64,000 bases of DNA, from positions 11,929 to 75,928 of the forward strand of contig DATJTT010000019.1 of NCBI GenBank assembly GCA_035503075.1, written 5' to 3'. Made by a program: the position numbers and the translations under genes. Source of the stretch: Solirubrobacteraceae bacterium (GTDB lineage: Bacteria; Actinomycetota; Thermoleophilia; Solirubrobacterales; Solirubrobacteraceae). A model generated the notes under the pieces. It saw nothing but the letters and a program-made list of their open reading frames with translations, was not told the DNA's origin and searched no databases. This document shows, piece after piece, positions 1-64,000 of this stretch. How positions within the stretch are numbered: the stretch's first letter is position 1; every line of letters begins with the position of its first letter.

Positions 1-69
1 GTCTGCGGTCGGGACGCCCGAAGCACCCGGGCACGTGAGCGTCAACGAAGTCGAATTGTTCGCGACCCG

Positions 70-1053
70 CTAGCGGGAGGAGCGTTTGCCGGGCGCGCGT
101 TTGGCGCCTGCGGCCCGCGCTTTCGCACCCGCGCCCGCGCGTTTGCCCGGAGCGCCTTTCGAGACCGCCGCGCGTCCTCGGCCCGCGCTCGCGCCGCTCG
201 ACCACAGCTCATCGACGAACGCCGCGATCTCCCCTGTCAGCCGCGTTGGCTGTAGACGCAGCTCGACCAGCGAGTTGGCCATCAGCAGTCGCGCGTTCGG
301 CAGCTCCTTGACGAGGCCGTCGGCGTCGGAGAACGGGTGCACCGGATCGCGCGGGTGCCCGAGCACGAGCGTCGGTGTCGCGAAGGTGGCGCGCTCGCTG
401 CGCGGCGGGGCGATGCGCCCGAAGAACAGCCCTTGCAGCAGCGCGCCGCTCGGCCCCGGTTCCTGGCGGACGAGGTCGAGGGCGACGTTGCCGTAATGCG
501 GCAGCACGCCCCGCGGGACCGCGCGCGTGACGCGCGCCAGCAGCTTCATCGCCGGCTCGCCGAACGTCAGCATCACGAGCAGCGGCGTGAACGTGAGCGC
601 GCTCCACAACAGGCCGTTGTCGAGCACCGGCATCTCGATCACCATGCCCCGCAGGCGCTCGGGATCGTGCGCGGCGAGCTCCAGCGCGACGTTCGCGCCC
701 AGCGACGTTCCCATCACGACCGCCTGCTCGATTTGCAGGTGGTCCATCAGCGCCACCACCTGTGTCGCGTAGGTGGCCATCGAGTAGCGCCACATGTCGC
801 GCGGGCGATCGGAGCGGCCGTGGCCGAGCAGGTCGAGCGTGATCACGCGGTTGCCGCGCGCCGCCAGATCTTCGGCGAGCGGCCGGTGCATCTCCTGCGA
901 GAGCAGCAGCCCGTGCAGCAGGATCAGCGCGCGTCCGTTCGCCGGCGCGCTCCGGGCGGTGCGCCCGCGCACGCCTCCGGCGCCCAGCGCCGCCGGTCCG
1001 CCGCCGAACTCCGTGTAGGCGATCCGCTGGCCGTCGAGCTTGAAGTACGGCAT
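70..1053 (-). CDS. alpha/beta fold hydrolase
   Basis: LHGLLLS oxyanion region, DLLGHGRS, nucleophile elbow GTSLGA, late DPVHP; low-complexity basic C-terminal tail. Confidence 0.85.
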   Translation of the reverse strand: MPYFKLDGQRIAYTEFGGGPAALGAGGVRGRTARSAPANGRALILLHGLLLSQEMHRPLAEDLAARGNRVITLDLLGHGRSDRPRDMWRYSMATYATQVVALMDHLQIEQAVVMGTSLGANVALELAAHDPERLRGMVIEMPVLDNGLLWSALTFTPLLVMLTFGEPAMKLLARVTRAVPRGVLPHYGNVALDLVRQEPGPSGALLQGLFFGRIAPPRSERATFATPTLVLGHPRDPVHPFSDADGLVKELPNARLLMANSLVELRLQPTRLTGEIAAFVDELWSSGASAGRGRAAVSKGAPGKRAGAGAKARAAGAKRAPGKRSSR

Positions 1054-1142
1054 CAGCGCACCCTACTACGGGCTGGCCGCGCGGCCAAAGCGCTAGCTTT
1101 GAGGTCGATTCAGCATCGCCGTCGATGACTCAGGAGGAGACC

Positions 1143-2120
1143 ATGGCCAGGCAACCCCGCATCCTCGCCGGGCAGGCAGCGGCGATCACCGGCGCCGCGC
1201 GCGGGATCGGACGGGCGACCGCGCACGCGTTCCTGCAACGCGGGATGCGCGTGGCGATCGGGGACGTGGACCTCGACGCCGCCAAGCGCACCGCCGCGCA
1301 GCTCGGTCCGAGCGCGGTCGCACTCGAGCTGGACGTCACCGACCGGGACTCTTTCCGCGCGTTCCTCGACGCCTCCGAGGAGCAGCTCGGGCCGCTCGAC
1401 GTGCTCGTCAACAACGCCGGGATCATGCAAATCGGGCGCTTCCTCGACGAGGACGACCTGACGGCGCGACGGATGGTCGACATCAACCTGCACGGGGTGA
1501 TCCTCGGCATGAAGCTCGCGCTCGAGCGGATGGTCGTCCGCGACCGCGGCCACATCGTCAACATCTCCTCGCAGGCCGGCAAGTTCGGCGCGCCCGGCGG
1601 CGCGACCTACTCCGCGACCAAGCACGCCGTCGTCGGCCTGACCGAGGCCGTGCGCGGCGAGTTGCGCCTGATGGGAGCCAACGTGCAGCTCAGCTATGTC
1701 ATGCCGTTCGTCGTCGACACCGAGCTCGGCTCCGGTCTCGGACACGCCCGCGGGATGAGCAGCCTCGAGCCCGCCGAGGTCGCCGAGGCGATCGTGCAGG
1801 CGCTGCGCATGCGCACCGTCGAGGTGTGGGTGCCGAAGTCGGCGAAGCGCACGAACGTGCTCGGCAACCTGCTGCCGCGGCCGCTCGCCGAGGGTCTCGC
1901 GCGCGCGATCAAGGCCGACCGCGTGCTCGCGGGCGCCGACGCGGGTGCGCGCCGGGGCTACGAACTGCGCGCCGCGCATTCGGAGCCCGCGCTCGAGTCC
2001 GCGCCCAGGCCCGCACTGAAGAGCGCCCCACACCCGACCCCGGACGCGGCGCTCGACCCGGTGCCCGAGCGAGCCAGGATCACGCAAACGGCCGGCGAGC
2101 GATCAGCCGGCGAGCGATAA
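1143..2120 (+). CDS. short-chain dehydrogenase/reductase (SDR)
   Basis: TGAARGIG, NNAG, YSATK motifs; AGGAGG at 1132 favours ATG 1143 over 1125. Confidence 0.9.
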   Translation: MARQPRILAGQAAAITGAARGIGRATAHAFLQRGMRVAIGDVDLDAAKRTAAQLGPSAVALELDVTDRDSFRAFLDASEEQLGPLDVLVNNAGIMQIGRFLDEDDLTARRMVDINLHGVILGMKLALERMVVRDRGHIVNISSQAGKFGAPGGATYSATKHAVVGLTEAVRGELRLMGANVQLSYVMPFVVDTELGSGLGHARGMSSLEPAEVAEAIVQALRMRTVEVWVPKSAKRTNVLGNLLPRPLAEGLARAIKADRVLAGADAGARRGYELRAAHSEPALESAPRPALKSAPHPTPDAALDPVPERARITQTAGERSAGER

Positions 2121-2172
2121 GCCAGCGAGCGATCAGCCGGCGACTGATCAGCCGGCGAGCGATCAGCCGGCG
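2091..2172. repeat. 15-bp tandem repeat (GCCGGCGAGCGATCA), 5 copies plus a partial
   Basis: Units read directly at 2091, 2106, 2121, 2136, 2151. Confidence 0.9.
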
Positions 2173-3044
2173 GTCAGCCACTCGGCGATCAGCTCGCCGA
2201 TCAACGGCCCCTGGTCCTCTTGCAGGAAATGGCCCGCGTCCTCGATCGCTCGAGGCGGCTCGCGGCCGATCGAGCGCGCGAAGCGCTCGCCGGTGCTCGG
2301 CGGCAGCACCGGGTCGCTGTCGCCCCACAGCATCAGCGTCGGGCGGCGGTCCTCGCGCAGCGCCTCCAGCACGCGCTGACCGGCAAGGGCCCCCGGGGCG
2401 TCCGGCGCGCGCGGGATCAGCAGCGGGAACGCCCGCGCGCCCGCCTTGGACGGCGCGTCCGGATAGGGCGCGTCGTAGGCCGCGATCACGTCATCGCCGG
2501 GGTCGGTCTTGCACGCGCGGCGCACGAGCAAGCCCACCGGCAGGTCCTCCGTGCGCGCGACGAAGTCGCGAAACTCCAGCCACGCGTCGCTCATCTTCTG
2601 ATGGCCGGTGAACAGCCCCGTGTCGAGGATCACCAGCCGCTGCACGCGCTCGCGCTGCTCCACCGCCAGGCGCAGCCCGATCGGTCCACCCCAGTCGTGC
2701 ACGACGACCGTCGCGCCGCGCACGTCGAGGTCCTCGAGCAGGGAGCCCGCGAGCGCGCAGTGGCGATCGTAGGTGTAGAAGTCGATGTCCGTCGGCTTGT
2801 CCGAGCGCCCAAAGCCCGCGAGGTCGGGAGCCAGGCAGCGAAAGCCCGCGTCGCGCACCGGCGGGATCACCTTGCGCCACAAAAACGACCAAGTGGGCTC
2901 GCCGTGGAAGAAGACCACCGGCGGCCCCTCGCCCTCGTCCACATGCGCCAGGCGCACTCCTGCCGCCTCGCGGTAGTGCGCGGCGAACGGAAACTCGGGC
3001 AGGTCCGCCAGCGCCCCTTCCGGGGTGCGCACCGCGTCGCTCAT
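2163..3044 (-). CDS. haloalkane dehalogenase
   Basis: HGEPTWS, PDLAGFGRSDKP, nucleophile HDWGG, AGHFLQED; start set at MSDAVRTPE. Confidence 0.88.
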   Translation of the reverse strand: MSDAVRTPEGALADLPEFPFAAHYREAAGVRLAHVDEGEGPPVVFFHGEPTWSFLWRKVIPPVRDAGFRCLAPDLAGFGRSDKPTDIDFYTYDRHCALAGSLLEDLDVRGATVVVHDWGGPIGLRLAVEQRERVQRLVILDTGLFTGHQKMSDAWLEFRDFVARTEDLPVGLLVRRACKTDPGDDVIAAYDAPYPDAPSKAGARAFPLLIPRAPDAPGALAGQRVLEALREDRRPTLMLWGDSDPVLPPSTGERFARSIGREPPRAIEDAGHFLQEDQGPLIGELIAEWLTAG

Positions 3045-3114
3045 CGCCGCCGGAGCATAGCCGCTGGCGCGTCGGCTACGCTCGCGTGATGCATGCGCGC
3101 GGAGACCGGGCGAC

Positions 3115-3396
3115 GTGAGGCTGTACATCTGCTGGGGCACGTTTCCGACGGTCCGCCCCGGCGGGCACCCGTGTGCGAACGCCTACCACGCGCTCAAGGA
3201 TGCGGGATATGAGCCGGAGCTGATCAAGTCCTACGGCTTCGCGCCGCTGCCCGGCGTGTTCAACCGCACGCGCGGGCGCCGCGAGGTCCAGGAGCTGACC
3301 GGCAAGCGCTGGGTGCCGACGCTCGTCCTCGACGACGGCTCCGTGATCGACGACTCCCACGCGATCGTCGAGTGGGCGCGCGCGAACCCCGCGTGA
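3115..3396 (+). CDS. glutaredoxin / GST N-terminal (thioredoxin-fold) small protein
   Basis: HPCANA...[31 protein letters not shown], matching the VP..DS..I pattern of GST-N domains. Confidence 0.75.
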
Positions 3397-3551
3397 GCGT
3401 GGTCGTAGCCGCTGATGATCGGATCCTCATGACGCTCGGCGAGCATCCGCTCGGAGTCCTCGTCCGCGAACGCCGCCACGCGGCTGAGGGCTACCGCCAG
3501 AATCGCGCCGAAGAGCATCACGCCAAGCGCCGAGGCGACGATGATGGTCAC
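3231..3551 (-). CDS. hypothetical small membrane protein, antisense-overlapping the glutaredoxin gene
   Basis: Hydrophobic N-terminal helix [20 protein letters not shown]; purine-rich GGAGGAG upstream; 3' half antisense to 3115-3396. Confidence 0.4.
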
Positions 3552-3725
3552 GAATACGGCCCCCTTCCGCTCCTCCGATCGAGCTCTGGCGACGAGCCTC
3601 GCACACGGGCCGGATGGCGGTCCAGGCCGTTCGGACGAAGACCTCGCTAACTCCGTAGGTTTCTATACCGCGACCGCATGTCCTCCCTCCGTAACGCCCC
3701 AGAACCGACAGAAGGGAACACCCCA

Positions 3726-4490
3726 ATGAACATCCTGGCCAGGCTCGATCGGATCCGCGCCGCGATCGACGTGCTCGAGCACCCGTTCTATCGACGCTGG
3801 AGCGCCGGCGAGCTGAGCGCGCCCGAGCTCGACCGCTACGCCGGCGAGTACGGGCACGCGGTGCTGGCGCTCGCGGCCACCTCCGAGCGCGCCGCCGAGT
3901 GCGCGTCGATCGACGCCCGCACGAGCCCCGCGGCCGCCAGCAGCCGCGCGGGGCTCGCCGCCCATGCGCGCGAGGAGGCCGCCCACGTGGCGCTCTGGGA
4001 GCAGTTCGCGCGCTCGGTCGCCGAGCGCCGCGCGCGCGACGCGCACCACACGGAGGCGCGAGCGAGGGGCGTGCGCCAGACGGGCGCGCACCAGACGAGC
4101 GCGCCCGCGGGCGCCGGCCCGGTCCCCCTCGCGCGCACACGCACGTGCATCCGCGCGTGGGGCGCGGGCGAGGACCTGCTCGAGCACCTGGCCGTCCTGT
4201 ACGCGATCGAGGCCGGGCAGCCGCAGATCTCCGCGACCAAGCTCGCCGGGCTGCGCGCGCACTACGGCTTCACCGACGAGGGTCCCGCGACCGAGTACTT
4301 CCGCGTGCACCAGGTGCGCGACCTCGAGCACGCCGGCGCTGCGCGCGAGCTGATCGCGGCGCTGCTCGCCGAGCTCGACGACCCCGACGAGCAGGCGCAG
4401 CGGATGCTCGCGCGCGCCCGCGACGCGCTGTACGGCAACTGGCTGCTGCTCGACGGCGTCGAAGGCCGCGAGGCTCGCGCGAGCACCTGA
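3726..4490 (+). CDS. heme-oxygenase-like diiron enzyme, CADD/PqqC/TenA family
   Basis: LEHPFYRRWSAGEL, EEAAH, LYAIEAGQP..SATKLAGL, EYFRVHQVRDLEHA diiron ligand pattern. Confidence 0.82.
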   Translation: MNILARLDRIRAAIDVLEHPFYRRWSAGELSAPELDRYAGEYGHAVLALAATSERAAECASIDARTSPAAASSRAGLAAHAREEAAHVALWEQFARSVAERRARDAHHTEARARGVRQTGAHQTSAPAGAGPVPLARTRTCIRAWGAGEDLLEHLAVLYAIEAGQPQISATKLAGLRAHYGFTDEGPATEYFRVHQVRDLEHAGAARELIAALLAELDDPDEQAQRMLARARDALYGNWLLLDGVEGREARAST

Positions 4491-4544
4491 GCGCACACAC
4501 GCCGCACCCGCTCAGCACGAGCGACACGGGCGTGGCCGGTGAGC

Positions 4545-5318
4545 TCAGCCGAGTGGCGCGAGCGGGCGCACGGACAGGCGCCACGCGAACAAGACGGCGG
4601 CCACCGACGTCGCGAGGTTCAGGCTCGAGACGCCCGCCCGCATGGGAATGCTCACGCGCGCGTCGGCGCTCGCGAGCAGCCGCGGACTGAGCCCCGCGCG
4701 CTCGCTGCCGAACGCGAGCACCACCCGCGCGGGCAGCGCAGACGGCTCGAGCGGCTCGCCCTCGGGATCGAGCGCGAGCAGCGGCCGGCCGGATTCGCGC
4801 AGCGGCTGAACGCTCGCCAGGCGCGCGACCGGCAGCGCGTAGTGCAGGCCGGCGGCGCCGCGCAGCACGTCCGGATGCCAGGGGTCGTGGCTGCCGCTGC
4901 TGAGCACGGCGGCTGCGCCGGCGGCCGCCGCGACGCGCACGCACGCGCCCATGTTGCCGAGGTCGCGCGGGTCCTCCAGCACGATCAGCGGTGCCGGGTC
5001 GGGCTCGGCGAGCACCGCGGCGGCGTCGAGCGCCGGACGCTCGGCCAGCGCGATCACGCCCGTGGAGGGCGCCAGCGGGGCGAGCTGGTCGAACACCTTC
5101 GGGCGCACCTCGCGCGCGAGCGTCCGCAGCGCCTCGCTGAGGTCCGGTGCGAGCTCGCCTGTGAGGCGCTCGAGCTCGCGAGCGTCGCGCGTCACGACCT
5201 CGTGCACGTTCGCGCCGAAGCGCAGCGCGTGCTTGAGCGGGTGCAGGCCTTCGAGCACGGCCAGCGTCGGATCGCGTCGCGCGCGTCCGAAGCGAGGTAT
5301 CAGCGATCCGTCTTGCAT
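4545..5318 (-). CDS. TrmH/SpoU family RNA methyltransferase
   Basis: LEDPRDLGNMGACVR, LAFGSERAGL, SIPMRAGVSSLNLATS SPOUT motifs. Confidence 0.88.
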   Translation of the reverse strand: MQDGSLIPRFGRARRDPTLAVLEGLHPLKHALRFGANVHEVVTRDARELERLTGELAPDLSEALRTLAREVRPKVFDQLAPLAPSTGVIALAERPALDAAAVLAEPDPAPLIVLEDPRDLGNMGACVRVAAAAGAAAVLSSGSHDPWHPDVLRGAAGLHYALPVARLASVQPLRESGRPLLALDPEGEPLEPSALPARVVLAFGSERAGLSPRLLASADARVSIPMRAGVSSLNLATSVAAVLFAWRLSVRPLAPLG

Positions 5319-5408
5319 CAGATGGTCAAATCCGCGATCGCGGCCTGCGCGACCCTCGCCGATGATCGCACGCCGCCGCACGCGCGAGCCCCCTAGAGTC
5401 CGTGGACG

Positions 5409-6344
5409 ATGCAGCTCGAGGGCATCCACCACATCAGCGCGATCACCGGCGACGCCCCGGGCAATGTCGAGTTCTATACCGGCGTGCTCGGCCTGCGCAT
5501 GGTCAAGCGGACTGTCAACCAGGACGAACCGAACATGTATCACCTGTTCTACGGCGACGAGCACGGCTCACCCGGGATGGACCTGACGTTCTTCGAGTAC
5601 CCCGGCGCGGCGCGCGGGATCGCGGGCGCGGGCATGGTCCACCGGATCGTCTGGCGCGTGTCCGGTCCCGAGGCGCTCGAGTTCTGGGAGGAGCGACTCG
5701 CCGGCAACGGGATCAGGGCGGAGCTCTCGGGCGGGAGCCTGCTGTTCGCCGACCCCGAGGGATTGGAGCACGAGCTCGTGCCGAGCGCCGCCGGGGACGA
5801 GCCACTGAGCGCGCACGCGCCCGAGATCCCTGGGGAGTACGCGTTGCAGGGCTTCGAGGGCGTGCGCGCGTACAGCAACGCGCCGGTGCGCAGCGAGCGC
5901 CTGCTCGGGACAGCGCTAGGCTTCACCCGAGGAGAAGGGGAGCACTGGGAGGTGCGCGGCGAGCGTAGGGGAGGCTTCTACGCCTACGATCCCGCGCCGC
6001 CGGAGATCAATCGCACCCAGGGCGCGGGCACCGTGCACCACGTCGCGTTCGCCGCCGCGATCGAGGACCTCGAGGCCTGGCGCGAGCGCGTGGCCGGGGT
6101 TGGAGCGCGCCCGACCCCGGTGATCGAACGCTTCTACTTCAAATCCGTGTACTTCCTCGAGCCGAGCGGCGTGCTGTTCGAGATCGCCACGATCGGCCCC
6201 GGCTTCGCCGTCGACGAGGACCCGGCGCACCTCGGCGAGGGCCTGTCGCTGCCGCCGCCGTTCGAGCCGATGCGCGCGCAGCTCGAAGCCAAGCTCGCGC
6301 CGCTGCCCTATCCGCCCGCGTGGCGCTTGGCCGCGTCCGGCTGA
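5409..6344 (+). CDS. VOC family ring-cleaving dioxygenase (two glyoxalase domains)
   Basis: GIHHISAIT, VKRTVNQDEP..YHLFYGD, GTVHHVAF, ERFYFKSVYFLEPSGVLFEIAT. Confidence 0.9.
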   Translation: MQLEGIHHISAITGDAPGNVEFYTGVLGLRMVKRTVNQDEPNMYHLFYGDEHGSPGMDLTFFEYPGAARGIAGAGMVHRIVWRVSGPEALEFWEERLAGNGIRAELSGGSLLFADPEGLEHELVPSAAGDEPLSAHAPEIPGEYALQGFEGVRAYSNAPVRSERLLGTALGFTRGEGEHWEVRGERRGGFYAYDPAPPEINRTQGAGTVHHVAFAAAIEDLEAWRERVAGVGARPTPVIERFYFKSVYFLEPSGVLFEIATIGPGFAVDEDPAHLGEGLSLPPPFEPMRAQLEAKLAPLPYPPAWRLAASG

Positions 6345-6370
6345 CCCGCCGCCGGTCGCCGTCGCCCGAG

Positions 6371-7309
6371 CTAGGCGGCCGCGTGCCGGCGCGAGCGCGG
6401 CGAGCGCCGCGCGAGCACCTCACCCCAGTCGGCGTCCTCGATCCGCCCCGGCTGCGTCTGCGCCAAGAACTCGCGCAGCACGCGCGCCACCCCGTCGGGG
6501 TCTTCCAGGTGGGGAAAGTGCGCGGCGTCCGGAAGCGTCCTGAAGAAGCTGTGGGGGATCGCCTCGTGCGCGCGGCGCCCGTGCGCGATCGGGATCGTGT
6601 TGTCGCGCTCGCCCCACACGATCATCGTCGGCATCGTCTCGAGCAGGTACAGCCGATCGGTCGCGCTCACCCGCTGGCCGTGCACGTCGATCACCGCGCG
6701 CAGCGTGTGCAGGAACGCCTGGCGGGCGTCCGCGTTCTCGAGCGGGCGCAGCGCCCGCGCGATCGCCTGCAGGTGCACGCCGCTCGAGATCGCGCGCTCG
6801 CGCATGCGCCGGCCCGCGCCGGCGAGCGCGCCGAGCAGGCGTGGCTGGATCGTCAGCGACAGCAACGCCGAGGTGCCCGGCAGCGCGGCCGTGCGCAGCA
6901 TCGGGCTGACCTCGTGTCCGAGGCCGCCGCTCGAGATCAGCACCAGCCGTTCGACGCGCTGGGGGAACTGGTAGAAGAACTGCATCGCCACGCCGCCGCC
7001 CAGCGAGTGTCCGACGATGCTCGCGCGCTCGACCCCGATCGCCGCGAGCAGGTCGCGAATGCTGGCCGCGTGCGCGCCGAGCGAGTAGTCGCCGCGCGGC
7101 GCCGCCGAGTCGCCGTGGCCGATCAGATCGGGGGCCAGCACCGTGTGATCGCGGGCCAGGTCGAGCGCCACCTGCTGCCAGTGGCTCGATGAGTTGAGCA
7201 TGCCATGGATCAGGACCACGGGTGGGCCGGCGCCCGCGATCCGATAGATCACGCGACGGCCGTGCAACGCGATCTCCCACTCCTCAAAATCTCTTGCCCG
7301 CAGTCCCAC
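6371..7309 (-). CDS. alpha/beta fold hydrolase
   Basis: VLIHG, PDLIGHGDS, GHSLGG, WGERD, AAHFPH catalytic triad motifs. Confidence 0.9.
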   Translation of the reverse strand: MGLRARDFEEWEIALHGRRVIYRIAGAGPPVVLIHGMLNSSSHWQQVALDLARDHTVLAPDLIGHGDSAAPRGDYSLGAHAASIRDLLAAIGVERASIVGHSLGGGVAMQFFYQFPQRVERLVLISSGGLGHEVSPMLRTAALPGTSALLSLTIQPRLLGALAGAGRRMRERAISSGVHLQAIARALRPLENADARQAFLHTLRAVIDVHGQRVSATDRLYLLETMPTMIVWGERDNTIPIAHGRRAHEAIPHSFFRTLPDAAHFPHLEDPDGVARVLREFLAQTQPGRIEDADWGEVLARRSPRSRRHAAA

Positions 7310-7428
7310 GCGCGCGATCGGCCCGGGGCGCTCGAAACCTCCCCCGCGGTCGGGTCGACGGTGGCTTGCGCCCCGGTTGACGCTCAGCGCGACACCTCGC
7401 CGGCGACCCTAGCAAAGCGCCCTCGCCG

Positions 7429-8112
7429 TCACGCGCCCGCGCGCTCGTCCCACAAGCGGATGTTGCGCCGCCCGGCGCGGCGTGCCCGCCGGCGTGCGCG
7501 CTCGTCCGGCGCCAGCTGCTCGTCGGTCGGATCGATGCGCTCGTCGACGTCCGCCAGCGCGTCATCCGGCTCGGCCCACTCGCGCAGGCAGTAGCTGGCC
7601 GAGGCCACGCAGCGGCAGGCGCGCTGCAACGCCTCGCCCAGCTCGAGCCACGCGTCGGAGTGCGGCGCGGGATCGCGCTCGAGCAGCGACGCCGCCCGCT
7701 CGAGCAGCTCGCGAACGTCCCCGCTGAAACGCTCGATCTCCTGCGCGGCCGCCGTGCGCGCGTTGCGCCACGCGCGATGCTGCGGGGACTCCCCCAGCGC
7801 CGGCAAGCGCTCGGCGCGGCGGGCGTCAGCCAGGCGTCGTTCGCCGGCGGGCGTGAGCGTCCACGTGAGCACGCCATGCCGGCGCGAGCGCGCGAGCCAG
7901 CCCTCCTGCGCCAGCGCCACCAGGCGCGCGGCCACATGGCGCGCGACGTGCGAGCGGCGCCGGACGTCCAGATGCTCGAGGATCGTCCACACGGGCACCG
8001 CCCGGGATGCGCGCGCGTCGTGGCGCTCCGCCCGCTCGACGCCCGCCAGCACGAGCTCGTCGGAGGGCCATCCGGGCGCTGGCGCGCGTGGGCTTGGATC
8101 TGCGTCTGGCAT
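7429..8112 (-). CDS. hypothetical protein with possible winged-helix N-terminal region
   Basis: Coding-like composition; L..L..EGWL.R.....W.LT..G pattern resembles a wHTH wing; helical C-terminus. Confidence 0.5.
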   Translation of the reverse strand: MPDADPSPRAPAPGWPSDELVLAGVERAERHDARASRAVPVWTILEHLDVRRRSHVARHVAARLVALAQEGWLARSRRHGVLTWTLTPAGERRLADARRAERLPALGESPQHRAWRNARTAAAQEIERFSGDVRELLERAASLLERDPAPHSDAWLELGEALQRACRCVASASYCLREWAEPDDALADVDERIDPTDEQLAPDERARRRARRAGRRNIRLWDERAGA

Positions 8113-8408
8113 CTCGCCTCCTGTTCGTTCGGGCAGCCAGAGCGCTCGCATCGAATCCAGCCGAGTCCCGCCGCGCACGCCACGGCGCAGCTGCGGGACA
8201 ATCGACGGGCATCGAGGCCGAGCAACTCGGTGCCGGGCCCGGGGTGTTCACGCACCGCCGGGCCACTTGTTTCAAGGACAGCATCGACGCTAGCCCGCGC
8301 ACGCGTCTCGGGCAAGCGAAATTGGTAGAAAGTCTCAGTGTTGGCACATCCGAGAGTCATGGCGAGCACAGATGTGAGCGCCGGATCACAAACGCGCGCC
8401 GTGCACGG

Positions 8409-9911
8409 ATGAGCGGGGCGGGCTCCGCCCAGGAGCGCACCCCCTACCTGGACGCGCTGTGCGAGTACGCCCGGCGCAAGCCCGCGCGCCTGCACGTCCC
8501 CGGCCACAAGGGTGGCCCCGGCGCCGACCCCGGACTGTTGCGCGCGTTCGGCGAGCGCGCCGTCAGCCTCGACATCCCCGCGCTCACGTACGGGATCGAC
8601 GTCGGCGTCGAGCCAAGCCCGTTCGAGCAGGCGCAGCGACTCGCCGCCGACGCCTGGGGCGCGCGCCGCGCGTGGTTCCTGGTCAACGGCGCCTCCCAGG
8701 GCAACCTCGCCTCGGGGCTCGCGCTCGCCCACCACGGCGACGAGGTCGTCGTGCAGCGCAACGCGCACTCGAGCACGATCGACGCGCTCGTGCTCTCGGG
8801 GCTGCGGCCCACGTTCGCGGCGCCCGAGGTCGACCCCCAGCTGGGCATCGCGCACTGCCTGACCCCCGACACGCTCGCGCTCGCGCTGCAGGCCACGCCG
8901 CGCGCGGTCGGCGCGTGGGTCGTCTCGCCGACGTACTTCGGCGCGGTCGCCGACGTGGGCGCGCTCGCCGAGGTCGCCCACGGGCGCCGGGTGCCGCTGA
9001 TCGTCGACGAGGCGTGGGGCGCGCACATGGCCTTCCACGAGCAGCTGCCCACGCACGCGCTCGCGCTCGGCGCCGACCTGGTGATCTCGAGCACGCACAA
9101 GATCGTCGGCAGCCTCACGCAGTCGGCGATGCTGCACCTCGGGCACGGGGCGGGCCCGCTGATCGGCGAGGACGCCGTCGACCGCGCGGTCACGCTCACC
9201 GAGTCGACCAGCCCCAACTCGCTGCTGTGCGGGTCGCTCGACGCGGCGCGCCGCCAGGCGGCGGTGCAGGGACGCGAGCTGCTCGGAAGGACGATGGCGG
9301 CGCTCGCACAAGCGCGCGAGCAGATTCGCGAGATCGATGGGCTCGACGTGCTCGACGAGCGCATCGCCGGGCGCCCCGGCGTGTTCGCGTATGACCCGCT
9401 GCGTCTCGCCGTCGACGTCCGCGGCGTGGCCGCCAGCGGCTACGAGCTCGCGCCGATGCTGCGCGAGATCGGCGACATCAACCTCGAGCTCTACGGCCAG
9501 AACGTGCTCGTAGCGGTCTTCGGCATGGGCGAGCGCGGCCTGCCCGAGGCCGCGCGGCTGGTGCACGCGCTGCGCGTAGCCGCCGAGCGCGTCGGGCCCG
9601 ACCCCGGCGGAGCGAGCGCGAGCTTCGCGCCGCCGCCGCCGTGGGGCGAGCTCGTGATGACCCCCCGCGAGGCCTATCTCGGCCCGCAGGAGATCGTGCC
9701 CGCGCACGACGCCGCCGGTCGCGTCGCCGCCGAGTCGCTCGCCACCTACCCGCCTGGGGTGCCCAACGTGCTTCCAGGCGAGCGCCTGTCCGCGGAGACG
9801 CTCGCCTACGTGCAGCAGACGCTCGAGCTCGGCGGCAGCGTGCGCGGCGCCAGCGACCGGCTGCTGCACACCGTGCGCGTCGTCGCCGAGGGGCGGGTCC
9901 GCGCTCGCTAG
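8409..9911 (+). CDS. Orn/Lys/Arg decarboxylase, class I (PLP-dependent)
   Basis: HVPGHKGG, LVNGAS, RNAHSS, VDEAWGAH, PLP lysine STHK, C-terminal YPPGVP. Confidence 0.9.
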   Translation: MSGAGSAQERTPYLDALCEYARRKPARLHVPGHKGGPGADPGLLRAFGERAVSLDIPALTYGIDVGVEPSPFEQAQRLAADAWGARRAWFLVNGASQGNLASGLALAHHGDEVVVQRNAHSSTIDALVLSGLRPTFAAPEVDPQLGIAHCLTPDTLALALQATPRAVGAWVVSPTYFGAVADVGALAEVAHGRRVPLIVDEAWGAHMAFHEQLPTHALALGADLVISSTHKIVGSLTQSAMLHLGHGAGPLIGEDAVDRAVTLTESTSPNSLLCGSLDAARRQAAVQGRELLGRTMAALAQAREQIREIDGLDVLDERIAGRPGVFAYDPLRLAVDVRGVAASGYELAPMLREIGDINLELYGQNVLVAVFGMGERGLPEAARLVHALRVAAERVGPDPGGASASFAPPPPWGELVMTPREAYLGPQEIVPAHDAAGRVAAESLATYPPGVPNVLPGERLSAETLAYVQQTLELGGSVRGASDRLLHTVRVVAEGRVRAR

Positions 9912-9921
9912 CTGCGGACGC

Positions 9922-11880
9922 TCACTGCGCCGCCGCCGAGCTGCAGCCGCCCGCCGGCGCGACCCCCGCGAAGCGCTGCACGCGGTTGTTGTCGGCGTCG
10001 GCGACCAGCAGCGCGCCCGCGCAGTCGATCGACAGGCCCGCGGGGTCGCTCAGCTCGCCCGGGGCCGCGCCAGGCGCGCCCCATGCGCGCACGAAGCGCC
10101 CGTCTGCGTCGAACTCCTCGATGCGGTCGTTGCCGCCGTCCGCCACGAACACCTCGCCGCGGGCATCCACTGCGATGCCGTCCGGGGACTCGAACCTTCC
10201 TGGCCCGCGACCCGCGCCGCCCCACGCGCGCACGTAGCGACCTGCTGCGGTGAACTCCGCGATCCGGTCGGCGCCGACCTCGACCACGTACACCGCGCCC
10301 GACCGCGCCGTCGCGAGCGCGACCGGAGCGTGAAGCCGGGCGGCGCTCGAGCCCGCATCGCCCCAGGACCCGAGCACCGCGCCCGCCGGGGAGTAGCGCT
10401 TGACCAGGCCTTCGCCGGTATCCGCGACGTACACGTCGCCTTCGCGACCAACCGCCAGCCCGTCCGGCCGCTCGAGGCGTCGCGCTGCGGGCGTCCCAAC
10501 CCCGCCGCCGAGCGTCCCGAGCAGTTCGCCTTCCGCGCTCAGGTGGCGCACCAGGTCGTTTTCCTGGTCTGTCACCCACAGCGTGCCGTCAGCAGCGAGC
10601 GCGATGGCGACGGGCTCGAACAGGTGTTCACCGAGGATCGCCGCGCCGCCGTAAAAGCTTTCGCGGTAGGCGAGCCGGTGGTCGAACAGCTCCACGCGCC
10701 CGCCCACCGTGTCCGCGACGAGCGCCCCGCCTTCGGGCGTCGCGGCGACGTCGCGCGGCAGCATGAACTGGCCATAGGAGCGAGCGGAGACCCCCCAGGC
10801 GCCGAGCCGCCGGCCCGTCGCGCCCAGGATGTCGACCTCATCGGCGGCGGCGTCGGCCACATACACCAGGCCGGAGCGCGAGACGGCGACGGCGCGCGGG
10901 TAGCTCACCTCTTCCGCGCCGAAGTTCGGGTGCAGGCCTTCGCTCGGGCCCTGTGAGGGCGCAAGCGGCCAGGCGGCCAGGAAGCGCAGCTCGGGGCTCA
11001 GCTCAACGACGCGGTGGTTGTTGTCGTCGGCCACATACACCCGTCCGGCCGGGCCGACGGCGACGTCGAACGGGCTCGTGAACTGTCCTTCCCCCGACCC
11101 GAGGCCGCCGGCCTCGCGGGCATATGGACCCCGGGTCCGGAACGCGACGATCCGATCGTTGCCCGTGTCCGCCACGTACAGCTCCTCGCCGCTCACCGCC
11201 AGGCCGTGCGGGCTCTCCAGCTGCCCGGGACCATGGCCCGGCCCGCCGAGGACGAGCGCGTGCGTGCCGTCCAGCGTGAAGCGCTCGATCCGATCGTTGC
11301 CCGTGTCCGCCACGTACACGAAGTCGCCGGACACCGCGATCCCGCCGCCCGGGGGCACGCCCGGCCCGCCGCTGCCGAACTCGAACTGTCCGGGCCGCGA
11401 GCCGGGCTCGCCCCAGGCGCGCACGAAGCGACCTTCGGCATCGAACTGCTCCACGCGGTCATGTTCCGAGTCGACCACATAGACCTCGCCGGCTGCGCTC
11501 ACCGCCAGACCCCCGACCGCGCCGAACTGTCCGGCGCCCGTGCCGCGCGCGCCCCACTGGCCGAGGAAGCGCCCGCCCGCGCTGAAGCGCTGCACGACAT
11601 AGCTGTACTGGTCGGCGACATACACATCGCCGTCGGGCGCGACGGCGAGCGCCTCCGGGTAGCGCAGCACGCCTTCGCCTCGCCGCCCGAGGATCGCCAC
11701 CGAGCTGTACGGACACGGCTCGGCGCCCGGACACGCCCGGCCATGCGCGCCCGCCGCCCGCCGCGCGCGTTCACCGGCACCCGATGGCGCGTCGGCGAAG
11801 GCGCCCAACGCCACCGTCAGCGCGAGCGTGAGCGCGACCAGGGCGTATAGGCTGAGCACGAGGCACTGCAGGCGGTACAT
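9922..11880 (-). CDS. secreted NHL-repeat protein (12 repeats, probable double beta-propeller)
   Basis: N-terminal hydrophobic signal; 12 P.G.AV..G.VYVAD..N.R..F repeats counted by eye. Confidence 0.85.
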   Translation of the reverse strand: MYRLQCLVLSLYALVALTLALTVALGAFADAPSGAGERARRAAGAHGRACPGAEPCPYSSVAILGRRGEGVLRYPEALAVAPDGDVYVADQYSYVVQRFSAGGRFLGQWGARGTGAGQFGAVGGLAVSAAGEVYVVDSEHDRVEQFDAEGRFVRAWGEPGSRPGQFEFGSGGPGVPPGGGIAVSGDFVYVADTGNDRIERFTLDGTHALVLGGPGHGPGQLESPHGLAVSGEELYVADTGNDRIVAFRTRGPYAREAGGLGSGEGQFTSPFDVAVGPAGRVYVADDNNHRVVELSPELRFLAAWPLAPSQGPSEGLHPNFGAEEVSYPRAVAVSRSGLVYVADAAADEVDILGATGRRLGAWGVSARSYGQFMLPRDVAATPEGGALVADTVGGRVELFDHRLAYRESFYGGAAILGEHLFEPVAIALAADGTLWVTDQENDLVRHLSAEGELLGTLGGGVGTPAARRLERPDGLAVGREGDVYVADTGEGLVKRYSPAGAVLGSWGDAGSSAARLHAPVALATARSGAVYVVEVGADRIAEFTAAGRYVRAWGGAGRGPGRFESPDGIAVDARGEVFVADGGNDRIEEFDADGRFVRAWGAPGAAPGELSDPAGLSIDCAGALLVADADNNRVQRFAGVAPAGGCSSAAAQ

Positions 11881-12078
11881 GCGGATCCGGAGTCCCTATG
11901 TGAGGACGCCACCGGGTCCCGGCCCAGATGCGCGGGCCCGCCCCCCGCTGAGCGGCCGCCCTCATGGTCTGTTCATCTGTTAACCCGCCACGCGCCCGAA
12001 CCATGCGCTGTGCGCCCACAGTCGGAGACATTTCGCCCGCCAAGCTCGGGCTCGCCTCCCGCCGGCTCGGCTCGCGCG

Positions 12079-12162
12079 GCGGCTCGCGCGGATCGGCCGG
12101 CGGCTCGCGCGGATCGGCTAGCGGCTCGCGCGGATCGGCCGGCGGCTCGTGCGCAGGTCGGC
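12079..12162. repeat. 21-bp tandem repeat (GCGGCTCGCGCGGATCGGCCG), 3 copies plus a partial
   Basis: Units at 12079, 12100, 12121, degenerate at 12142. Confidence 0.88.
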
Positions 12163-12184
12163 TGGCGCCGGCTCGGCCGGGCGC

Positions 12185-13048
12185 TCAAGACGACTGCGGC
12201 AGCTTGACCGAGCTTCTGCGCGTGGCCGGCGCTGACGGCGGCGGCACGACCGGGCCGATGTCCCCGTCGGGCGCCTCGTCCAGATCGACGATCACGGGCG
12301 CGTGATCGCTCGGCCCGCTGCCCTTGCGGGCCTGCCGATCCACCCACGCGGCCTTGACCCTGCTCGCGACCGGCTCGCTGGCGAGCACCAGATCGATGCG
12401 CATGCCGAGATCCTGGTGGAACATCCCCGCACGGTAGTCCCAGTAGGTGAACACCCGCTCCCCCGGCCAGCGATCGCGCACGACGTCGCGCAGCCCGAGC
12501 GCCTGCAGCTGCGCCAGGGCGGCGCGCTCGGGAGCCGTCACGTGCGTGTGGCCGATGTACGCCGCCGGGTCGAACACGTCGATGTCCGCGGGCGCGATGT
12601 TCATGTCCCCGCATACGATCGTCGCCGCCGGCGCCGCTCGCAGCACCTCGCGCAGGGCCTGCAGCCAGGCGAGCTTGTAGCGGTAGTGCTCGGAGTCCGG
12701 CGCGCGACCGTTGGGCACGTACACGCACTGCACCCGAATCCCGCCGCAACTCGCCGCCACGGCGCGAGCCTCGGCATGCGGGAAGCCGGGCGCGCCGGCT
12801 AGCCCCCGCACGACGTCCTCCAAGCCGACGCGCGAGAGGATCGCCGTCCCGTTCCACTGCACCTCGCCGTGCAGCGCCAGCGCATAGCCGCGCGCGGCGA
12901 GCTCCGCGCCGAGCAGCTGCTCGAAGGCGTCGTCCGCGAGCTTGGTCTCCTGCAGGCACACCACGTCCGGGCGCCGCTGATCGAGCCACGGCAGCAGCCG
13001 CGGCAGGCGCTGCTTGACCGAGTTCACGTTCCAGCTCGTCACGCGCAC
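12185..13048 (-). CDS. xth: exodeoxyribonuclease III / AP endonuclease
   Basis: SWNVNS, CLQETK, YVPNG, GDMNIAP, YWDYR, GMRIDLVL, SDHAPV. Confidence 0.93.
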   Translation of the reverse strand: MRVTSWNVNSVKQRLPRLLPWLDQRRPDVVCLQETKLADDAFEQLLGAELAARGYALALHGEVQWNGTAILSRVGLEDVVRGLAGAPGFPHAEARAVAASCGGIRVQCVYVPNGRAPDSEHYRYKLAWLQALREVLRAAPAATIVCGDMNIAPADIDVFDPAAYIGHTHVTAPERAALAQLQALGLRDVVRDRWPGERVFTYWDYRAGMFHQDLGMRIDLVLASEPVASRVKAAWVDRQARKGSGPSDHAPVIVDLDEAPDGDIGPVVPPPSAPATRRSSVKLPQSS

Positions 13049-13135
13049 GGTGACGCGTACCGTAGCTCGGCTCCCCCCGCCGGGGCCAGTCGAGCGGCCC
13101 CGGCCCGCGCCGGTCGTTGGCGGCCCCGGCCGGCG

Positions 13136-13459
13136 TCAGTCGAAGTCGGCGACCGAGTACACCTCGGTCCGCTGCAGCACCGTCGGCGCTGTCGACTGAC
13201 CGGGCTCGCTCGGCACGTGGTGCACGGTGTAGGTGTCGCGGCCGAGCTGCAGGATCGCGGCGACGGTCCTGCCGTCGATCGCGTCGGGCTCGCCCACGCG
13301 CAGCCGGCAGTCAAGGCCCTGACGCCGGCACTCGATCTCGAGGATCCGGCGGTCGCGCGAGACCGAGCCCGTGCACTCCTCGGCCTGCTCGCGCAGCGAG
13401 CTGTACACGCGCTCGACGCCGGCGCCGCCTTTCGGCGACGGCAGGAAGAAGCGCGTCAT
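13136..13459 (-). CDS. hypothetical protein
   Basis: 107-aa coding-like ORF whose ATG overlaps the stop of the upstream small ORF (TGATG). Confidence 0.65.
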   Translation of the reverse strand: MTRFFLPSPKGGAGVERVYSSLREQAEECTGSVSRDRRILEIECRRQGLDCRLRVGEPDAIDGRTVAAILQLGRDTYTVHHVPSEPGQSTAPTVLQRTEVYSVADFD

Positions 13460-13629
13460 CAGCGCCGCTTGGAGCCGCGCGGGTGCTTCGCCTCGCGCGG
13501 CGGGTAGCGCTTGCGCTCGTCGGCCGTCATCTGGCGGATCACGAGCTTGCCCTGCGCGACCTGCTCGCGAATGTCCTTGAGCTTCTCCTCGTGCTGCTGC
13601 TGCTGACGGAGCTGCTGGGGGCCTGGCAC
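13459..13629 (-). CDS. small basic/coiled hypothetical protein (56 aa), absent from the ORF track
   Basis: Manual translation from GTG: MPGPQQLRQQQQHEEKLKDIREQVAQGKLVIRQMTADERKRYPPREAKHPRGSKRR; AGGAG upstream; coupled to the next gene. Confidence 0.7.
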   Translation of the reverse strand: MPGPQQLRQQQQHEEKLKDIREQVAQGKLVIRQMTADERKRYPPREAKHPRGSKRR

Positions 13630-13860
13630 GTGATCGCTCCTAGGATTGCGCGTCCGCGCTGGGCCAGTGCTCGGATGCTAGTTCACGCAGATCGGCGCCT
13701 CCGGGCGCCCTTGCCCTGAACCGGCTCGCCGCCTGGTCACGTACTTTACGATCCCGACCCGACCCTGCACTCAGGCCAATCTGCACTATCCACAATAGCG
13801 CGGCGATCCCGGAGGTCGGGCCGGGCGCGCTCGATCGTAGCCTCGCCGCGTGTTCGCCCA

Positions 13861-13941
13861 GCGGGCGTTTGAGCTTGCGAGCGGGCGTTTGGCCGCGGGG
13901 GGCGTTTGAGCTTGCGAGGGGGCGTTTGAGCTTGCGAGGGG
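13861..13941. repeat. about 20-bp tandem repeat (GGGCGTTTGAGCTTGCGAG), 3 full copies plus 1 partial
   Basis: Copies near 13863, 13900, 13920; truncated copy at 13883. Confidence 0.85.
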
Positions 13942-14108
13942 CGGTGGCGGCGCAGTTGCATGTCGGGCGCAGCCGATCTGCTAGCTTCAGCGCAGCGGCC
14001 GGTCTTCGGTCGCGAGGCAGCTCGCTTGAGTCCCGCTCACCGCGGTTCGGGTCGGCCAAAGCCTCCGAATCGTGCGCGGCGCCACGGCGCAGCCAAAGGA
14101 GCAGTTTC

Positions 14109-15332
14109 ATGAAACAGCAGTCATTCGCCGACCTCGGCGTGTCGAGCGCCGTCGTCGGCGCCCTCTCCCGTCGTGGCATCGAGCAGCCCTTTCCCGTGCA
14201 GCGGCTCGTGCTCGAGGACATCCTCGCCGGCCGCGACGTGCTCGTGAAGTCCCCGACCGGCTCGGGCAAGACGCTCGCCTTCGGGATTCCCCTCCTCGAG
14301 CGCATCGACGCGGACGAGCCCTCACCCGTCCGCCCGGCGGCGCTCGTGCTCGCCCCCACGCGCGAGCTCGCCAGCCAAATAGTGCGCGAGCTCGACGCGG
14401 TCGCGCGCGCGCGTGGCTTGCGCGTGACCGCCGTCTACGGCGGCGTCGGGCTGGTCGCACAGGCGGCCAAGGCCGCCGCCTCGCATGTGCTCGTCGCGAC
14501 CCCCGGACGCCTGGAGGACCTGCTGCGACGACGGGCGTTCACGCTCGAGGCTGTCCGGACGCTCGTCCTCGACGAGGCCGACCGGATGCTCGACATAGGC
14601 TTTCGACCGGCGATCGACCGGATCGTCAAAGCTTGCCCGACCGCGCGACAGACGCTGTTCTTCTCGGCGACGCTCGAGGGCGTCGCCGGCCGGGTGGCAG
14701 CTCAGTACACCAACCGGGCCGTCCGCCACGAGAGCGGCACCCCTGGGGTGTCCGCGACCACGCAGGTGGAGCATCGCTTCGTGGCCATACGCGAGGATCG
14801 CCGCATCGAGGCGCTGCTGGCCGAGCTGGGCCGCGAGCGGGAGCGCACGCTGGTGTTCGTGCGCACCAAGCGCGGCGCCGACCGCCTGGTCAAGCGCCTG
14901 GGCGCCGACGGCGTGCACGCGCTCGCGATCCACGGCAACAAGTCCCAGCGCCAGCGCGAGCACGCGCTGTCGCGTTTTCAGTCGGGGCGCGTGGATACAC
15001 TCGTGGCTACCGACGTGGCTGCGCGGGGGATCGACGTCGAGGGGATCTCTCACGTGATCAACTTCCATCCGCCCGACGACCACGAGGCATACATCCATCG
15101 CATCGGACGCACCGGGCGTGCGGGACGTCGCGGCGTCGGCATCACGCTGGTCGCCGCGGAAGACCGCCAGGAGATGAGCCGATTGGCGCGGCGACTCGGC
15201 CTGCGGCACGGGCTCGGCGATGTGGCGGAGCGCGAGCGGCCGCGCGCGCCCACCTCGACGCGTCCCCCCGCCGGCCCGCGGCGGGCACGTACGCGGCGCA
15301 GGCGGCGTGCCGCGGGAGCGACCACGGCATGA
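14109..15332 (+). CDS. DEAD-box RNA helicase
   Basis: Q motif PFPVQ, PTGSGKT, PTRELA, TPGRL, DEAD, SAT, ARGID, HRIGRTGRAG; basic tail. Confidence 0.93.
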   Translation: MKQQSFADLGVSSAVVGALSRRGIEQPFPVQRLVLEDILAGRDVLVKSPTGSGKTLAFGIPLLERIDADEPSPVRPAALVLAPTRELASQIVRELDAVARARGLRVTAVYGGVGLVAQAAKAAASHVLVATPGRLEDLLRRRAFTLEAVRTLVLDEADRMLDIGFRPAIDRIVKACPTARQTLFFSATLEGVAGRVAAQYTNRAVRHESGTPGVSATTQVEHRFVAIREDRRIEALLAELGRERERTLVFVRTKRGADRLVKRLGADGVHALAIHGNKSQRQREHALSRFQSGRVDTLVATDVAARGIDVEGISHVINFHPPDDHEAYIHRIGRTGRAGRRGVGITLVAAEDRQEMSRLARRLGLRHGLGDVAERERPRAPTSTRPPAGPRRARTRRRRRAAGATTA

Positions 15333-16441
15333 TCGGCGCCGCGTCCGCGGGGCAGCGAGGGGGCTCCCCGTCTCCCGGCCCGGCCAGGGCGGCCGCCGCG
15401 GGCGGCCGGGACGCGGAACCGGAGGATCACAGCGATCTACGGCTGTGGCGCGAGCGGCTCGCACCCTACGCCCAGCCACACGCCCCGCGGGCGCTGATCT
15501 GCCTGGCGACGTCGGTCGCCCCGTATCTCGGCTTGTCGGTTGCGATGTATCTCCTGCTGGAGGTTTCCTACCTGCTGGCGCTTGTCCTGGTCGTGCCGAC
15601 GGCGGTCTTCCTGGTGCGCACGTTCATCGTCTTCCACGACTGCACGCACGGGTCGTTCCTGCGGTCCAGGCGAGCCAACGCGTGGCTCGGGGTCGCCACC
15701 GGCCTGCTGCTGTATTCGCCGTTCGTGCGCTGGCGCCACGACCATGCGGTCCACCACGCTAGCTCCGGCGACCTCGACCGGCGCGGCACCGGCGACGTAC
15801 GCACGCTGACCGTCGCGGAATACCACGGGCTGCCCTGGCGGGGCCGGCTCGGCTACCGCCTGCTGCGCAATCCGTTCGTCATGTTCGGCCTCGGGCCGAT
15901 CGTCGCGATGATCATCGGCCCGCGGATCGTCGCTCGCGACGCGCGCCCGCGCATGCGCCGCAGCGTGATCGCCACCGACGTGGCGCTCGCGGCGATCGTC
16001 GGTGGCGTGTGCTGGTTGATCGGCTGGCGTGCCTACCTGCTCGTGTGCGGGCCGCCCGCGCTGCTCGCCGGCTCGATCGGCATCTGGCTGTTCTACGTCC
16101 AGCACCAGTTCGAGGACGCCTACTGGGAGAGCGGCGAGCGCTGGAGTTATGCGGACTCTGCGCTGCGGGGAAGCTCATTCCTGAAGCTGGCGCCCCCGCT
16201 TCGCTTCTGCACGGGCAACATCGGCTATCACCACGTTCACCACCTGAACGCGCGGATCCCCAACTACAACCTGCGCCGGGCCCACGAGGAGAACCCCGTG
16301 TTTGACTGCGTGCCCACGCTCGCGTTGTGGGACGGGCTGCGCGCGGTCACGCTCAAGCTCTGGGACGAGGATCGCGAGCGGCTCGTGACCTTCGCGCAGG
16401 CGCGCAGGCGCGCCGTGGCCGGCGGCGCGCGCACGCGCTAG
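15329..16441 (+). CDS. membrane fatty acid desaturase (Bacillus Des-like)
   Basis: His boxes HDCTH, HDHAVHH, HHVHH; ATG overlaps the helicase stop (ATGA). Confidence 0.9.
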   Translation: MIGAASAGQRGGSPSPGPARAAAAGGRDAEPEDHSDLRLWRERLAPYAQPHAPRALICLATSVAPYLGLSVAMYLLLEVSYLLALVLVVPTAVFLVRTFIVFHDCTHGSFLRSRRANAWLGVATGLLLYSPFVRWRHDHAVHHASSGDLDRRGTGDVRTLTVAEYHGLPWRGRLGYRLLRNPFVMFGLGPIVAMIIGPRIVARDARPRMRRSVIATDVALAAIVGGVCWLIGWRAYLLVCGPPALLAGSIGIWLFYVQHQFEDAYWESGERWSYADSALRGSSFLKLAPPLRFCTGNIGYHHVHHLNARIPNYNLRRAHEENPVFDCVPTLALWDGLRAVTLKLWDEDRERLVTFAQARRRAVAGGARTR

Positions 16442-16707
16442 CCGGCGCCCTCACCGGGTGGTGTGCAGCGGCACGGCCGCTGCCGCTGCGAGTCGTGCTC
16501 CACGGCGATCTGGCGGGCGGGATCTTTCTTTCCCGGTGCGCTGCTCGCGACCGTGCCGCTGCGGTCGGGGGCGCAGGAGCACGGCCCAGCGGCGCCTGCG
16601 GCGCTCGCGCACTGAAACTGGACGCAACTGGTATGCAGATGTTACAGTTGTCTCTCGCGCGATGACCGCGCTAGCCATGAACCGAACAACGAGGAGGAGT
16701 TGTGAGC

Positions 16708-18357
16708 ATGGAGACTTGTCAACGGAGGATGACGAGCATTGTGGCCGCGACGATCGCGGCGTCGCTGATGCTCTTCGGTGTGGGCGCCCTCGCGGCGTCG
16801 ACCGCGGCGGCACAGCCAACCATCCAGGAAATCCCTTACACAAGCGGCGAACACGGGTATCCCTACGACGCGGTGCCGCCCCCGTCGGGCGTCCCCGGCG
16901 CGCCGAAGCTGAACACGACCACATTCGGCGAAGCCGGCTACGTGGAAAAAGAGTTCAAGATGTCCGGCACGACGAACGTGTACAGGGAAAGCGGCTTGTG
17001 GGGCTCCAACGGCGACTGGGGGATCTCGGTATCGCAGAGCAACGTCCCCTACACCACGCGCCTGCTCGTGCGCTACCCGACCAACCCCGCCAAGTTCAAC
17101 GGCACCGTCATCTTTGAATGGACCAACGTCACCACCGGCGGCGACCAGGACCCGGTGTGGGCGCAGATCGGCGAAGAAGCCGTCAGGCAGGGCTACGCCT
17201 TCGTCGGCGTGACGGCACAGAAGGCCGGCATGGAAGACCTCGTCAGGTGGGACCCGACGCGCTACGCCGGCCTCGGCGACAGCAACGACGGCCAGTCCTA
17301 CTCGATCTTCACCCAGGCCGCGGAAGCGGTGAAGGCCGACAGCGCGACGCTGCTTGGCGGCCTGACGCCGAAGAAGCTGATCGGGATGGGCGACTCGCAG
17401 TCGGCTTTCCGCGTCGACACCTACGTCAACGCGTTCCAGCCGGTCACGGACGCCTTCAACGGCTTCATCGCGGTCGGCCGCGCCGTCACGGCGGCGCCGC
17501 TCGGCAACGGGCTGATTGCGACATCCCCGTTCCCGGCGGACATTCGCACGAACAACACGGCGCCGTTCATCCAGCTGAACACTCAGGGTGACATCGTCGA
17601 GCTCGACGCAGCTGCCGCACGCCAGCCGGACAACACCGACCTGCGCACTTGGGAACTGCCGGGCGCCTCCCATATCGACGCGCACGAGGCCTCCTACGAG
17701 GTCGAGACGATCGCCCGCGAGGAGCCGACCGTGCCCGTGCCGCAGTGCATATTCGGCACGCCGATCGAGGGCACCGGCACGGCGCTCGACGGGGTCAACC
17801 AGACCGACAACATGGCGCTGTACGAGGTCGAGAACGCCGCGATGATGGACATGCAGAAGTGGCTGGTCGACGGCACGCCGGCGCCGAAAGAGCCGTCGCA
17901 GATCTCTACGACGCCCGTCTTCTTCGGGCTCTATGACCTCGTCAACAGCAACCAGTACGGCGTCGGCAATGGCGGTATCCGCCTGGCTGAAGCCGAAGTG
18001 CCCACGGAGGAATACTCGGTCATCAACTTCTCCAAGCCGAGCCAGGAGAGCCTCGACCCGATCACGCTGTTCGAAGAGCTCAAGAGCGCATTCGAAGCGG
18101 CGGAGACCGGAAGCATCAGCAATTCGGAACTGCGCTCGGCCGGGTTGTGTCTGCTGTCGGGATACTTCTACGACTTGAGCAGCTCGAAGCTCAAATCGCT
18201 GTATCCGACCGCGGCGAGCTATGCCGCGAAGTACAAGACGGTGACCGAGGCGGCCGAGTCCGCCGGCTTCATCACACCCGACGACGCCGCGGAAGCGATC
18301 GCCAACGCGGAAGCCGGATACGGCGCGTTCCAGCAGCCGCCGCTCTCGATTCCGTGA
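16708..18357 (+). CDS. secreted alpha/beta hydrolase domain protein
   Basis: Signal peptide ending STAAA; YTTRLLVRYP...KFNGTVIFEW.NVT; nucleophile GDSQSA. Confidence 0.78.
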   Translation: METCQRRMTSIVAATIAASLMLFGVGALAASTAAAQPTIQEIPYTSGEHGYPYDAVPPPSGVPGAPKLNTTTFGEAGYVEKEFKMSGTTNVYRESGLWGSNGDWGISVSQSNVPYTTRLLVRYPTNPAKFNGTVIFEWTNVTTGGDQDPVWAQIGEEAVRQGYAFVGVTAQKAGMEDLVRWDPTRYAGLGDSNDGQSYSIFTQAAEAVKADSATLLGGLTPKKLIGMGDSQSAFRVDTYVNAFQPVTDAFNGFIAVGRAVTAAPLGNGLIATSPFPADIRTNNTAPFIQLNTQGDIVELDAAAARQPDNTDLRTWELPGASHIDAHEASYEVETIAREEPTVPVPQCIFGTPIEGTGTALDGVNQTDNMALYEVENAAMMDMQKWLVDGTPAPKEPSQISTTPVFFGLYDLVNSNQYGVGNGGIRLAEAEVPTEEYSVINFSKPSQESLDPITLFEELKSAFEAAETGSISNSELRSAGLCLLSGYFYDLSSSKLKSLYPTAASYAAKYKTVTEAAESAGFITPDDAAEAIANAEAGYGAFQQPPLSIP

Positions 18358-18394
18358 GCAGCTAGACGAGCGCGAAGGTTCCGCCGAGCTGCAA

Positions 18395-18426
18395 GCCCGC
18401 CGTCCCCATCGCTGGGGACGGCGGGC
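18395..18426 (+). terminator. perfect 14-bp GC hairpin downstream of the hydrolase gene
   Basis: GCCCGCCGTCCCCA-TCGC-TGGGGACGGCGGGC; no U-tract. Confidence 0.7.
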
Positions 18427-18537
18427 CGCAGCCGCGTCGGGCGCCCACCGCCGGAGGGGTCGTCATGCTGCTCGGCCTGCGCGAGCGGGAACGCCTAGCA
18501 TGCGGTGCACGCCGGCTCAACAAGCCCTCGCGACGCG

Positions 18538-18891
18538 GTGAGCACCTCAGCCGACATCAACCCCGACGTTCCGCCCTCCGGCAGCGGCTGCGCCGACTGC
18601 CTCGCCGGCGCCGCCCCCGGGTGGTGGCTGCATCTGCGCCGCTGTGCCGCGTGCGGGCACATCGGCTGCTGCGACAACTCGCCCGCGCAACATGCGACCG
18701 CGCACCGGACGGAGACCGGTCACCCCGTGATCCAGAGCTTCGAGCCGGGAGAGGAGTGGTTCTACGACTACCGCACGGGCGACTTCTTCGACGGGCCCAA
18801 GCTGCACGAGCCTGACAGTCACCCGCCGGACCAGCCGGTGCCCGGTCCCGCGGGCAAGGTGCCCCCTGGCTGGCAGAGCCAGCTGCGCTGA
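18538..18891 (+). CDS. UBP-type zinc-finger protein
   Basis: CADC, LRRCAACGHIGCCDNSPAQHATAH, HPVIQSFEPGEEW. Confidence 0.88.
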   Translation: MSTSADINPDVPPSGSGCADCLAGAAPGWWLHLRRCAACGHIGCCDNSPAQHATAHRTETGHPVIQSFEPGEEWFYDYRTGDFFDGPKLHEPDSHPPDQPVPGPAGKVPPGWQSQLR

Positions 18892-18955
18892 TCCGAGGCA
18901 CGGCGGCGAAGCGAGTGGTCGCAGAGACGCGGTCGCGTTCGCGCGTCAGCGGGCT

Positions 18956-19498
18956 TCACCGTGCAGCCACGAGCCGCGCGAGCAGCTCGAGAGCGTCCTC
19001 GAACTCCTCGTCCACATCGAGGCCGTCAAAACGCCCCGTGGCCTCGGACAGCGCAAAGCCGATGACCACGGTGCTCAAGAGTCGCTCCATCCGCTCCGCC
19101 GCCTCGCGCTCGAGCCCCGCGTCACGCAAGGCGCGCAGAGCCGCCTCCCGGGCACGGGTCGCCTCCTCGCTCGCGGCACGCCGCGCAAGCAGCAGGCCGA
19201 AAACCCGCGGCCGCCTGCGCGCGAGGCCGCGAAGCTCACCGGCAAGCCCGCGCAGGCGCTCATCCCACGGCAAGGACTCCGCGGGCAGCTCGAGCTCTCC
19301 GAGCAGCAGCTCGAGGAGCCCATCCAGCAGGTCGTCCTTGCCGCTCACGTGCCGGTATAGGGCCATCGGCGACACCCCCAGCTCGCGGGCGAGCAGGCGC
19401 ATCGACAGCCGCTCGAGGCCGTCGCGTTCGGCCACCGCCAGCGCCGCCTCGAGCACGCGCTCGCGCTTCAGCGGCAGCGGCGTGTACACCGTACGCAT
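18956..19498 (-). CDS. TetR family transcriptional regulator
   Basis: LSMRLLARELGVSPMALYRHVSGKDDLL HTH. Confidence 0.88.
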   Translation of the reverse strand: MRTVYTPLPLKRERVLEAALAVAERDGLERLSMRLLARELGVSPMALYRHVSGKDDLLDGLLELLLGELELPAESLPWDERLRGLAGELRGLARRRPRVFGLLLARRAASEEATRAREAALRALRDAGLEREAAERMERLLSTVVIGFALSEATGRFDGLDVDEEFEDALELLARLVAAR

Positions 19499-19554
19499 CG
19501 CGGCCAACGCTATCAGCTCGCACCCGCTCGCCCTCGGCGCTGCTGCCGCCGCGC

Positions 19555-20673
19555 TCAGCGTGGAGCCCGCGCGATCGGCCCGAAGCGGCGACGGAGGACC
19601 AGGTAGGCGATCCCGCCGCCGCTGAGCGGCACCAGCAGCCCGATCGCCTGGTGGAGCAGGACGGCTGCGATCGCGGCGTTGTGGCCGACGCCGTAGAGGA
19701 TCAGCATCGCCGCCATCCCGCCGACGGTGCCAATGCCGGCGGGCAGCGGAATCGATCCGCCCAGCGCACCGACGACGTACGCCATGATCACGATCGCGAA
19801 CCCTGGTATCGGGTTGGCGTGGATCGCGAGGAAGGCGGTCCACAAGACCAGCACGTCGAATCCGAAATAGGCCAGCACACCGAGCACGCTCGTCCAGCCG
19901 CCGCGATGAAACAGGAGCTTCTCGGTGTCGTCCACGGCATCTGCGAGCGTCGTGATCGCGCCGGCGATCTTGGGATGCTTGCGCTCCAGGCGTTTCGCAT
20001 GTCCGCCGGCGCGATGGGCGACGAGCCACGCGGCCGCGATCCCGGCCGCTGCGACCGCCGCCGGCAGCAGGGTCAGCAGGTAATGGCGCTCGCCGGCGAA
20101 GATACCTGTGGCGAGCCCCACCGCGGCAACGATCATCGCGAGCGCGTCCACGGCGGTGTTGAGAAAGCTGAGGTTGAACTCGCGCTCGGCGATCAGCCTG
20201 GTCGGCATTCCGAACCGGTGCATGATCCACACGCCGAGTCCGACGCCGCCCCACGCCCCACCGGGGAGCAGGAGTCCGCCTCCGAGCTGTGCCCACGCGA
20301 CACGCTCGTCCATTGCCCGCCCGCGCCCGTCTTGATCGAGCACTTTCTGCGGATCGACGATCGCGCCCCACGCGAGGGCGAAGCCGAGCTCGGACACGAC
20401 CTCGAGCGCGATCGCCCCGAGCAGCCATTGCCAGGACACATGCTCGAGGCTGTGCAGCGCGCGCTTGAGGGCCGGGATCAGCTTTACCACCAAGTAGGCG
20501 ACCAGCAGATACGCAGCCAGCTTCAGACCTCCTGTCTGCAGGCGCCCCTTCGCGTCTGCCAGCGCACGCTGCGCGTCGCGCTCGCGCGCGGACGGCTCGC
20601 GCGCGGACGGCTCGCGCGCGGACGGGTCGTGCGCGGACGGGTCGCGCGCCGCTCGGCCCTCGTCCACGATCAC
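19555..20673 (-). CDS. lysylphosphatidylglycerol-synthase-like (YbhN/UPF0104) membrane protein
   Basis: Multiple TM helices; GSIPLPAGIGTVGG motif; GTG overlaps the upstream stop (GTGA). Confidence 0.72.
   Translation of the reverse strand: MIVDEGRAARDPSAHDPSAREPSAREPSARERDAQRALADAKGRLQTGGLKLAAYLLVAYLVVKLIPALKRALHSLEHVSWQWLLGAIALEVVSELGFALAWGAIVDPQKVLDQDGRGRAMDERVAWAQLGGGLLLPGGAWGGVGLGVWIMHRFGMPTRLIAEREFNLSFLNTAVDALAMIVAAVGLATGIFAGERHYLLTLLPAAVAAAGIAAAWLVAHRAGGHAKRLERKHPKIAGAITTLADAVDDTEKLLFHRGGWTSVLGVLAYFGFDVLVLWTAFLAIHANPIPGFAIVIMAYVVGALGGSIPLPAGIGTVGGMAAMLILYGVGHNAAIAAVLLHQAIGLLVPLSGGGIAYLVLRRRFGPIARAPR
20581..20650. repeat. 15-bp coding tandem repeat (PSARE / PSAHD units)
   Basis: CTCGCGCGCGGACGG x3 plus a variant, inside the N-terminus of 19555-20673. 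Confidence 0.85.
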
Positions 20674-21860
20674 GCTACGCCGGCGGGCACGCCGATGCTC
20701 GCGTTGGCCGGGTCGAGCAACTCGAGGGCGAGCGCCGACCAGGCGAAGTCGTGGGCGCCCATGCCACGCCCATCGCGCGGGTCGTAGAACTCGCGTAGCC
20801 CCTCGCGCGCGACCGTTTCGGTGATCGAGCGGGCGAGCGCCTCGGCCTGCTGCTCGTAGCCGAGACGCACCACGCCGCGCCAGATGAGCCACGCGCTGTT
20901 GACCCAGGTGGGGCCCCGCCAGTAGCGCCGGAGGCCGTCAAAGTGTTCCCGCAGCGAGAACGACGGCTCATCGAGCGCGACCGCGGGCGGGGCGATAGCC
21001 GTCCAGAAGCGTCGCTTGTCCAGCAGGTGCTCCACCAGCCGATGACCGATCTGCTCGGGAAGGTCGGGCAGCGCGAGAGGGGCGAGCGCCGCCCACGTAA
21101 GCGGGATCCGCTCCTCGATCACCGGAACGGCGGCCGGCAGGAACAGCCCGCTCGGCTCGTCATACAGCCGGGCGATCAGCGCGGGCGTGATCGAGGGCAA
21201 CCCGAGCGCCAGCCGCGAGAGCCCGTGAATCACGTTCGTCAGGACCTCACACACGACCGGGTCGCCGTCCGCGAGCACCGCGTCGATTCGAAACCCGCGC
21301 TCGCGATTGCGGCGCACGAGCTCGACGAAGCCGGGCAGCCCCTGCGCCCGATCGCGCCAGATCGGGTCAAACTGCGGCGATGCATCCAAGCCCGACTCAT
21401 CGGGCTGCAGGATCCACAACAGCCCGTCCCCCTCGAGGTCGCGCTCGGCGCTGATCGCGGCGTGATGGGCGAGGATCCGCGGCTCGCGCGCCGGATCGCC
21501 CACCGCCACCCCCCAAGCGAACGCGAGCGCCGGCGGCTCGATCGTCGCGGTCATCGGGTCGTCGCGATGGATCACGTTGTAGAACAGCTCGCGCGCCCCG
21601 CTGACGGGGTGCTCCCAGAAGATCGTGTGGCCGATGAACCCGTCCGGCCGCGCCGCCGCGAGCAGCGTCTCGAGCTCCGTGCGCGAGCGCGCCGGGTCAA
21701 AGTGCCGCCAGGCGATCGCCGCGAAACAAGAGTCCCAGTACCACTGCCAGCTGTAGCGGCCAGGGCTCGGGCGCGTGTACGCAAACGGCACGCCGTCGCG
21801 CTCCCCGACGGTCCAGCTCCCCTCGAGCGTCTCGCGGCACCGCTGCGCAAGCGCGATCAC
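20670..21860 (-). CDS. GH63-like (mannosylglycerate/glucosylglycerate hydrolase-type) glycoside hydrolase
   Basis: YSWQWYWDSCF, QPDESGLDASP, YWRGPTWVN, REFYDP..G.GMGA..FAWS. Confidence 0.8.
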   Translation of the reverse strand: MIALAQRCRETLEGSWTVGERDGVPFAYTRPSPGRYSWQWYWDSCFAAIAWRHFDPARSRTELETLLAAARPDGFIGHTIFWEHPVSGARELFYNVIHRDDPMTATIEPPALAFAWGVAVGDPAREPRILAHHAAISAERDLEGDGLLWILQPDESGLDASPQFDPIWRDRAQGLPGFVELVRRNRERGFRIDAVLADGDPVVCEVLTNVIHGLSRLALGLPSITPALIARLYDEPSGLFLPAAVPVIEERIPLTWAALAPLALPDLPEQIGHRLVEHLLDKRRFWTAIAPPAVALDEPSFSLREHFDGLRRYWRGPTWVNSAWLIWRGVVRLGYEQQAEALARSITETVAREGLREFYDPRDGRGMGAHDFAWSALALELLDPANASIGVPAGVA

Positions 21861-21897
21861 GGGTCGCAGCTTCGCAAATCGCGGTCGCGCGCTGCGC

Positions 21898-22134
21898 CAG
21901 GAACGCGTCGGGGTCGCGCATCGCTCGCATCGCTATGTACTCGGCGGTCCACGGCCCGATCCCCGGCAAGGTCAGCAACTGGCGCCGCGTCCGCGCTCGC
22001 TCGGAGCCGGCGTCCAGCACGATCTCCGCGTGCGCCAGCGCCGCGACGAGCGCACACAGGCCGCGGATCCGCGCGCCCGGCATCGCGAGTCGAGCGAGGT
22101 CGGCCTCGGCGAGGATCTCGACCGAAGGGAAGAC
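21898..22134 (-). pseudogene. internal fragment of AlkA (3-methyladenine DNA glycosylase) fused in-frame behind the carbonic anhydrase
   Basis: FPS.E.LAEADL..L.MPGAR, HhH motif LPGIGPWTAEY, RDPDAF; lacks both AlkA termini. Confidence 0.8.
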
Positions 22135-22644
22135 GCGCGCGACGGTCTCGACGGGATCGAGCACGGCGTGCTCGCGCACGGCCGACTCCGTTGCGCCGAT
22201 CCGCTCGGCGTAGCGCTGGCGGAAGGCGTCGTCGGCGAGCGCGCCGGTTGCGCACTGATTGTGGTGGATCACGGCGACCTCGAACAGCGGGCCGTCGGGC
22301 ATTACGGCCTCGGCGAGCTGGCCGATGAAGGCGACGTCGTTGATCACCTCCGCGGTGACGCGCCCGCCGGCGTTGCGCAGAACCATCGCGTCGCTGAGAC
22401 CCAGGCCGAGGAAGTGCGCGGGGTCGACCCGCGGGTCCAGGCACGTGATCACAAACAGGCGCAGGTTCGGGAACACGACGGCGCCCTGGTGGCCACCGGC
22501 CGCGGCGAAGCTGCGGTTGCGCTCGAGCGCCGTATCGATGTTGGACGCGGCGGACCGGCCGCCGCGGTCCAGCTGCAACCCGGTCGCCCGACCCAAGCCC
22601 GAGCTGTCGGCGCCAACGCGCGTGGTGGGTCGCTCGGCGGTCAT
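22135..22644 (-). pseudogene. beta-carbonic anhydrase, C-terminally truncated or chimeric
   Basis: Zn ligands CLDPR and HHNQC intact; usual C-terminal G.VYD..TG segment replaced by AlkA sequence. Confidence 0.75.
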
Positions 22645-22692
22645 GGTCGTCTGTCTCCTTCGCTCGGGGGTGGCTTTCGTTTCGGGGGTCGC

Positions 22693-24261
22693 TCAGCCGC
22701 GTGCGCTCGCCGCCGCGGGCGAGCGCAGCGCCGCGAGGTCTGGCATGTCCTCGACGCTGGTCGTGGGCTGGGCGGGCAGCAGCGCCAGCGCCATCACGGC
22801 CCCCGCGGCGGCGACGCCCGCAGCGAGGTAGTCGCCCGTGCTGAAGCCGTGGAAGAAGGCCTCGTTCGCCGCGTCGTGGAGCGCCGAAGCGAGGGCTCCG
22901 TGACCGCCGTGCGCGAGCTTGCCGGCGACCATCAGCGCGGCGCCGACGGACGCATGCGCGGTCCGGCCGACCGTGGCGGGCAATCCCGACGGCAGCGCGC
23001 TGGTAAGCCGGCTCGCGTACAGCGAGGCGTACACGCTGCCGATCACGGCGACGCCGAGCGTGCCGCCGAGCAGGCGGGTCGCGTCGTTGACCGCCGACCC
23101 GACGCCGGCCTTGGCCGTCGGCACCACGCCCATGATCGCCTCGGTCGCGGGCGCGCTCGTGAGGCCCATCCCCGTCCCCAGAACGACCATCTGGGCGGCG
23201 ATCGTCATGTAGCCGGTCGCGGCCGAGGAGGTCGCGACCCACAGGTAGAACGCGGCCATCGAGAACAGCCCGGAGGCGACGATCAGCTTCGTGCCGAGCC
23301 GCACCGCGAGCTTGGCGCCGAGGATCGAGGAGATCGCGACGAACGAGGCGACCGGCAGCAGGCGCACGCCGGTCGACAGCGGGCCGTAGCCCTTCACGAA
23401 CTGGAACAGCTGGGTGACGAGGAAGATGAAGCCGGACAGCGCGAAGAACGAGATCGCGACCGACGCGCTCGCGGCCGCGAAGCGCGGGTTCCCGAACAGG
23501 CTCACGTCGAGCATCGGCTGTTGTGTGCGCCGCTCCCAGGCCACGAACGCCGCCGCCAGGAGCGCGGTCAGCGCGAAGCTGCCGACCGTCCGCGTGCTCC
23601 CCCAACCGTGGTTCGGGGCCTGGATGATCGTGTACACGAGCAGCCCGACCATCGCGGTCGAAAGCCCGAAGCCCAGGCGGTCGGTGCGGGGCGCGCGCGG
23701 ATCCCGCGAGGCCGGCACGTAACGGGCGGCGAGGACGCCGGCGATCGCGGCGATCGGCGCCATCGCGAAGAAGACGCTGCGCCAGTCTGAGACTTCGAGC
23801 AGCCAGCCGCCGACGATCGGCCCGAGCGCGATCGCGGCGCCGGTGACCGCGCCCCACAGGCCGATCGCGCGTGCGCGCTCGCTCCGCTCGGTGAACACGT
23901 TCGAGATCAACGACAGCGTCGAGGGAAACACCATCGCAGCGCCGACGCCCATGACCGCGCGGGCGGCGATCAGCTGACCGGTGTCGTGCATCAGCCCGCC
24001 AGTGAGGCTCCCCAGGCCGAACACGGACAGGCCGGCGAGCATCATCCCCTTGCGCCCGAACCTGTCGGACAGGCTGCCCGCGGCGAGCACCGACCCCGCG
24101 AACAGCAGGTTGAAGGCGTCCACGACCCACTGCAGCTGCGAGTTCGAGGCGTGCAGTTGACGCACGAGCGACGGCAGCGCGACGTTGACGATGGTGGTGT
24201 CGAGGTTGATCGCGAACGCTGCCAGCAGCAGCGAGATCAGGATGAGCGGCTTGCGTTGCAT
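22693..24261 (-). CDS. DHA2 (EmrB/QacA) MFS efflux transporter
   Basis: LDTTIVNVALP, LSDRFGRK, LGPIVGG, about 14 TM helices. Confidence 0.92.
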   Translation of the reverse strand: MQRKPLILISLLLAAFAINLDTTIVNVALPSLVRQLHASNSQLQWVVDAFNLLFAGSVLAAGSLSDRFGRKGMMLAGLSVFGLGSLTGGLMHDTGQLIAARAVMGVGAAMVFPSTLSLISNVFTERSERARAIGLWGAVTGAAIALGPIVGGWLLEVSDWRSVFFAMAPIAAIAGVLAARYVPASRDPRAPRTDRLGFGLSTAMVGLLVYTIIQAPNHGWGSTRTVGSFALTALLAAAFVAWERRTQQPMLDVSLFGNPRFAAASASVAISFFALSGFIFLVTQLFQFVKGYGPLSTGVRLLPVASFVAISSILGAKLAVRLGTKLIVASGLFSMAAFYLWVATSSAATGYMTIAAQMVVLGTGMGLTSAPATEAIMGVVPTAKAGVGSAVNDATRLLGGTLGVAVIGSVYASLYASRLTSALPSGLPATVGRTAHASVGAALMVAGKLAHGGHGALASALHDAANEAFFHGFSTGDYLAAGVAAAGAVMALALLPAQPTTSVEDMPDLAALRSPAAASARG

Positions 24262-24373
24262 GACTCCTCCTGGGGAGCTCGTGGTGGACTGTAGACGACG
24301 TTCTAAACCATTCAGACAAGAAAGTCAAGTCTGTAATCTAATTTATCTTCCTCCTGCTAGAGTTAGTTCCGTA

Positions 24374-25027
24374 ATGAGGTCCTACGACGAGTACTGCGCG
24401 GTCGCCAAGTCGCTCGACCTGGTGGGCGACCGCTGGACGCTGTTGATCGTCCGCGAGCTCGCGCTCCGCGGCGCCTGCCGTTACACGGACGTGCGCAAGG
24501 GCCTGCCCGGGATCGCGAGCAACCTGCTCGCCGAGCGGCTGCGCGAGCTCGAGCAGGCAGGCGTGATCGCGCGTGAGGACGCGCCGCCGCCGATCGCGAC
24601 CACCCTCTTCCGCCTCACCCCGCGCGGCGAGCAGCTACGGCCGGTGCTCGAGGACCTGATCCGGTGGGGGCTTCCGCTGATGACCGAGCAGAAGCCGGAG
24701 GATGCCGTGCGCAGCCACTGGCTGGCGCCGGCGCTCGAGCTGATGCTGACCGACCGCCAGCCGCAGGCGTCCGCCGTGACAGTCGAGCTTCAAATCGGCG
24801 ATCAGCCGATCGTGCTCGAGACACGCGACGGCGCGATCCGAACCCGGCTCGGACCGGCCGATGGCGCCGACGCGACGCTCACCGGCCCGGCCAAGCCGGT
24901 CTTGGGACTCCTGCTCGGCCTGCTCGGCCCCGGCGCCGCGAAAGCAAGCGGCGTCGAGTACGCGGGCGATCCGGCAGTGCTCAGCCGGATCGGCGCAGAG
25001 ATCCTTCCCGGCGCTCAGCCCAGCTGA
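24374..25027 (+). CDS. HxlR-family winged-helix regulator with C-terminal extension
   Basis: YDEYCAVAKSLDLVGDRWTLLIVREL, LPGIASNLLAERLRELE; divergent from the MFS. Confidence 0.85.
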   Translation: MRSYDEYCAVAKSLDLVGDRWTLLIVRELALRGACRYTDVRKGLPGIASNLLAERLRELEQAGVIAREDAPPPIATTLFRLTPRGEQLRPVLEDLIRWGLPLMTEQKPEDAVRSHWLAPALELMLTDRQPQASAVTVELQIGDQPIVLETRDGAIRTRLGPADGADATLTGPAKPVLGLLLGLLGPGAAKASGVEYAGDPAVLSRIGAEILPGAQPS

Positions 25028-25147
25028 GCCCGACCGCTACCGGAACGGCGCGGCCGAACGCACCTCGGCTCGGCCCGGCAACCGTGGCCGAGCCGAGATG
25101 CGACCGTGCGGTGGTCCGAGGATGACGCTCGGCGCTCGCCCGGACAT

Positions 25148-25633
25148 TCAGGCCGCCTGGGCCGCCTCGACGATCTGGGCTACGAACTTGCCCGTGACCT
25201 GCCTGGTGGCCGCGTTCAGCCGGTTGAACGCGTTGATCGCCGCGATCGCGACGACGAGCGCAGCAAGCTGCGCTTCGGTGTAGTGGCGCGCGGCCTCGTC
25301 CCAGACCTCGTCCGGCACCGGGTCCGGACGGTCGGCGAGCCGAGTGGCGGCCTCCGCCAGCGCCAGCGCGGCGCGCTCGGCGTCGCTGAAATACGGCGTC
25401 TCCCGCCACGCCGCGACGAGGTGGATGCGCTCGCCGCTCTCGCCCGCGAGCTCGAGCTCGCGGGAGTGGATGTCCACACACACGCTGCAACCGTTGATCT
25501 GGCTCGCGCGCAGATGCACCATGTAGAGCGTGGTGTCGGGGATGCCAGCGGTCTTCGCCGAGGCTCCAAGCTGCTGAAGCGCCTCGAGGGCGCCCGGCAC
25601 GCTCAACGCCGGGTTCTTGATTCTTGCCTGCAT
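25148..25633 (-). CDS. carboxymuconolactone decarboxylase / AhpD-like protein
   Basis: LRASQINGCSVCVDIH, WRETPYFSDAERAAL.LAEA.T, INAFNR. Confidence 0.9.
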   Translation of the reverse strand: MQARIKNPALSVPGALEALQQLGASAKTAGIPDTTLYMVHLRASQINGCSVCVDIHSRELELAGESGERIHLVAAWRETPYFSDAERAALALAEAATRLADRPDPVPDEVWDEAARHYTEAQLAALVVAIAAINAFNRLNAATRQVTGKFVAQIVEAAQAA

Positions 25634-25732
25634 GATCGCCGTCCTTCCGGGTCGTAATGTCTCGCGCGCCGGGCCGCGTGCGAGCTCGCACCTACCTTCA
25701 GAGCCCGGCGGTCCGACGTGTCTACCCTCTAT

Positions 25733-25759
25733 GACAAGCGGCGAGACGGGAATGTGACA
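25733..25759 (-). promoter_or_regulatory. ECF41-type promoter upstream of the CMD gene
   Basis: Minus strand TGTCACA-N16-TGTC versus the known ECF41 consensus TGTCACA-N16-CGTC. Confidence 0.7.
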
Positions 25760-25768
25760 TGTGATCCG

Positions 25769-25840
25769 CCCGCCACAAGCCCAGATCGTGGGCAAATCGC
25801 CCCGCCCCCGCCACAAGCCCAGATCGTGGGCAAATCGCCC
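25769..25840. repeat. 34-bp direct repeat x2 with internal CCCA-GATCG-TGGG hairpin
   Basis: CCCGCCACAAGCCCAGATCGTGGGCAAATCGCCC at 25769 and 25807. Confidence 0.9.
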
Positions 25841-25896
25841 ACCAGATCTTGGCGGGGCGCATCAGCCGCGAGCTGGTCAGGGATCAGGGAGCGTGC

Positions 25897-26550
25897 TCAG
25901 GCGACGGGAGCAGGCATTCCGGACACGGCCATCAGCCCGTGCAGGAAGACTTCGAACATCCGCCCGTAAAGCGCGGAGTCCAGGTAGGGCTCGATCGTGC
26001 GGCCGAGCAGAAACCCGTCGGCCATGAACATGGTCATGGCGGCGACGTCGCGCGCGGGCACGGCGGGCGTGGCGCCGAGATCGGAAGCCCAGCGTTCGAG
26101 GACGGGGGCCATGCGCTCGCGCAGATCGCGCTCGCGGGCGGCGAACTGCTCGCGGAAACTCTCGTTGCGCCCGGCGTGGGCGGCCAGCTCGCGATACAGG
26201 CCCCGCCACTCCGGTTCGGAGTCCACGCGCGCAAGGAAGCCCTCGGCGGCGGCGCGGGCTTCCCGTGCGGGATCGCCGGTCCCTTCGAGCACCGTGTCCA
26301 GACGCGCGACCTCGGCCGCGAAGTGCTCGTCGAGGAGCGTCAGGAACATGTCCTCCTTGCTGGCGAAATGGGCGTAGAACGCGCCCTTGGTGTAGCCGGC
26401 GTCGGCCGCGATCCGGTCGATCGAGGCGCCGTGCATGCCGAGCTCGCAGATCAACCGCGAGGCCGAGCGCACGAGCGCGGCGCGAGTGGCGTCCGAGCGC
26501 TCGACCCGCGACGGGCCGGCGCTCGCCCGCCGGGAGCGGACGGCGCTCAA
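25897..26550 (-). CDS. TetR family transcriptional regulator
   Basis: SIDRIAADAGYTKGAFYAHFASKED; TTG start overlaps the P450 stop. Confidence 0.88.
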   Translation of the reverse strand: MSAVRSRRASAGPSRVERSDATRAALVRSASRLICELGMHGASIDRIAADAGYTKGAFYAHFASKEDMFLTLLDEHFAAEVARLDTVLEGTGDPAREARAAAEGFLARVDSEPEWRGLYRELAAHAGRNESFREQFAARERDLRERMAPVLERWASDLGATPAVPARDVAAMTMFMADGFLLGRTIEPYLDSALYGRMFEVFLHGLMAVSGMPAPVA

Positions 26551-27926
26551 GCCGGGATCGCTTTCGGGGCGGGCGCGGGCTCAGCGGCGTCCGCGGCCGG
26601 ACAGCGCCCGACGATCACCGTCGCATCGTGTCGCGGGGTCTCGGTGATCGCGCGCCGGTAATTGCGCTCCGACTCGGGGCGCGCCGGGGCAAGCGTGCGC
26701 CTGCGGACCAGCTCGCGCAGCACGACCTCCATCTCGAACTGCGCGAATGCCGCGCCGAGGCAGCGGCGGATGCCGCCGCCGAAGGGGATCCATGTGTATG
26801 TCCCGGGCGCGCGTCCACCCTCGGACTCGATGAACCGCTCGGGCCGGAACTCGTTCGGTTCGGGGTAGATGTCCGCGCGGCGATGGACGAGATGGATCGC
26901 GGGCACGATCGAGGCGCCCGCCGGCAGCAGACGCCCGCCGAGCTCCATCGGCTCCTGCAGGCGGCGCAGCACGATCGAGATCACCGGGCGCAGCCGCAGC
27001 GTCTCCTGGATGACCGCCTGCAGGTAGGCGCCCTCCCCCGCGCGCACCTCCTCGGTCAGGCGCTCGATCCGCTCGGGATGGCGGCACAAGCGCTCGACCG
27101 CCCACGACAGCGCGTTGGCGGTCGTCTCGTGTCCGGCGACCAGGAGCGTCACGAGCTCGTCGCGCAGCTCGGAGTCGCTCATCGGCGAGCCGTCCTCGTG
27201 GGTGGCCTGCAGCAGCAGCGACATGATGTCGTCGCGCTCTTCCAGGTCGGCGGCGCCGCGACGCTCGGCGATCTCCTCGTAGATCGGCCGGTCGATGCGC
27301 TGCAGCTCGCGCCGGAAGCGCTCGATCCGGGTGATCCGCTCCGGCCCGAGCGCGAGCAGTGCGACGCCGTGCAAGGGGTCGGTGACGAGGTCGAGCACGT
27401 GGCGCAGCTCGGCTCGCAACAGCTCCATGCGCGCCCCCTCCTCGTTCATCCCGAACACCGCGCGCAGGACGATCTCCAGGGTCATCGCCTGCATGCGCGG
27501 CCGCAGCGGGTAGGGCTCGCCGAGCGGCCAGCGCTCGATCTCGGCGGCGGCGACCTCGGCCATCAGCGCGCCGTAGCGCTGCATCCGCTCGCCGTGGAAC
27601 GCGGGCAGCATCAGCTTGCGCTGGCGCAGATGCGAGGAGTCGTCGAGCAGCAGCACCGAGTCCGGGCCGAGGACCGGCAGCAGGATCCGGTTCGCCTCTC
27701 CGGCGTGCAGCAAGCGCGGGTCGCCGGTGAACACCTGCTTGATCGTGTCCGGGTCGGAGGTGATCACCCAGGTGCCTTCGTTGGCGATCGTCAGCGTGAA
27801 CATGTCCCCGAACCGCGCCTGGCACTGGTCCAGCAGCCACTGGGCGCGGCGGTACCAGATGACGCTTTGGAGCGCGCGCGGCAGGCGCGGGCCGGGAGGG
27901 AGCGCTGGCTGGGTCTGTGAGGGCAT
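26547..27926 (-). CDS. cytochrome P450
   Basis: AGHETT I-helix, ETLR K-helix, PERF, heme motif FGGGIRRCLG. Confidence 0.95.
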   Translation of the reverse strand: MPSQTQPALPPGPRLPRALQSVIWYRRAQWLLDQCQARFGDMFTLTIANEGTWVITSDPDTIKQVFTGDPRLLHAGEANRILLPVLGPDSVLLLDDSSHLRQRKLMLPAFHGERMQRYGALMAEVAAAEIERWPLGEPYPLRPRMQAMTLEIVLRAVFGMNEEGARMELLRAELRHVLDLVTDPLHGVALLALGPERITRIERFRRELQRIDRPIYEEIAERRGAADLEERDDIMSLLLQATHEDGSPMSDSELRDELVTLLVAGHETTANALSWAVERLCRHPERIERLTEEVRAGEGAYLQAVIQETLRLRPVISIVLRRLQEPMELGGRLLPAGASIVPAIHLVHRRADIYPEPNEFRPERFIESEGGRAPGTYTWIPFGGGIRRCLGAAFAQFEMEVVLRELVRRRTLAPARPESERNYRRAITETPRHDATVIVGRCPAADAAEPAPAPKAIPA

Positions 27927-27980
27927 AGGTCAAGGCCGCCTTTCAGCGAAGTAGGCGCGAGCGAGGCTCGGGACGGCTCG

Positions 27981-28018
27981 CATACTGGACGGTATCTGAT
28001 CACATACTGGGCGGGATG
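27981..28018. promoter_or_regulatory. two putative TetR operator sites upstream of the P450
   Basis: ATAC-tggacg-GTAT (27982-27995) and related CATACTGGGCGGGATG (28003-28018). Confidence 0.55.
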
Positions 28019-28125
28019 TCAAATCTGAGGAGTCCGCCCTGCACCCGAACGAGCCGGCGGCGCACTGGGAGCGCGCCAGACGCGACGAGACGAATGCCGC
28101 CGTCGAGCAGCTGATCGGGCTGGGG

Positions 28126-28845
28126 CTAGACGGCGTCGTCGGCCGCGTCGCCGGGAGGGAGGGAGGCCTTGAACTGGCGCAGCTCCTCGGGCGTGGGCGC
28201 GCTGGCGGCGAGCGTGGCCGGCGGTGTTGCGCCTACGCCGGTGCAGATGCCGGAGAAGACGATCTCGAAGTAGCGCTCCCACAGCGCGGGCGACTGCTCG
28301 CGCGGGGCGATGTCGGTGGCGCTGACCGCGCAGAGCAGCACCGGGATGTCCTCGGGCGTGATGTCGGCGCGGATCACGCCTGCATCCTGCGCGCGGGCGA
28401 GCAGCTGGGCGGCGACTTGGAGCAGCTGCTCGCTGGCGGCGCTCACGTCGGGATGCTCGTGCACGAGCGAGTTGGCGGTGGCGGACTTGAAGCCCTGGTT
28501 GCTGACCATCAGCTGTGAGCCGCTGTGCAGCAGGGTTCGCAGGGCGAGCAGCGGGTCGGGCTCGTGGAGCTGCTCGAGGGCGGTGGCGGTGATCCGGTCG
28601 AGCATGTCGCGCACGGTGGCGGCGATCAGCTCCTCCTTGGTGGGGAAGTGCCGGAAGGCGGTGCCTTGGCCGACGCCGGCGCGGGCGGCGATTTCGGCGA
28701 CGGTGGCCTCTAGCCCGCGCTCGCCGAACACCTGCACGGCGGCGTCGAGCAGCGCGCGCCGGTTGCGCTCGGCGTCGGCGCGCTGGCGTCGTGGCCGGGC
28801 GTCCTCGCGGCTGGCAACCGCTCGGCGGGCACTGGTGGCACTCAT
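28126..28845 (-). CDS. TetR family transcriptional regulator
   Basis: RADAERNRRALLDAA, TVAEIAARAGVGQGTAFRHFPTKEEL. Confidence 0.88.
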   Translation of the reverse strand: MSATSARRAVASREDARPRRQRADAERNRRALLDAAVQVFGERGLEATVAEIAARAGVGQGTAFRHFPTKEELIAATVRDMLDRITATALEQLHEPDPLLALRTLLHSGSQLMVSNQGFKSATANSLVHEHPDVSAASEQLLQVAAQLLARAQDAGVIRADITPEDIPVLLCAVSATDIAPREQSPALWERYFEIVFSGICTGVGATPPATLAASAPTPEELRQFKASLPPGDAADDAV

Positions 28846-28980
28846 GTTCGCTGGCTCTCTCCCTCGACTACCGACTTTTAAGAGTATGGCGCAGCGGCGA
28901 CCCATGCCCGTGGGATGGAACCTTGGGCCGGCGTGCCACGCGGTTGCGTTCGCGCGGCACACCCCCGGCGATCGGTCGGC

Positions 28981-30477
28981 TCAGGCGAGCACCGGCCGGG
29001 CGTCGTCATTGAGCGTGGCGACGTGGTGGCGGCGCAGCATGGCGATGAGCAGCAGCGCGGCGAAGGCGAGCAGCCCGGCGCCGACGCCGAACGCGAGGTG
29101 GTAGCCGCTGACGAGCGCGGCGGGCTGCCCGCCGGCTGTGTGGCTGGAGAGCAGCGAGCTGGTGCGCGAGGCGGCGAGCGTGGAGAGGATGGCGAGCCCG
29201 AGCGCGCCGCCGACCTGCTGGGAGGTGTTGTAGAGGCCGGAGGCCAGGCCGGCGTCGTCGCCGTGCACGTTGGCGGTGGCGAGCAGCGTGATGGGGACGA
29301 ACACGAGCCCCATGCCGATGGCCAGCGGCATCAGCCCGAGGAGCAGCTGGCCGGGGTAGTCGCCTTGGACGGTGGTGCGCAGCAGCAGCGCCATGCCGGC
29401 GGTCGCGAGGCCCAGCCCGCCGACGGCGATCGCGCGGGCGCCGGCGCGTTTGATCAGCGGCTGTGCGAGCCCGGCGCCGACGCCGATGCCGACGGTCACG
29501 GGCAGGAACGCGAGCCCCGCCTTGAGCGGGCTATAGCCGAGCACCTCCTGGACGTACAGGGAGGCGAAGAAGAACATGGACATCATGCCGGACATGACGA
29601 ACAGCAGCGCGAGGTTGGAGGCGGCGAGGGTGCGGATGCGCAGGATGCTGAGGCGCACGAGCGGGGCGGGGCTGCGCTGCTCGATGACGAAGAAAGCGCC
29701 GAGCAGCACGGCGGCGAGCCCGATCGGGCCGAGCGTGCGGGGGGAGCCCCACCCGTACTGTTCGGTCTTGACGATTCCGAAGACGAGCACGACGAGTCCG
29801 GCGGTGACGGAGAACGCGCCGGCGAGGTCGAACGTTTTGCGCACCTCCGGCCCGCGCGACTCGGGCACGTAGCGCAGGGCGGCGATCAGCGCGCCGATGC
29901 CCACGGGCAGGTTGACGATGAACACCCAGCGCCAGGAGAGCAGGTCGGTGAGGATGCCGCCCATCAGCAGCCCGACGGCTGCGCCGCCGGCGGCGATGGC
30001 GCTCCAGACGCCGAGCGCTCGGGTGCGCTCGGTGGGGTCGGTGAAGGTGGTGGTGATGATCGACAGCGCGGCGGGGGAGACGAGTGCGGCGCCGAGGCCC
30101 TGCAGCGCGCGTCCGGCGACGAGCACGTTGGAGCTTTGGGCGAAGGCGTTGACGGCGGAAGCGAGCGAGAAGAGGGTTACTCCGATGGTGAACAGCCGCC
30201 TGCGCCCGAGCAGGTCGGCGGCCCGCCCGCCGAGCAGCAGGAAGCCGCCGAACAGCAGCGTGTAGCCGTTGATCACCCACTGCAGGTCGGCGCGCGAGAA
30301 GTGAAGGCCCTTCTGGATGGACGGCATGGCGACGTTGACGATGGTGGCGTCGAGCACGACCATGAACTGGGCGACGCAGACGATCACGAGCGTCAGCCAG
30401 GGGTTGAAGCGGCGTTTGAGTGGGCTGGCTGCGGAGGAGGGGGCGAGAGCGGCGGAAGCGGGAGCTGGGGAAGCCAC
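28981..30477 (-). CDS. DHA2 MFS efflux transporter
   Basis: [32 protein letters not shown]. Confidence 0.92.
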   Translation of the reverse strand: MASPAPASAALAPSSAASPLKRRFNPWLTLVIVCVAQFMVVLDATIVNVAMPSIQKGLHFSRADLQWVINGYTLLFGGFLLLGGRAADLLGRRRLFTIGVTLFSLASAVNAFAQSSNVLVAGRALQGLGAALVSPAALSIITTTFTDPTERTRALGVWSAIAAGGAAVGLLMGGILTDLLSWRWVFIVNLPVGIGALIAALRYVPESRGPEVRKTFDLAGAFSVTAGLVVLVFGIVKTEQYGWGSPRTLGPIGLAAVLLGAFFVIEQRSPAPLVRLSILRIRTLAASNLALLFVMSGMMSMFFFASLYVQEVLGYSPLKAGLAFLPVTVGIGVGAGLAQPLIKRAGARAIAVGGLGLATAGMALLLRTTVQGDYPGQLLLGLMPLAIGMGLVFVPITLLATANVHGDDAGLASGLYNTSQQVGGALGLAILSTLAASRTSSLLSSHTAGGQPAALVSGYHLAFGVGAGLLAFAALLLIAMLRRHHVATLNDDARPVLA

Positions 30478-30500
30478 GGCTGGTAACCTTCCTACGTAGA

Positions 30501-30547
30501 GGACTGGGCGGTCCGTTTACGCTAGCACAAGCGGACTGAATAGTCCG
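30501..30547. promoter_or_regulatory. two putative TetR operator palindromes upstream of the MFS-TetR operon
   Basis: GGAC-tgggcg-GTCC (30501-30514) and CGGACT-gaat-AGTCCG (30532-30547). Confidence 0.6.
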
Positions 30548-30588
30548 TATACGTAGGGCGCTCCGGCGGCGAAGGAGGCCACGCCGGC

Positions 30589-30889
30589 GGCTGCGGCACG
30601 AACAAGCAGGGTCAGCTCGGCCTCGGCTCAAAAGTCAAGAAGGCCGAGAAACCGACCGCGATCCCCGGCTTGTCGAACATCGTCCAGATCAGCACCGGCA
30701 ACCGCACCACCGGCGGGTGGCGCTGAGAGCCTCGGCCTGACCGAATCTGGCTATGTTGAATCATGGGGCTCGGGCGTCGGTGGCGATCTCGGTGACGATA
30801 TGAAGGGCAACAGAGCCACGCCAGTCCGCGTGCTCGGCGGCGTCTCGGCGATCTCGGCCACGGCACAAAGCGCGCTCGCGCTCCGTTAG
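30589..30889 (+). pseudogene. RCC1-repeat protein remnant (two repeats, frameshifted, no start)
   Basis: Manual translation: GTNKQGQLGLG..KAEKPTAIPGLSNIVQISTG, then after a frameshift SLGLTESGYVESWGSGVGGDLGD...TPVRVLGGVSAISATAQSALAL*. Confidence 0.8.
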
Positions 30890-30920
30890 GGTCCGCATCG
30901 GGGCGGACTGAGCCGGCCGA

Positions 30921-33320
30921 TCAGCGACGCAGCAGGTACGTGCGTGTGACGGTGGTGCGCAGCCCGGTGGGGCTGGCGGCGACCACGTGCACGTGCGCGC
31001 GCAGCTCGTCCGAGCGGCCGAGGGCGCGGCGCAGCCGGCGCACGGCGCCGGCCGCGAGCGCCAGGCGCACACGGGCTGCCTTGCGCGCCCGCAGGGCGCG
31101 GGCGGCGGCGATCAGCGCCACCGAGCGGCTCCGGCGCAGGGGGGAGAGGGTGGCGGTGACGAGCACGCGGCAGTCGCGCTTGCAGCTGACGGCGAGGGTG
31201 AGCGCCCGGTCGGAGAGCACGCCCGAGCTGGGCGGGACGGTGAGGCGCAGCACCGGGGGGAGGTTCGGCGGGGGCGGCCACGTTCCCGGGGCGAGACAGC
31301 CGGTGCCGGCGGGGGAGTCCATCTGGAAGCGCTGCACGCGGTTGTTGTCGGTGTCGGCGACGTACACGTCGCCTTCGCAGCCGATCGCGATGGCGGTGGG
31401 TTGGGAGAAGGACCCGAGACCCACCCCGCGCAGGCCCCACTTGTAGAGGAAGCGCCCTTCGGGCGCGAACGCCTGCACGCGGTCGTTCCGGCTGTCCACC
31501 ACGTACACGTCGCCGGCGGCGTCCACGGCGATCCCGGCGGGGGAGCGAAAGCGTCCGTCGGCGGTGCCTCCGGAGCCCCATTCGGCGAGCTCGGCGCCGC
31601 CCGCGGAGAGCTCCACGACGCGGTCGTCGCCGGTGTCGGACACGTACACGTCCCCGTCGGGCGCCACGGCGACCCCTTCGGGATGCTCGAAGCCCGTCGC
31701 GCCGCTGCCGGCGGCGCCGTCGGCCCCTTCGGCGCCCCACTTGGCCTGCAGCTTGCCTTCGGGGCCGTACACGAGGATCCGGTTGTGGTCGCTGTCGGCG
31801 ACGTAGGTCTGGTGGCTGACGGGGGAGATGGCCACGGCGCCGGCGCCCTCGAGCTCCGCCCCGCCGAGCTCGGCGGGCCCGCCGATTTCGCCCAGGTAGG
31901 CGCCTTCGCCCCACAGGCGCACGATGCGCGAGTTGCCGGTGTCGGCGACGTACACCGACCCGGCCGAGTCGACGGCGATGCCCGCGGGGGAGGAGAAGAG
32001 GCCGTCGACCCCCCCGGCGCCCGTCCAACTGCCGAGGTAGGAGTCGCTGCCGGCGGCGAAGCGCTCGATGCGCCCGTCGACGGTGTCGGCGACGAGCAGC
32101 TCCCCTTCCGGTTGCACGGCGAGGCCGGTGGGGGCGGTCAGCTCGCCGGGGCCGCGGGCGGAGACGCCGAAGGAGCGCATGTATTTCCCGTGGGGGTCGA
32201 ACACCTCGATCCGGTCGTTGGCGGTGTCGGCGACGTAGGTGTCGCCGGCGGGGTCGCTGGCGAGGGCGCGCGGGAAGTCGAGCTCGCCCGCTTTCGAGCC
32301 TTCTTCGCCCCAGGCGCCGGCGGGGCGCAGCCGGGGGCTGAGCTTGACCACGCGGTCGTTGCTGTCGTCGGCCACGAACACGTCCCCGGCGGCGTCGAGG
32401 GCGACGCCGTAGGGGAAGCCGGGGTGCGCGGGACCGTCGCCGGCGATCGGGGCCTCGCCTTCGTAGACGCCTTCGGGGCTGAACTTCTCGACGCGGTCGT
32501 TGTCGTCGTCGGAGACGATCACCTCGCTGTCGTCGGCGGCGACCCCGCGGGGGTAGTCGAACTGGCCGGGGCCGGAGCCCTCGGTGCCCCACGCGAGCGG
32601 TTCGCCCCCGTCGAGGTCGAAGCGCTCGACGCGGTCGTTGCCCGAGTCCGCCACGTACACGTGGTCGCCGGCCACCGCGATGCCGCCGCCGGGGGGCTGG
32701 CTGGGGTTTAGCGAGGAGCCGAAGTCGAACTCCCCGAGGCCCGACCCGCGCCTGCCCCACTGGGTGATGTATTCGCCGTCGGGGCCGAACTTCTCGATGC
32801 GGTCGTGGCTCGGGTCCACGACGTACACGTCGCCGGCGGCGTCGACGGCGAGGCCGGAGACGGGGCCGAACTGCCCCGGCCCGGCGCCGTAGGAGCCCCA
32901 CTGGGTCTCGAACTGCCCATCGGCGCTGAACTTCTGGACCACGTAGCCGAGCTGGTCGGCGACGTACACGTCGCCCTCGGTGTCCACCGCGACCGCCTCG
33001 GGGAAGCGCAGCACCCCTTCCGCGCGCTGGCCGATCGTGGTGACGTGGGCGTACGGGCAGGGGGCGGTCCGGGCGGGACCGGATCCCGGGCAGGCTTCGC
33101 CGGGGACGGGCTCGATGGCGGCTTCGCCCTGGCCCTGCGGGGACGGCGCCGGGGGCGACGCCGCGGGCGGCACGGCTCGCCCGGCGGCGGCGGGGGCGCC
33201 CGCCACCCACGCCCACGCGCACAGCGCGATCAGGGTCGCGAGCGCAGATGCGGGGGCGAGCCTGCGCCGGGGGAGCACGATCAAGGCATGAGAGCACGAA
33301 CGTGCGCGTGCGCGTCGCAC
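30921..33320 (-). CDS. secreted NHL-repeat protein (12 repeats) with a C-terminal beta-rich domain
   Basis: Signal-like N-terminus (true start uncertain, possibly about 33286); 12 NHL repeats; paralog of 9922-11880. Confidence 0.85.
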   Translation of the reverse strand: MRRARARSCSHALIVLPRRRLAPASALATLIALCAWAWVAGAPAAAGRAVPPAASPPAPSPQGQGEAAIEPVPGEACPGSGPARTAPCPYAHVTTIGQRAEGVLRFPEAVAVDTEGDVYVADQLGYVVQKFSADGQFETQWGSYGAGPGQFGPVSGLAVDAAGDVYVVDPSHDRIEKFGPDGEYITQWGRRGSGLGEFDFGSSLNPSQPPGGGIAVAGDHVYVADSGNDRVERFDLDGGEPLAWGTEGSGPGQFDYPRGVAADDSEVIVSDDDNDRVEKFSPEGVYEGEAPIAGDGPAHPGFPYGVALDAAGDVFVADDSNDRVVKLSPRLRPAGAWGEEGSKAGELDFPRALASDPAGDTYVADTANDRIEVFDPHGKYMRSFGVSARGPGELTAPTGLAVQPEGELLVADTVDGRIERFAAGSDSYLGSWTGAGGVDGLFSSPAGIAVDSAGSVYVADTGNSRIVRLWGEGAYLGEIGGPAELGGAELEGAGAVAISPVSHQTYVADSDHNRILVYGPEGKLQAKWGAEGADGAAGSGATGFEHPEGVAVAPDGDVYVSDTGDDRVVELSAGGAELAEWGSGGTADGRFRSPAGIAVDAAGDVYVVDSRNDRVQAFAPEGRFLYKWGLRGVGLGSFSQPTAIAIGCEGDVYVADTDNNRVQRFQMDSPAGTGCLAPGTWPPPPNLPPVLRLTVPPSSGVLSDRALTLAVSCKRDCRVLVTATLSPLRRSRSVALIAAARALRARKAARVRLALAAGAVRRLRRALGRSDELRAHVHVVAASPTGLRTTVTRTYLLRR

Positions 33321-33412
33321 TTCCCCCCGGAGTTGTGACGAGCCTGTGAACGGGCGAGGGGTGCGGCCGCGCTTGGCCTTCCGCCGCCGCCGTGCATCGC
33401 CGCCGGCGACGC

Positions 33413-33438
33413 ATTTTTTATTAATAATTAAAAATAAT
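33413..33438. other. 26-bp pure A/T tract with imperfect inverted repeat
   Basis: ATTTTTTATTAATAATTAAAAATAAT, containing the palindrome TTATTAATAA. Confidence 0.9.
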
Positions 33439-33446
33439 GAGGAAGG

Positions 33447-34637
33447 TCACTGTGGCACACGACCTGCGTCGAGCACCGGATCCTGCGACGGACCCCAGAT
33501 CTCGACGTTCTCGCGACGCTCCAGCCGGCGTCGCGGCCTGACCCGCAGCAACGCCTCGACCCCTGCCTCGGCGAACAGCCGTGCGATCTGCCCGCGGGAG
33601 TCGGCGGGAGCGTCGGCGAACGCGTTTTGCAGTCGCTGGAGCAGGTACAGGCGGTAGGGCAGGACAGCGACCTCGAGCTCGTGACCGCGCCAGGCAAACA
33701 CGGTCGTGCCGAGGGCGCGCCGGTCGGGCTTGCCGCCCACCACGTCGCCGTCCGCGATCTGGGGATTCTCCGCCAGCCAGCCGTCGATCCATGACACCTG
33801 CGCGAGCATCTCGGCCGTGAACTCCTCGCCGACATACGCGAGCAGCGCCCTCAGCGTCTGCGGTATCCGGTCGTCGCCGAACAGCGCCCCCGATTGATCC
33901 TGGTATTCGCCACAGTCGAGGCTCGGGGCGTGCATCCGCTCGACCCAGCGCCAGACTCGGCGTGCACTGCGCTTCATCAGCGTCGAGGGATGCGGGTCGC
34001 GCGCGAGGTGCGCATACAGTGGACCGACGAGCGCGAAGTCGGCCAGCGTGGGCCGGCCGCCGAGCAGGTACGGCGCTCGCCCCAGATGCGCGTCGAGCAG
34101 CCCCAGGAACTCACCGTAGGAGCGTTCGATCTCCGCGATCGTCCCCGGGAGCACGCCGAGCCGCTCCGTCGCCTTGCGCATGCGCGTGCTCGCGTACTCG
34201 AACACGCCCTGCCTGGCCGGCTCGTCGCCGTTGGGCACCAAAGCAGCGGTGAAGTCCTCGAACAAGAACGCAAGATTGTCCTCGTCGAAGTTCCACCTGT
34301 AGTGCATCGCCGGGCGCAGCAGCCCCTCGCCGCCGAACAGCTCGAGCAGATGCGCCACCGCGAGCTGGACGGGCGTCTGCGGATACGCGGAGCGCTCCGG
34401 CGCGACCTCGGCCTGCTCGAGGTAGTCGATGATGTCGACCGTGTCCTGCACCAGCGCGCCCTCCGGCGTCTGCAGAACGGGGATGATCCAACGCCGCGTC
34501 GCGGGCATCACCTCGGCCTGGTAGCGCGGGTCGCCGGGCGGCCTCTCGAGATGGGCGATCCGCTGCTTGCGCAGGTACGAGCGCGCCTTCGCGGAGTAAA
34601 GCGACGCGGGCATCGCATAGAGCACATAGCACCCCAT
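33447..34637 (-). CDS. glutathione S-transferase-like protein
   Basis: SLYSAKARSYL, IIPVLQTP...QDTVDII, YLLGGRPTLADFAL. Confidence 0.8.
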   Translation of the reverse strand: MGCYVLYAMPASLYSAKARSYLRKQRIAHLERPPGDPRYQAEVMPATRRWIIPVLQTPEGALVQDTVDIIDYLEQAEVAPERSAYPQTPVQLAVAHLLELFGGEGLLRPAMHYRWNFDEDNLAFLFEDFTAALVPNGDEPARQGVFEYASTRMRKATERLGVLPGTIAEIERSYGEFLGLLDAHLGRAPYLLGGRPTLADFALVGPLYAHLARDPHPSTLMKRSARRVWRWVERMHAPSLDCGEYQDQSGALFGDDRIPQTLRALLAYVGEEFTAEMLAQVSWIDGWLAENPQIADGDVVGGKPDRRALGTTVFAWRGHELEVAVLPYRLYLLQRLQNAFADAPADSRGQIARLFAEAGVEALLRVRPRRRLERRENVEIWGPSQDPVLDAGRVPQ

Positions 34638-34950
34638 CAACCCACCGCACTCATCCCGGCCGTCTCCTCTCGTGTGCGTCGCGCGTACGCGCGAGAGACT
34701 ACAGCCGCCGAGCGCAGCCGCCGAGTACAGCCGCCGAGCGCTCACCTCGCTCGGAGAGCGCGAGCGAGACCGCGTGCGCTCCCCTACGGGCGCGGGCGGC
34801 GCGCGCCCGCGAACCGGGGCGCAGCGTGCGGGTGCCGTGTCGTGTGTCACGCTCTCGCGCGGCGACATGGATACGGATGACGCTACGGTGGCACGCTCAC
34901 CGCGCCCAATCCCCGTGGACGGGTAAGAGACCCTCGAACGTGAGGCGATC

Positions 34951-36447
34951 GTGATGATCCGACAGGGTCCCCTGGCCGGGCGCTACCCCGCCGCGGCGGC
35001 GATGGTGATGTTCGCCTTGATCCCCTACCTGGCCCTGTCGGCGGCGATCGGGCCGGTCACCCCGATCATCGCGCGCCAGCTCCACACGAGCTTGCAGACG
35101 TTGAGCCTGGGGTCCGGCTTGGGCAACGCCGCCTACGCCGTCGGGACGGTGCTCGCGGTGCAGTTCGCCCAGCATCTGCCCCAGCGGCGAATGATGGTCC
35201 TGTACGTCGTGCTGCTCGTCCTCGGGTCGGTGCTGGAGGCGGCGGCGCAGAGCCCGGGGACGTTCATCGCCGGCCACGTGCTGCAGGGCCTGTGCACCAG
35301 CCTGCTGCTGATCGCGGCGGTGCCGCCGCTGGCGCTCGGCTTCGGCGCGGAGAAGCTGCGCTACACGGCGGTGATCATGAGCATGTGCATCTTCGGCGCG
35401 GTCGCGCTCGGGCCGGTGGTGGGCGGCCTTCAGGCCGGCGCCAACGCCTGGCGGCCGCTGTTCTGGGTCATCGCCGGCATCTCGGCCACCGCGTTGGTGC
35501 TGTCGCTGTTGACCTTCGAGGATGCCCCCCCGGCTGACGCGAGCGCCCCGGTCGCCCCGGTCGCGATCGCGCTGGCCGCGGTCGGCCCGGTCGCGGCCTT
35601 CTACGGCGCCTCGCAGTTGCTGACGCACAAGTTCGTCGAGGGCCGCACGCTCGCGCCGCTGCTCGGCGGGCTGGCGGTGATCGTGACGCTGATCGTCTAC
35701 CAGTACCGCGCCCGGCGGCCGCTGCTGACGATCCGCAGCATGCTCTCGAGCACGATCCCGGTTGCGGGGATCGTGATCGCCCTGTTCGCGGCGGCGGCGT
35801 CCGTGTCGGCGAGCGCGCTGACCGCCAGCCTGCTGGCGGGGCGCTACAGCGCCCTGCACGTCGGCCTGCTGTACCTGCCGGAGCTCGCCGGTGCGGTCCT
35901 GACGGCGATCGCCCTCGGGATCGTGATCGAGACGCGAAGGCTGCAGTACCTGCCGCTGGTCGGGATGGCGTTCCTCGCCGCCGGCATCGGCGTGTTCCGG
36001 ATCGAGCTCCCGCCCACTCAGGGTCTCACGCTGGCGGGCTCCGCGCTGACGGGGATCGGCCTCGGCGCGACGGTCGCGCCGGCGCTGTTCGCCGCCGGCT
36101 TCTCGCTGCCGGCCGCCAACCTGCAGCGCGTGTTCGCGATCGTCGAGATGATGCGGGCGGTGGCCGCGTTCATGATCGCGCCGATCTTCGCCCATTTCGC
36201 CGCGACCGTCGGCGGCAACGCCACGAACGGCACCGGCATCGCGCTGTGGATCGGGCTGGGGCTGGCGCTCGGCGGGGGCGCGCTCGCGGTGCTGATCTAC
36301 GTGCTGGGCGGCGCACGTCCGCAGACCCCAGATATGGAGGCGTTCCTGGGCGGCGAAGGACCGGGATGGCCCTCGCCGCCGCTGCTCGACGCCGTCCGCA
36401 GCCGCTCGCTGCGCCCACGCCAAGTCGAGGAGGCGGCGCGGCCATGA
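34951..36447 (+). CDS. MFS transporter
   Basis: Multi-TM; GHVLQGL, LGPVVGG motifs. Confidence 0.82.
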   Translation: MMIRQGPLAGRYPAAAAMVMFALIPYLALSAAIGPVTPIIARQLHTSLQTLSLGSGLGNAAYAVGTVLAVQFAQHLPQRRMMVLYVVLLVLGSVLEAAAQSPGTFIAGHVLQGLCTSLLLIAAVPPLALGFGAEKLRYTAVIMSMCIFGAVALGPVVGGLQAGANAWRPLFWVIAGISATALVLSLLTFEDAPPADASAPVAPVAIALAAVGPVAAFYGASQLLTHKFVEGRTLAPLLGGLAVIVTLIVYQYRARRPLLTIRSMLSSTIPVAGIVIALFAAAASVSASALTASLLAGRYSALHVGLLYLPELAGAVLTAIALGIVIETRRLQYLPLVGMAFLAAGIGVFRIELPPTQGLTLAGSALTGIGLGATVAPALFAAGFSLPAANLQRVFAIVEMMRAVAAFMIAPIFAHFAATVGGNATNGTGIALWIGLGLALGGGALAVLIYVLGGARPQTPDMEAFLGGEGPGWPSPPLLDAVRSRSLRPRQVEEAARP

Positions 36448-36950
36448 CGACGGCCACGACCACGTCCGGCCCCGTGCTGTTCGCCTATGACGGCTCGGAG
36501 CTGGCGAACTACGCGATCGAAGAGGTGGGACGCCTGCTGGAGGGCAACGCGCGTCACGCGCTCGTGCTGATCGTGTGGAGACCCTTCGACGTCGGCTTCG
36601 CGCCGGTCGGCGGGTTCAACTTCGACGCCGAGCAGATCGCCGAGGTGAGAGAGGCCGCGCAGGAGACGGCCGCGGCCGGAGCGGCGATCGCCCGGGCCGC
36701 GGGATTCACGGCAGACAGCCTGGCCGTCGAGGGCGCGCCGCCGTGGAAGGCGATCGCTGACACCGCCGACGAGCGGCAAGCCTGCCTGATCGTGCTCGGC
36801 TCTCACGGGCGCAGCGGACTCGCCGGTGCGCTGGTGGGGAGCGTCGCGGGCGCCGTGGCGGCGCACTCGCGACGCTCGGTGCTGATCGTGCACCGGCCGG
36901 CCGACCCCCCGGAACCGCCAGGGAGCGCCCGCGAGCGCGCCAACCGTTGA
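36444..36950 (+). CDS. universal stress protein (UspA)
   Basis: LFAYDGS, IVLGSHGRSG...GSVA; ATGA overlap with the MFS. Confidence 0.88.
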   Translation: MTTATTTSGPVLFAYDGSELANYAIEEVGRLLEGNARHALVLIVWRPFDVGFAPVGGFNFDAEQIAEVREAAQETAAAGAAIARAAGFTADSLAVEGAPPWKAIADTADERQACLIVLGSHGRSGLAGALVGSVAGAVAAHSRRSVLIVHRPADPPEPPGSARERANR

Positions 36951-36974
36951 CAGCTACGAACTCGGGAGGGCCAG

Positions 36975-37219
36975 ATGCGTGAGCAGGAGCTGACCGTGAC
37001 TACCGCGGATGCAGAGATGACGACCTTCGCGGCGCATCCGGAGACGAGCGCCGCGCTCCCCGTCGCGGTCCTGCACATGGACGGTGTCGGCTACCGCGAG
37101 CAGATCAAGCACAACGCGCGGCGGTTCGCCGCCGAGGGCTACTATTGCGTCGCGCCCGAGCTCGAGCGCCAGGGCGTCAACGGGTCCGTGGAGCGGCTCC
37201 CGGCTGAGAGCGCGGGCGG

Positions 37220-37223
<4 letters not shown>
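36975..37223 (+). pseudogene. dienelactone hydrolase N-terminal fragment
   Basis: MDGVGYREQIK..ARRFAAEGYYCVAPEL, then divergence; catalytic Cys/Asp/His region missing. Confidence 0.7.
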
Positions 37224-37630
<407 letters not shown>

Positions 37631-37862
37631 GGCTTCTCCGCGGCCCTGTGCGCTTCGACGATCTCCGGCGCCGGAACGTCGCGTGCCCAAAGTAGCGCAC
37701 CCGGCCGGGCGGCGCCTGCCGCCGAGAGGACGCCGCAAGCTCACCTGTCGCCGGGACTACGCCGCCCTCAGGCGCCTGATCGCGATCATCCGGCGAGCGC
37801 CGAAGTGGTACAGTTCGACTCTCCGGCAGGCGGTCGAGGACAACAGGGGAGGAGCGGTGAGG

Positions 37863-39119
37863 ATGCGCGTGCTGAGCCGAGGCGACGGTCGGGAGCGGGT
37901 TCTGTGGCTCGCGCTCGCGATTGCGCTGTTGAGCTGCCTCTCGGCGCCGGCGGCCGCGCGGGCCGACCTGGCGATCTCCGCTACACCGTCCACGACCATG
38001 CCCTATTACGCGTGCCCGCACGGCGGCTGCGAGACGATCGTCGACCCCCCCGCCGTGCGAACGGCGGCCGGGTTTGCACTGCCGGACGGCGGACCGCTGT
38101 TGGAAGGCAGCGGGGAAATGGGTGGCTACTCGCCGGAAGACCTTCGCTCCGCGTACAAGATCCCGGCGAGCGGCGGGGCGGGTGTGACCGTCGCGATCGT
38201 TGACGCGTTCGGCTTCAGTCAGATCGAAACGGACCTCGCGACCTACCGTGAACGGTATGACCTCGGATCCTGCACGAAAGAAGACGGATGTCTGAAGGTG
38301 GTGAACCAGGAAGGCAATGAAGCACCGCTGCCGAGCGACTTCCCGCTCGGCTGGACGCCCGAGCAGGCGCTCGACGTGGACATGGTCTCCGCGCTGTGCC
38401 CGGAATGTCACATCCTGCTGGTGGAGGCGAGCGACGGAACGCTCGCAGACCTCGCTGCGGCGACCAACGAGGCAGCCCAGCTCGGCGCGAGCGTGATCAG
38501 CAACAGCTACGGCTTCACCGGAGAGTCCGAATGCGGCGAAGGTGGATGCGAACAGTACCTGGCCGACTACGACCAGCCCGGCATCGACGTGGTCGCGGGC
38601 GCGGGCGACGACGGCTACAAAGCGGGAGTCGCGTTTCCGGCGGAGTCGCCCAACGTGATCGCGGTGGGTGGCACGAACCTGCACAGAGCCCACAACTCCC
38701 GCAAATGGCGCGAGACGGCGTGGGATGACACCGGCAGCGGCTGCAGCACCGAGGCCAAGCCTCCGTGGCAGAAGGACAAGGGCTGCGCCGGGCGAACCGA
38801 CAACGACGTGGCGGCCGTGGCCTCGCCGGAAACGCCTGTGTCCTCCTATCAGCCGTATGGCGGGTGGCGCAACGAGAGCGGCACGAGCGCCGCGACGGCG
38901 ATTCTCGCGGGGATCATGGCGCACTCCGGGAGCTTCACGCGATCGCTCGGCGCGCAGGTCTTCTACGAGTATCCCGACATGCTCTTCGACGTGACCAAAG
39001 GGAAAAACGGAGAATGCGGGGGCAAGAAGACTCGCTATCTGTGCACGGCCAAACGGGGCTATGACGGCCCGACGGGCTGGGGCACACCGGACGGAGTGAT
39101 CGAAGCGCCCGAACCGTGA
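37863..39119 (+). CDS. secreted S53 (sedolisin-like) serine peptidase
   Basis: Signal peptide; EQALDVD (Glu/Asp), AGAGDDG oxyanion Asp, GTSAA catalytic Ser, LFDVTKG Ca-site region. Confidence 0.85.
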   Translation: MRVLSRGDGRERVLWLALAIALLSCLSAPAAARADLAISATPSTTMPYYACPHGGCETIVDPPAVRTAAGFALPDGGPLLEGSGEMGGYSPEDLRSAYKIPASGGAGVTVAIVDAFGFSQIETDLATYRERYDLGSCTKEDGCLKVVNQEGNEAPLPSDFPLGWTPEQALDVDMVSALCPECHILLVEASDGTLADLAAATNEAAQLGASVISNSYGFTGESECGEGGCEQYLADYDQPGIDVVAGAGDDGYKAGVAFPAESPNVIAVGGTNLHRAHNSRKWRETAWDDTGSGCSTEAKPPWQKDKGCAGRTDNDVAAVASPETPVSSYQPYGGWRNESGTSAATAILAGIMAHSGSFTRSLGAQVFYEYPDMLFDVTKGKNGECGGKKTRYLCTAKRGYDGPTGWGTPDGVIEAPEP

Positions 39120-39267
39120 GCGGACGACGCTCCGCTCGAAGTCCGCGCGGTTGACGGCGAGGATGTACATGGGCGACTCCGAGCCCGCTTTCTCGGATGC
39201 CCCCGGCCGACCGTCCAGAAGTGGGCTGGTCGTTCAGAAATGATTGGCTCGCCACGTCGAAGCGGAC

Positions 39268-39681
39268 TCAGTGCTGCTCCCGCTCGGAACGGTAGATCTC
39301 GATCAGCGACTGCATCAGCTTCCAGCCGATCGCGCCGTTCTCCTCGACGATCGGGCGGAAGTCCCAGAAGGTGACGCCGGAGAGCAGCAGGTCCGTGGCA
39401 GCCTTGACGGTCGCCGTGCGCACACCCGCGTCGATCAGGGCCATCTCGCCGAAGTATTCGCCGGCGTGCATCGTGCGGTGCTCGACTCCGTCGATCAGCA
39501 CGGTCGCCTCGCCCGAGACGATGACAAAGAAAGCGGCGGCGCCCGAGCCCTGCTGGATCACCGTCTCGCCGGCAGAGAAGCGCCGCTCCTTGAAGACGCT
39601 CGCGATGCGAGCAAGCTCGGCCGCGTCCAGCTCGCCGAACAGGGGGACCTGTCCGAGGACGTCGATCGGCGCTCCGTTCAT
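39268..39681 (-). CDS. stand-alone cyclic-nucleotide-binding domain protein
   Basis: VPLFGEL, GETVIQQG, phosphate-binding cassette GEYFGEMALIDAGVRTATV; no HTH. Confidence 0.9.
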   Translation of the reverse strand: MNGAPIDVLGQVPLFGELDAAELARIASVFKERRFSAGETVIQQGSGAAAFFVIVSGEATVLIDGVEHRTMHAGEYFGEMALIDAGVRTATVKAATDLLLSGVTFWDFRPIVEENGAIGWKLMQSLIEIYRSEREQH

Positions 39682-39727
39682 TGCCCTCGGGAGCCGACCC
39701 GGAAGGACGTCCGGGGTGGGGGGGCGA

Positions 39728-40546
39728 TCACGTGCCCGCCCTCGTCACGGCCCGGCACTGAAGCAGATAGAGGGTGCCACCGGCGATCGCCCACTCGATG
39801 TCGCGGGCCGGTCCATAGACCTCCTCACAGCGTCCCGCCAGCGCGTTGAGCGCAGCGAGCTGCTGATCTTCCAGGCACGGGCGTTCGACCAGCTCGGCGG
39901 CGAGCTCTTCCGCGAAGGTGCCTCCATCGGGGAGCGAGCGGATCGCGACCGACTTGCGGCCTGGCCGGCGCTCGAGGACCTCGCCGCTGCGAGCCACGCG
40001 GAAGCTGTCCGGGATCACCAGGCCGGCGACCACCGCCTCGCCCAGGCCGAGGGTGGCCTCGATGACCCGCTCGTCCTCACCGGACACCGGGTTCTGCGTG
40101 AACATCACACCCGCCGTTTCGGGATCGAGGAGCACCTGCACGACGACTCCGACGCTCGGGCGGACGAACAGGCCCACGCGCTGGCGGTACGTGATGGCCG
40201 AGTCGGAGTTGGCGGACCACCAGACCTCGCTCAGCGCCGAGATCAGCTCCTCGGAGCCGCGGACGTTCAGGAGCGTCATGTGCTGTCCGGCGAAGCTGGC
40301 GTCGGCGCCGTCCTCGTCGACGGCCGAGGAGCGGACCGCCAGCGGGCCCCGCAGCGAGGCGACGGCTTGCGCTACCTCCCGAATGGCCGCCTCGTCGCGG
40401 CCCGCCACCGCGTCGACCACGTCACCGGCGAGCGCCACCCCGGGGGGCACCGGAAGCCCATCGCGAAGCGCCTGCCCCAGGTCGACGGCCTTCGAGCCGA
40501 ACAAGGCCGTCTCATGGGCGTCGATCAGGGGAACGACCTGGCTCAC
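39728..40546 (-). CDS. PEP-synthase/PPDK-type ATP-grasp (nucleotide-binding) domain protein
   Basis: GSKA..L....GLPVPPG, AVRSSAVDED...SFAGQ, GLGEAVVAG, DIEWAI...LYLLQCRAVT. Confidence 0.88.
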   Translation of the reverse strand: MSQVVPLIDAHETALFGSKAVDLGQALRDGLPVPPGVALAGDVVDAVAGRDEAAIREVAQAVASLRGPLAVRSSAVDEDGADASFAGQHMTLLNVRGSEELISALSEVWWSANSDSAITYRQRVGLFVRPSVGVVVQVLLDPETAGVMFTQNPVSGEDERVIEATLGLGEAVVAGLVIPDSFRVARSGEVLERRPGRKSVAIRSLPDGGTFAEELAAELVERPCLEDQQLAALNALAGRCEEVYGPARDIEWAIAGGTLYLLQCRAVTRAGT

Positions 40547-42183
40547 ACGAACACCGTCACCTCTCCGGACTCCCCATCGACGCGGACGCGCATCCCGTCC
40601 GCGATCCGGTCCGTCGCCTCGCGCGTGCCGACCACCCCGGGAATGCCGTACTCCCGCGCCACGATCGCCGAATGCGAGAGCAGCCCGCCGCTGTCGGTGA
40701 CGATCGCCCCGAGCAGTGGCAGAAGGATGTTGAAGGCCTCGCTCGTGGACTCGGTCACGAGCACGTCGCCCTTCATGATCCGGTCGAATTCGGCGGGTCC
40801 GGCGATCAGCCGGGCCGGCCCCTCGTACACGCCGCGGCTCGCAGCGAGGCCGCGCAGCAGATGCTCTTCGTGCTGCTCCTCGGAGCCACCGAGCATTTCG
40901 CCCATCACGATCCCCATCGCCTGCATCACGCGCGCGGCGGCGGGAGGGAGCCCGGAGGAGTCCGGCGGGGGACTCGGCTCGGCTCCGATAAAAGCAGGCG
41001 CCTCCTTGGCCGTGTGGGTCGCGCGGTACTCGGCGTGGGCCGCAAGCTCCCCGGCCGTCGGCTCCCGGGCCCCCGAGAGCAGCGCGCACATCTCATCGAC
41101 CGTCGCATCGACCAGGTGCTCGGGCGTCCCAATGCGGCCTCGCGCGGCCAACCGCCTGCCGGCGGCCAGCACGGCGCGGCGCATCAGGCCGGATGCCCAG
41201 ATGTCGCTGAACACACCGCGTTCGTCGCGCAGCCGATACATCAGCCGCGCCTCTCCGAGAAGCTCATCGAACTCGCCGCGGTGCTCCTCGGGAACCTTGG
41301 CGCGCACGCCGGCGGTCAACTCCCGGACGTCCCCGTCCTCCGCGTCGCGGCCGACCGCGGCGATCCGGATCGCCCTGAGCAGCACGTCGGGAAGCTCGAG
41401 CGCGCAAGGACCCGAGATGTCAAAGCCGTCAAGCAGGCGCCAGCCCACGAGGTCCAAGTAGGCGCTCACGGCCGCGCCGGTCTCGCCGTCCAGGCCGCGC
41501 AGCTCCTCCAGCACCTTCGCGGGCTCGCCCTCGGACGCCAGCAGCTCGCGGGCGCGGGGGTCGTTGGCCGTGGCCGCGACGAGCTGCTCGAGCTCGGCGG
41601 ATGCGCCCGCGGAGACCGGGGCCGCGCCGCGCAGCAGACCGAGCAGCTGGGAAGAGGGAAGCCCCGTCCAGGCACCGGCGTGCGCCAGGAAATCCCCAGT
41701 GGGGACCATCGCGGCGGCCGTGAAGCGCATGTGCTGGGTGATCATCGCGGCGTGGTGCTCGTGGCAGCGCTTCAGGTAACCGGCAAGCTCGACATCGCTC
41801 AGCTCCTCCGGGTCGATCGCCTGGATGGCGCGGTGTGCGGCGATCGACGCGGGCTTGGCCTCCTCATCCCACTCGCGCAGCTGCTCACGCCAGAGCTTGG
41901 CGCCGAAGACCTCTCCGGCGCGCCGGATTCGCGCCGGGACGTCCTCCGCGGCGGCGGGCCTCATCATCGTGTAAGAGAAACCGCCCGGATAGGCGGTGTC
42001 CAACGTATCGATCAGGATTCCGTAGAACTGCGTGAACTCGCCGAAGCCCAGTCTGAAGGGCTCAGAGTGCGTTTCCGCCCAGTAGCGCGTGACCGGCCGC
42101 GGGAAGTGCACTGCGTCGAGTTTCCAGGACCCCGGACCGGGTGGGTCAAAATGAAGATCCGATGCCGTCTGCGCCTGGCTCAT
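40543..42183 (-). CDS. PEP-utilizing enzyme: substrate-binding domain plus phospho-His swivel (RPH/PigC-like C-terminal half)
   Basis: W.LD..HFPRP; GLAASRGVYEGPAR; TDSGGLLSHSAIVAREYGIPGVVG catalytic His. Confidence 0.85.
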   Translation of the reverse strand: MSQAQTASDLHFDPPGPGSWKLDAVHFPRPVTRYWAETHSEPFRLGFGEFTQFYGILIDTLDTAYPGGFSYTMMRPAAAEDVPARIRRAGEVFGAKLWREQLREWDEEAKPASIAAHRAIQAIDPEELSDVELAGYLKRCHEHHAAMITQHMRFTAAAMVPTGDFLAHAGAWTGLPSSQLLGLLRGAAPVSAGASAELEQLVAATANDPRARELLASEGEPAKVLEELRGLDGETGAAVSAYLDLVGWRLLDGFDISGPCALELPDVLLRAIRIAAVGRDAEDGDVRELTAGVRAKVPEEHRGEFDELLGEARLMYRLRDERGVFSDIWASGLMRRAVLAAGRRLAARGRIGTPEHLVDATVDEMCALLSGAREPTAGELAAHAEYRATHTAKEAPAFIGAEPSPPPDSSGLPPAAARVMQAMGIVMGEMLGGSEEQHEEHLLRGLAASRGVYEGPARLIAGPAEFDRIMKGDVLVTESTSEAFNILLPLLGAIVTDSGGLLSHSAIVAREYGIPGVVGTREATDRIADGMRVRVDGESGEVTVFV

Positions 42184-42366
42184 TGATTCCCCCTGTGCTC
42201 GTCGTGGCCGGCGCGGAAGCCCGCGCGCGTTGAACCCATTCCTACAGCATCGCAGCCGGCGGCGCGCGCCCGCCGCGGGCGCAATCGGCCGGTCCTTGGG
42301 CGAGCTCTCGATCAGCGCAAGGCATCGCGCCGTTCACGACGCGCCTACGGCTCGGCCGGCGTTTGA

Positions 42367-42825
42367 CTAACTGCCCTCGAGCGAGGCTTCCACCGTGACA
42401 CCGATGCCCTCGGTGCGCATGCCCAGCCTCTCCATGCACCGGCTCATCGCCGCTTGCGCCACCACCTCGAGATGTGTCTCCTCGACGCCCGCTACGCGTC
42501 CCGAGATGCGGCAGGTGATTTCGCGCAGTGCCGCGCCTGTGGCGTCCGCTCCCTCACCTGAGAGCGTCAGCGTCAGGTAGCTGACGAGCTCGCGAGCCTG
42601 GGTTCCTTCCGTGACGAGCTGCACCGCGACGAACCAAGTGAAGACGCTGCCGATCGCTCCGGCGAGCAGCTCGCCGGGCAACGTCGCCAGCGGATCCGTC
42701 GCCTCGGGATCCACGTTGAGCGACAACAACGGCGCTATCGAATGGCTGCCCACGCTCAATCGCGGCGCGCCATCGGGCGGATGGCCAAGCCATCTGATCG
42801 TGGCCTCTCGCTTGAGGGTGGTCAT
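42367..42825 (-). CDS. OsmC/Ohr-like fold protein, divergent
   Basis: A.IRW.G....G..RL, P.ELLAGA.GS.F helix; first catalytic Cys position not Cys. Confidence 0.55.
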   Translation of the reverse strand: MTTLKREATIRWLGHPPDGAPRLSVGSHSIAPLLSLNVDPEATDPLATLPGELLAGAIGSVFTWFVAVQLVTEGTQARELVSYLTLTLSGEGADATGAALREITCRISGRVAGVEETHLEVVAQAAMSRCMERLGMRTEGIGVTVEASLEGS

Positions 42826-42834
42826 GGACCCTGC

Positions 42835-43290
42835 TCAGCGCTCCGGCGCGATCAGCACAGGGCGACCGGCGTGGGCGAGCACGACGTGCGAGACGCTGCC
42901 GAGCAGCGCCGAGGCGACCGCGCCGAGTCCGCGCCGACCACAGACGATCAGGCGCGCGTCGAGCTCGTCGGCGATCTCGACGATCCTGCGACCCGCGCCC
43001 TCCCTGGCCTGCTCCACGCGAGAGCTGGCCTCAAAGCCGTGGTCACGGGCGCGCTCCACCCCCTCCTCGGCAGCGTCCGCGGCCAACTGCGCCTGCTCCT
43101 GGTCGACCGCGGCCTCATCGCCGAGGTAGCTGCCGCCAAAGCCTCCAGCCCGCGCCAGCAGCACCGACGCGGGCTGCCAGATCGTCAGCACGACCGCCGG
43201 CGCCGGATGGGCAACGAGCTCCCCCGCCGCGGCCATCGCCGCCCGCGAACCCTCCGACCCGTCGTAGCAGAACAGCACCGGTCCAGCCAT
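42835..43290 (-). CDS. universal stress protein (UspA)
   Basis: LFCYDGS, LIVCGRRGLG...LLGSVS..V. Confidence 0.88.
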   Translation of the reverse strand: MAGPVLFCYDGSEGSRAAMAAAGELVAHPAPAVVLTIWQPASVLLARAGGFGGSYLGDEAAVDQEQAQLAADAAEEGVERARDHGFEASSRVEQAREGAGRRIVEIADELDARLIVCGRRGLGAVASALLGSVSHVVLAHAGRPVLIAPER

Positions 43291-43554
43291 GAGTCTCCTC
43301 ACAACAGTCGTCTTACCCGAGCATGGACTCGGCATCCTACGCGCTGCCGGACGGGCGGACGTCTAGGTATGTCTCGACGACGTTTGACGGCGCTCACAGG
43401 AGCAAATGGCCGGTGAGGATCAGAACGGGGCTCTCGCCGGAGGTGGCCATGGGTCGCAACGCTATCGGCCCACTCGCGCTGTCAGTCGATCGCAGGCGTG
43501 GCGGGGCGACGCACGAACCTCCGGGTCAGCTACGCTCGGCGCGATCGCCAAGCC

Positions 43555-43908
43555 ATGGGCAAAACCCGGCACTACAGCGAGCAGGATTTCGAGGCGCTCG
43601 TTCGCTCGGCGCTCGACGAACTCCCGACCGAGTTCCAGCGAGCGCTGGAGCACGTAGCGGTCGTCGTCTCCGACCGCGGCAGCCAGAACCACGCATACGG
43701 CATGTACGTCGGCTCCAAGCGTGGCGGTAGCCCCTTCTTCGGGGGCGGCGGAACGCCCGACGAGATCCTGATCTTTCGCGACACGCTCGTGCGCGACTTC
43801 GGCGAGGATCCCAGTCTCCTGCGGGCCCACATCGTCAAAACCGTGCGCCACGAGGTTGGTCATTACCTCGGCTTCGACGAGTCGGGCGTTCGCAAACTCG
43901 GGCTCTGA
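43555..43908 (+). CDS. minimal zincin-like metallopeptidase family protein
   Basis: FE.LV..ALDELP.EF, YGMYVG, PDEILIFR, HEVGHYLG. Confidence 0.85.
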   Translation: MGKTRHYSEQDFEALVRSALDELPTEFQRALEHVAVVVSDRGSQNHAYGMYVGSKRGGSPFFGGGGTPDEILIFRDTLVRDFGEDPSLLRAHIVKTVRHEVGHYLGFDESGVRKLGL

Positions 43909-44022
43909 TGCCGGGCGACAGGGCGAAGGACGGTTGGTTCGCCGACACAACACGGGCGAAACCTAGGCGCCAGCTAGAGTCAGGTCGAACCGTGGCCGTT
44001 GCCTCGTCAAGCTCCCAGGCGA

Positions 44023-44144
44023 GACGAGCTGCGGCGTTCCTGCGCTCGCGGCGAGCGCGGCTGTCGCCGACGGACGCCGGCCTTCCGGATGACGCCGGGC
44101 GCCGCCGGAAGCCCGGGCTGCGGCGTGAGGAGCTCGCTACGCTG
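44023..44144 (+). pseudogene. MmyB-like XRE regulator N-terminal remnant
   Basis: DE(L)AAFLRSRRARLSPTDAGLP..GRRRKPGLRREELATL with a 1-nt deletion near 44030; rest of the HTH and the PAS-like domain absent. Confidence 0.75.
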
Positions 44145-44216
44145 CTCGAGCGCGCGGCGGACGACGTCGGCGCCGGCCTCGCCGATGCCGCTCGCGTTTC
44201 GTGAGCATGCCGTCGG

Positions 44217-44681
44217 CTACTCGGTCGTGGGCTGCTCGGCGAACATGCCGTCGACGAGCTGTTTGATCGAGTGGGCCGCGTCCTCTCCAAGCAGCGTTTG
44301 TGCCCGCCTCTGCGCGCTTCTCCACGCGGGGCGCAGCTCGGAGAGCTTCCCGGCGCCTGCGTCGGTGAGCGTAAAGATACGCCCGTTGCCGTGCTCCGCG
44401 CGTTCGATCCGGATTAGCCCATCCTCGTGCAGCAGCCGCGCGTTTCGCGACAGCGTGGAGATCTCCATCGAAAGAAGCCGCGCCACCTCTCCGGCGGGGG
44501 CTGGCTGCCGAGCAGCGATCGAGGTGAGCAGGTTCAGTTGTGCGATCGTCAGCCCGTGCGGTCGCAGGGCGGCGTCGTAGATACGGGTGACGGCTCGGTT
44601 GAGCAGCCGCACACGGACCGCCAGGCAGTCTCGTCCGATCTCACCGGCGACCCGCGCGCCGCGCAGCTGTGCCGTGTCCAT
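44217..44681 (-). CDS. MarR family transcriptional regulator
   Basis: CLAVRVRLLNRAVTRIYD, LTIAQLNLL, MEISTLSRN..LL..DGLI, LTDAG. Confidence 0.88.
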   Translation of the reverse strand: MDTAQLRGARVAGEIGRDCLAVRVRLLNRAVTRIYDAALRPHGLTIAQLNLLTSIAARQPAPAGEVARLLSMEISTLSRNARLLHEDGLIRIERAEHGNGRIFTLTDAGAGKLSELRPAWRSAQRRAQTLLGEDAAHSIKQLVDGMFAEQPTTE

Positions 44682-44683
44682 CC

Positions 44684-45856
44684 TCAGATCCGCTGGATGA
44701 GCGTTGCCGGGCCGGTTCCGCCGGCGGTGCACATCGTGACCAGGCCGAGATCCTTCTCCGAGCGCTCTAGCTCGTGCAGCAGCGTGGTGATCAGCCGCGC
44801 GCCCGATGAGCCGAGAGGATGCCCGAGCGCGAGTGCTCCGCCGTTGACATTGACCCTGTCCATGTCGGGCTGGAGCTCGCGCTTCCAAGCGAGCACCACC
44901 GACGCGAACGCCTCGTTGATCTCGATCAGGTCTATATCCCCGATGGCCAGTTGGTTGCGCTCGAGGATCATACGTGTCGCGGGGATCGGGCCGGTGAGCA
45001 TGATCACCGGGTCCACGCCCGCGGTCACCTGGTCGACGATCCGTGCGCGCGGTTTGAGGCCGAGGTCCTCCGCCTTCGCGCGCGACATCAAGAGCAGCGC
45101 GGCGGCTCCGTCTGAGATTTGCGAGGAGGTCGCCGCGGTGATGCGCCCGTCGGGCTTGAATGCAGGCCTCAGCGTCGCGAGCGTCTCGAGGTTGGTCTCA
45201 GGCCGGATGCCCTGGTCGCTCACATACGTAGCGCCGTTCACGCGCATGGGCACAATCTCGCGCTCGAAGCGGCCCTCGTCGGTCGCCCTCGCCGCGAGCT
45301 GCTGTGAGCGCACGCCGAACTCGTCGAGCTCCGAGCGCGGGATCTCCCAACGCTCCGCGATCAGCTCCGCGCTCAACCCCTGGGCGATCAGCTCGTAGCG
45401 ATCCATCAACTCCGGCGGGAATGGCACGCCCGTCTCCTGCGGATGCGACGCGTTGGCGCCCATCGGCACGTGTCCCATGTGCTCGACGCCCGCGCCTATC
45501 ACGACCTCGTGCACGCCCGCGGCGATCTGCGCCGCAGCGAAGTTCACCGCCTGCTGAGCCGAGCCGCACTGGCGGTCCACCGTCGTCGCGGGTGTCGTCA
45601 CTGGCAGACCCGCCTGCAGCCACGCGTTGCGCGCGATGTTCTGCGACTGCTCGCCCGCTTGCGTGACGCACCCGGCGACCACGTCCTCGACGAGCTCCGG
45701 CGCGATGCCCGCGCGCTCGATCACGGCGCTGTAGCACGCGCCCAGCAGCTCGTTCGCATGAACGTCGGTGTAGTAGCCCGTCTCCCGCCTGCCGCGACCG
45801 ATCGGCGTACGCGCCGCCTCCACAATCACGACCTCTCTGCCAATTTGCTCACGCAT
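44684..45856 (-). CDS. thiolase (acetyl-CoA C-acyltransferase)
   Basis: VDRQCGSAQQA, NEAFA, GGALALGHPLG, C-terminal CTAGG. Confidence 0.92.
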   Translation of the reverse strand: MREQIGREVVIVEAARTPIGRGRRETGYYTDVHANELLGACYSAVIERAGIAPELVEDVVAGCVTQAGEQSQNIARNAWLQAGLPVTTPATTVDRQCGSAQQAVNFAAAQIAAGVHEVVIGAGVEHMGHVPMGANASHPQETGVPFPPELMDRYELIAQGLSAELIAERWEIPRSELDEFGVRSQQLAARATDEGRFEREIVPMRVNGATYVSDQGIRPETNLETLATLRPAFKPDGRITAATSSQISDGAAALLLMSRAKAEDLGLKPRARIVDQVTAGVDPVIMLTGPIPATRMILERNQLAIGDIDLIEINEAFASVVLAWKRELQPDMDRVNVNGGALALGHPLGSSGARLITTLLHELERSEKDLGLVTMCTAGGTGPATLIQRI

Positions 45857-45919
45857 TTCCTGCTCCTCGTCATCGGAACCCTCGCGCGGGCCGCGCTGCC
45901 GCGACAAGCGCCGCAAACA

Positions 45920-45939
45920 TATCTTGTAGATACAAGATA
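45920..45939. promoter_or_regulatory. perfect inverted repeat, probable MarR operator
   Basis: TATCTTGTA-GA-TACAAGATA, 64 bp upstream of the thiolase-MarR operon. Confidence 0.7.
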
Positions 45940-46133
45940 GCATGGTCCTGCTCGCCGTCGCCGACGTGCTCGGGCGGACCGCTGTGCAGCTCGTCCGTCG
46001 CCGCAACGCACAGCTGTCGGTGTCGCTCGAGGCGGCCTGGCGCGCAGGCGTCGGCCCGGGCCTGCCGCCGTGGTCGGTGACCTCGTCCCGGGCACGGGCC
46101 GTCGAGCCTCAAAACTAAGGTCTAATTTCGCGC

Positions 46134-47282
46134 GTGCGCAGGGTGCTCTTGATGGTCGCTGCCGTCGTTTTGGTGGACACGATGTTCTACGCGGCGATCT
46201 CGCCGCTGCTCCCCTACTACGTCCATCACTTCCACCTTGCCAAGTCGCAGGCGGGCGTGCTGGCCGCCTCCTACGCTGCCGGCACGCTCGTCGGCTCAAT
46301 CCCAGCCGGCTGGCTTGCCGCCCGCATCGGGGTGCGATCGACGATCGTCTGTGGGCTCGGCCTGATGATCCTCGCCAGCCTCGCGTTCGCGTTCGCGCCG
46401 AGCACCGGGCCGCTCGACATCGCGCGGTTCGTCCAGGGGCTTGGCGGCGCGGCCTCGTGGGCGGCGGGGCTGGCGTGGCTGATCGAGCGCGCACCCGAGG
46501 ACCGGCGCGCCGAGATGATCGGCGCGAGCCTGGCCGCCGCGATCGTAGGCGCCGTGCTCGGCCCAGTGCTGGGCACCGTGGCCGCCGAGACGACGCCCGG
46601 GATCGCCTTCTCGGCGGTGGCCGGGCTCGGACTCGGCCTGCTGCTGTGGACATTGACCGAGCCCGCGCCCGCGCCCGGCGGGATCACCAACCTGCGCGGC
46701 CTCGCGCCCGCCCTGCACGACCCCGGTGTGCTGACCGGAATGTGGCTGACCACGCTGGCCGCGATGCTGTACAGCACGCTGGCGGTGCTCGCCCCGCTCC
46801 GGCTCAGCCGTCTGGGCGCGAGCACCGCGACGGTCGGGCTGGCCTTCGTCGCGGGCGCCGCGCTGGCGGCGGCGAGCACCCCGCTCGTCGGACGGCTGTC
46901 CGACCGCCGCGGCTGGCGGCGCCCAATCCTCACCGGGCTCTGCCTGTCAGCCGGGTGGGCGCTGCTGCTCACGCTCCCGCGCACGATCCTCCTCCTGTTC
47001 GGCCTCGTCGTGGTCGCCGACAGCCTGTTCGGCGTGCCGTACTCGCCGGCCGGCGCAATGATCTCCGAGCGGGCCGAGCGGGTCGGGCTCGGGCAGGCCT
47101 ACGGGTTCGGACTCTTCAACCTCGCGTGGGCCGGCGGGCAGGTAATCGGCGGCGCCGGCAGCGCCGCGCTCGCGCAAGCGACGGCCGATGCCGTCCCATA
47201 CTCGCTTCTCGCCGGGGTATGCCTGCTCACGGTCGCGGCGATCGCCCGCCGGCCGCGAGGCCGCGTCACAGTCGCCGGCTAG
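46134..47282 (+). CDS. MFS transporter (DHA1-like)
   Basis: 12-TM pattern; GWLAARIG and GRLSDRRG motif-A copies. Confidence 0.85.
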   Translation: MRRVLLMVAAVVLVDTMFYAAISPLLPYYVHHFHLAKSQAGVLAASYAAGTLVGSIPAGWLAARIGVRSTIVCGLGLMILASLAFAFAPSTGPLDIARFVQGLGGAASWAAGLAWLIERAPEDRRAEMIGASLAAAIVGAVLGPVLGTVAAETTPGIAFSAVAGLGLGLLLWTLTEPAPAPGGITNLRGLAPALHDPGVLTGMWLTTLAAMLYSTLAVLAPLRLSRLGASTATVGLAFVAGAALAAASTPLVGRLSDRRGWRRPILTGLCLSAGWALLLTLPRTILLLFGLVVVADSLFGVPYSPAGAMISERAERVGLGQAYGFGLFNLAWAGGQVIGGAGSAALAQATADAVPYSLLAGVCLLTVAAIARRPRGRVTVAG

Positions 47283-47343
47283 GCGCGCCGGCTGATCATG
47301 CAGCCCAGGTGTCGATCGACGAGGCACCGCGGTGGAATGGAGA

Positions 47344-47610
47344 TCAGTCGAGATTTTCGAGAATCTCGGTAGCGCGCGACCACTGGCTGGGCGCCACGAC
47401 GAGGTAGATGTCACCGCGCCCGTCCCGGTCCAACGGGTGATCAGCGACGCACCCCGCGTCAATCCCGAGCGCTCGCAACTGGTCACGCCATGCCACAGCT
47501 GTGCTCTGGTCCTCGAAGGTGCTGACGGTCTCCCAGCCCTCGAAGCACGGACCGTCGATCGCCACCGGAGGTTCACTAGCGGCGCCAGCCGATCGGCGGA
47601 AAAGACGCAT
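47344..47610 (-). CDS. small hypothetical protein (DUF2007-like)
   Basis: WETVSTFEDQSTA...L.ALGIDA...IYLVV......ATEIL; family call tentative. Confidence 0.55.
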   Translation of the reverse strand: MRLFRRSAGAASEPPVAIDGPCFEGWETVSTFEDQSTAVAWRDQLRALGIDAGCVADHPLDRDGRGDIYLVVAPSQWSRATEILENLD

Positions 47611-47744
47611 GACATCAGCGTACCGTGCGTGTCGCCTGCTCGCTGGACGTTCGTCGGAGATCGCGCGCGACCCTAAAGCACGCTCGCGCGTAACCCGATT
47701 GGGGAGTGCGGCTAGCTCCGCCACTCACGGAGAGCCGGGCCGCT

Positions 47745-47820
47745 AGTGGAAAAAGGCACACCTGCCGCGAGGCGGGCTCGCAAAGCCAGGGGTCTCTCGC
47801 AGATCGCCCAGCTGCCCGGC
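47745..47820 (+). ncRNA. c-di-GMP-I (GEMM-I) class riboswitch
   Basis: GGCACACC / TGCC-GCGA-GGCG GNRA stem / GG / CGCAAAGCC / GGG-GTCT..AGAT-CG-CCC / GCTGCC mirrors known GEMM-I aptamers; P1 is only about 3 bp. Confidence 0.82.
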
Positions 47821-47854
47821 AAGTTCATGAGTCTACACAAGGAGCTTTGCCGTT

Positions 47855-48322
47855 ATGTTTCACTTTTTCCAATCGAGAAAGGGGCGCCTGGCGTTCGGCC
47901 TCGGCGTCTGCCTCATCCTCGCGGCAGTTAGCGCGGTCGCGATCGCTTTCTGGACGGGCGCCGGCGAAGGGACGGGCACCGTCAAGGTCAACCACACCAG
48001 CCCTTCCCTCGAAGTGAGCGGTAGCCAAGCCGAAAACCTGTATCCGGGCGGCAGCGCCGCGATCACGGTTAAGGTCAAGAACACCGACGCCGGCGCGAAC
48101 GGCTACCTGGGCAGGCTGGAAGCGGAAGTCACGGGAACCTCGGCGGCGGAATGCAAAAGCCAGTGGTTCGAAGTCACGCCTGCGTCGCAGGAACCGGCCA
48201 CCGTGCTGGCGCCCGGCGAAACCAAGGAATACTCGGTGAGCCTGAAGATGAAAGAAGAAGCCAGCGTCAACCAGAATGCCTGCAAGGGCGCCACGGTCAC
48301 GATCCACTACACGGCCTCCTAG
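47855..48322 (+). CDS. secreted TasA/camelysin-like fibre subunit (candidate major pilin)
   Basis: Signal ending AIA|FWTGAGEG; NLYPGG...VKNT; C-terminal NQNACKGATVTI resembles TasA-family NL.PG and QN..QG motifs; Cys pair. Confidence 0.65.
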   Translation: MFHFFQSRKGRLAFGLGVCLILAAVSAVAIAFWTGAGEGTGTVKVNHTSPSLEVSGSQAENLYPGGSAAITVKVKNTDAGANGYLGRLEAEVTGTSAAECKSQWFEVTPASQEPATVLAPGETKEYSVSLKMKEEASVNQNACKGATVTIHYTAS

Positions 48323-48349
48323 CCCGGCTGGCCAGGCCGACCGGCTGGG
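48323..48349 (+). terminator. stem-loop between pilin and adhesin genes
   Basis: CCCGGCTGG / CCGGCTGGG, 9 bp with two GU pairs, immediately after the stop. Confidence 0.45.
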
Positions 48350-48371
48350 GTTGCAGAGAAAGGCGACGGCG

Positions 48372-50762
48372 ATGATCAGGCTCAAGCGAATCGCGGTTGC
48401 GACCGCCATTGCGTTGGGCCTGATCGCCCCAGGCGCACACGCGTACTGGTCGGGCAGCGGCGAAGGGAGCGGATCGGCGAGTCTCGCGACGCTCTCGCCG
48501 CCGGCGATCACGAGCGTGACACCGGGCGCTGACACGGTCGAACTGGAATGGTCGCCGGTCACGCCGCCCGGCCCCGGCGTCGTCGAGTACTACGTCACGC
48601 GCGATGGCGGCGCTCCGGGCAGCGGCTGCCCGGGCTCAAGCTCGCCTTCGACGACGACCCGCTGCACCGACACGGGCGTGTCGATCGGCACGCACCAATA
48701 CACCGTCACAGCCGTGTGGCGCAGCTGGACGGCGGAGAGCACAACCAGCACGGTGAGCGTCACATTCGGCGCCGCCACGCACTTCCAAGTAGAAGCCGCG
48801 AGCTCCACGCCCACCGCAGGCGAAGCGGATGACCTCACGATCACCGCCAAGGACGCTGCCGAGAACACAGACGCCAGCTACTCGGGCACGCACAGCCTGA
48901 TCTTCGAAGGCCCCTCCGAAGCGCCCAACGCCACCAAGCCGGTCGTGATCGACCAAGCGGGCGTCGCAAGCAAGCTCGGCCAAGCGACTCCGATCACCTT
49001 CAGCGAAGGCAAGGCGACGGTATCCGGATCGGCCAACGGAGCGCTGAAGCTCTACGACGCGCAGACCACCTCGCTGCAGGTCAAGGAAGGCAGCATCGAA
49101 GGCGCCTCGGGCTCCCTGACGGTCAAAGCGGGCACGGCCAGACGCTTGAGCGTGCCAACGCCAAGCGAACGCGAAGCGGGCGCCGCCTTCAACCTGACGC
49201 TCACCGCACTCGATGAATGGGGCAACGTCGCAACCGGCTACGCGGGCGCAAAGGCGCTCGCATTCAGCGAACCTGCCGACTCGCCCAGCGGCAAGGCGCC
49301 GAGCTATCCGGCGAGCGTCACGTTCACCGCGGGCGTCGGCACCGCCTCCTCGATCAAGCTGTACGACGCCCAGACCACGACGCTCGAGGCCAGCGAAGGC
49401 GCCATCGAAGGCGTCTCGGGCTCGTTCCTCGTCAAGGCGGGGCCGTCCAAGAAATTGAGCGTCACGACGCCAAGCGAACAGGAAGCTGGCGCCGCCTTCA
49501 ACGTCGCGCTCACGGCGATCGACGAATGGGGCAACACCGCCAAGACGTACACGGGGGCAAGGACGCTCACCTGGAGCGGCCCGTCGAGCTCCCCCAGCGG
49601 TCAGGCACCCGAATATCCCGCCTCGGCCACCACGGTGAGCTTCAGCGAAGGCGCGGCAACGGCCTCCGCGATCAAGCTGTATGACGCCCAGAGCACGACA
49701 CTCAAGGCCAAGGAAGGCAGCATCGAAGGGATCTCGGGCTCCTTTACCGTCAAGGCCGCGGCGCCGGCCAGCCTGAGCGTCTCGACCCCGTCCGAACCGA
49801 CCGCGGGCGCCGCCTTCAACGAGACCGTGACTGCCTTGGACGCCTGGCACAACGCGGCCAAGACCTATACCGGCGCAAGGACGCTCACGTGGAGCGGCCC
49901 GTCGAGCTCTCCCAGCGGTCAGGCACCCGAATATCCCTCCTCGGCCACCACGGTGAGCTTCAGCGAAGGCGCGGGCACCGCCTCCGCGATCAAGCTGTAT
50001 GCCGCTCAGACCACGGCGCTCAAAGTGAACGAAGGCTCGCTCTCGGGCACGTCCGGCTCCTTCGCCGTCAAGGCGGGCACGACCACCGACTTCACCATGC
50101 CGACGCCAGCCGAACAGCAGGCGGGCGTCGCCTTCAGCGTGACGCTCACGGCAACCGACGAATGGGGCAACCTCGCAAAGACCTACGCCGGTTCGAAGAA
50201 ACTGACCTTCAGCGAACCATCCGACTCCCCCGACGGGCAGGCGCCAAGCTACCCGGCTGCTGTCACGTTCAGCGAAGGCGTGGGCACGGCCTCGGCGATC
50301 AAGCTCTATGACGCACAAAACACGCAACTGAAGGTCAAGCTGAACACGGTCGAAGGCAGCTCGGGCTCCTTCACCGTGGATGCGGGCGCTGCCGAACACC
50401 TCGCTTGGTCACAGCCAGAAGTGACCAGCGGCGGCTTTAAATCAGGGAGCTCTCCGTTTGATTGCACGACCACCAGCATTGGCCACGGCGCCTTGTTCAA
50501 GGCCCGCGTGAGCGTTACCGATGCCTACGGGAACATCGTCAGCAACCTGGGCGCGACGATCACGGCGAAGGTGGAAAAGGCAAGCGGCGGCGGCACGCTG
50601 GCCAACTCTCGCGGCCTCACGATCCCCGCGTCCGGTCCGGCGGAATCCTCGGCGAGCTTCGAATACACGAGCCCTACGTCGGGCTCGAGCGAAGCGGTGC
50701 TGGCGCTCACCGGCGAAACGGGCACGGCCTATACCGAAGCAGAAGCGCACATTAAATACTAG
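48372..50762 (+). CDS. large secreted FN3/Ig-like repeat protein (candidate adhesin / minor fibre subunit)
   Basis: Signal AHA|YWSGSGEG; FN3-like domain with a Cys pair; five repeats of about 105 aa with D.WGN motif; no LPXTG or TM anchor. Confidence 0.75.
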   Translation: MIRLKRIAVATAIALGLIAPGAHAYWSGSGEGSGSASLATLSPPAITSVTPGADTVELEWSPVTPPGPGVVEYYVTRDGGAPGSGCPGSSSPSTTTRCTDTGVSIGTHQYTVTAVWRSWTAESTTSTVSVTFGAATHFQVEAASSTPTAGEADDLTITAKDAAENTDASYSGTHSLIFEGPSEAPNATKPVVIDQAGVASKLGQATPITFSEGKATVSGSANGALKLYDAQTTSLQVKEGSIEGASGSLTVKAGTARRLSVPTPSEREAGAAFNLTLTALDEWGNVATGYAGAKALAFSEPADSPSGKAPSYPASVTFTAGVGTASSIKLYDAQTTTLEASEGAIEGVSGSFLVKAGPSKKLSVTTPSEQEAGAAFNVALTAIDEWGNTAKTYTGARTLTWSGPSSSPSGQAPEYPASATTVSFSEGAATASAIKLYDAQSTTLKAKEGSIEGISGSFTVKAAAPASLSVSTPSEPTAGAAFNETVTALDAWHNAAKTYTGARTLTWSGPSSSPSGQAPEYPSSATTVSFSEGAGTASAIKLYAAQTTALKVNEGSLSGTSGSFAVKAGTTTDFTMPTPAEQQAGVAFSVTLTATDEWGNLAKTYAGSKKLTFSEPSDSPDGQAPSYPAAVTFSEGVGTASAIKLYDAQNTQLKVKLNTVEGSSGSFTVDAGAAEHLAWSQPEVTSGGFKSGSSPFDCTTTSIGHGALFKARVSVTDAYGNIVSNLGATITAKVEKASGGGTLANSRGLTIPASGPAESSASFEYTSPTSGSSEAVLALTGETGTAYTEAEAHIKY

Positions 50763-50967
50763 GCGATCAAAACCGAGCCGCTTCTCCTCGGCGTCTCCAC
50801 CGCGCAGCCGGTGGGCGGTCCGGAGCTTCTCGAGCCGCTGGCCCGTCGTGTTCGTTTCAAGGCCTGGCGCGGGGCTGCCGATGATCAATGGGTCAGGCTA
50901 TCCCGGTGATGCCGATACAGCTATGTCCTGTTTGGGAATGCGGAATCCGATGAGGAGATCTCAGGCG

Positions 50968-52299
50968 ATGAAAGGTCTGTTTGACCCTGCTGACCCCGGG
51001 CCGGTTGGGCTGGACCGGGTCGTTGCGCTGGCCCAGCGCCATCTCGGACTCGACGTCGTCTTCGTCGCCGAGCTGACGGGCGCCGGGCAGGTCTATCGCG
51101 CGGCCGCCGGAGACGTGGCGTCGTTCAATATCGTGGTCGATGGTCCGGCCTGCGACGCCGCGTTCTCTCGAAGACTGGTGGCAGGCGAGGTGCCGAGCTT
51201 CATCGGCGACACGGCAACCGAGTGCGTCGGTGGGCTGCCGGGTGCTTGCGAAGCGCACGTGGGCTCGGTCATCGGTGTCCCGTTGCGACTTTCAGGCGGG
51301 ACGCCATATGGAGTTCTCTGCGGCTTCAGCCACGCGGCGGACAGTACCCTCGACGAGCGCGACGTCGGCTTCATGTCGATGCTCGGCGAGCTCATTGCCT
51401 ACGATCTAGACGGGAGACGCAGCGAGGAGCTGATCCGGGAAGACATCCTGCGGTTGATCGAGAACGAGAGCGTCCAGGTGACGCAGAACATCGAGATCGC
51501 CTACCAGCCGATCATCGATCTGCTTCGCGGGCACTGTCTGGGGATCGAGGCGCTCGCCCGATTTCCGGAGCCATTTGCCGGGCCTGATGTCACGCTCGCC
51601 GCCGCGAGGACGGTGGGCCTTGCTCTGGAACTTGAACGCCTGCTGATCGTTCAGGCCTGGAAGATGATCGCGTTGCTCGGCCCGGGGCAGTTTTTGGCGC
51701 TGAACGTGTCCCCGGAAGCGTTGGTGGAGCTCGCTCGTCGCGCGAACCTCCGCGAGGATCTCCCACTGAGCCAGCTCGTCGTGGAGGTCACCGAGCACCA
51801 AGTGGTCGAGAGCTACGCCGCTCTCCACAGCGAGCTCGCGCCGCTGCGCGAGCGGGGATTGCGTATCGCGGTCGATGACGCGGGCGCTGGGTACGCGTCG
51901 CTGCGCCATGTGCTGGAGCTGCGACCGGACTTCATCAAGGTCGATCGCTGGCTAATAGACGGAATCGCCGACGATCACGCCCGGCGCGTCGCCGTCGGCG
52001 CGTTCCTGTCGCTCGCCTTGGATCTCGGGTCCAGCGTCGTCGCCGAGGGAGTCGAGCGCCCAGCCGACCTTGCCGCCGTCCGTAGCCTCGGGCTCCATGC
52101 GGCGCAGGGATACTTGCTCGGCAGGCCAACCACCAGCCAGGCTGCCCTGTCCCAATGGATCGGCCCCTCGCCGGCTGCACAGGGGCATGCGCCGCTGGCA
52201 GCGCGGAACGGGCTTGCGCGGACCCGGAAGACCGCGGCCAGGCCCAATACCGCGGCTAGGCCGGCCACGCCGCGCAAGAGGCCCGCTACGCCTTCCTAG
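50968..52299 (+). CDS. GAF-EAL c-di-GMP phosphodiesterase
   Basis: GAF (IGVPL...YGVLCG); AYQPI, EALARF, EVTE, DDAGAGY, IKVD, EGVE, QGY intact; GAGGAG before ATG 50968. Confidence 0.9.
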   Translation: MKGLFDPADPGPVGLDRVVALAQRHLGLDVVFVAELTGAGQVYRAAAGDVASFNIVVDGPACDAAFSRRLVAGEVPSFIGDTATECVGGLPGACEAHVGSVIGVPLRLSGGTPYGVLCGFSHAADSTLDERDVGFMSMLGELIAYDLDGRRSEELIREDILRLIENESVQVTQNIEIAYQPIIDLLRGHCLGIEALARFPEPFAGPDVTLAAARTVGLALELERLLIVQAWKMIALLGPGQFLALNVSPEALVELARRANLREDLPLSQLVVEVTEHQVVESYAALHSELAPLRERGLRIAVDDAGAGYASLRHVLELRPDFIKVDRWLIDGIADDHARRVAVGAFLSLALDLGSSVVAEGVERPADLAAVRSLGLHAAQGYLLGRPTTSQAALSQWIGPSPAAQGHAPLAARNGLARTRKTAARPNTAARPATPRKRPATPS

Positions 52300-54127
52300 G
52301 GCCCGGCGCGGTCTTTCGGGTTTTGCTTCGCGTCACACGCAGCGGCGACGCCAGCCCCTCACGCCGCAAGCCCGGCGCTCGTGCGGCTCGGTTGCGCCCC
52401 GGCTGGCCACGCTGGAAGCTGGTCGCCTCGGAGTCGAGGACGGGCAGGCCGCGCCCTTGCTTCTTGGACCTGTACATCGCCCCATCGGCGCGCTTGACGA
52501 TCTCCTCGGCCGTCATCGCCCCGACCCGTGCGCATGCTACCCCGACGCTCGCACGCACTTCGACGGGATCGTTGGAGAGCGCGAATGCCGTGCTCAGCGA
52601 CGCGCATATCCGGTGTGCGACCTGGATGGCGACCTCGGGCCCGGGGACATCCCGCAAGAGAACGAGGAACTCGTCGCCACCGAGGCGCCCGACGTGGTCC
52701 TCGCCTCGACTTGCGATCTTCAGACGCTCGGCCACAAGCACCAGCAGCTCATCGCCGGCGGCGTGGCCGAGGTTGTCGTTGACGGGCTTGAACTCGTCGA
52801 GGTCGATATAGATGACCGCGGTCATCGTCGAGCCGTCTCCTTCGAGCTCTCGTCGTACCGCAGCCAGGGTCGCTGCACGATTGTAAACACCGGTGAGGGC
52901 GTCAAATGTGGCGCGCCTCTCGAGCTCGAGGCGCGCTCGCGCGCTGTCTGTGACGTCGAGCACAGATGTGATCGCCCCGCTTACCCCGCCGCTCGGGCGC
53001 ATCAGCCTGCGGATGCTCATGAGCGCCGATCGCCGCTCTCCAGACGGCAGCACGAAATCGACCTCGACGTCTTGATCGACGCCCTCATCGAGCACCCGGT
53101 CGAGCGCCGTCTCGAACGTCGCCATAGCATCTCGTGTCAGAGTCCCAAGCAGGGTCGCTACCTCCGGTGCCACGCTTGGCTTGTGACCGTCGGAAGCCGG
53201 CGATGGCCCGTCGACGCGCGAGCTCACGTAACCCGAGCCACGGAGGATGTCCAGCAGACGGGCATTGTGGTATACGACGTTGCGGTTGGTGTCGAGTTGG
53301 AAAAGCCCCTCCGGCATTCCGTCGGTGAGGCGGCGTAGCAGCTCCTCTCGCTCCGCGAGCGCCTCCTGGGCCGCCATCTCGGCCGATACGTCGATTATCT
53401 CGACAAGCACGTGGTTGGAGTCCGCTTGGTTCAGGTAGTTGTGCAGCGTGCTGTCCACCCACATCCAACTCCCGTCCTTGCGCTTGTGGCGCCGACGCGT
53501 GTGCTGATCACGTCGAGTGGACAGCATCGTAAGCCAGCCCTCGATCACGCGCCCCTGGTCTTCCGGGTGGATCTGTTCGAGGATCGACTGGCCGATGAGC
53601 TCCTCGCGCGTATATCCGAACATCTGCGTGAACGCGTCGTCACATTCGAGAACGATGCCACCCTCATCCTCCATGAGCGTCGAGAACCGCGGCGCAGCGG
53701 GCGGCAGCTCCTGGTCGTCGTCGCACGGCTCAGCTGCGAGCTCGTTCGTAGGAATGATCACGCACAACAAAACGCCATGGATCTGACGGAGATCGAGGAA
53801 ATGCAGCGTCGCCCAGCGAGACGGCTTGTCCAGCATGCGCACCTCGCCCTTGGCCGCGCCGTCGTGTTTCGCGCGCTGCCAAAGATCGACGACCGTCGCG
53901 CGGTCGTCAGCGATGACGCCGTCGATCACCGCCCGTCCCTCGATCGCTGCCTGCCCCCACAGCGCCACGGCCCCGGGGATTGGGACGATCAAGCCATTGC
54001 TCGAAAGTCCGCAAACAAGCGCGTCGGGGTGCTCACGGAGCAACGCTTCCGCCGCCCGCTCGACCTGCAGGGTGGTCTGGTTGGCAAGCATTGGGTGTTG
54101 ATCGGGTTGGACGGTTGGGTTTGACAT
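52286..54127 (-). CDS. PAS/PAC-GGDEF diguanylate cyclase
   Basis: PAS domains; DALTGVYNR, DLDEFKPVND..GH..GD, I-site RGED, GGDEF intact. Confidence 0.92.
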   Translation of the reverse strand: MSNPTVQPDQHPMLANQTTLQVERAAEALLREHPDALVCGLSSNGLIVPIPGAVALWGQAAIEGRAVIDGVIADDRATVVDLWQRAKHDGAAKGEVRMLDKPSRWATLHFLDLRQIHGVLLCVIIPTNELAAEPCDDDQELPPAAPRFSTLMEDEGGIVLECDDAFTQMFGYTREELIGQSILEQIHPEDQGRVIEGWLTMLSTRRDQHTRRRHKRKDGSWMWVDSTLHNYLNQADSNHVLVEIIDVSAEMAAQEALAEREELLRRLTDGMPEGLFQLDTNRNVVYHNARLLDILRGSGYVSSRVDGPSPASDGHKPSVAPEVATLLGTLTRDAMATFETALDRVLDEGVDQDVEVDFVLPSGERRSALMSIRRLMRPSGGVSGAITSVLDVTDSARARLELERRATFDALTGVYNRAATLAAVRRELEGDGSTMTAVIYIDLDEFKPVNDNLGHAAGDELLVLVAERLKIASRGEDHVGRLGGDEFLVLLRDVPGPEVAIQVAHRICASLSTAFALSNDPVEVRASVGVACARVGAMTAEEIVKRADGAMYRSKKQGRGLPVLDSEATSFQRGQPGRNRAARAPGLRREGLASPLRVTRSKTRKTAPGPRKA

Positions 54128-54289
54128 TAGTCCGGTCGCGCCAGCGCTGCTTAAAACCGCACGCTAGGAGCACCCGCCCGCAGGATCGACCGCGAGCGGG
54201 TCACTCGTAAAGCCAACGGCCGGACTATGGACAAGTGGGCAGCGAGCCGTTCCGCGACGAAAGATCGAGCATGACGCTCGTTTGGCGTG

Positions 54290-54476
54290 GGCTGGCGCGG
54301 CCAGTCGGGATAGGGTCCGGTCTTGAGGTCGTCGAGCAGGCTCGGGTGGTGGGCTCGCAGCCGAACCGTTCGCGCGTCAGGGCGCCGAAGACCGGCTGGT
54401 CGGTGGCGAAGATCATGCCGAGCACGCCGAAGCTCTCGGGCGTGGCCGCGCCGCCGCGCGAGGTCTTGATCCTCAT
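54290..54476 (-). pseudogene. unidentified degenerate gene fragment
   Basis: Codon-biased stretch MRIKTSRGGAATPESFGVLGMIFATDQPVFGALTRERF; continues after a frameshift as HPSLLDDLKTGPYPDWP. Confidence 0.3.
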
Positions 54477-54641
54477 GGGTGTCGAGGCATGTGGCGCAGG
54501 CCCGTTTGAAGGCGAGCGCGCCGAGCTCACGCGGTCCACGGCCGGCTGGCGCTCCCGGTGTTTGATGCGCCCCCAACCGGGTAGGGGACGCGGAGTGAGC
54601 AGCAACGGGGAGACGCTTCGGCGTCGATGGAGGGAGTCTGG

Positions 54642-55580
54642 ATGCTGAAGGTCAAGATGCTTCTCGCTGGCGTCAGCGCTGTCACGGTTCTGCTCCTCGC
54701 GGCGCCGACGGGCGCGAGCGCCGCGTATCACGTGCCCTACGGCACCGAAGCGCTCGCGGCGTTCACCGCTGGCGAGACGCTCACGCCCACGACCGTCGTG
54801 GGCGCGAACGACGGCTGCAAGCCGAGCGCCGAACACCCCTACCCGGTCGTGCTCGTGCACGGCACGATCGAGAACGAGGGCTCGAACTGGATCACGCTCG
54901 CGCCGCTGCTTGCGAACGACGGCTACTGCGTTTACGCGTTGAACTACGGCGAAACGCCGCTCTCTGCGGGCCGCCTCGACGGTCTGGGCGAAATCCCACA
55001 CTCGGCGGAAGAACTCGGCGCTTTCGTGACCAAGGTACTCGCGCAGACCGGCGCGTCGAAGGTCGACATCGTCGGGCACTCGCAGGGCGGCATGATGCCC
55101 AACTACTACATCCACTTCCTCGGCGGCGCCCCGAAGGTGCACGAGCTCGTCGGGCTCGCGCCGAGCAACCACGGCACGACGGTCGAGGGGATCGCCGCAC
55201 TGCTGCGCGCGGTACCGGGCGTACCGGCGACTACGCTCACGCTGCTCGAACTGCTCGGCGCCCCTTCGCTGTCCGAACAGCTGATCGGCTCGGCGTTCAT
55301 GGCGAAGCTCTTCGGATCGGGCGAACCGCTCTCGCCGCAAGTTCGATACGTCGTGATCGAGACGACACACGACGAGGTCGTCACGCCGTACACGAATGCG
55401 TTCCTGCACGGCGCGAACGTCACGAACATCACGATCCAGGAACAGTGCCCCGAAGACCCGACCGGGCACATCGGCATGGATTGGGACTCGCCCGCGCTCC
55501 AGAACGTGCTGAACCAGCTCAGCCACAGCCCGGTCGCCGGGTTTCACGCGACGTGCGAAAACTTCGGGGCGAGTATCTAG
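54642..55580 (+). CDS. secreted lipase/esterase (class 2, alpha/beta hydrolase)
   Basis: Signal peptide; HPYPVVLVHGT, GHSQGG, HDEVVTPY, late His in TGHIG. Confidence 0.9.
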   Translation: MLKVKMLLAGVSAVTVLLLAAPTGASAAYHVPYGTEALAAFTAGETLTPTTVVGANDGCKPSAEHPYPVVLVHGTIENEGSNWITLAPLLANDGYCVYALNYGETPLSAGRLDGLGEIPHSAEELGAFVTKVLAQTGASKVDIVGHSQGGMMPNYYIHFLGGAPKVHELVGLAPSNHGTTVEGIAALLRAVPGVPATTLTLLELLGAPSLSEQLIGSAFMAKLFGSGEPLSPQVRYVVIETTHDEVVTPYTNAFLHGANVTNITIQEQCPEDPTGHIGMDWDSPALQNVLNQLSHSPVAGFHATCENFGASI

Positions 55581-55708
55581 CGCGCTCGCACGGGACGCGC
55601 GTGTCGGAGCAGATCGGCTCGGGCGGGACGAGCAGCCATCGAGAGCCCTCGCGATCGACACGCGGTCACGGATCTGGCGCAGCGGAGACGAATAGTAGGA
55701 TCGCGGAC

Positions 55709-56110
55709 GTGCCGTTCACGCTCAGGAACCTCAAGGAGGATCTGGAGGATCTCGGGTCCAACTTCGACGGCGCGCCGGACCTGGAGTTTCGCCACGCAAG
55801 CACGGCGCTCGAGCTCGAGCGGTGCGGGCTTTGCTACCAGCGCATCCCGCCCGGCTATCGCTTTCCATACGGCCACACGCATAAGGAACAGGAGGAGATC
55901 TACGTGGTCGTGCGCGGGAGCGGGCGGATGAAGCTCGACGACGAGCTCGTCGAGGTCAAAGAGTGGGACGTGGTTCGCGTCCCGCCCGGCACGTGGCGGG
56001 GCTACGAGGGCGGGCCGGAGGGCGTCGAGATCCTCGTCTTCGGTGCGCCCAGCCTCGGCGAGAAGCAGCGCGAGGACGTGGAAGGTCAGCGCGACTGGTG
56101 GGCTGACTAG
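55709..56110 (+). CDS. cupin domain protein
   Basis: GHTHKEQEEIYVVVRGSG, VRVPPGTWR. Confidence 0.85.
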   Translation: MPFTLRNLKEDLEDLGSNFDGAPDLEFRHASTALELERCGLCYQRIPPGYRFPYGHTHKEQEEIYVVVRGSGRMKLDDELVEVKEWDVVRVPPGTWRGYEGGPEGVEILVFGAPSLGEKQREDVEGQRDWWAD

Positions 56111-56239
56111 CGCCCGGTCGGGATCTCGCACGCGCCGGTGCTGCACGACGAGGACTGACTGAAACGCGACCTGCTCTGTTGACGCGACGAGCACCTCGAG
56201 CGCTCTCCGGCTCGAGTCTCGAAAAGCGCTGACAGGAGG

Positions 56240-56352
56240 GACACGGTAGACGTGTAGCGCCGCGCCGATGGGGTATGTCTGCGCGTCTACGAGCTCGAGC
56301 CGCAGCGGTGCGGTGAGAGCCTTGAACAGGGGCAACCCCTGCCCCAGCGCGA
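56240..56352 (-). pseudogene. RibD-C/dihydrofolate-reductase-family C-terminal remnant
   Basis: [37 protein letters not shown] begins right at the ALDH stop. Confidence 0.7.
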
Positions 56353-57795
56353 CTAGAGCAGCAGCGCCTTGACCTGCAGGAACTCCTCTAGGCCATAGCG
56401 GCCGAGCTCACGCCCGTAACCGGACTGCTTGTAGCCGCCGAATGGCGCCAGCGGGTTGAACGCTCCGCCGTTGATCTCGACCTGGCCCGTGCGGATGCGC
56501 CTGGCGACGCGCTTTGCGCGCTCGGCGTCCGCCGACCACACGCCGCCGGCGAGGCCGTAGAGCGAGTCGTTGGCGATCCGCACCGCGTCCTCTTCGTCCT
56601 CGTAGGGCATCAGCACGAGCACGGGGCCGAAGATCTCCTCCCTGGCGATCGTCATCTCGGGGGTGACCTCGGAGAACACGGTGGGAGCGACGAAGTAGCC
56701 GCGCTCGAGGCCGGCGGGCGCCTCGGCGCTGCCGGTGAGCAGCTTGGCGCCCTCGTCGAGGCCCTTGGCGATGTAGTCGCGAACGATCTTGCGCTGGCTC
56801 TCGGAGACGAGCGGCCCGAGCGTCGTGGAGGGCTCGAACGGGTCGCCGGGCTTGAAGTAGCCGGCGACCGCGGTCGCGATCTGCTCGGCCTCGGCCAGGC
56901 GCGCGCGCGGCACGAGCATGCGCGTGAGCGCGCTGCACGTCTGCCCGGAGTTCAGGAAGCACTTGGCGACGCCGTCCTTGATCGCCTGCTGGAGGTCGGC
57001 GTCGTCGAGGAGCACGTTCGCGGACTTGCCGCCGAGCTCGAGCGCGACCTTCTTGATCGTGCCGGCAGCCGCTTCGGCGACGCGCCTGCCGGCAACGGTG
57101 GAGCCGGTGAACGAGACCATGTCGACGCCGGGGTGCAGCGCGAGCGCCTCGCCCACCACCGAGCCGCGGCCGGTGACGAGGTTGAAGACGCCGGCGGGGA
57201 GCCCGACCGCGTCGATCACCTCGGCGAGCAGCGCAGCGTTCAGCGGCGCCACCTGCGAGGGCTTGAGCACGACCGTGCAGCCGGCGGCGAGCGCCGGCGC
57301 GACCTTCGCGGCGATCTGGTGGAGCGGGTAGTTCCACGGGGTGATCGCGGCGACCACGCCGATCGGCTCGCGCACGATCAGCGAGCTGCCGATCTGCTCC
57401 TCCCAGGCGAACTCCTCGAGCAGCTTGGGCATCGAGTTAAAGGTGGTCGTCGGCAGCCCCGCCTGGATCATCGCGGAGAGCTTCAGCGGCATCCCCACCT
57501 CCTGGGCGATCAGCGCGGCGATCTCCTCCGCTCGCGCGCCGAGCGCCTGGCCGATCTTGGCCATCCAGTCGGCGCGCTCGGAAAGCGGCGTCGCCGACCA
57601 GCTCTCGAAGGCCGAGCGCGCTGCCGCGACGGCGGCGTCGACGTCCTGCGTGGTCGCGTCGGCGACCGAGCCGATGACCTGCTCAGTGGTGGAGTTGATC
57701 ACCTCGATCATGCCGTCGCCACCGGCCTTCACCCACTCGCCGCCGATATAGATCTTCTCCCAGACATGAACTGCTTGCTCGGTCGCGGTCGCCAT
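56353..57795 (-). CDS. NAD(P)-dependent aldehyde dehydrogenase
   Basis: ITPWNYP, FTGST, LELGGKS, GQTC catalytic Cys, EEIFGPV. Confidence 0.95.
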
Positions 57796-57910
57796 TTGGT
57801 CCTCTCCTGGAGTCGTTCGCTGTGCTGCACACAGTGTGACGGCTTTCAGGCTGCCGTGCGACGCGCCGCTCCGCGCAAACCGCTTTGCGCGACACCCACG
57901 TCGATATGGA

Positions 57911-59377
57911 TTAGTCCGCTGCGACTAGGACGGGCTGCGGCTCGGGAACGGTTCTGGTCACCGGGTCGGTGTTGTGCTCGTCTGCGCCGACGAGCGCGAA
58001 GATCACCGGGAGGGCGACCAGCGCGATCGCGCCGAGCACCCAGAATGCGTGCTGGAAGCCACCTGTGAGCGCCACGGGCAGCTTGTCGCCGGCGTGCAGC
58101 AGTACGTCGGTGTGGCTCGCCGCGACGCTCGAGGCGATCGCGATGCCGAGAGCGCCTCCGACCTGCTGGCTCGTGCTCAGGAGCCCGGACGCCAGCCCGG
58201 CCCGGTGTTCCTCGATGCCGGCGAGCGCGGCGATCGAGACCGGGATGAACGCGAACGCGGTCCCTGCGCCGGCGACGATGAACGGCCCGAGCAGGTTGCC
58301 GACGAAATGGCCGTGGACGGGTACTCGAGTCGCCCAGAGCACCCCCGCGCCGATCAGGGTCATCCCGACCGCCATTACCGGCTTGGGTCCGATGCGGGTA
58401 ACGAGCAGCTGGGAGACGCCGGCGAGCGCGAGCGACGTGAGGGACGCTGCCAGCCACGCGAGCCCGGCCTGCAGAGCGCTGAAGTGCAGCACCTGCTGCA
58501 TGTACAGGGTGCCGACGAATAGGAACGCGTAGAAGCTGCCGACGAGCAGCAGCGCTGCCGTGTTCGCGCCGGCGAGCGTGCGCAGCCGGAAGATCGAGAG
58601 CGGCAGGATCGGCCACTCGGCACTTTTCTCGATCGCGAGGAAGGAGACGAGCAGACCGACGGATCCCGCCAGGACCGCGATCGTCCGCGTGGCGCCCCAG
58701 CCGTACTGGGGTGCTTGGGAGATCGCGTCGACGAGCAGCACCAGTCCGCCCGTTCCGGTGATCGCACCGGCGGCGTCAAAGCGCCGGCGGACGGTGGTCA
58801 GGCGGCTCTCGGGGACGACCCGCGGCACCAGCGCGAGCGCGGCGGCCCCGATCGGGACGTTCAGGTAGAAGATGTACTGCCAGCCGGCGTAGCGGGTGAG
58901 GAGCCCGCCGGCGATCAGCCCGACGGTCGCGCCGGCCGCGGCGAGCCCGCCCCAGATCCCGAGTGCCTTGTTGCGCTCGGCGCCCTCCCGGAACATGTTC
59001 ATCACGATCGACAGGGCGGCGGGCAGCATGATCGCCGCACCGACTCCTTGGACGGCGCGGGTCGCGATCAGCAAGCCCGCGCTGGCCGCGAGCCCGCAGG
59101 CCAGCGACGCGGCCGTGAACAGGCCGAGCCCCACCATCAGGACGCGCCGGCGGCCGAGCAGATCGGCGGCGCGGCCACCCAACAGCAGCAGGCCACCGAA
59201 CGTGAGCGCGTACGCGGTCGCGACCCACTGCAGGTTGGTCTGGGTGAAATGCAGATCGCGGGCGATCGTCGGCAGCGAGACGTTGACGATCGTCAGGTCG
59301 ATGATCGTCATGAAGTACGCGACGGCCAGCAGCGCGAACGCGCGCCAGCGGTTGATGGGTGGTGCGGCGGGAGTCAT
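57911..59377 (-). CDS. DHA2 MFS efflux transporter
   Basis: [31 protein letters not shown]. Confidence 0.92.
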
Positions 59378-59426
59378 CCGCGAGCTCCTTAGTCGGTGGG
59401 TTGCCGTTACTTCCTCGTCGTCAATG

Positions 59427-59456
59427 GAGATACGAGGAGGAGCCGAAATCCATCGC
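59427..59456 (-). promoter_or_regulatory. bipartite ECF-type promoter motif, copy A
   Basis: Minus strand GCGATGGATT-N10-CTCGTATCTC, 50 bp upstream of the MFS start. Confidence 0.7.
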
Positions 59457-59602
59457 TCGCCCGAGCATCGCGCCGCCGAGCGCTTGGAGGCGAGCCCGTC
59501 CGCGCGCTACGCGCGCGCGGGAAGCCCGAACCGCTCGCGCGTCGCCGCCCTGCCCGTGAGCGGCTCCGGGCTTCAACGGCCCGAGCAAGCTCCGATGTTC
59601 GA

Positions 59603-60010
59603 TTAACGGCCCGGTCGTTCGGGCTCGAGCGTGCGCTTGATGACGCCCAACGCGTGCTCCATCAGAGGCGCCGCGCGACCGACGAGCTCGCTCGGGAGAA
59701 AATCGGCGATCCACACGAACCGGCTGCGGTCTGCTCCGTCCGCGAGCACCTGAGCCGATGCGTTGTGATGGGTGTAAGGCTCCTCGACGACCGACCACAC
59801 GAGCCGGCGCGCGTCATCGTCGAGGTCGACCAATCGCTCGCGCAGCACGTTGCCGTTGAAGAACGTGACGATCCGGTCCTCACCGTCCAGTCGGGCATCG
59901 GTCGCGAAACCGGGCACGAGCCGCACATGCAACCCTCCCCAGTCGCGCAGCGCGTCCCAGACTCGCTCCGCACTCGCGTCGATCGCGATCTCCTTGCGAA
60001 TCGAAGCCAT
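59603..60010 (-). CDS. SRPBCC (START/polyketide-cyclase-like) protein
   Basis: MASIRKEI.IDASAERVWDALRD, RIVTF..G..LRER. Confidence 0.88.
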   Translation of the reverse strand: MASIRKEIAIDASAERVWDALRDWGGLHVRLVPGFATDARLDGEDRIVTFFNGNVLRERLVDLDDDARRLVWSVVEEPYTHHNASAQVLADGADRSRFVWIADFLPSELVGRAAPLMEHALGVIKRTLEPERPGR

Positions 60011-60017
60011 CGCGAGA

Positions 60018-61028
60018 TTATGCCTGGCGAGGCAGCCCGAACGACTCGACCAGCGACGGCGTGCGGAAGTGGATGATCTCCTCGATTCGCTGCGCCTCGA
60101 GGGTGAGGACGGTTACGCCGTGTGGGGCGTAGACGCCGGAGCTGTCGAGCTCGTATGCGCCGACTGCCAGCTGACCGTTGGCTGCGACGGGCAGCATCCG
60201 CCAACTGCGCGCGCCGTCGAACACCGCGCTGCGCAGCACCATCTCGATCGCTTCGCGCCCGTGATACCAGCTCGGGATCGGGGGCATCGCGAGCGTCGCG
60301 GTGTCGGTGAGCATGCCGACGATCGTGTCGACGTCGTTGCGTGCCCAGGCTTCGACATAGCGTGCGACGATCGCTTTCAGCTGCTCGTCGCCAAGTGAGT
60401 GGAGCGTCGCCTGCTGGCTGCGGTCCGGCCGTCGCTCGTCCAGGGTCGCGTGCGCGCGCTGCAGGGCGCTGTAGACCGAGGCCGGCGTCGTCTCGAGCGC
60501 CTCGGCGACCTCCGCACCGGAGAAGCCGAGAACGTCGCGGAGGATGAGCACCGCCCGCTGCCGAGGCGGCAGCAGCTGGAGCGCGGCGATGAACGCGAGC
60601 TCGATGCTCTCTCGCTGCTCGTAGCGGGCTTCCGGGCCGGCGAGGCCGTCGTCGAGGCCGAGTTGCTCGTCGGGATACGGGTCCATCCACACGGACTCCA
60701 GCAGCGGCGCTCGGATCGGGGCGTGTGGATCGGAGGGTGGGCCATAGTCGAGCGGCAGCACACGCGCAGGCCTGCGCTCGATCGCGCGCAGGCAAACGTT
60801 CGTGGCGATCGAATACAGCCAGCTTCGCAGCGAGCTTCGCCCCTGAAACGACGACAGGCTCCGCCAGGCGCGCAGCAGCGTCTCCTGCACCGCGTCCTCG
60901 GCGTCCTGCAGGGAGCCGAGCATCCGGTAGCAGTGCGCGTGCAGCGCCCGCCGGTGCGGCCCCGCCAGCTCGGCGAACGCTGCGTGATCCCGTCCGATAG
61001 CTGCCTCGATGAGCTGGGAGTCGGTCAT
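60018..61028 (-). CDS. sigG: ECF sigma factor with C-terminal SnoaL-like domain (SigG-like)
   Basis: LHAHCYRMLGS.QDAEDAVQETLLRAWR, LPPRQRAVLILRDVLG, MPP.P.WY.GR, AANGQ. Confidence 0.85.
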   Translation of the reverse strand: MTDSQLIEAAIGRDHAAFAELAGPHRRALHAHCYRMLGSLQDAEDAVQETLLRAWRSLSSFQGRSSLRSWLYSIATNVCLRAIERRPARVLPLDYGPPSDPHAPIRAPLLESVWMDPYPDEQLGLDDGLAGPEARYEQRESIELAFIAALQLLPPRQRAVLILRDVLGFSGAEVAEALETTPASVYSALQRAHATLDERRPDRSQQATLHSLGDEQLKAIVARYVEAWARNDVDTIVGMLTDTATLAMPPIPSWYHGREAIEMVLRSAVFDGARSWRMLPVAANGQLAVGAYELDSSGVYAPHGVTVLTLEAQRIEEIIHFRTPSLVESFGLPRQA

Positions 61029-61432
61029 CCTGTCCCTCGTACGAGGGTACCCTTCGGCTGCCAGAGCGCGATCTCGCCGCCGTCGCTGCTGGCCAGCACG
61101 CTGCGCCATCCCGCCGGTCCCTCGCGGGGCGCGAGCAGCACCGCTGCTCCAAGCGCCCGCCCGCGCTCGGTCATCGCCTCGATCTCTGGCACCTCCACAT
61201 ACGGAAGCCAGATCGGCCGCCGCGCACCGCACTCGACGATCCCGCCATCGAGTGCGCCGCCAAGGGCCAGCGCGTGATAGGTGCCCGACCGACCGTGCAG
61301 TCGCTCTGTCCGCCAACCGAGCAGCTCGCGATAGAACGTGCTCGCGCCCGATAGGTCGTGAGTGTGCAGCTCGAGATGCACGAGCTCGCCTGCTCGCTTA
61401 TCGCGTGTGTCGCTGGGTTGAAAATCCGTCAT
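61025..61432 (-). CDS. VOC/glyoxalase family protein
   Basis: VHLELHT.DL..A..FY.ELLGW, WLPYVEV, GGEIALWQ; native start may be altered by the IS end. Confidence 0.8.
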   Translation of the reverse strand: MTDFQPSDTRDKRAGELVHLELHTHDLSGASTFYRELLGWRTERLHGRSGTYHALALGGALDGGIVECGARRPIWLPYVEVPEIEAMTERGRALGAAVLLAPREGPAGWRSVLASSDGGEIALWQPKGTLVRGTG

Positions 61433-61610
61433 GCGGGTTGGGGTTGGGGTTCGAGGGTGATGTTGTGGCCGAGCCGTTCGAGTTGGGTGATGAGCCGGCG
61501 GCGGTAGCGTTCGGTGTGCTCGGTTTGGCGGCGGATGAAGTACTCCTCGCCGAGGTCGTGGTAGGGGATGTCTTCGGTGAGCATGTGCCAGGCGGCGATG
61601 AGGATGGAAC
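61415..61610 (-). mobile_element. IS110-family transposase C-terminal remnant with presumed right end
   Basis: ILIAAWHML....PYHDLGEEYF.RR......RRLITQLERLGHNITLEP, typical IS110 C-terminus; catalytic part absent. Confidence 0.78.
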
Positions 61611-61660
61611 AACCATTTTCATCCGACCACGGTGGGCCGTCAAGCACGGGCCATATTTAC

Positions 61661-62239
61661 TCATCGGCGGACGACCTCATAGTTGACGAACGCGAGGTCC
61701 TCGCCGATGGTGCCCGCGTCGAGGAGCCGCAAGGGCGTCTTCTCGCTGATCTCGTCGAAGAGGCGATCGCCGCCTCCGAGCACCACCGGGAAGACCGTCA
61801 GCCGCAGCTCGTCGACCAGATCGTGGTTGATCAGCGTGCGCACGAGCTGACGGCTCGCGTAGACGACGATCTCCCCGTCCAGCTGCTGCTTCAGCTTGGA
61901 GATCTCGCTAACCACATCGCCACTGATGACCGTCGAGTTCTTCCAGTCTGGACCTGTGAGAGGGGTCGAGGACACGACGTACTTGGGCAGGTCTCTCAAC
62001 CTGTCCGCCCACTCGCCAGGACGGGATGGCCAGCGTGCGGCGAAATACTCATAGCTGCGCCGACCGAACAGCAGGGCCTCGGCACGCAGCGCCTCCTGGA
62101 ACGCGACCTTTCCCCACGCTTCGAGGTCGTTGCCGCCGAACTCGTCGAACCAGCCGCCGTGCCGGGAGCCCTCCTGACCGGTCGGGTCTTGGACCACTCC
62201 GTCGAGCGAGACGTTCTCACTGATGACGATCGTTCCCAT
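61661..62239 (-). CDS. dihydrofolate reductase / RibD C-terminal family protein
   Basis: SENVSLDGVVQ, LLFGRRSYE, PKYVVSS, LVDELRL.VFPVVLGGG..LF. Confidence 0.9.
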   Translation of the reverse strand: MGTIVISENVSLDGVVQDPTGQEGSRHGGWFDEFGGNDLEAWGKVAFQEALRAEALLFGRRSYEYFAARWPSRPGEWADRLRDLPKYVVSSTPLTGPDWKNSTVISGDVVSEISKLKQQLDGEIVVYASRQLVRTLINHDLVDELRLTVFPVVLGGGDRLFDEISEKTPLRLLDAGTIGEDLAFVNYEVVRR

Positions 62240-62283
62240 CTCCGTTCTCCTTACTTGTGTCTCCGGTTGGAGCGTTTCCCATT

Positions 62284-62313
62284 GAGATACGAGTGGGCGG
62301 CGAAATCCATCGC
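62284..62313 (-). promoter_or_regulatory. bipartite ECF-type promoter motif, copy B
   Basis: Minus strand GCGATGGATT-TCGCCGCCCA-CTCGTATCTC. Confidence 0.7.
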
Positions 62314-62360
62314 TCACCGCTAGCGCATCGGCAACGCGGACGCCAACTTTTTCGTGCGCA

Positions 62361-62390
62361 GCGATGGATTCGCGTGTCCGCTCGTATCTC
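62361..62390 (+). promoter_or_regulatory. bipartite ECF-type promoter motif, copy C
   Basis: Plus strand GCGATGGATT-CGCGTGTCCG-CTCGTATCTC. Confidence 0.7.
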
Positions 62391-62445
62391 TGTTCTCGAA
62401 AGGGCGATCCAGATCGTCGAACACACGAGCTCTAAGGAGCACCAC

Positions 62446-63171
62446 ATGACAATCGCTGAGAAGACAATCCTGGTGACCGGGGCCAACCGCGGCATCGGCG
62501 GGGCGCTGGTCGAGGAGGCGTTGGAGCGGGGCGCAAGCCGGGTGTATGCGGGGACGCGCCAGCCGATCGTGCACGCCGACCGGCGCGTCACGCCCGTGAT
62601 GCTGGACGTGACCGATCCTGAGCAGATCCGGGCGGCGGTCGAGCAGGTGCAGTCGCTGGACGTCCTCATCAACAACGCCGGCATCTCGCTGCCCGATGAT
62701 CTCAGCGACCGTGCCGCGTTCGAAGCCCACCTCGCCGTAAACCTGTACGGCACATATGGCGTAACCAACGCATTCGTGCCGCTGCTCAGCGAGGCTCGCG
62801 GCGCGCTCGTCAACGTCGTGTCGCTGGGGGCGTTCGCCGCGGTGCCCGTGCTTCCGGCCTACTCGGCCTCGAAGGCGGCCGAGTTCTCGCTGACGCAGTC
62901 GCTGCGCGCGCTCCTGGCGGGACGGGGCGTGAGCGTGCACGCGGTCATGCCCGGCCCTGTTGACACCGACATGGTGCGCTTCCTTGAGATCCCGAAGAGC
63001 CCTCCGCGGTCCGTCGCCGCCGCTATCTTCGACGGCGTGGAGAACGGGGAGGAGGAGATCTTCCCCGACCCCATGTCGGCGTCGATGGCCGGCGCCTGGC
63101 GCAATGGCTTCGCGAAGGCGTTCGAGCGCCAGAACGCGGCGCTGCTGGCGGCGGAGCCCGTCGCGGCATGA
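62446..63171 (+). CDS. short-chain dehydrogenase/reductase (SDR)
   Basis: TGANRGIG, INNAG, YSASK; AAGGAG upstream of ATG 62446. Confidence 0.92.
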   Translation: MTIAEKTILVTGANRGIGGALVEEALERGASRVYAGTRQPIVHADRRVTPVMLDVTDPEQIRAAVEQVQSLDVLINNAGISLPDDLSDRAAFEAHLAVNLYGTYGVTNAFVPLLSEARGALVNVVSLGAFAAVPVLPAYSASKAAEFSLTQSLRALLAGRGVSVHAVMPGPVDTDMVRFLEIPKSPPRSVAAAIFDGVENGEEEIFPDPMSASMAGAWRNGFAKAFERQNAALLAAEPVAA

Positions 63172-63176
63172 GAAAG

Positions 63177-63220
63177 GGCTCACGCCACCGGTCTGCCGCC
63201 TGAGATCGGTGGCGTGAGCC
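63177..63220 (+). terminator. 18-bp stem-loop after the SDR
   Basis: GGCTCACGCCACCGGTCT / AGATCGGTGGCGTGAGCC with one GU pair. Confidence 0.7.
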
Positions 63221-63260
63221 ACGGCAGGCTGCTCGCAAACGACGAGATAGGAGAGAAGCG

Positions 63261-64000
63261 ATGATCGCGCACACAACAGGAACGCGTCAGGAGTGGCTCG
63301 CCGCGAGCGCGGAGCTACTGGCGCGAGAGAAGGAGCACACGCGGCTGGGCGATGAGCTCGCACGGCGCCGGCGCGAGCTGCCGTGGGTTCGCTTCGAGAA
63401 GGAGTACCGGCTCGAGACCGAGGAGGGCCCGCGCACGCTGGCGGAGCTGTTCGACGGGCGCAGTCAGCTGCTCGTCTACCACTTCATGTTCGGCCCGAGC
63501 TATGAGAACGGCTGCCCGACGAACTCCTCGATCGCGGACGCCGTCGACGGGGTCATCGCGCATCTGAACGCGCGCGACGTGACACTCGTGTTCGTCTCGC
63601 AGGCGCCGCTCGAGCGGCTGCAGAGCTACAAGCGGCGCATGGGCTGGAGTCTGCCGTGGGCCTCCTCGGCCAACAGCGAGTTCAACCTCGACCTCGGGTT
63701 CTCCAGCAGCGCAGAGCAGGCGCGCGAGGCGATTGCGCCGATCCTCGCGTCGCTGCCGCCGATCGTCGAGCACAACGCGCGCGAAACCGGCACCGACGTG
63801 TTCGGCTATCTGACCGAGAGCCCCGGCTTCAGCGCGTTCGCCCTCGACGACGGCGTCGTCTACCACACCTATTCAAGCGGGGCTCGCGGGGTCGAGTTCC
63901 TGATGAGCTACTACGCGATCCTCGACCGTGCGCCGAACGGCCGCGACGAGGGCGACGCGTTCCAGGTCTGGCTGCGCAGACGCGACGAGTACAACAGCCG
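63261..64000 (+). CDS. DUF899 thioredoxin-like protein, truncated by window end
   Basis: EWL.A..ELL..EKE.TR, RRRELPWV, LF.GRSQLLVYHFMFGP; no stop before 64000. Confidence 0.88.
   Translation, partial: MIAHTTGTRQEWLAASAELLAREKEHTRLGDELARRRRELPWVRFEKEYRLETEEGPRTLAELFDGRSQLLVYHFMFGPSYENGCPTNSSIADAVDGVIAHLNARDVTLVFVSQAPLERLQSYKRRMGWSLPWASSANSEFNLDLGFSSSAEQAREAIAPILASLPPIVEHNARETGTDVFGYLTESPGFSAFALDDGVVYHTYSSGARGVEFLMSYYAILDRAPNGRDEGDAFQVWLRRRDEYNS

Follow-up and report, generated by a model that had tools for sequence, protein, structure and literature searches.

The window, i.e. the whole stretch of 64,000 nucleotides analysed here, contains three consecutive genes, g1, g2 and g3, all of which lie on the minus strand. 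They encode the two subunits of a predicted dikinase and a stand-alone protein with a cyclic-nucleotide-binding (CNB) domain. The three-gene layout, the GTGA overlap and the 46-nt gap that had been proposed for this locus were confirmed in the sequence, and the coordinates agree with those of the original prediction. The following features are referred to:

40543..42183, minus strand: g1, large dikinase subunit, from ATG at 42183 to TGA at 40545-40543, 546 aa
39728..40546, minus strand: g2, small ATP-grasp (ATP-binding) subunit, from GTG at 40546 to TGA at 39730-39728, 272 aa
39268..39681, minus strand: g3, stand-alone CNB protein, from ATG at 39681 to TGA at 39270-39268, 137 aa
40543..40546, minus strand: GTGA, in which the g1 stop codon (TGA) and the g2 start codon (GTG) overlap
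40672..40674, minus strand: codon of His504 of g1, predicted phospho-carrier, in the motif T-D-S-G-G-L-L-S-H
39682..39727, minus strand: spacer of 46 nt between g2 and g3, with a GAGGG Shine-Dalgarno-like site ahead of the g3 ATG
39409..39453, minus strand: phosphate-binding cassette of g3, FGEMALIDAGVRTAT, aa 77-91
42184..42366, minus strand: 183-nt intergenic region that separates g1 from an OsmC-like ORF and presumably contains the promoter

The overlap of g1 and g2, which is found as an identical 4-nt overlap in the loci L001, L004, L088 and L089, implies that the two genes are probably translationally coupled. A frameshift joining both halves into one conventional gene was looked for and not found. 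Of the 120 best clusters of homologues, all of them 70-90% identical, most preserve the g1 length of 546 aa. Across 39200-42400, the window agrees in every letter with an independent 7330-nt metagenome contig, and a contig from a second run is identical over the g1/g2 junction. With conserved protein lengths and identical independent contigs, a frameshift or assembly artefact was ruled out. In addition, the domain order is permuted, so that no single frameshift could restore a conventional single gene. Variants with 1-nt deletions at 39972 and 42267 are minor and stem from other, divergent short contigs. A search for paralogues of g1, g2 and g3 in the window found none.

The large subunit g1 consists of a helical substrate-binding domain similar to that of rifamycin phosphotransferase (RPH; aa ~1-430) and, at its C-terminus, a phospho-His swivel domain (aa ~435-546). 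This domain composition had been predicted, and it is borne out by Pfam, the catalytic motif and the fold. Pfam places the mobile domain of PEP-utilizers (E 6.4e-21) at aa 471-540, and in the precomputed Pfam annotation PF27448 ("Rph_4th") spans the N-terminal part of g1 homologues. Near the C-terminus, TDSGGLLSH504 fits T/S-x-x-G-G-x-x-x-H, the catalytic His motif defined for HpeH, CreH, PpsA and RPH (PMC12167813). H504, G499, R510 and E511 are invariant across the 41-sequence alignment of the g1 family. The family motif RLRDER, in which D320, E321 and R322 are at least 90% conserved, is aligned with the YREYPKY block of RPH, described by Stogios et al. as a conserved catalytic Arg/Glu/Lys block. 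When the AF2 model of g1 (pLDDT 93.5) was compared with known structures by Foldseek, RPH-Lm was the only match that spanned g1 entirely (E 2e-17, TMq 0.60-0.62, ~590 columns), and the remaining PDB matches were confined to the swivel domain. The same pattern of structure matches was reported for HpeH (PMC12167813).

For g2, the predicted ATP-grasp domain is confirmed by a match to PPDK_N (E 1.6e-59), and the best PDB match is RPH's ATP-grasp domain (5hv6, E 1.1e-38), of which ~55 residues (RPH residues 66-119) are missing in g2. Its motifs are AVRSSAVDEDGADASFAGQ, GVMFT.NP and DIEWA...LLQCRAVT, and its N-terminus (MKKVVPF...) matches the starts of the homologues residue for residue in the alignment. 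A C-terminal PEP/pyruvate-binding TIM-barrel domain was sought in g1 and g2 by Pfam and not found. A PEP synthase or pyruvate phosphate dikinase was rejected for this missing barrel; the corresponding structures match only the swivel of g1, with low TM-scores. The position of the regulatory Thr of PEP synthase is occupied by Leu in g1 and by Met in HpeH.

The comparison with profile models of named enzymes revealed only little correspondence. With the NCBIfam PRK08296 models, g1 reaches ~125 bits at best, whereas the cut-offs are 578-730; g1 is thus no orthologue of any named enzyme. RPH of Listeria monocytogenes (PDB 5FBS, 5FBT, 5HV1) comprises the same three catalytic domains as the window pair and probably shares with it the swivelling phospho-His dikinase mechanism. 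However, it carries ATP-grasp, substrate and His domain in this order in one chain and has no CNB module, whereas the window pair is split and permuted. The pair could be a rifamycin phosphotransferase, i.e. an antibiotic resistance enzyme, that was split by chance; this would agree with RPH being the best structural match of both subunits and with the ties of relatives to efflux pumps and TetR described below. Yet the RPH models score far below their cut-offs (NF041857, cut-off 999: g1 92.8 and g2 177.7 bits; NF000283, cut-off 1700: g1 66.5 and g2 133.3 bits), the identity to RPH is 18-19%, and upstream of g1 there is no conserved palindromic element. In distant clades the RIF-binding blocks are not kept, and one distant member that was tested conferred no resistance (Stogios et al.). 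Rifamycin phosphorylation is therefore extremely unlikely here, in line with the original prediction, which had regarded rifamycin resistance as unsupported. We also give little credence to an ATP-dependent ligase of secondary metabolism of the PigC/RedH kind or a kinase acting on protein or another macromolecule. PigC-type enzymes have these three domains, and g1 shows a weak alignment to RedH (aa 121-544, 80.6 bits). However, g1 scores 75 bits with the PigC model of NCBIfam and 80.6 bits with the RedH model, and g2 scores 161.5 and 174.3 bits, where the cut-offs are 1300 and 1350; in no locus examined is the trio surrounded by a biosynthetic cluster.

The third protein was predicted to be a lone cNMP-binding domain with an intact FGE..RTA cassette, and both Pfam and the sequence agree with this. 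It matches cNMP_binding (PF00027) with 57.7 bits (E 1.2e-15; gathering score 27.5), and the cassette is complete from F77-G-E to R88-T-A-T. In 37 split and fused sequences, conservation reaches 90% or more at F, G, E, A and L of the cassette, and R-x-A-T keeps its Arg and second Thr throughout. The PDB matches are CNB domains of PKG, PKA-R, MloK1 and HCN, and the CNB model of the mycobacterial acetyltransferase Pat is matched with an E-value of 9e-11. No helix-turn-helix or other DNA-binding domain was found in g3, PF00027 being the sole match above the Pfam cut-off, and of the 214 positions of the CRP model only 16-127 are matched. A transcription factor of the CRP/FNR type was rejected, given the length of 137 aa and the missing C-terminal helix-turn-helix. 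In JGI, g3 homologues carry the label "CRP/FNR family transcriptional regulator".

Anti-phage effectors of the Pycsar system are a further group of CNB proteins. In these, a CNB domain sensing cCMP or cUMP is fused to a TIR or transmembrane effector, which is encoded beside a PycC cyclase. The similarity of g3 to the PycTIR models of PADLOC (E 1e-15) is confined to the CNB part, and PADLOC gave no defence matches for g1 and g2. With this generic CNB similarity and no adjacent cyclase, a Pycsar effector was rejected. Nevertheless, CNB folds accept other ligands and the CNB parts of Pycsar effectors match equally well, so that the ligand of g3 can also be one other than cAMP or cGMP. In those ORFs of the window that were scanned, we noticed no gene for a cyclase, and none adjoins the trio. 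In locus L002, a partial gene beside the trio is annotated as cyclase/AAA; its N-terminus is missing and it has no match in the window.

The association of g3 with the dikinase genes is conserved. The order g1-g2-CNB was found in 11/11 informative GTDB loci with at least 57% identity of g1, and also in L001-L004. Look-ups begun from three g3 homologues led to g1-g2 upstream in every case (3/3). The flanks of these loci are unrelated and the locus GC content ranges from 0.53 to 0.73; the identity of g3 declines broadly in parallel with that of g1 and g2. In sister lineages, ATP-grasp and CNB domain are encoded by a single ORF (L005, L006, L007, L009, L011, L013, L016, L018 and L040; verified by Pfam in 9/9). 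Such single polypeptides were counted in ten sister loci; the protein clusters that contain them number at least 120, these being the best 120 found with the L009 ORF as query and including one that stems from the L019 contig. The fused genes always have g1 directly upstream, again with a 4-nt overlap. Metagenome-assembled genomes (MAGs) with the fused form bear the labels Bradyrhizobium, Acidobacteriota and Dormibacteraeota, and this form is abundant in metagenomes from the environment. Sources of noise in this survey are the taxonomic labels of MAGs and the frameshifted long-read assemblies L019 and L087.

These results bear on the question whether g3 has anything to do with g1-g2 at all. 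It might be a co-located CRP-like regulator or general cAMP receptor of unrelated function, as the JGI name suggests, and in the window it has its own start codon and Shine-Dalgarno-like site behind the 46-nt gap. Against this stand the lack of a helix-turn-helix domain in a protein with PF00027 as its only match, the strict synteny despite unrelated flanks, the parallel drop of identity and the in-frame fusion to the ATP-grasp subunit in sister lineages. We consider an unrelated g3 very unlikely. The neighbourhood check thus spoke for the original prediction: every informative close homologue has the cNMP gene in synteny, and sister lineages have it fused to the ATP-grasp domain.

Comparison of the junctions suggests how the split form arose. 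Where the window has the 46-nt spacer, the fused homologues have an interdomain linker of 9-25 aa. The g2 protein of the window ends with ...AVTRAGT* and that of L004 with ...TRAGP*, while the fused protein of L005 continues with ...TRAGGGETPQADPRVEAL. This remnant, TRAG, supports a fission at the linker. In a rough neighbour-joining (NJ) tree, the g1 sequences linked to CNB group together in a single clade, where the split forms are nested within the fused ones. Since the split form of the window is placed inside the fused clade, g3 is most likely a regulatory domain that was cut loose at the linker by fission of a fused ancestor. The AF2 model of a fused homologue (P0399, alignment A2) is poor (pLDDT 70.7, pTM 0.56) and its linker is disordered; a domain interface or CNB docking site can therefore not be derived from it.

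The region upstream of g1 contains a ribosome-binding site, GGGGGA, and an imperfect, GC-rich palindrome (42256-42292), which is not conserved. A scan of this region for sigma-70-like promoters found nothing, and two terminator-like matches lie within coding sequence and are at chance level. The upstream regions of 14 g1 genes of the CNB clade share no motif and contain no TGTGA-N6-TCACA box. Transcripts of the locus were looked for in RNA runs, none of which contained it. The claim that there is no convincing palindromic operator upstream therefore held: the sole palindrome is imperfect and no element is shared with orthologous loci. Within ~5 kb, the neighbours of the trio are a USP gene, the OsmC-like ORF, a subtilase and a cupin; carboxylase, phosphatase and ring-cleavage genes were not found in this range. 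All-against-all clustering of flank ORFs gave no conserved neighbours of the CNB-type module.

More distant relatives differ in their partner genes. At 37-50% identity the cNMP module is absent, and many loci have a gene for a DHA2-type efflux transporter in its place. These g1-g2-MFS loci form a sister clade in which the DHA2/EmrB-like transporter co-evolves with g1, and one case of an ATP-grasp::MFS fusion was detected. In 15 remoter loci, a TetR gene lies directly upstream. The nearest MFS gene of the window (34951-36447) was rejected as a counterpart of the sister-clade MFS, to which it shows no relationship. Since the closest relatives without CNB are often coupled to a DHA2-type pump and the remoter ones to TetR, the substrate is more likely a xenobiotic, an antibiotic or another diffusible compound than a central metabolite.

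The split and the permuted order, presented in the original prediction as the surprise of this locus in comparison with the single chains of RPH and PigC, turned out not to be new. Two-component dikinases with the same subunit division have been characterised: PpsAB from Thauera aromatica, CreHI from Corynebacterium glutamicum and HpeHI from Rhodococcus rhodochrous GD02 (PMC12167813), and AcvAB from Sphingobium SYK-6 (PMC12624787). Like the window pair, they combine an RPH-like substrate domain and His swivel with a separate, adjacently encoded ATP-grasp subunit, and the T/SxxGGxxxH motif is common to g1 and their large subunits; in g1, the His follows a Ser, which PpsA and CreH have as well. 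However, the window pair is far smaller (546 + 272 aa versus ~640 + 340 aa or more; 59 + 29 versus 71 + 41 kDa) and, judged by the PRK08296 scores, distant from these enzymes, whose mutual identity is ~45%. A CNB partner has been reported for none of them.

Accordingly, we had to consider that the trio is a catabolic phenolic kinase of this type, which would form the phosphate ester of a phenol, cresol or hydroxyphenylethanone for carboxylation. Architecture, gene order and His motif would fit, and g3 might then be a stimulator: phenylphosphate synthase is said to have a third small protein, PpsC (24 kDa, with a pair of CBS domains), that stimulates its activity. PpsC resembles g3 in being a small accessory protein with a fold of the nucleotide-sensing type, encoded after the two catalytic subunits, and it modulates rather than catalyses. 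In contrast, PpsC is a CBS pair and g3 a CNB beta-barrel, so that their ligands are presumably different, and we know of no fusion of PpsC to an ATP-grasp subunit. Within ~5 kb in the window, and in the orthologous loci, no aromatic catabolic cluster surrounds the trio, unlike the characterised phenolic dikinases, which are encoded together with a carboxylase and a phosphatase, and the flanks are wholly different among orthologous loci. The small subunits and the low PRK08296 scores also speak against a phenolic kinase, as do the sister clades, which pair with drug-efflux-type MFS and TetR and not with catabolic genes. We therefore regard this function as unlikely, though it deserves to be kept in mind.

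Instead, the trio is probably a self-contained two-component small-molecule dikinase of the RPH type with a detachable cyclic-nucleotide sensor, to which we assign a probability of roughly 0.65. The domain content, catalytic motifs and tree topology computed here point in this direction, and the two-subunit small-molecule phosphotransferase proposed originally, with possible gating by cAMP/cGMP, is supported by the RPH-like fold of g1 and the syntenic or fused CNB domain. By homology with PpsAB, HpeHI and RPH, we infer a dikinase reaction from ATP to AMP, Pi and phosphorylated substrate; in two-component homologues with the subunit division seen here, the His is essential (PMC12167813). In such a reaction, g2 would bind Mg-ATP and dock transiently on g1, where His504 of the swivel would attack the beta-phosphate of ATP, with the gamma-phosphate being lost as Pi and AMP being released. 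The swivel would then go back to the helical substrate-binding domain and transfer its phosphate to a small molecule, at a hydroxyl or comparable group. Severed at the linker, g3 would act in trans: it could bind a cyclic nucleotide by its intact cassette and turn on or off either the activity of g2 or its docking on g1. The contact between g2 and g3, the identity of the ligand and the direction of regulation are likewise inferred.

Control by a canonical CNB domain with the FGE...R[ST]A cassette is known both in cis and in trans. The mycobacterial acetyltransferase Pat (Rv0998/MSMEG_5458) is a CNB domain fused to GNAT and thus controlled in cis, as the fused homologues may be, whereas the eukaryotic PKA regulatory subunit (PKA-R) acts in trans, as g3 might do. 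The enzyme under the CNB domain differs, being here a phospho-His swivel dikinase rather than an acetyltransferase or PKA. In the literature searched, neither a link between CNB domains and dikinases nor such an output of cNMP signalling is described. As two-component dikinases of this design have already been characterised, the novelty rests in the cNMP module, which appears to be new, and not in the split. The chances are about even, in our view, that this is the first case of a cyclic-nucleotide second messenger directly gating a phospho-His swivel dikinase, with the window representing the PKA-like trans version in which the sensor is detached from the ATP-grasp domain. As part of such gating, the enzyme may couple cNMP signals to a reaction that chemically inactivates or traps a diffusible compound, be it toxic or a signal; the drug-efflux-type MFS that takes the C-terminal position of the ATP-grasp domain in relatives, once as a fusion, makes this link possible.

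The subfamily of two-component RPH-like dikinases has been known for only a short time, and the characterised members all phosphorylate phenolics for catabolism. The family as seen here combines one catalytic core with varied accessory modules, namely a fused or free cyclic-nucleotide sensor, an efflux pump of the DHA2 type or a TetR repressor. The nature of the substrate bears on the "proto-resistome" question that was raised for RPH relatives. Cultured relatives, should they carry the fused form, might offer a system for experiments. Control of activity by the CNB module, if it exists, would be a new enzymatic output of bacterial cNMP signalling and would provide a natural fused/split pair for the action of a regulatory domain in cis versus in trans.

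The window has a G+C content of about 70%, and its region 39268-42183 comprises three genes, here called g1, g2 and g3:

42183 to 40543, minus strand: g1, putative large dikinase subunit of 546 aa, PEP-utilizers 'mobile' domain at aa 471-540 (Pfam E 6.4e-21)
40546 (GTG start) to 39728, minus strand: g2, 272 aa, ATP-grasp domain of the PPDK_N type (Pfam E 1.6e-59)
39681 to 39268, minus strand: g3, 137 aa, bare cyclic-nucleotide-binding (CNB) domain (cNMP_binding E 1.2e-15), without HTH

The motif TDSGGLLSH504 is found in g1, whose stop shares the sequence GTGA with the start of g2. A spacer of 46 nt separates g2 from g3, the cassette of which reads FGEMALIDAGVRTAT. The g2 motifs AVRSSA..ED...SFAGQ, GVMFT.NP and DIEW...LLQCRAVT all align with rifampin phosphotransferase (RPH) too, and the closest solved relatives of g3 are the CNB domains of PKG, PKA-R, MloK1 and HCN. 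The original prediction, a split RPH/PigC-like dikinase with a cNMP-binding protein, was exact in its description of the three genes: domains, GTGA overlap, 46-nt gap and cassette were all reproduced from the sequence and by Pfam. The whole region is identical in an independent 7330-nt metagenome contig, and a second metagenome run covers the g1/g2 junction with zero differences. Deletions of 1 nt at window positions 39972 and 42267, seen in minor short contigs of two wetland metagenome runs, stem from divergent relatives that are 90-95% alike; the main contig equals the window. The window itself derives from a wetland metagenome; the best homologues belong to Solirubrobacteraceae MAGs.

The combination with a CNB domain was followed through the g1 family. 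Scanning the family alignment against one genome per GTDB species gave 80 loci from many phyla with 27-68% identity, which were examined by tblastn, ORF clustering and Pfam and fall into three layers. The original prediction had made its reading depend on the neighbourhood conservation of the three genes, and in the first layer (g1 identity of at least 57%) g1, g2 and a CNB domain follow each other in this order in 11/11 GTDB loci with enough DNA, a count that leaves out L008 and L012, which stop within g2 or shortly past it. The same order occurs in L001-L004, reached through g1 homologues. The loci of this layer have unrelated flanks and a G+C of 0.53-0.73, so the g1-g2-CNB module travels as one unit. 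On a Solirubrobacteraceae-like contig (L086:2756-4426), g1 is a 127-aa swivel-only ORF beside intact g2 and g3, with 278 nt between it and the upstream cupin gene; a deletion has probably left this remnant. Two ORFs make up the broken g1 of L087.

In nine loci (L005, L006, L007, L009, L011, L013, L016, L018 and L040) ATP-grasp and CNB domains are encoded by one ORF of 416-484 aa, with Pfam matches to PPDK_N and cNMP_binding in 9/9. The alignment resolves these fused proteins into window g2, a variable linker of 9-25 residues and window g3, and the cassette FGE..AL...R.AT is near-invariant over split and fused forms. At the junction, window g2 ends with ...AVTRAGT* and its counterpart in L004 with ...TRAGP*, and the fused protein of L005 continues ...TRAGGGETPQADPRVEAL. 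According to context look-ups, the fused genes lie directly 3' of a g1 gene, again with a 4-nt overlap, in unrelated neighbourhoods. When the L009 ORF was used for searching, the best 120 clusters all had the PF01326+PF00027 architecture at an identity of at least 84%; some bear the label Bradyrhizobium sp. or Candidatus Dormibacteraeota, and cluster P0399 stems from the L019 contig. A Bradyrhizobium-labelled MAG with a g1 and ATP-grasp::CNB pair is GCA_035308285.1. Automatic annotation names the fused proteins 'pyruvate phosphate dikinase-like enzyme/cyclic nucleotide-binding protein'. The best 120 homologues of g3 are without exception separate proteins of 130-150 aa. Many lie on contigs equal in length to those of g1 matches, and g1-g2 was found directly upstream in 3/3 loci entered from such homologues. 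Many of the g3 homologues (P0273-P0390, 136-147 aa) are named 'CRP/FNR family transcriptional regulator' by JGI. This name is misleading, because window g3 has no DNA-binding domain and PF00027 is the sole precomputed Pfam domain of these homologues.

A neighbour-joining (NJ) tree of g1 unites all CNB-linked sequences in one clade, with MFS-linked or bare pairs as its nearest outgroups. In this rough tree the window, L001 and L004, which are split forms, branch from within the fused ones. The simplest history would be a single recruitment of CNB onto the ATP-grasp C-terminus and, in the Solirubrobacteraceae-like lineage, later fission at the linker.

Regarding the catalytic pair, g1 and g2 both fall among the PEP synthase-like, RPH, PigC and PRK08296 models of NCBIfam, far under every curated cut-off. 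The AlphaFold2 model of g1, computed from a 41-sequence alignment, reached a pLDDT of 93.5 and a pTM of 0.92. In the Foldseek comparison with the PDB only RPH-Lm aligns with it over the full length (E 2e-17, TMq 0.60-0.62, identity 18-19%); the match to PEP synthase, PPDK, pyruvate kinase and Enzyme I goes no further than the swivel domain. In a profile alignment, the near-invariant RLRDER motif of the g1 family lies opposite the YREYPKY block of RPH, a catalytic Arg/Glu/Lys region retained even in distant clades (Stogios et al.). The same pattern of RPH matches as in g1 was reported for HpeH (PMC12167813).

The phenolic dikinases HpeHI, CreHI and PpsAB consist of a large subunit with RIF-BD-like and swivel domains and a separate small ATP-grasp subunit; a conserved His is essential and the nucleotide product is AMP (PMC12167813). 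AcvAB is a further characterised two-component dikinase of this design (PMC12624787). The predicted split is therefore present in the window, but it is an established design and no novelty. On architectural criteria, the trio belongs to this two-component RPH-like subfamily, and it probably works like it. Compared with the four characterised systems, however, the g1-g2 pair is much smaller, shows no more than a remote relationship to the named models and lacks an adjoining carboxylase, phosphatase or other aromatic-catabolic gene, none of which was found among the trio's neighbours. The trio is not an orthologue of any of them. Assignment as RPH, PigC/RedH, PEP synthase or a CRP-type regulator was also rejected, as each fails a defining test.

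An exhaustive HMMER search with the g1 family (E <= 1e-30) yielded 975 clusters at 50% identity, most of them split forms of 520-590 aa and a few single chains of conventional order with 868-980 aa. One cluster, P0239 (878 aa), is a single chain in permuted order: substrate domain, His swivel (aa 499-570), then ATP-grasp (aa 663-876). Here g1 and g2 are fused as they follow each other in the operon, the reverse of RPH.

In the reaction proposed for the trio by homology with RPH, PpsAB and HpeHI, ATP would be bound by g2. His504 on the g1 swivel would be pyrophosphorylated and then phosphorylated, the swivel would deliver this phosphate to the substrate pocket of g1, and AMP and Pi would be released. 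Given the ATP-grasp::CNB fusions, it is very likely the ATP-grasp subunit on which the CNB domain acts. The ATP-grasp domain of single-chain RPH is joined by its C-terminus to the substrate domain, so a CNB attached at this end would be expected near the face where the subunits dock. With respect to the ligand, g3 is matched equally well by the CNB parts of Pycsar effectors and by the PKA and PKG domains. A class III adenylate/guanylate cyclase gene (Ad_Cy_reg and Guanylate_cyc) is located 1.6 kb downstream of the trio in L085 (5987-7138), and another class III cyclase (Guanylate_cyc and AAA_16) is encoded 4.4 kb upstream of the trio in L001, by the initial gene of that locus (positions 1-1560), which is truncated at the locus end. 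This proximity is only a hint, since no cyclase gene was noticed among the scanned window ORFs and class III cyclase genes are common in actinobacteria.

The more distant layers bear on the substrate. Loci with 37-50% g1 identity retain the order g1 then g2, and no CNB domain was detected in them. In about 19 of these (L021-L041 and others) an orthologous, co-evolving MFS gene of the DHA2/EmrB drug-efflux type takes the position of the CNB gene, immediately 3' of g2; in L015 and L048 it stands before g1 instead. Directly behind the g1 homologue of L044, PPDK_N (E 1.8e-61) and a full-length MFS_1 domain (E 1.9e-56) share one 739-aa ORF (7728-9947, plus strand), which may be a genuine fusion of enzyme and transporter or else the product of an overlooked stop or a frameshift in the MAG. 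At 27-38% g1 identity, g2 precedes g1 or was not detected nearby, and a TetR gene is found immediately upstream in 15 loci. These links of the relatives to efflux pumps and TetR suggest that the putative substrate is a diffusible compound of xenobiotic or antibiotic-like nature. Rifamycin is unlikely, judged by the NCBIfam scores and Stogios et al.

The neighbours of the trio in the window are two universal stress protein genes, an OsmC-like ORF and subtilase, cupin, MarR, thiolase and MFS genes:

36438-36950, plus strand: universal stress protein gene, one of two flanking the trio
42835-43335, minus strand: universal stress protein gene, other flank, on the g1 side
42367-42825, minus strand: OsmC-like ORF, 152 aa, without Pfam match

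The latter two lie on the same strand directly upstream of g1, with 9 nt between them and 183 nt to g1; this arrangement is not kept in orthologous loci. A GC-rich imperfect inverted repeat (42256-42292, 18-nt arms, 78% complementary), about 75-110 nt upstream of g1, is probably compositional, because it is absent upstream of orthologues. An 82-aa ORF (36975-37223, plus strand) matches only the first 54 of 217 positions of the dienelactone hydrolase family and is probably a truncated gene remnant; its end overlaps that of the convergent cupin gene (37220-37633). Elsewhere the window encodes several MFS transporters, a P450, a GST-like protein, an Orn/Lys/Arg decarboxylase and two beta-propeller proteins:

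9922-11880, minus strand: NHL-repeat beta-propeller protein, 652 aa
30921-33320, minus strand: NHL-repeat beta-propeller protein, 799 aa

In the literature searched, we found no mention of a CNB partner of a dikinase, either fused or free. The nearest functional analogies are PpsC, the third protein of phenylphosphate synthase, which is of the CBS-domain type, and two cases of regulation by CNB domains, mycobacterial Pat in cis and PKA-R in trans. The trio goes beyond routine annotation, as a new output of cNMP signalling is predicted, for which the fused and split forms provide a natural cis/trans pair.

Follow-up and report, generated by a model that had tools for sequence, protein, structure and literature searches.

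A conserved, riboswitch-associated operon for two secreted surface proteins in Solirubrobacterales

Examples of c-di-GMP-I (GEMM-I) riboswitches acting on surface proteins include the adhesin riboswitch Bc2 of B. thuringiensis and the riboswitch-controlled pilin and adhesin genes of C. difficile. Among extracellular fibres, TapA is known to carry the same N-terminal element as its fibre subunit. A preprint on AbpX (10.64898/2026.01.04.697558) reports that signal peptidase I processes the fibres of the TasA superfamily and that the second mature residue provides an aromatic clamp. The Vc2 aptamer contacts c-di-GMP through G20/A47/C92 (PMC4744006). A published consensus for WhiG2 promoters is T(A/C)AA-N16-GCCGATAA (PMC12871210, PMC8325347), and Thermoleophilia carry both WhiG and the c-di-GMP-binding RsiG (PMC8325347).

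The locus described here lies in a 64,000-nucleotide stretch of DNA (the window) from a soil or wetland actinobacterium belonging to an uncultured lineage of the order Solirubrobacterales. GC3 of the island around it is 0.79-0.83, and a number of the genes on either side are higher (0.92 for the MFS gene and 0.95 for the aldehyde dehydrogenase gene). Its regulatory theme, a c-di-GMP riboswitch with secreted surface proteins, is a known one, and the protein family under control is uncharacterised. The conserved unit has five parts, namely a sigma-28/WhiG-type promoter, a 5' hairpin, an aptamer, a 155-aa protein and a protein of about 800 aa. Across 46 related Solirubrobacterales loci the two genes stay with each other and with the aptamer: the gene pair is kept in 44, and our own covariance model R1 places the aptamer upstream of the small gene in 39 of them and also in L058. 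L058, the closest relative found, has the aptamer and the gene pair, and its small protein is 78% identical. When the neighbouring genes of the 46 loci were clustered, no third conserved neighbour was common to more than seven of them. The overall best explanation, to which we give reasonable though far from full credence, is that the two genes function as an operon of their own rather than as part of a four-gene circuit, with the promoter, switch and fibre model set out below.

The preliminary description had joined this operon with two downstream c-di-GMP enzymes into one local circuit of writer, eraser, RNA sensor and output. Its account of the enzymes themselves holds. The GAF-EAL phosphodiesterase (50968-52299, + strand; Pfam GAF_2 2.6e-9, EAL 7e-47) is predicted to be intact, as the motifs EAL, EVTE, DDAGAG, EGVE and QGY are all found. 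The PAS-PAS-GGDEF diguanylate cyclase (52286-54091, - strand; GGDEF 8e-39, Pfam and NCBIfam) is likewise predicted intact, with GGDEF at 52667-52681, a DLDEF metal site and an RGED (RxxD) I-site five residues upstream. The two genes converge, their stop-containing 3' ends overlapping by 14 nt at 52286-52299 as first reported; in both cases the gene call is shorter than the EAL or GGDEF ORF given in the raw list.

The circuit itself, in which both enzymes would specifically set the signal for the adjacent riboswitch, appears improbable to us. The two genes are indeed intact, directly adjacent and overlapping; a GGDEF/EAL gene is the immediate upstream neighbour in L013, L041, L034 and L024, and DGC/PDE genes are often found in WhiG regulons of Actinomycetota (PMC12871210). 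However, while synteny upheld the riboswitch and the gene pair, orthologues of this EAL/GGDEF pair lie beside the operon in 0 of the 46 loci, and no EAL or GGDEF gene was found near the operon in L058. Neither enzyme gene is preceded by a sigma-28 motif or an aptamer, and a 205-nt gap and separate orientation speak against co-transcription. The five immediately adjacent cases among 47 loci are about what the observed local density (roughly one GGDEF/EAL gene per 66 kb) would produce, and several of them are close relatives. Domain-level GGDEF/EAL matches do occur within 10 kb on either side in 12/46 loci, in varying positions and orientations that do not imply linkage. The GAF-EAL and PAS-GGDEF genes are neighbours outside the conserved module, in a lineage-specific juxtaposition, and would supply the cell-wide c-di-GMP pool like any others.

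Upstream of the aptamer is a sigma-28 (FliA/WhiG)-type promoter (47674-47701, +) that had been overlooked and that alters the expected physiology. It consists of a -35 element TAAA (47674-47677), a 16-nt spacer and a -10 element CCCGATTG (47694-47701), and transcription from it is predicted to start at about 47708. TAAA-N14-17-CCGAT occurs a single time in the 64 kb, where chance would give 0.21 matches, and the exact pattern is found again, identically placed, in 33/46 loci, against only three off-site matches in about 0.92 Mb of loci. Allowing TCAA and [CT]CGAT, the promoter, counted as T(A/C)AA-N15-17-NCCGAT, is found in 44/46 loci, those that have no riboswitch included.

The aptamer (47746-47820, +; GCGA tetraloop) stands directly upstream of the two-gene operon, and a GEMM-I-like riboswitch was rightly recognised at the outset. 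The family needed correction, in that the c-di-GMP-I-type element matches not RF01051, as assumed, but the GGC variant RF03167 (c-di-GMP-I-GGC; 60.8 bits, E 7e-12), the sole Rfam match in the 64 kb. This score lies above the gathering score of 59, if only just, and raises the prospect of a true GGC-type variant with another ligand, which we regard as very unlikely. At the diagnostic model position 37, where the GGC consensus has G, the window and each of the 30 aligned loci have A; a pair of aptamers scanned in L022, the orthologue among them, reach 54.3 and 52.2 bits, under the RF03167 gathering score; and the interhelical C-G pair is canonical. Model positions 10, 37 and 75 are G, A and C, equivalent to G20 (47755), A47 (47782) and C92 (47815), and since this is the canonical triad, c-di-GMP is the likely ligand despite the best Rfam model. 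Aptamers of the related loci score 86-106 bits with R1.

Between promoter and aptamer, at the predicted transcript start, the leader holds a 5'-terminal hairpin (47708-47743, +) with an outer stem GCGGC/GCCGC and an inner stem CUCCG/CGGAG, which contains an anti-SD-like AGCUCC (47714-47719) and GCCGGGCCGC (47734-47743, +). Covariation supports it: both-side changes occur in 3/5 outer and 2/4 inner pairs, and 88-93% of cells are paired. The outliers L017, L018, L037 and L044 still form a hairpin with differing sequences. Metatranscriptomes from peat and freshwater contain transcripts of homologous leaders, whose contigs start inside the hairpin; none reaches the promoter. Downstream, the Shine-Dalgarno (SD) sequence GGAGCU (47841-47846) and the AUG of the small gene (47855-47857), read from the sequence as one spaced element (47841-47857, +), are the likely target of the switch. 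No + strand terminator was found between aptamer and small gene, and the SD lies 21 nt past the aptamer; c-di-GMP therefore most likely acts on translation initiation, or on mRNA stability.

A candidate mechanism follows from the pairing potential of the leader. Without ligand, GCCGGGCCGC would pair with the 3' half of the aptamer, GCUGCCCGGC (47811-47820), C92 equivalent included, and the freed AGCUCC would pair with the SD, shutting translation off; with ligand, the aptamer would be locked and the hairpin would re-form, hiding the anti-SD and allowing translation. Complementarity between the SD and 47714-47719 holds for 94.6% of the cells in the alignment (L018 lacks it), and the alternative long-range helices are 95-97% pairable and so nearly invariant that covariation cannot confirm them. 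These helices form the unconstrained minimum free energy structure (-64 kcal/mol, against -45 kcal/mol with the aptamer forced). Forcing the aptamer raises mean SD accessibility from 0.21 to 0.33 across 30 leaders, but in the window's own leader the SD stays paired (0.24 to 0.19, ViennaRNA), so that folding leaves both signs possible. We lean modestly towards an ON switch.

The same module built around an OFF riboswitch is a serious though less probable reading. High c-di-GMP would then close the operon at two levels, by RsiG-c-di-GMP sequestering WhiG and by a block of translation, and its product would be a structure made when c-di-GMP is low, serving dispersal, motility or the scouting of places to attach, similar to the WhiG-dependent type IV pili of Rubrobacter. 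Such a design agrees with the retention of the promoter in nearly all loci and with the paired SD of the window's own forced-aptamer fold, as well as with type-1 leaders, in which the GGCAAG that immediately follows P1 is able to base-pair with the CUUGCC of the SD-AUG spacer, and the resulting helix could stack on a ligand-stabilised P1. That pairing, however, is lost in many type-2 leaders, mean SD accessibility goes up when the aptamer is formed, and the RsiG layer requires the host sigma-28 factor to belong to the RsiG-controlled WhiG2 clade, not the flagellar WhiG1 clade. If RsiG-c-di-GMP sequesters WhiG in this host, a riboswitch of the ON type would work against its own promoter, which counts against our best explanation.

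Both structural genes of the operon were present as first described. The small one (47855-48322, +) encodes a 155-aa protein, A, with a signal peptide and AIA↓FW site, a flexible segment (32-50), a beta-sandwich (51-155) and two conserved Cys. AlphaFold2 (AF2), run on a 144-sequence alignment, gave pLDDT >95 at residues 50-155 and low values at 1-49. The family numbers 663 representatives at 50% identity and shares the motifs AxA-(Y/F)(W/F)(T/S)..GxGxG and ...NQDACKGA, and in the 144 diverse sequences conservation of A29 (position -3) and A31 (position -1) is 90% or higher. No Pfam or NCBIfam family matched it. The original label TasA-like had drawn solely on the signal peptide and the N-terminal motif, and comparison did not support it: Pfam, NCBIfam, PDB sequence and Foldseek searches gave no significant match to TasA, AbpX or other donor-strand pilins. 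The best Foldseek match (E 4.8e-3, TM 0.3-0.4) was to generic Ig-like folds, with AbpX amid noise (E 0.4-0.7).

The large gene (48372-50762, +) encodes a 796-aa protein, C, with a signal peptide (AHA↓YW), a YWxGxGEGxG N-terminus, an FN3-like domain, Ig-like repeats and a C-terminal domain. The gene contains a 318-nt tandem repeat of 3.6 copies (TRF), and the protein has five to six KLYxAQ / DxWGN Ig-like units of about 105 aa; no Pfam family matched. Orthologues adjoin the small gene in the 44 paired loci at 49-69% identity, and (small)-x-(small)↓(Y/F)W is retained in every large orthologue whose N-terminus is intact. The predicted mature N-terminus, AxA↓YW, is common to the small and large proteins. 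In distant lineages the operon has three genes, A-B-C, of which the third is C (37% identical to the window's large protein); hhalign shows the domain of B to be a homologue of residues 52-155 of A (98.3%, E 2e-14), and B-type genes are absent from the Solirubrobacterales loci.

We postulate that both proteins are exported by Sec and that signal peptidase I cleaves each behind its AxA, giving them an identical mature N-terminus, (Y/F)W-x-x-G-x-G-x-G. The small protein would be a beta-sandwich subunit whose flexible N-terminal extension drives donor-strand-type polymerisation on the surface, and the large, adhesin-like FN3/Ig-repeat protein would dock on the fibre end by the same N-terminus as a tip adhesin. 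The three-gene version suggests an anchor-shaft-tip fibre, in which B, a membrane anchor with an A-like domain but no N-terminal motif, would form the base.

An alternative without any fibre, which we consider unlikely though well worth weighing, is that the operon encodes a small Ig-like/CARDB-like protein and a large adhesin which each reach the surface on their own, either secreted or anchored by the N-terminus. Their common motif would then be a signal (juxtamembrane, for processing or for modification) and not a donor strand. The similarity detected is only generic Ig-like or CARDB-type, and the Gly-rich shared motif, a poor strand former, is unusual for a donor strand and counts against the fibre model. 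No assembly genes were found in the window or related loci, nor was a dedicated signal peptidase, sortase or anchor gene present in the window or the gene calls of related loci. Against this stand the conservation of AxA at -3/-1, the strict sharing of the N-terminal motif by two otherwise unrelated proteins, and a division of parts (A donor and acceptor, B anchor and acceptor only, C donor only) that fits end-to-end assembly.

How, then, does the proposed fibre operon compare with described systems? Chaperone-usher pili (Fim/Pap) offer a purely conceptual parallel, in that donor-and-acceptor shaft subunits and end subunits with only one of the two are proposed here; FimF/G are among the weak Foldseek matches, but the host is presumably monoderm and has neither chaperone nor usher. 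With the TasA superfamily (TasA/TapA, AbpA, AbpX, CanA) the locus shares a small secreted subunit with predicted signal peptidase I processing, whose second mature residue is aromatic and whose beta-sandwich bears a flexible N-terminal extension. Further shared features are an accessory protein with the same N-terminal element, and links to biofilm and c-di-GMP. It differs in having no significant sequence or Foldseek similarity, a sandwich core (about 100 aa) that is smaller than the jelly roll of TasA type, no dedicated signal peptidase beside it, and an FN3/Ig-repeat partner of about 800 aa.

Compared with the RsiG-(c-di-GMP)-WhiG switch of Streptomyces sporulation and Rubrobacter type IV pili, the target genes are not pil, neither a sigma nor an anti-sigma gene was seen, and c-di-GMP would additionally enter through a riboswitch on the same transcript. 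Common to both are the promoter consensus T(A/C)AA-N16-GCCGAT (PMC8325347, PMC12871210), a surface-appendage output, as proposed here, and the wider clade, Thermoleophilia having WhiG and RsiG. Finally, unlike the GEMM-I riboswitches of Bacillota, the present one belongs to Solirubrobacterales (Thermoleophilia), is terminator-less with probably translational control, has candidate switching sequences 5' of the aptamer and a sigma-28/WhiG-type promoter, scores about or under the Rfam thresholds and precedes an uncharacterised protein family. It nevertheless shares with them the three-helix aptamer, the G/A/C contact triad, a position directly upstream of secreted surface-protein genes, and, as predicted here, control in cis by c-di-GMP.

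The elements named in the preliminary description of this 6.4-kb stretch were all recovered by Rfam, Pfam/NCBIfam, gene calls and a motif check. A c-di-GMP-I-type aptamer, which matches RF03167 over its full length (47746-47820, + strand), is followed 35 nt downstream by a small gene of 155 aa (47855-48322, +) and, after a gap of 49 nt, by a large gene of 796 aa (48372-50762, +). Downstream of the large gene lie a GAF-EAL phosphodiesterase gene (50968-52299, +) and a convergent PAS-PAS-GGDEF cyclase gene (52286-54091, -), with a 3' overlap of 14 nt. The domains of both enzymes were matched in Pfam and NCBIfam, and their motifs are complete, including GGDEF, the DxD metal site and an RxxD I-site (RGED) in the cyclase, and EAL, ExxE, DDxGxG, EGVE and QG in the phosphodiesterase. 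Judged by motif, the pair is predicted to be catalytically intact. GC3 is 0.71-0.83 in the genes of the island (47344-54091) and higher in several genes that flank it (0.92 in MFS, 0.95 in aldehyde dehydrogenase); a difference in expression or in history may lie behind this. The remaining genes of the window serve ordinary metabolism, transport and regulation, and a gene scan of the rest of the 64 kb found no flagellar, pilus, signal-peptidase, sortase or WhiG genes. The window also carries two large NHL-repeat beta-propeller proteins (9922-11880, -, and 30921-33320, -) and an ECF-type sigma factor fused to a C-terminal SnoaL_2 domain (60018-61316, -), adjoining a Polyketide_cyc2 protein.

Cyclase, phosphodiesterase, riboswitch and fibre genes had been read as one self-contained c-di-GMP circuit, a reading that was not borne out by comparison with 46 related loci drawn from the GTDB species set, all from uncultured Solirubrobacterales/Solirubrobacteraceae MAGs, in line with the Thermoleophilia assumed in the preliminary description. 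The small and large genes occur together in 44 of these loci, at 52-68% and 49-69% identity, respectively (tblastn), and an aptamer lies ~35 nt 5' of the small gene in 39, as detected with R1, a covariance model that we built from 30 orthologous aptamers. The R1 search found no aptamer in L027, L030, L031, L035, L039, L043 and L045. Orthologues of the enzyme pair were found at the operon locus in none of the 46 loci, nor in the closest relative found (L058); tblastn with the window's EAL and GGDEF proteins gave scattered domain-level matches, at variable positions, in 12 loci. Likewise, when genes were called and clustered across all loci, none besides the small and large pair was common to more than 7. 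In L058, the small protein is 78% identical and both the aptamer and the gene pair are kept, but the flanks consist of TPP enzymes and hydrolases, and c-di-GMP enzymes are absent from the locus. Thus, the conserved module is the leader, the small gene and the large gene, and the enzyme pair beside it is a juxtaposition unique to the window genome among the loci compared. We therefore reject a dedicated local module in which cyclase and phosphodiesterase are coupled to their effector, since the synteny is not conserved. More generally, a GGDEF or EAL gene adjoining an effector is not by itself evidence for a dedicated circuit. In several MAGs the operon is present as two or three paralogues (L008/L039; L007/L040/L045; L020/L024), and L008 and L039 represent a single MAG with one copy that has the riboswitch and one that lacks it.

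The promoter is an element that the preliminary description missed. Alignment of the upstream regions revealed a conserved motif, TAAAG-N15/16-CCGAT(G/A), which in the window comprises TAAA (47674-77), a 16-nt spacer and CCCGATTG (47694-701), together spanning 47674-47701 on the + strand. The published WhiG2 promoter is T(A/C)AA-N16-GCCGATAA, in which the central CGA is invariant (PMC12871210; PMC8325347). The window promoter shares the features of the sigma-28 (FliA/SigD/WhiG) class, namely T(A/C)AA, a spacer of ~16 nt and a -10 element GCCGATAA with central CGA, and the conserved motif is accordingly a predicted sigma-28 (FliA/WhiG) consensus promoter. The pattern TAAA-N14-17-CCGAT has a single match in the 64 kb (chance expectation 0.21). 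The exact pattern stands at the same relative position in 33 of the 46 loci, with 3 matches elsewhere in ~0.92 Mb, and when TCAA and [CT]CGAT are permitted, the promoter is found in 44 of the 46, mostly with a 16-nt spacer. Every riboswitch-less locus retains it except L045, where this is not clear; its distance to the start codon in riboswitch-less loci is 35-76 nt. Neither whiG, fliA nor rsiG was found in the 64-kb window; members of the Thermoleophilia (Conexibacter, Patulibacter, Thermoleophilum) are known to carry WhiG and a single-motif RsiG (PMC12871210; PMC8325347).

Downstream of the promoter, the leader begins with a hairpin (47708-47743, +), the first base of which is the predicted transcript start (~47708). 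The hairpin shows covariation, with 3 of 5 outer pairs and 2 of 4 inner pairs altered on both sides, and divergent loci have a hairpin here too, of different sequence. Homologous leaders are covered, to a depth of up to ~50, by contigs of three peat metatranscriptomes and one freshwater metatranscriptome, which shows that they are transcribed in nature. These are assembled contigs and not 5'-end data; they start within the 5' hairpin, none extends to the promoter, and their starts agree only weakly with the predicted one. The exact window sequence was found in wetland metagenomes, solely in DNA runs, and a search for RNA-seq of the exact organism returned none. By analogy with Bacillus subtilis hag, we considered whether the 5' hairpin and Shine-Dalgarno (SD) sequence are under CsrA-type control, and dropped the idea. 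Upstream, a divergent 88-aa gene (47344-47610, -) has no Pfam match; a longer 126-aa version in the raw ORF list is probably an over-extension, because it would overlap the conserved promoter and hairpin.

The aptamer is the sole Rfam match in the 64 kb, scoring 60.8 bits (E 7e-12) against RF03167 (c-di-GMP-I-GGC) and thereby exceeding the gathering score of 59 by less than 2 bits. It has the P1 and two hairpins around a junction that define c-di-GMP-I (GEMM-I, Rfam clan CL00126). Over 30 orthologues the hairpin stems are 91-100% paired, with one compensatory pair; P1 is weak, with 2-3 pairs, and the aptamer as a whole is near-invariant (90% mean column identity). We take the 'GGC' of the variant's name to denote a G in place of A47, in the numbering of the Vc2 aptamer. 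At model position 37 of RF03167, which corresponds to A47, the consensus is an upper-case G, but the window and every aligned orthologue have A. The GGC variant was reportedly defined by Weinberg et al. in PNAS in 2017. The ligand contacts of Vc2 are G20, A47 and C92 (PMC4744006), and their equivalents here by covariance-model alignment, G47755, A47782 and C47815, are invariant in 30 orthologues. With A at the diagnostic position and canonical equivalents of G20 and C92, we read the aptamer as a predicted c-di-GMP binder and not as a true GGC variant. No c-di-GMP riboswitch reported from Actinomycetota or Thermoleophilia turned up in a limited literature search, which is no proof of absence.

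One related locus, L022, holds two aptamers. The orthologous one (L022:9890-9964) scores 54.3 bits against RF03167, under the gathering score. The second, divergent and of c-di-GMP-I type (L022:8103-8178, -), scores 54 bits with R1 and 52.2 bits, again under the gathering score, with RF03167, and has A at position 47. It lies 18-20 nt 5' of another secreted-protein gene, one with PATSN repeats (L022:7282-8082, -); c-di-GMP riboswitches of the lineage would thus regulate more than one secreted protein. Because the L022 scores fall under the gathering score, public MAG annotations probably lack such aptamers, and with several of them under Rfam thresholds, standard pipelines probably miss them.

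How the aptamer might act on the operon is suggested by its surroundings. A search of the + strand found no intrinsic terminator, which excludes a terminator platform, and the SD sequence GGAGCU (47841-46) lies 21 nt 3' of the aptamer; this points most naturally to translational control. Folding by RNAalifold and of single sequences agrees on one ligand-free structure, in which the SD is paired to AGCUCC of the 5' hairpin (47714-19), and GCCGGGCCGC (47734-43) pairs with GCUGCCCGGC (47811-20), the latter comprising the 3' strands of aptamer P1 and P2 and the C92 equivalent. These alternative helices can pair in 95-97% of cells and are too invariant for proof by covariation. A two-state model follows, in which the ligand would lock the aptamer, the 5' hairpin would then re-form, and the anti-SD would thereby be hidden, turning translation ON. 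When leaders were folded with and without a forced aptamer, from two different 5' ends, mean SD accessibility over 30 leaders was 0.21 without and 0.33 with the forced aptamer; the window's own sequence did not show this rise. The thermodynamic trend towards ON is weak, and the window's own sequence is ambiguous. An OFF switch, which would be coherent with RsiG-WhiG control, is a serious rival to the ON switch. Two other platforms were rejected. An SD-enclosing hairpin, GGCAAG/CUUGCC, is not universal, being conserved only among type-1 leaders, and an extended P1 formed via GCCGGG/CCCGGC within the aptamer would pair the C92 equivalent, for which reason this helix was retained as an anti-aptamer helix only.

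Neither the small nor the large protein matched a Pfam or NCBIfam family. The small protein (A) belongs to a family of 663 representatives at 50% identity, with a conserved N-terminus made up of a basic n-region, a hydrophobic core, AxA and then (Y/F)(W/F)(T/S)xxGxGxG, followed downstream by PGG, N, C...WF and NQDACKGA. The AxA and the (Y/F)(W/F) directly after it are at least 90% conserved. An SPase-I signal is thus predicted, as is an N-terminal extension whose residue at mature position 2 is aromatic, both as in the TasA superfamily. AF2 with a deep alignment, which replaced a discarded shallow-alignment model (pLDDT 59.5), confidently predicts a beta-sandwich of 7-8 strands over residues 51-155; residues 1-49 are of low confidence, and residues 32-50 lie outside the predicted fold. 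The description of this protein as "TasA-like" found no support, as the sequence similarity is not significant and Foldseek gave no TasA-type jelly-roll fold. Against the PDB, Foldseek returned nothing at E<=1e-3; its top matches were generic Ig-like folds (TM 0.3-0.4), PapD-like and FimF/G proteins appeared among the matches, CanA ranked 20 (probability 0.35), and the 50 matches listed included no TasA, AbpA or AbpX entry. Of 40 family members, only 2 matched Pfam Peptidase_M73 (E about 2e-3), and 1 each matched TIGR04088 and TIGR04090. AbpX came up in profile searches at E 0.4-0.7, amid arrestin and PmoB noise, and a profile search (A2) of a 5.8-billion-protein set returned close relatives only. 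A literature search on actinobacterial c-di-GMP riboswitches or a TasA connection turned up nothing relevant. Membership in the TasA superfamily is thus not established.

The large gene (protein C) contains a 318-nt tandem repeat, corresponding to five to six units of ~105 aa, and the protein has no match among PDB sequences. In the large proteins, cleavage by signal peptidase is predicted after (small)-x-(small), directly before (Y/F)W. A Gly-rich segment resembling the one in the small protein comes next, then an FN3-like domain, and the repeats that follow vary in number. The large proteins measure 524-1035 aa over the 46 loci (587 aa in L058), which suggests gain and loss of 318-nt units. 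In three distant lineages (L050:2278-4698; L053:8001-9391; L054:8001-10838), which have no riboswitch at these loci, two further genes, B and C, come after the small gene. B combines a membrane anchor with a domain homologous to small-protein residues 52-155 (hhalign 98.3%) and is without the N-terminal motif, and C is a large-protein homologue (37% identity) in which the motif is present. This division, with donor and acceptor in A, anchor and acceptor only in B, and donor only in C, suggests end-to-end assembly, in which B would serve as the base of a fibre, A as its shaft and C as the adhesin at its tip.

The conserved operon is predicted to encode two secreted proteins from an uncharacterised family, under a sigma-28/WhiG-type promoter and a c-di-GMP riboswitch gate, and here it happens to adjoin a phosphodiesterase and cyclase pair that is intact by motif. 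A more ambitious reading, to which we give only a slim chance, is that a single transcript under dual c-di-GMP control of opposite sign, limited to a pulse, encodes new chaperone-free donor-strand fibres of Actinomycetota, with B as anchor, A as shaft and C as tip adhesin. RsiG-c-di-GMP would hold WhiG back from the promoter, and translation would need c-di-GMP via the riboswitch, with an unusual expression platform 5' of the aptamer. Since the two effects would be opposite in sign, the operon would be made solely in a narrow c-di-GMP window or pulse.

The module offers a testable output for c-di-GMP and a WhiG-type sigma factor, and control at the promoter and RNA levels can be dissected here on the same mRNA. 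It is strongly conserved and transcribed in nature, in an abundant, uncultured lineage of soil and peat, and a large uncharacterised family gains a concrete assembly hypothesis. The locus is a novel form of an already known regulatory theme. The assembly that we infer for A, B and C resembles donor-strand fibres, which undergo SPase-I processing and carry an aromatic clamp at mature position 2 (AbpX preprint, 10.64898/2026.01.04.697558).

Follow-up and report, generated by a model that had tools for sequence, protein, structure and literature searches.

The locus, its aptamer and its probable promoter

The 64 kb stretch of DNA analysed here (the window), from a Solirubrobacterales bacterium, contains a c-di-GMP-I aptamer at 47746–47820 on the forward strand, which precedes two consecutive genes on the same strand. 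The first gene (47855–48322, +) has a GC3 of 0.81. Its product is 155 aa long, begins with a hydrophobic helix, and carries the motif AFWTGAGEG as well as a domain of the beta-sandwich type. The protein has 246 homologues, some of which are named 'SipW-like signal peptide' by JGI. Its AlphaFold model has a pLDDT of 62 and no significant fold match was found in the PDB; the Foldseek matches were all of a generic beta-sandwich kind and had E values above 0.01. The second gene (48372–50762, +) translates into a 796-aa secreted protein made up of repeats of about 95 aa, and it carries after the signal segment an AYWSGSGEG motif, the counterpart of AFWTGAGEG in the first protein. It comes after the first gene in every orthologous locus long enough to show it. 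Sequence searches against the PDB were empty for both proteins and the second protein also has no Pfam or NCBIfam match; a sub-threshold CARDB hit was all that these two libraries yielded. Further downstream lie a gene for a GAF-EAL c-di-GMP phosphodiesterase (50881–52299, +; Pfam EAL 1.3e-46, GAF_2 4e-9), the start codon of which is uncertain (in-frame ATGs at 50881, 50923, 50938 and 50950), and, convergent with it, a gene for a PAS-PAS-GGDEF diguanylate cyclase (52286–54127, −; Pfam GGDEF 8e-39, PAS domains). Inclusion of the EAL and GGDEF genes in the regulated unit was rejected, as they are not beside the cassette in L001–L003; for the EAL gene, membership of the operon was also rejected on the distance of at least 119 nt from the stop codon of the second gene to the first possible EAL start.

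The aptamer is the sole riboswitch reported by cmscan across the window and matches the full length of the model (60.8 bits, E 7e-12). It consists of P1 (47746–49 with 47816–20, +), a P2 base formed by GC 47756–57 and GC 47780–81 (+), the P2 stem (47761–66 with 47771–76, +) closed by the GNRA loop GCGA at 47767–70, and P3 (47784–94 and 47802–13, +). Alignment to the model places G at 47755 (Vc2 G20), A at 47782 (A47) and C at 47815 (C92), so that the GEMM-I elements and the G20 and C92 equivalents named in the original prediction are borne out. A47 (Vc2 numbering), the intercalating base, is a further ligand-contact nucleotide. G20 recognises G-alpha and C92 pairs with G-beta; Vc2 with G20 binds c-di-GMP with picomolar affinity as against about 10 uM for cGAMP, and the G20A change makes it bispecific for the two (PMC6140456). 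The combination of G20, A47 and C92 favours c-di-GMP over 3',3'-cGAMP as the inferred ligand. Judged from these nucleotides, the aptamer of the window is a genuine and canonical c-di-GMP-I aptamer of the ordinary type. The riboswitch call itself is routine, since it is found by Rfam and has a canonical ligand pocket.

The same aptamer precedes the orthologous two-gene cassette, coding for secreted proteins of 155 aa and about 800 aa, in 45 non-redundant loci of Solirubrobacterales. In L001–L003 and in 14/17 metagenome loci (L004–L020) it occupies the corresponding site ahead of the orthologous gene. The 45 aptamer-bearing leaders were extracted over the window, L001–L020 and L140–L183 by a regex pattern which fixed A47 and C93 (the base after C92). 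The P2 tetraloop is GCGA in 42/45 and GTGA in 3/45, position 20 is G in 41/45 and A in the other four (L006, L014, L019 and L146), and C92 is C in all 45; no orthologous aptamer with G at position 47 was found by the pattern, which itself fixed A47. In 41 sequences the pairing of P2 is complete (100%), and compensatory exchanges of G-C for A-U occur (one pair is GC in 36, GU in 3 and AU in 2; another is UG in 24, CG in 15 and UA in 2), and P3 is mostly invariant in the same set. Given the strong conservation of the aptamer, the compensatory support which these sequences lend to P2 and P3 is modest. It was earlier supposed that such riboswitches are uncommon in Actinomycetota. This does not hold for Solirubrobacterales: the 17-mer aptamer core occurs in at least 119 genome contigs, and among the first 80 contigs listed 48 belong to Actinomycetota, 41 of these to Thermoleophilia/Solirubrobacterales. 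Aptamers were confirmed by cmscan in the 13 loci sampled. Thus, c-di-GMP-I riboswitches are common in this deep-branching and mostly uncultured order of Actinomycetota, where they stand before secreted-protein genes of unknown function.

A WhiG/sigma-28-type promoter-like motif lies upstream of the aptamer (47674–47701, +), with a −35 element TAAA at 47674–47677, a 16-nt spacer and a −10 element CCCGATTG at 47694–47701. The pattern TAAA-N15-17-CCGAT is met with once in the whole window, as against 0.08 occurrences expected by chance. The WhiG2 consensus is T(A/C)AA-N16-GCCGATAA (PMC12871210), and TAAA-N16-CCCGATTG of the window has one mismatch to it, at the first base of the −10 element, with the central CGA kept. 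T[AC]AA-N15-17-N[CT]CGA is present in 42/45 orthologous leaders, and T[AC]AA-N16-GCCGA occurs exactly in 15/45 or, with any first base, in 25/45; in the N16 form, where measured, the −10 element ends 37–48 nt (mostly 41–44 nt) before the aptamer. Promoter and aptamer occur together in 19 of 116 aptamer instances as compared to about 0.1–0.2 expected by chance, and this combination recurs before several unrelated secreted-protein genes in Solirubrobacterales. On this sequence evidence the operon is probably transcribed from the WhiG/sigma-28-type promoter with a start near 47708 (predicted at about 47708–47711). The leader is covered by three metatranscriptome contigs of relatives, X3, X14 and X15, all of which begin within it and so give no 5' end; X14 and X15 carry a G to A change at the position of 47755.

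Pairing between the 5' leader and the ribosome binding region

The transcript would begin with a hairpin, H1 (47708–47743, +), identified by folding and covariation. Its outer stem is formed by GCGGC (47708–12) with GCCGC (47739–43), and its inner stem by CUCCG (47716–20) with CGGAG (47728–32), both on the forward strand. H1 holds an anti-SD sequence, AGCUCC (47714–19), together with an SD-like decoy GGAG. Alone it folds with −17.7 kcal/mol, and it belongs to the minimum free energy (MFE) structure of all transcript prefixes up to 47813. The ribosome binding region (47839–47857, +) consists of the SD AAGGAG (47839–44), a post-SD stretch GCUUUGCCGU (47844–53, +) which includes GCTTTGC (47844–50), and the ATG (47855–57). 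In the MFE of the full leader GGAGCU (47841–46) pairs with AGCUCC (47714–19) and GCCGU (47849–53) pairs with GCGGC (47708–12), i.e. the 5' end of the mRNA is used either within H1 or on the ribosome binding site (RBS).

Across 41 orthologues pairing is kept at 88.6% in the outer stem of H1, where 3/5 pairs show compensatory changes, and at 90.5% in the inner stem, where 2/5 pairs do so. Of the alternative helices, the anti-SD:SD helix is 90.5% paired and the helix between the 5' terminus and the post-SD stretch is 73% paired with compensatory changes at 3/5 pairs, so that the leader:RBS helices together show compensatory changes at 4 pairs in the 41 sequences. In L006, AACUCC faces GGAGUU, and in L020 and L017 CUCC is lost while CACCU is gained. 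When the 5' segment of each leader was paired with its cognate partner or with those of other leaders, the energy for H1 was −20.20 for cognate and −18.70 +/- 0.35 for permuted partners, and for the RBS −15.84 and −14.69 +/- 0.26, with 0/2000 permutations reaching the cognate value in either case; these statistics, like those from shuffling, take no account of phylogenetic relatedness. The cognate versus non-cognate duplex test was uninformative on 17 sequences and became informative on 41. The alignment of orthologues thus shows both H1 and the leader:RBS pairing to be conserved and covarying. In most orthologues the unconstrained MFE is a rod in which the SD is bound to the 5' leader.

Two further pairings connect the leader with the 3' side of the aptamer. 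The 3' arm of H1 contains an anti-aptamer segment, GCCGGGC (47734–40, +), which complements GCCCGGC at 47814–20, that is, G91, C92 and the 3' strand of P1. This helix enters the MFE once 47814–20 has been transcribed, and it is 95.8% paired in the 41 orthologues; being almost invariant, it draws no support from covariation, and neither does the wider pairing of the H1 3' arm with the aptamer 3' strand and linker. The permutation test between the H1 3' arm and the aptamer 3' strand with its linker gave no signal (1231/2000). It should be noted here that GC-rich repeats of the CCGG type allow several registers, and RNAalifold prefers GCCG (47739–42) with CGGC (47817–20) as the closing helix. The second pairing is between UGAGU (47828–32, +) and its complement ACUCA in the loop of H1 (47723–27), and it is part of the MFE rod. 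Most orthologues have GUGAA in place of UGAGU and UUCAC in place of ACUCA, so that the window differs from them by a double change which keeps the pairing; the column count for the UUCAC/GUGAA helix (47% paired) is unreliable as the window is aligned with a shift of one register.

The ribosome binding region can also be masked locally. A linker, CGGCAAGUUC (47817–26, +), shares positions with the P1 3' strand. Its pairing with GAGCUUUGCCG (47842–52) would give a hairpin of −12.3 kcal/mol when P1 is open, which weakens to −6.8 kcal/mol with 47816–18 held in P1 and to −3.9 kcal/mol with 47816–20 held in P1. The linker:RBS pairing is 79.8% paired in the 41 orthologues, with a permutation p of about 0.05, and in L185 the linker CGGCAAA is a perfect complement of UUUGCCG. 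One long-range pairing of the first MFE, between GGAAAAAGG (47748–56) and CUUUUUCC (47865–72), was rejected because its U-run codes for the Phe-Phe of MFHFF/MFRFF and is missing wherever the protein starts in another way.

A proposed relay from the aptamer to the SD and its alternatives

The aptamer ends 34 nt upstream of the ATG, and this cis-regulatory position in the 5' UTR is conserved. There is no intrinsic terminator between the aptamer and the ATG and control is therefore likely to be translational, in line with the original prediction. We lean towards the view that the 5' UTR of this secreted/surface-protein operon of two genes joins the c-di-GMP-I riboswitch to a relay of four segments which is switched ON by the ligand. 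Segment 1 would be the 5'-terminal GCGGC (47708–12) with the anti-SD AGCUCC (47714–19), and segment 2 the 3' arm of H1 (CGGAG 47728–32, GCCGGGC 47734–40 and GCCGC 47739–43). Segment 3 would be the 3' strand of the aptamer with the linker (GCCCGGCAAGUUC...UGAGU, 47814–32), and segment 4 the RBS, GGAGCUUUGCCGU (47841–53). In the absence of ligand segment 3 would pair with segment 2, which would open H1 and leave both C92 and the P1 3' strand buried; segment 1 would then be free to pair with segment 4, the SD would be locked in a long rod and translation would be off. With c-di-GMP bound, P1 (47746–49 with 47816–20) would hold segment 3, H1 (segments 1 and 2) would stay closed with the anti-SD occupied, and the SD would be left only in the weak local hairpin, allowing translation. 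In this scheme P1 and the 3' arm of H1 would be rivals for the aptamer's 3' strand.

Folding of successive transcript prefixes is consistent with such a sequence of events. Prefixes that end at or before 47813 are predicted to fold into H1, P2 and P3; the anti-aptamer helix takes over exactly when 47814–20 is added, and the SD is captured stepwise afterwards. In the 29 orthologues modelled, the mean probability of the SD being unpaired is 0.07 for the free leader and 0.23 with the aptamer constrained; it goes up in 17/29 and down in 1/29. The modelling thus favours the ON direction, as had been proposed for a different pairing. We infer the ligand identity, the start site, the coupling of the segments and the ON direction from such models. 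The aptamer-constrained MFE keeps the SD on the 5' leader in 15/29 orthologues (e.g. L001, L014, L019 and L175), which have no clean equilibrium ON state, and therefore the switch would have to be kinetic in them; the free and the aptamer-constrained MFE lie far apart (8–18 kcal/mol). The short-leader orthologues L010 and L012 and the tandem-aptamer leader L185 are without the 5' anti-SD hairpin, and hence the relay cannot be universal.

The same 15 orthologues would suit a switch of the opposite sign. H1 would form first during transcription and, if no ligand binds, could stay kinetically trapped with the SD accessible, and a P1 locked by the ligand could drive formation of the rod: P1 would be extended by GCU 47742–44 with AGU 47822–24, setting the linker against H1, and the linker would nucleate on the H1 loop (ACUCA/UGAGU) and convert the leader into the SD-masking rod. 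The conserved complementarity between loop and linker, with its double change in the window, speaks for this possibility, and an OFF switch would be coherent with a WhiG promoter that is shut by c-di-GMP-armed RsiG (PMC8325347). As a WhiG-type promoter is expected to be active at low c-di-GMP, the OFF switch would in this respect be the simpler fit (PMC8325347). However, the ligand could not bind to the most stable SD-masking fold, as this depends on the anti-aptamer helix, by which C92 and the P1 3' strand are sequestered. In addition, constraining the aptamer makes the SD more accessible in 17 orthologues and less accessible in only one, and P1 also weakens the local SD hairpin. We consider an OFF switch unlikely for these reasons, and the relay with an ON output remains the preferred reading.

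The original prediction assigned the masking role to the aptamer core: without ligand GCAAAGC (47780–86) would pair with GCTTTGC (47844–50) and block the initiation region, and ligand binding would withdraw the core and turn translation on. The two heptamers are indeed exact reverse complements, as read from the sequence, and GCTTTGC does lie between the SD (47839–44) and the ATG (47855). The core duplex has −10.8 kcal/mol in the window, with a z of −3.2 against shuffles, and GCTTTGCCG is retained in L184, L185, L004 and L172, the closest relatives of the window; in L185, which lacks the 5' anti-SD leader, either the core or the linker pairing must act. Yet shuffling the 28-nt RBS region yields a perfect complement of at least 7 nt to the aptamer in 5.7% of cases (283/5000), so that the heptamer match alone is only marginally beyond chance. 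The GCAAAGC/GCTTTGC complement itself is found in only 5 of about 49 orthologous leaders. Among the 45 non-redundant leaders, a contiguous core:RBS complement reaches at least 7 nt in 1/45 and at least 6 nt in 2/45, as compared to 17/45 for the linker and 26/45 for the 5' leader in the same count. The two middle pairs of the core helix form in 6/41 and 26/41 sequences, and its mean energy is −5.8 kcal/mol in the first 17 orthologues and −5.6 kcal/mol in the 41 with long leaders. As the core is invariant, covariation cannot support the core:RBS pairing. Even in the window the core loses to the linker (−14.2 kcal/mol) and to the 5' leader (−20.0 kcal/mol), and its helix is absent from the MFE at every transcript length examined. 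The GCTTTGC region is also a complement of the linker CGGCAAG, a match improved to CGGCAAA in L185. As a switching platform the core pairing is thus unconserved beyond the nearest relatives and is the weakest of the three partners, and it is quite improbable that it controls initiation. In our models it is chiefly the mRNA 5' end that covers the ribosome site, and the core pairing is not the conserved one.

Control might also be exerted beyond translation initiation, by Rho-dependent termination or mRNA decay, with the pairing between the 5' end and the RBS serving mainly to protect the transcript. The 5'-terminal nucleotides are paired in every predicted state, and paralogous leaders that have neither aptamer nor SD (L169, L170, L178 and L182) keep the 5' hairpin and a complement adjacent to the ATG. 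Against this, what the leader has conserved is complementarity to the SD itself (90.5% paired), no intrinsic terminator is present and only 34 nt separate the aptamer from the ATG; we would give this explanation little chance.

The Rfam assignment requires a comment. The hit belongs to clan CL00126 (c-di-GMP-I) and its best model is RF03167, the 'GGC' variant, with 60.8 bits against a gathering score of 59. Another member of the clan, presumably RF01051, also exceeds its own gathering score at 47746–47820 and is masked by clan competition. RF01051 itself scores 44.9–48.1 bits on L001–L003 against a gathering score of 35, and RF03167 scores 45.7–62.2 bits on the orthologues. Thus, in the Rfam check put forward with the original prediction, the window passes the threshold of RF03167 and L001–L003 pass that of RF01051. 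The letters GGC reportedly stand for positions 20, 47 and 92. The defining G47 of RF03167 (GCGAAgC) is absent from the window, which has GCAAAGC with A at 47782, and the A20 of the cGAMP type is absent as well, 47755 being G. The label was not accepted at face value, as the distinguishing G47 is missing; it is non-diagnostic because RF03167 outscores RF01051 on many other A47-bearing sequences too. This calls for caution in inferring a ligand class from Rfam labels, since the 'GGC' label falls on many sequences with the canonical A47. A ligand other than c-di-GMP, suggested by the lead of RF03167 (a variant whose ligand is unsettled) over RF01051 on the window and by A20 in four orthologues and in X14 and X15, is very improbable given G20, A47 and C92 in the window without the distinguishing nucleotide of the variant, the non-diagnostic label, and the EAL and GGDEF genes that adjoin the operon there.

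Relation to possible WhiG control and to known riboswitches

The position of the WhiG-type promoter directly 5' of the leader suggests that c-di-GMP may act twice on the same transcript, as the WhiG promoter is shut off by c-di-GMP-armed RsiG (PMC8325347). In the literature found there is no report linking a WhiG promoter and a riboswitch. It can be put forward tentatively, as a possibility which the sequence patterns raise and to which we attach rather low confidence, that dual control recurs across Solirubrobacterales: the WhiG promoter would be silenced through RsiG, and the high-affinity riboswitch, with its unusual 5' anti-SD platform, would need to be occupied for translation. If so, the system would work as a band-pass with expression only at intermediate c-di-GMP, and the 5'-terminal anti-SD would toggle between the leader hairpin and the RBS, the leader zipping up around the aptamer as a rod when no ligand is present. 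The promoter just upstream suggests that RNA- and protein-based sensing of c-di-GMP converge on a single transcript. In the leader there is, moreover, a candidate amenable to test for a translational riboswitch with an anti-SD at the mRNA 5' end.

The element resembles Vc2 of Vibrio cholerae (RF01051) in its three-helix aptamer, in the GNRA loop on P2, in G20, A47 and C92, and in its site in the 5' UTR before surface or secreted-protein genes. It differs from Vc2/RF01051 in a short P3 with a conserved C.A mismatch (47787 with 47810), in a weak P1 of 3–4 bp, in a platform largely upstream of the aptamer with a 5'-terminal anti-SD in the leader hairpin, and in its host, which belongs to a deep-branching actinobacterial order. 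RF03167 is the best-scoring model, includes P1 and has a similar GC-rich make-up. However, the sole strongly conserved consensus difference between the two models is GCGAAgC in RF03167 versus GCAAAgC in RF01051, and the window and all orthologues found have GCAAAGC. The cGAMP riboswitch (GEMM-Ib, Geobacter Gs1761) shares the same fold; its A20 is seen in four leader orthologues, whereas the window has G20.

In translational riboswitches of the anti-SD/anti-anti-SD type, such as the TPP riboswitch of E. coli thiM, helices that exclude one another pass the state of P1 on to an anti-SD which masks or frees the SD. The leader of the window, as proposed here, would likewise relay the state of P1 to an anti-SD by exclusive helices. 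Unlike in thiM, its anti-SD precedes the aptamer and lies at the very 5' terminus, the leader as a whole closes as a rod around the aptamer and the direction is predicted to be ON. The RsiG-(c-di-GMP)-WhiG sigma/anti-sigma switch of Actinomycetota is a further system to compare: the motif of the window, TAAA-N16-(G/C)CCGAT, matches the WhiG2 consensus, and members of Thermoleophilia carry WhiG together with a single-motif RsiG (PMC8325347, PMC12871210). In contrast to the riboswitch, RsiG-WhiG acts on transcription initiation through proteins.

The aptamer and its ligand pocket

A single structured RNA was found by cmscan in the whole window. It lies at 47746-47820 on the forward strand, as do the leader features described below, and matches a model of the c-di-GMP-I clan over its full length (60.8 bits, E 7e-12), which confirms the identity assigned in the original prediction. 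The sequence readings of that prediction also hold: GCAAAGC of the aptamer core (47780-47786) and GCTTTGC (47844-47850) are exact reverse complements, and the SD (AAGGAG, 47839-47844) and the ATG (47855) are where they had been placed. A match to RF01051 (c-di-GMP-I) had been proposed as a check. The clan match agrees with it, and RF01051 is the label that the element receives in the three nearest genome orthologues (44.9-48.1 bits; gathering score 35); the best model for the window aptamer is, however, RF03167 (c-di-GMP-I-GGC), a variant of the same clan. A second clan member reached at least its own gathering score and was masked by clan competition.

The consensus lines of RF03167 and RF01051 differ strongly only at the A47 position (GCGAAgC versus GCAAAgC); GGC in the name of the variant presumably denotes the nucleotides at positions 20, 47 and 92. 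The window core is GCAAAGC and does not have the nucleotide that distinguishes RF03167. In other Actinomycetota loci, all of them picked for carrying GCAAAGCC, RF03167 often scored higher than RF01051, reaching 73 bits. Eleven such aptamers (61.4-73 bits) were found in L097, L070, L045, L037, L098, L038, L023, L061, L028 and L072, ten loci retrieved by GCAAAGCC, the canonical form with A at position 47. Since RF03167 outscores RF01051 on canonical aptamers, its label is not diagnostic of the ligand pocket, and its higher scores are probably due to P1, which RF03167 models and RF01051 does not.

Alignment to the model places the equivalents of G20, A47 and C92 (Vc2 numbering) at 47755, 47782 and 47815; the P2 loop GCGA (47767-47770) is a GNRA tetraloop. 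Judged from sequence, the pocket is the canonical c-di-GMP combination, and c-di-GMP stands as the predicted ligand, as had been proposed. G20 recognises G-alpha and C92 pairs with G-beta; wild-type Vc2 has picomolar affinity for c-di-GMP and ~10 uM for cGAMP, and G20A makes it bispecific (PMC6140456). It was observed that position 20 toggles between G and A inside one orthologous leader family, A being the substitution by which GEMM-I becomes bispecific or cGAMP-selective: A is present in L006, L014/L015, L019, L146 and L127/L179 (GGAAAAGAGC or GGAAAAAAGC), and also in the metatranscriptome contigs X14 and X15. A C.A mismatch in P3 (47787/47810) is kept in 41/41 aligned orthologues, at a site that is C-G paired in the family consensus.

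Distribution and genomic setting

The aptamer is present at the equivalent site in the three closest genome orthologues (L001-L003) and in 14 of 17 metagenome loci; in the other three it is degenerate (L011) or the upstream sequence is too short (L004, L018). These loci and 44 further genome loci yielded 45 non-redundant leaders. At least 119 genome contigs contain the 17-mer aptamer core, and 48 of the first 80 listed belong to Actinomycetota, 41 of these to Thermoleophilia/Solirubrobacterales. Aptamers, tandem pairs among them, were confirmed by cmscan in MAGs labelled Actinomycetes, Acidimicrobiia, Conexibacter and Thermoleophilia. Thus the element is common in Solirubrobacterales and, as far as sequence counts indicate, the family is abundant in this lineage; the rarity that had been supposed for Actinomycetota does not hold for this order.

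Several loci deviate in architecture. Tandem aptamers were seen in L185 (1-226), L023 (2595-2775), L028 (4325-4502) and L061 (1435-1610); in L185, a 73%-identical orthologue, the second one takes the place of the 5' anti-SD hairpin. In L014 another, divergently oriented aptamer lies ~500 nt upstream (2303-2377, minus strand). In L127/L179 the ATG lies 4 nt past the P1 3' strand (GCC CGAC ATG) with neither SD nor linker, which is either a deletion variant with P1 abutting the start codon or an assembly artefact. L011 holds a divergent aptamer-like element at ~290-380, with GCACCGC for GCAAAGCC and a remodelled P3, for which the Rfam search gave no match at E <=0.01.

The host comes from a wetland metagenome, and uncultured Solirubrobacterales are its nearest relatives among genomes. 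Downstream of the riboswitch are genes for a 155-aa protein (47855-48322) and a 796-aa protein built of ~95-aa repeats (48372-50762), a pair kept in every orthologous locus long enough to show both. Each protein has an N-terminal hydrophobic segment followed directly by A(F/Y)W(T/S)GxGEG (fuller form A(F/Y)W(T/S)GxGEGxG); this motif resembles SipW-type signal peptides, and some homologues are named 'SipW-like signal peptide' by JGI. Pfam, NCBIfam and PDB sequence searches returned no family or solved relative for either protein. The AlphaFold model of the 155-aa protein is a low-confidence beta-sandwich, for which Foldseek found no significant fold match. The cassette is followed by a GAF-EAL phosphodiesterase gene and a convergent PAS-GGDEF cyclase gene, which lie outside the conserved unit and were ruled out as its members. 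The window is 70% GC; the segment 47300-56300, in which the cassette lies together with the EAL, GGDEF, lipase-like and cupin genes, has 63-68% against 70-76% in its flanks, and by this composition may be an acquired island.

The WhiG-type promoter motif

Upstream of the leader lies a WhiG/sigma-28-type motif, TAAA (47674-47677), 16 nt and CCCGATTG (47694-47701), which is unique in the window (0.08 expected by chance). Of the 45 leaders, 42 have T[AC]AA-N15-17-N[CT]CGA at a constant spacing to the aptamer; the conserved motif can be written TAAA-N16-(G/C)CCGAT. The window motif matches the WhiG2 consensus T(A/C)AA-N16-GCCGATAA (PMC12871210). Its position predicts a start at ~47708-47711, which would make GCGGC the mRNA 5' end. 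In other gene contexts, 19 of 116 aptamer instances have the motif in front of them (~0.1-0.2 expected).

These pairings (L022, L042, L049, L081, L104, L078, L092, L103, L057, L058, L091, L106 and L132 among them) mostly stand before 500-600-aa proteins with signal-peptide-like N-termini, at discrete promoter-to-aptamer distances of 4-6, 12-13 and 61-63 nt. Paralogous/orthologous copies of the 155-aa gene in L169, L170, L178 and L182 (~1400-1510) keep the motif and the 5' hairpin (GCGGAUCGAGCUCCGC) in leaders that have neither aptamer nor SD, with AUCUGCGUUAUG directly after the hairpin; both leader forms can exist in one genome, e.g. L147 and L178.

Thermoleophilia carry WhiG and a single-motif RsiG, and RsiG armed by c-di-GMP sequesters WhiG (PMC8325347). 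c-di-GMP may thus control the operon at two steps: initiation through RsiG-WhiG, and translation through the riboswitch.

A proposed leader relay and the probable direction of switching

Unconstrained folds of orthologous leaders share one long rod. In the window MFE it pairs GCGGC (47708-47712) with GCCGU (47849-47853), the anti-SD AGCUCC (47714-47719) with GGAGCU of the SD (47841-47846), and ACUCA (47723-47727) with UGAGU (47828-47832), while an anti-aptamer helix of GCCGGGC (47734-47740) with GCCCGGC (47814-47820) buries C92 and the P1 3' strand. The same 5' nucleotides can alternatively form a hairpin, H1 (47708-47743, -17.7 kcal/mol), which is compatible with P1; its outer stem joins GCGGC (47708-47712) to GCCGC (47739-47743) and its inner stem CUCCG (47716-47720) to CGGAG (47728-47732). 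Pairing and compensatory changes on 41 sequences indicate that both alternatives hold: the outer and inner stems of H1 are 88.6% and 90.5% paired, with compensatory changes at 3/5 and 2/5 pairs, the anti-SD:SD helix 90.5%, the helix of the 5' end with the post-SD segment 73% (changes at 3/5 pairs), and the nearly invariant anti-aptamer helix 95.8%. L006 pairs AACUCC with GGAGUU; in L020 and L017 CUCC is lost and CACCU gained, and the H1 inner stem CUCCG/CGGAG becomes GCUUG/CAAGC. In an alignment-free test, cognate energies of the 5' segment were -15.84 with the ribosome binding region (RBS) versus -14.69 +/- 0.26 permuted, and -20.20 for H1 versus -18.70 +/- 0.35, with 0/2000 permutations reaching the cognate value in each case; pairing of the linker (47817-47826) with the RBS gave a marginal result (101/2000).

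Prefixes of the growing transcript have H1, P2 and P3 as their MFE up to 47813. When 47814-47820 appears, the anti-aptamer helix displaces the H1 outer stem; at 47833 the rod middle opens the inner stem, at 47846 the anti-SD so released pairs with the SD, and at 47853 the 5' end pairs beside the ATG. This order makes P1 versus the anti-aptamer helix the decision point. Ligand binding would act on this choice, and with P1 held, H1 would retain the anti-SD. The residual local SD hairpin then keeps -6.8 to -3.9 of its -12.3 kcal/mol. Ensemble folding of 29 orthologues gives an unpaired SD a mean probability of 0.07 when free and 0.23 with the aptamer constrained; the probability rises in 17 and falls in 1. 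Taken together, the decision point, the weaker hairpin and the accessibility shift favour an ON switch through the leader relay, as modelled.

In 15 of the 29 modelled orthologues, about half, the SD stays paired to the 5' leader in the constrained MFE. The constrained MFE lies 8-18 kcal/mol from the free one, a gap that would require kinetic control. The CCGG-rich sequence permits other pairing registers, and H1 is absent from the short-leader orthologues L010 and L012 and from the tandem-aptamer L185. An OFF switch is the rival reading, with mild evidence: if the putative promoter is real, it would give a coherent shut-off by c-di-GMP, a biological argument of mild weight, whereas an ON riboswitch would give a band-pass response.

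The original prediction had also favoured ON, by a different route in which the core GCAAAGC pairs with GCTTTGC and blocks initiation. This complement is real yet weakly supported, as 5.7% of shuffles give an aptamer:RBS complement of at least 7 nt. Among the 45 leaders the window alone has at least 7 nt between core and RBS, and 2 have at least 6 nt, a length reached by the linker in 17 and by the 5' leader in 26. GCTTTGCCG is kept in the closest relatives (L184, L185, L004, L172), which makes it a sub-clade feature. The window duplexes with the RBS are -10.8 (core), -14.2 (linker) and -20.0 kcal/mol (5' leader); the core duplex averages -5.8 in the first 17 orthologues and -5.6 kcal/mol in the 41 with long leaders. 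Its two central pairs form in 6/41 and 26/41 aligned sequences, and covariation cannot test it because the core is invariant. No MFE contained the pairing, whatever the transcript length folded. The core pairing is not the conserved mechanism; our models favour the leader relay, with the heptamer having at most a minor, clade-specific role.

What merits experiment is the proposed leader relay and the putative WhiG-type promoter. The element itself is a genuine riboswitch with a canonical pocket, by which the known c-di-GMP-I family gains a member.
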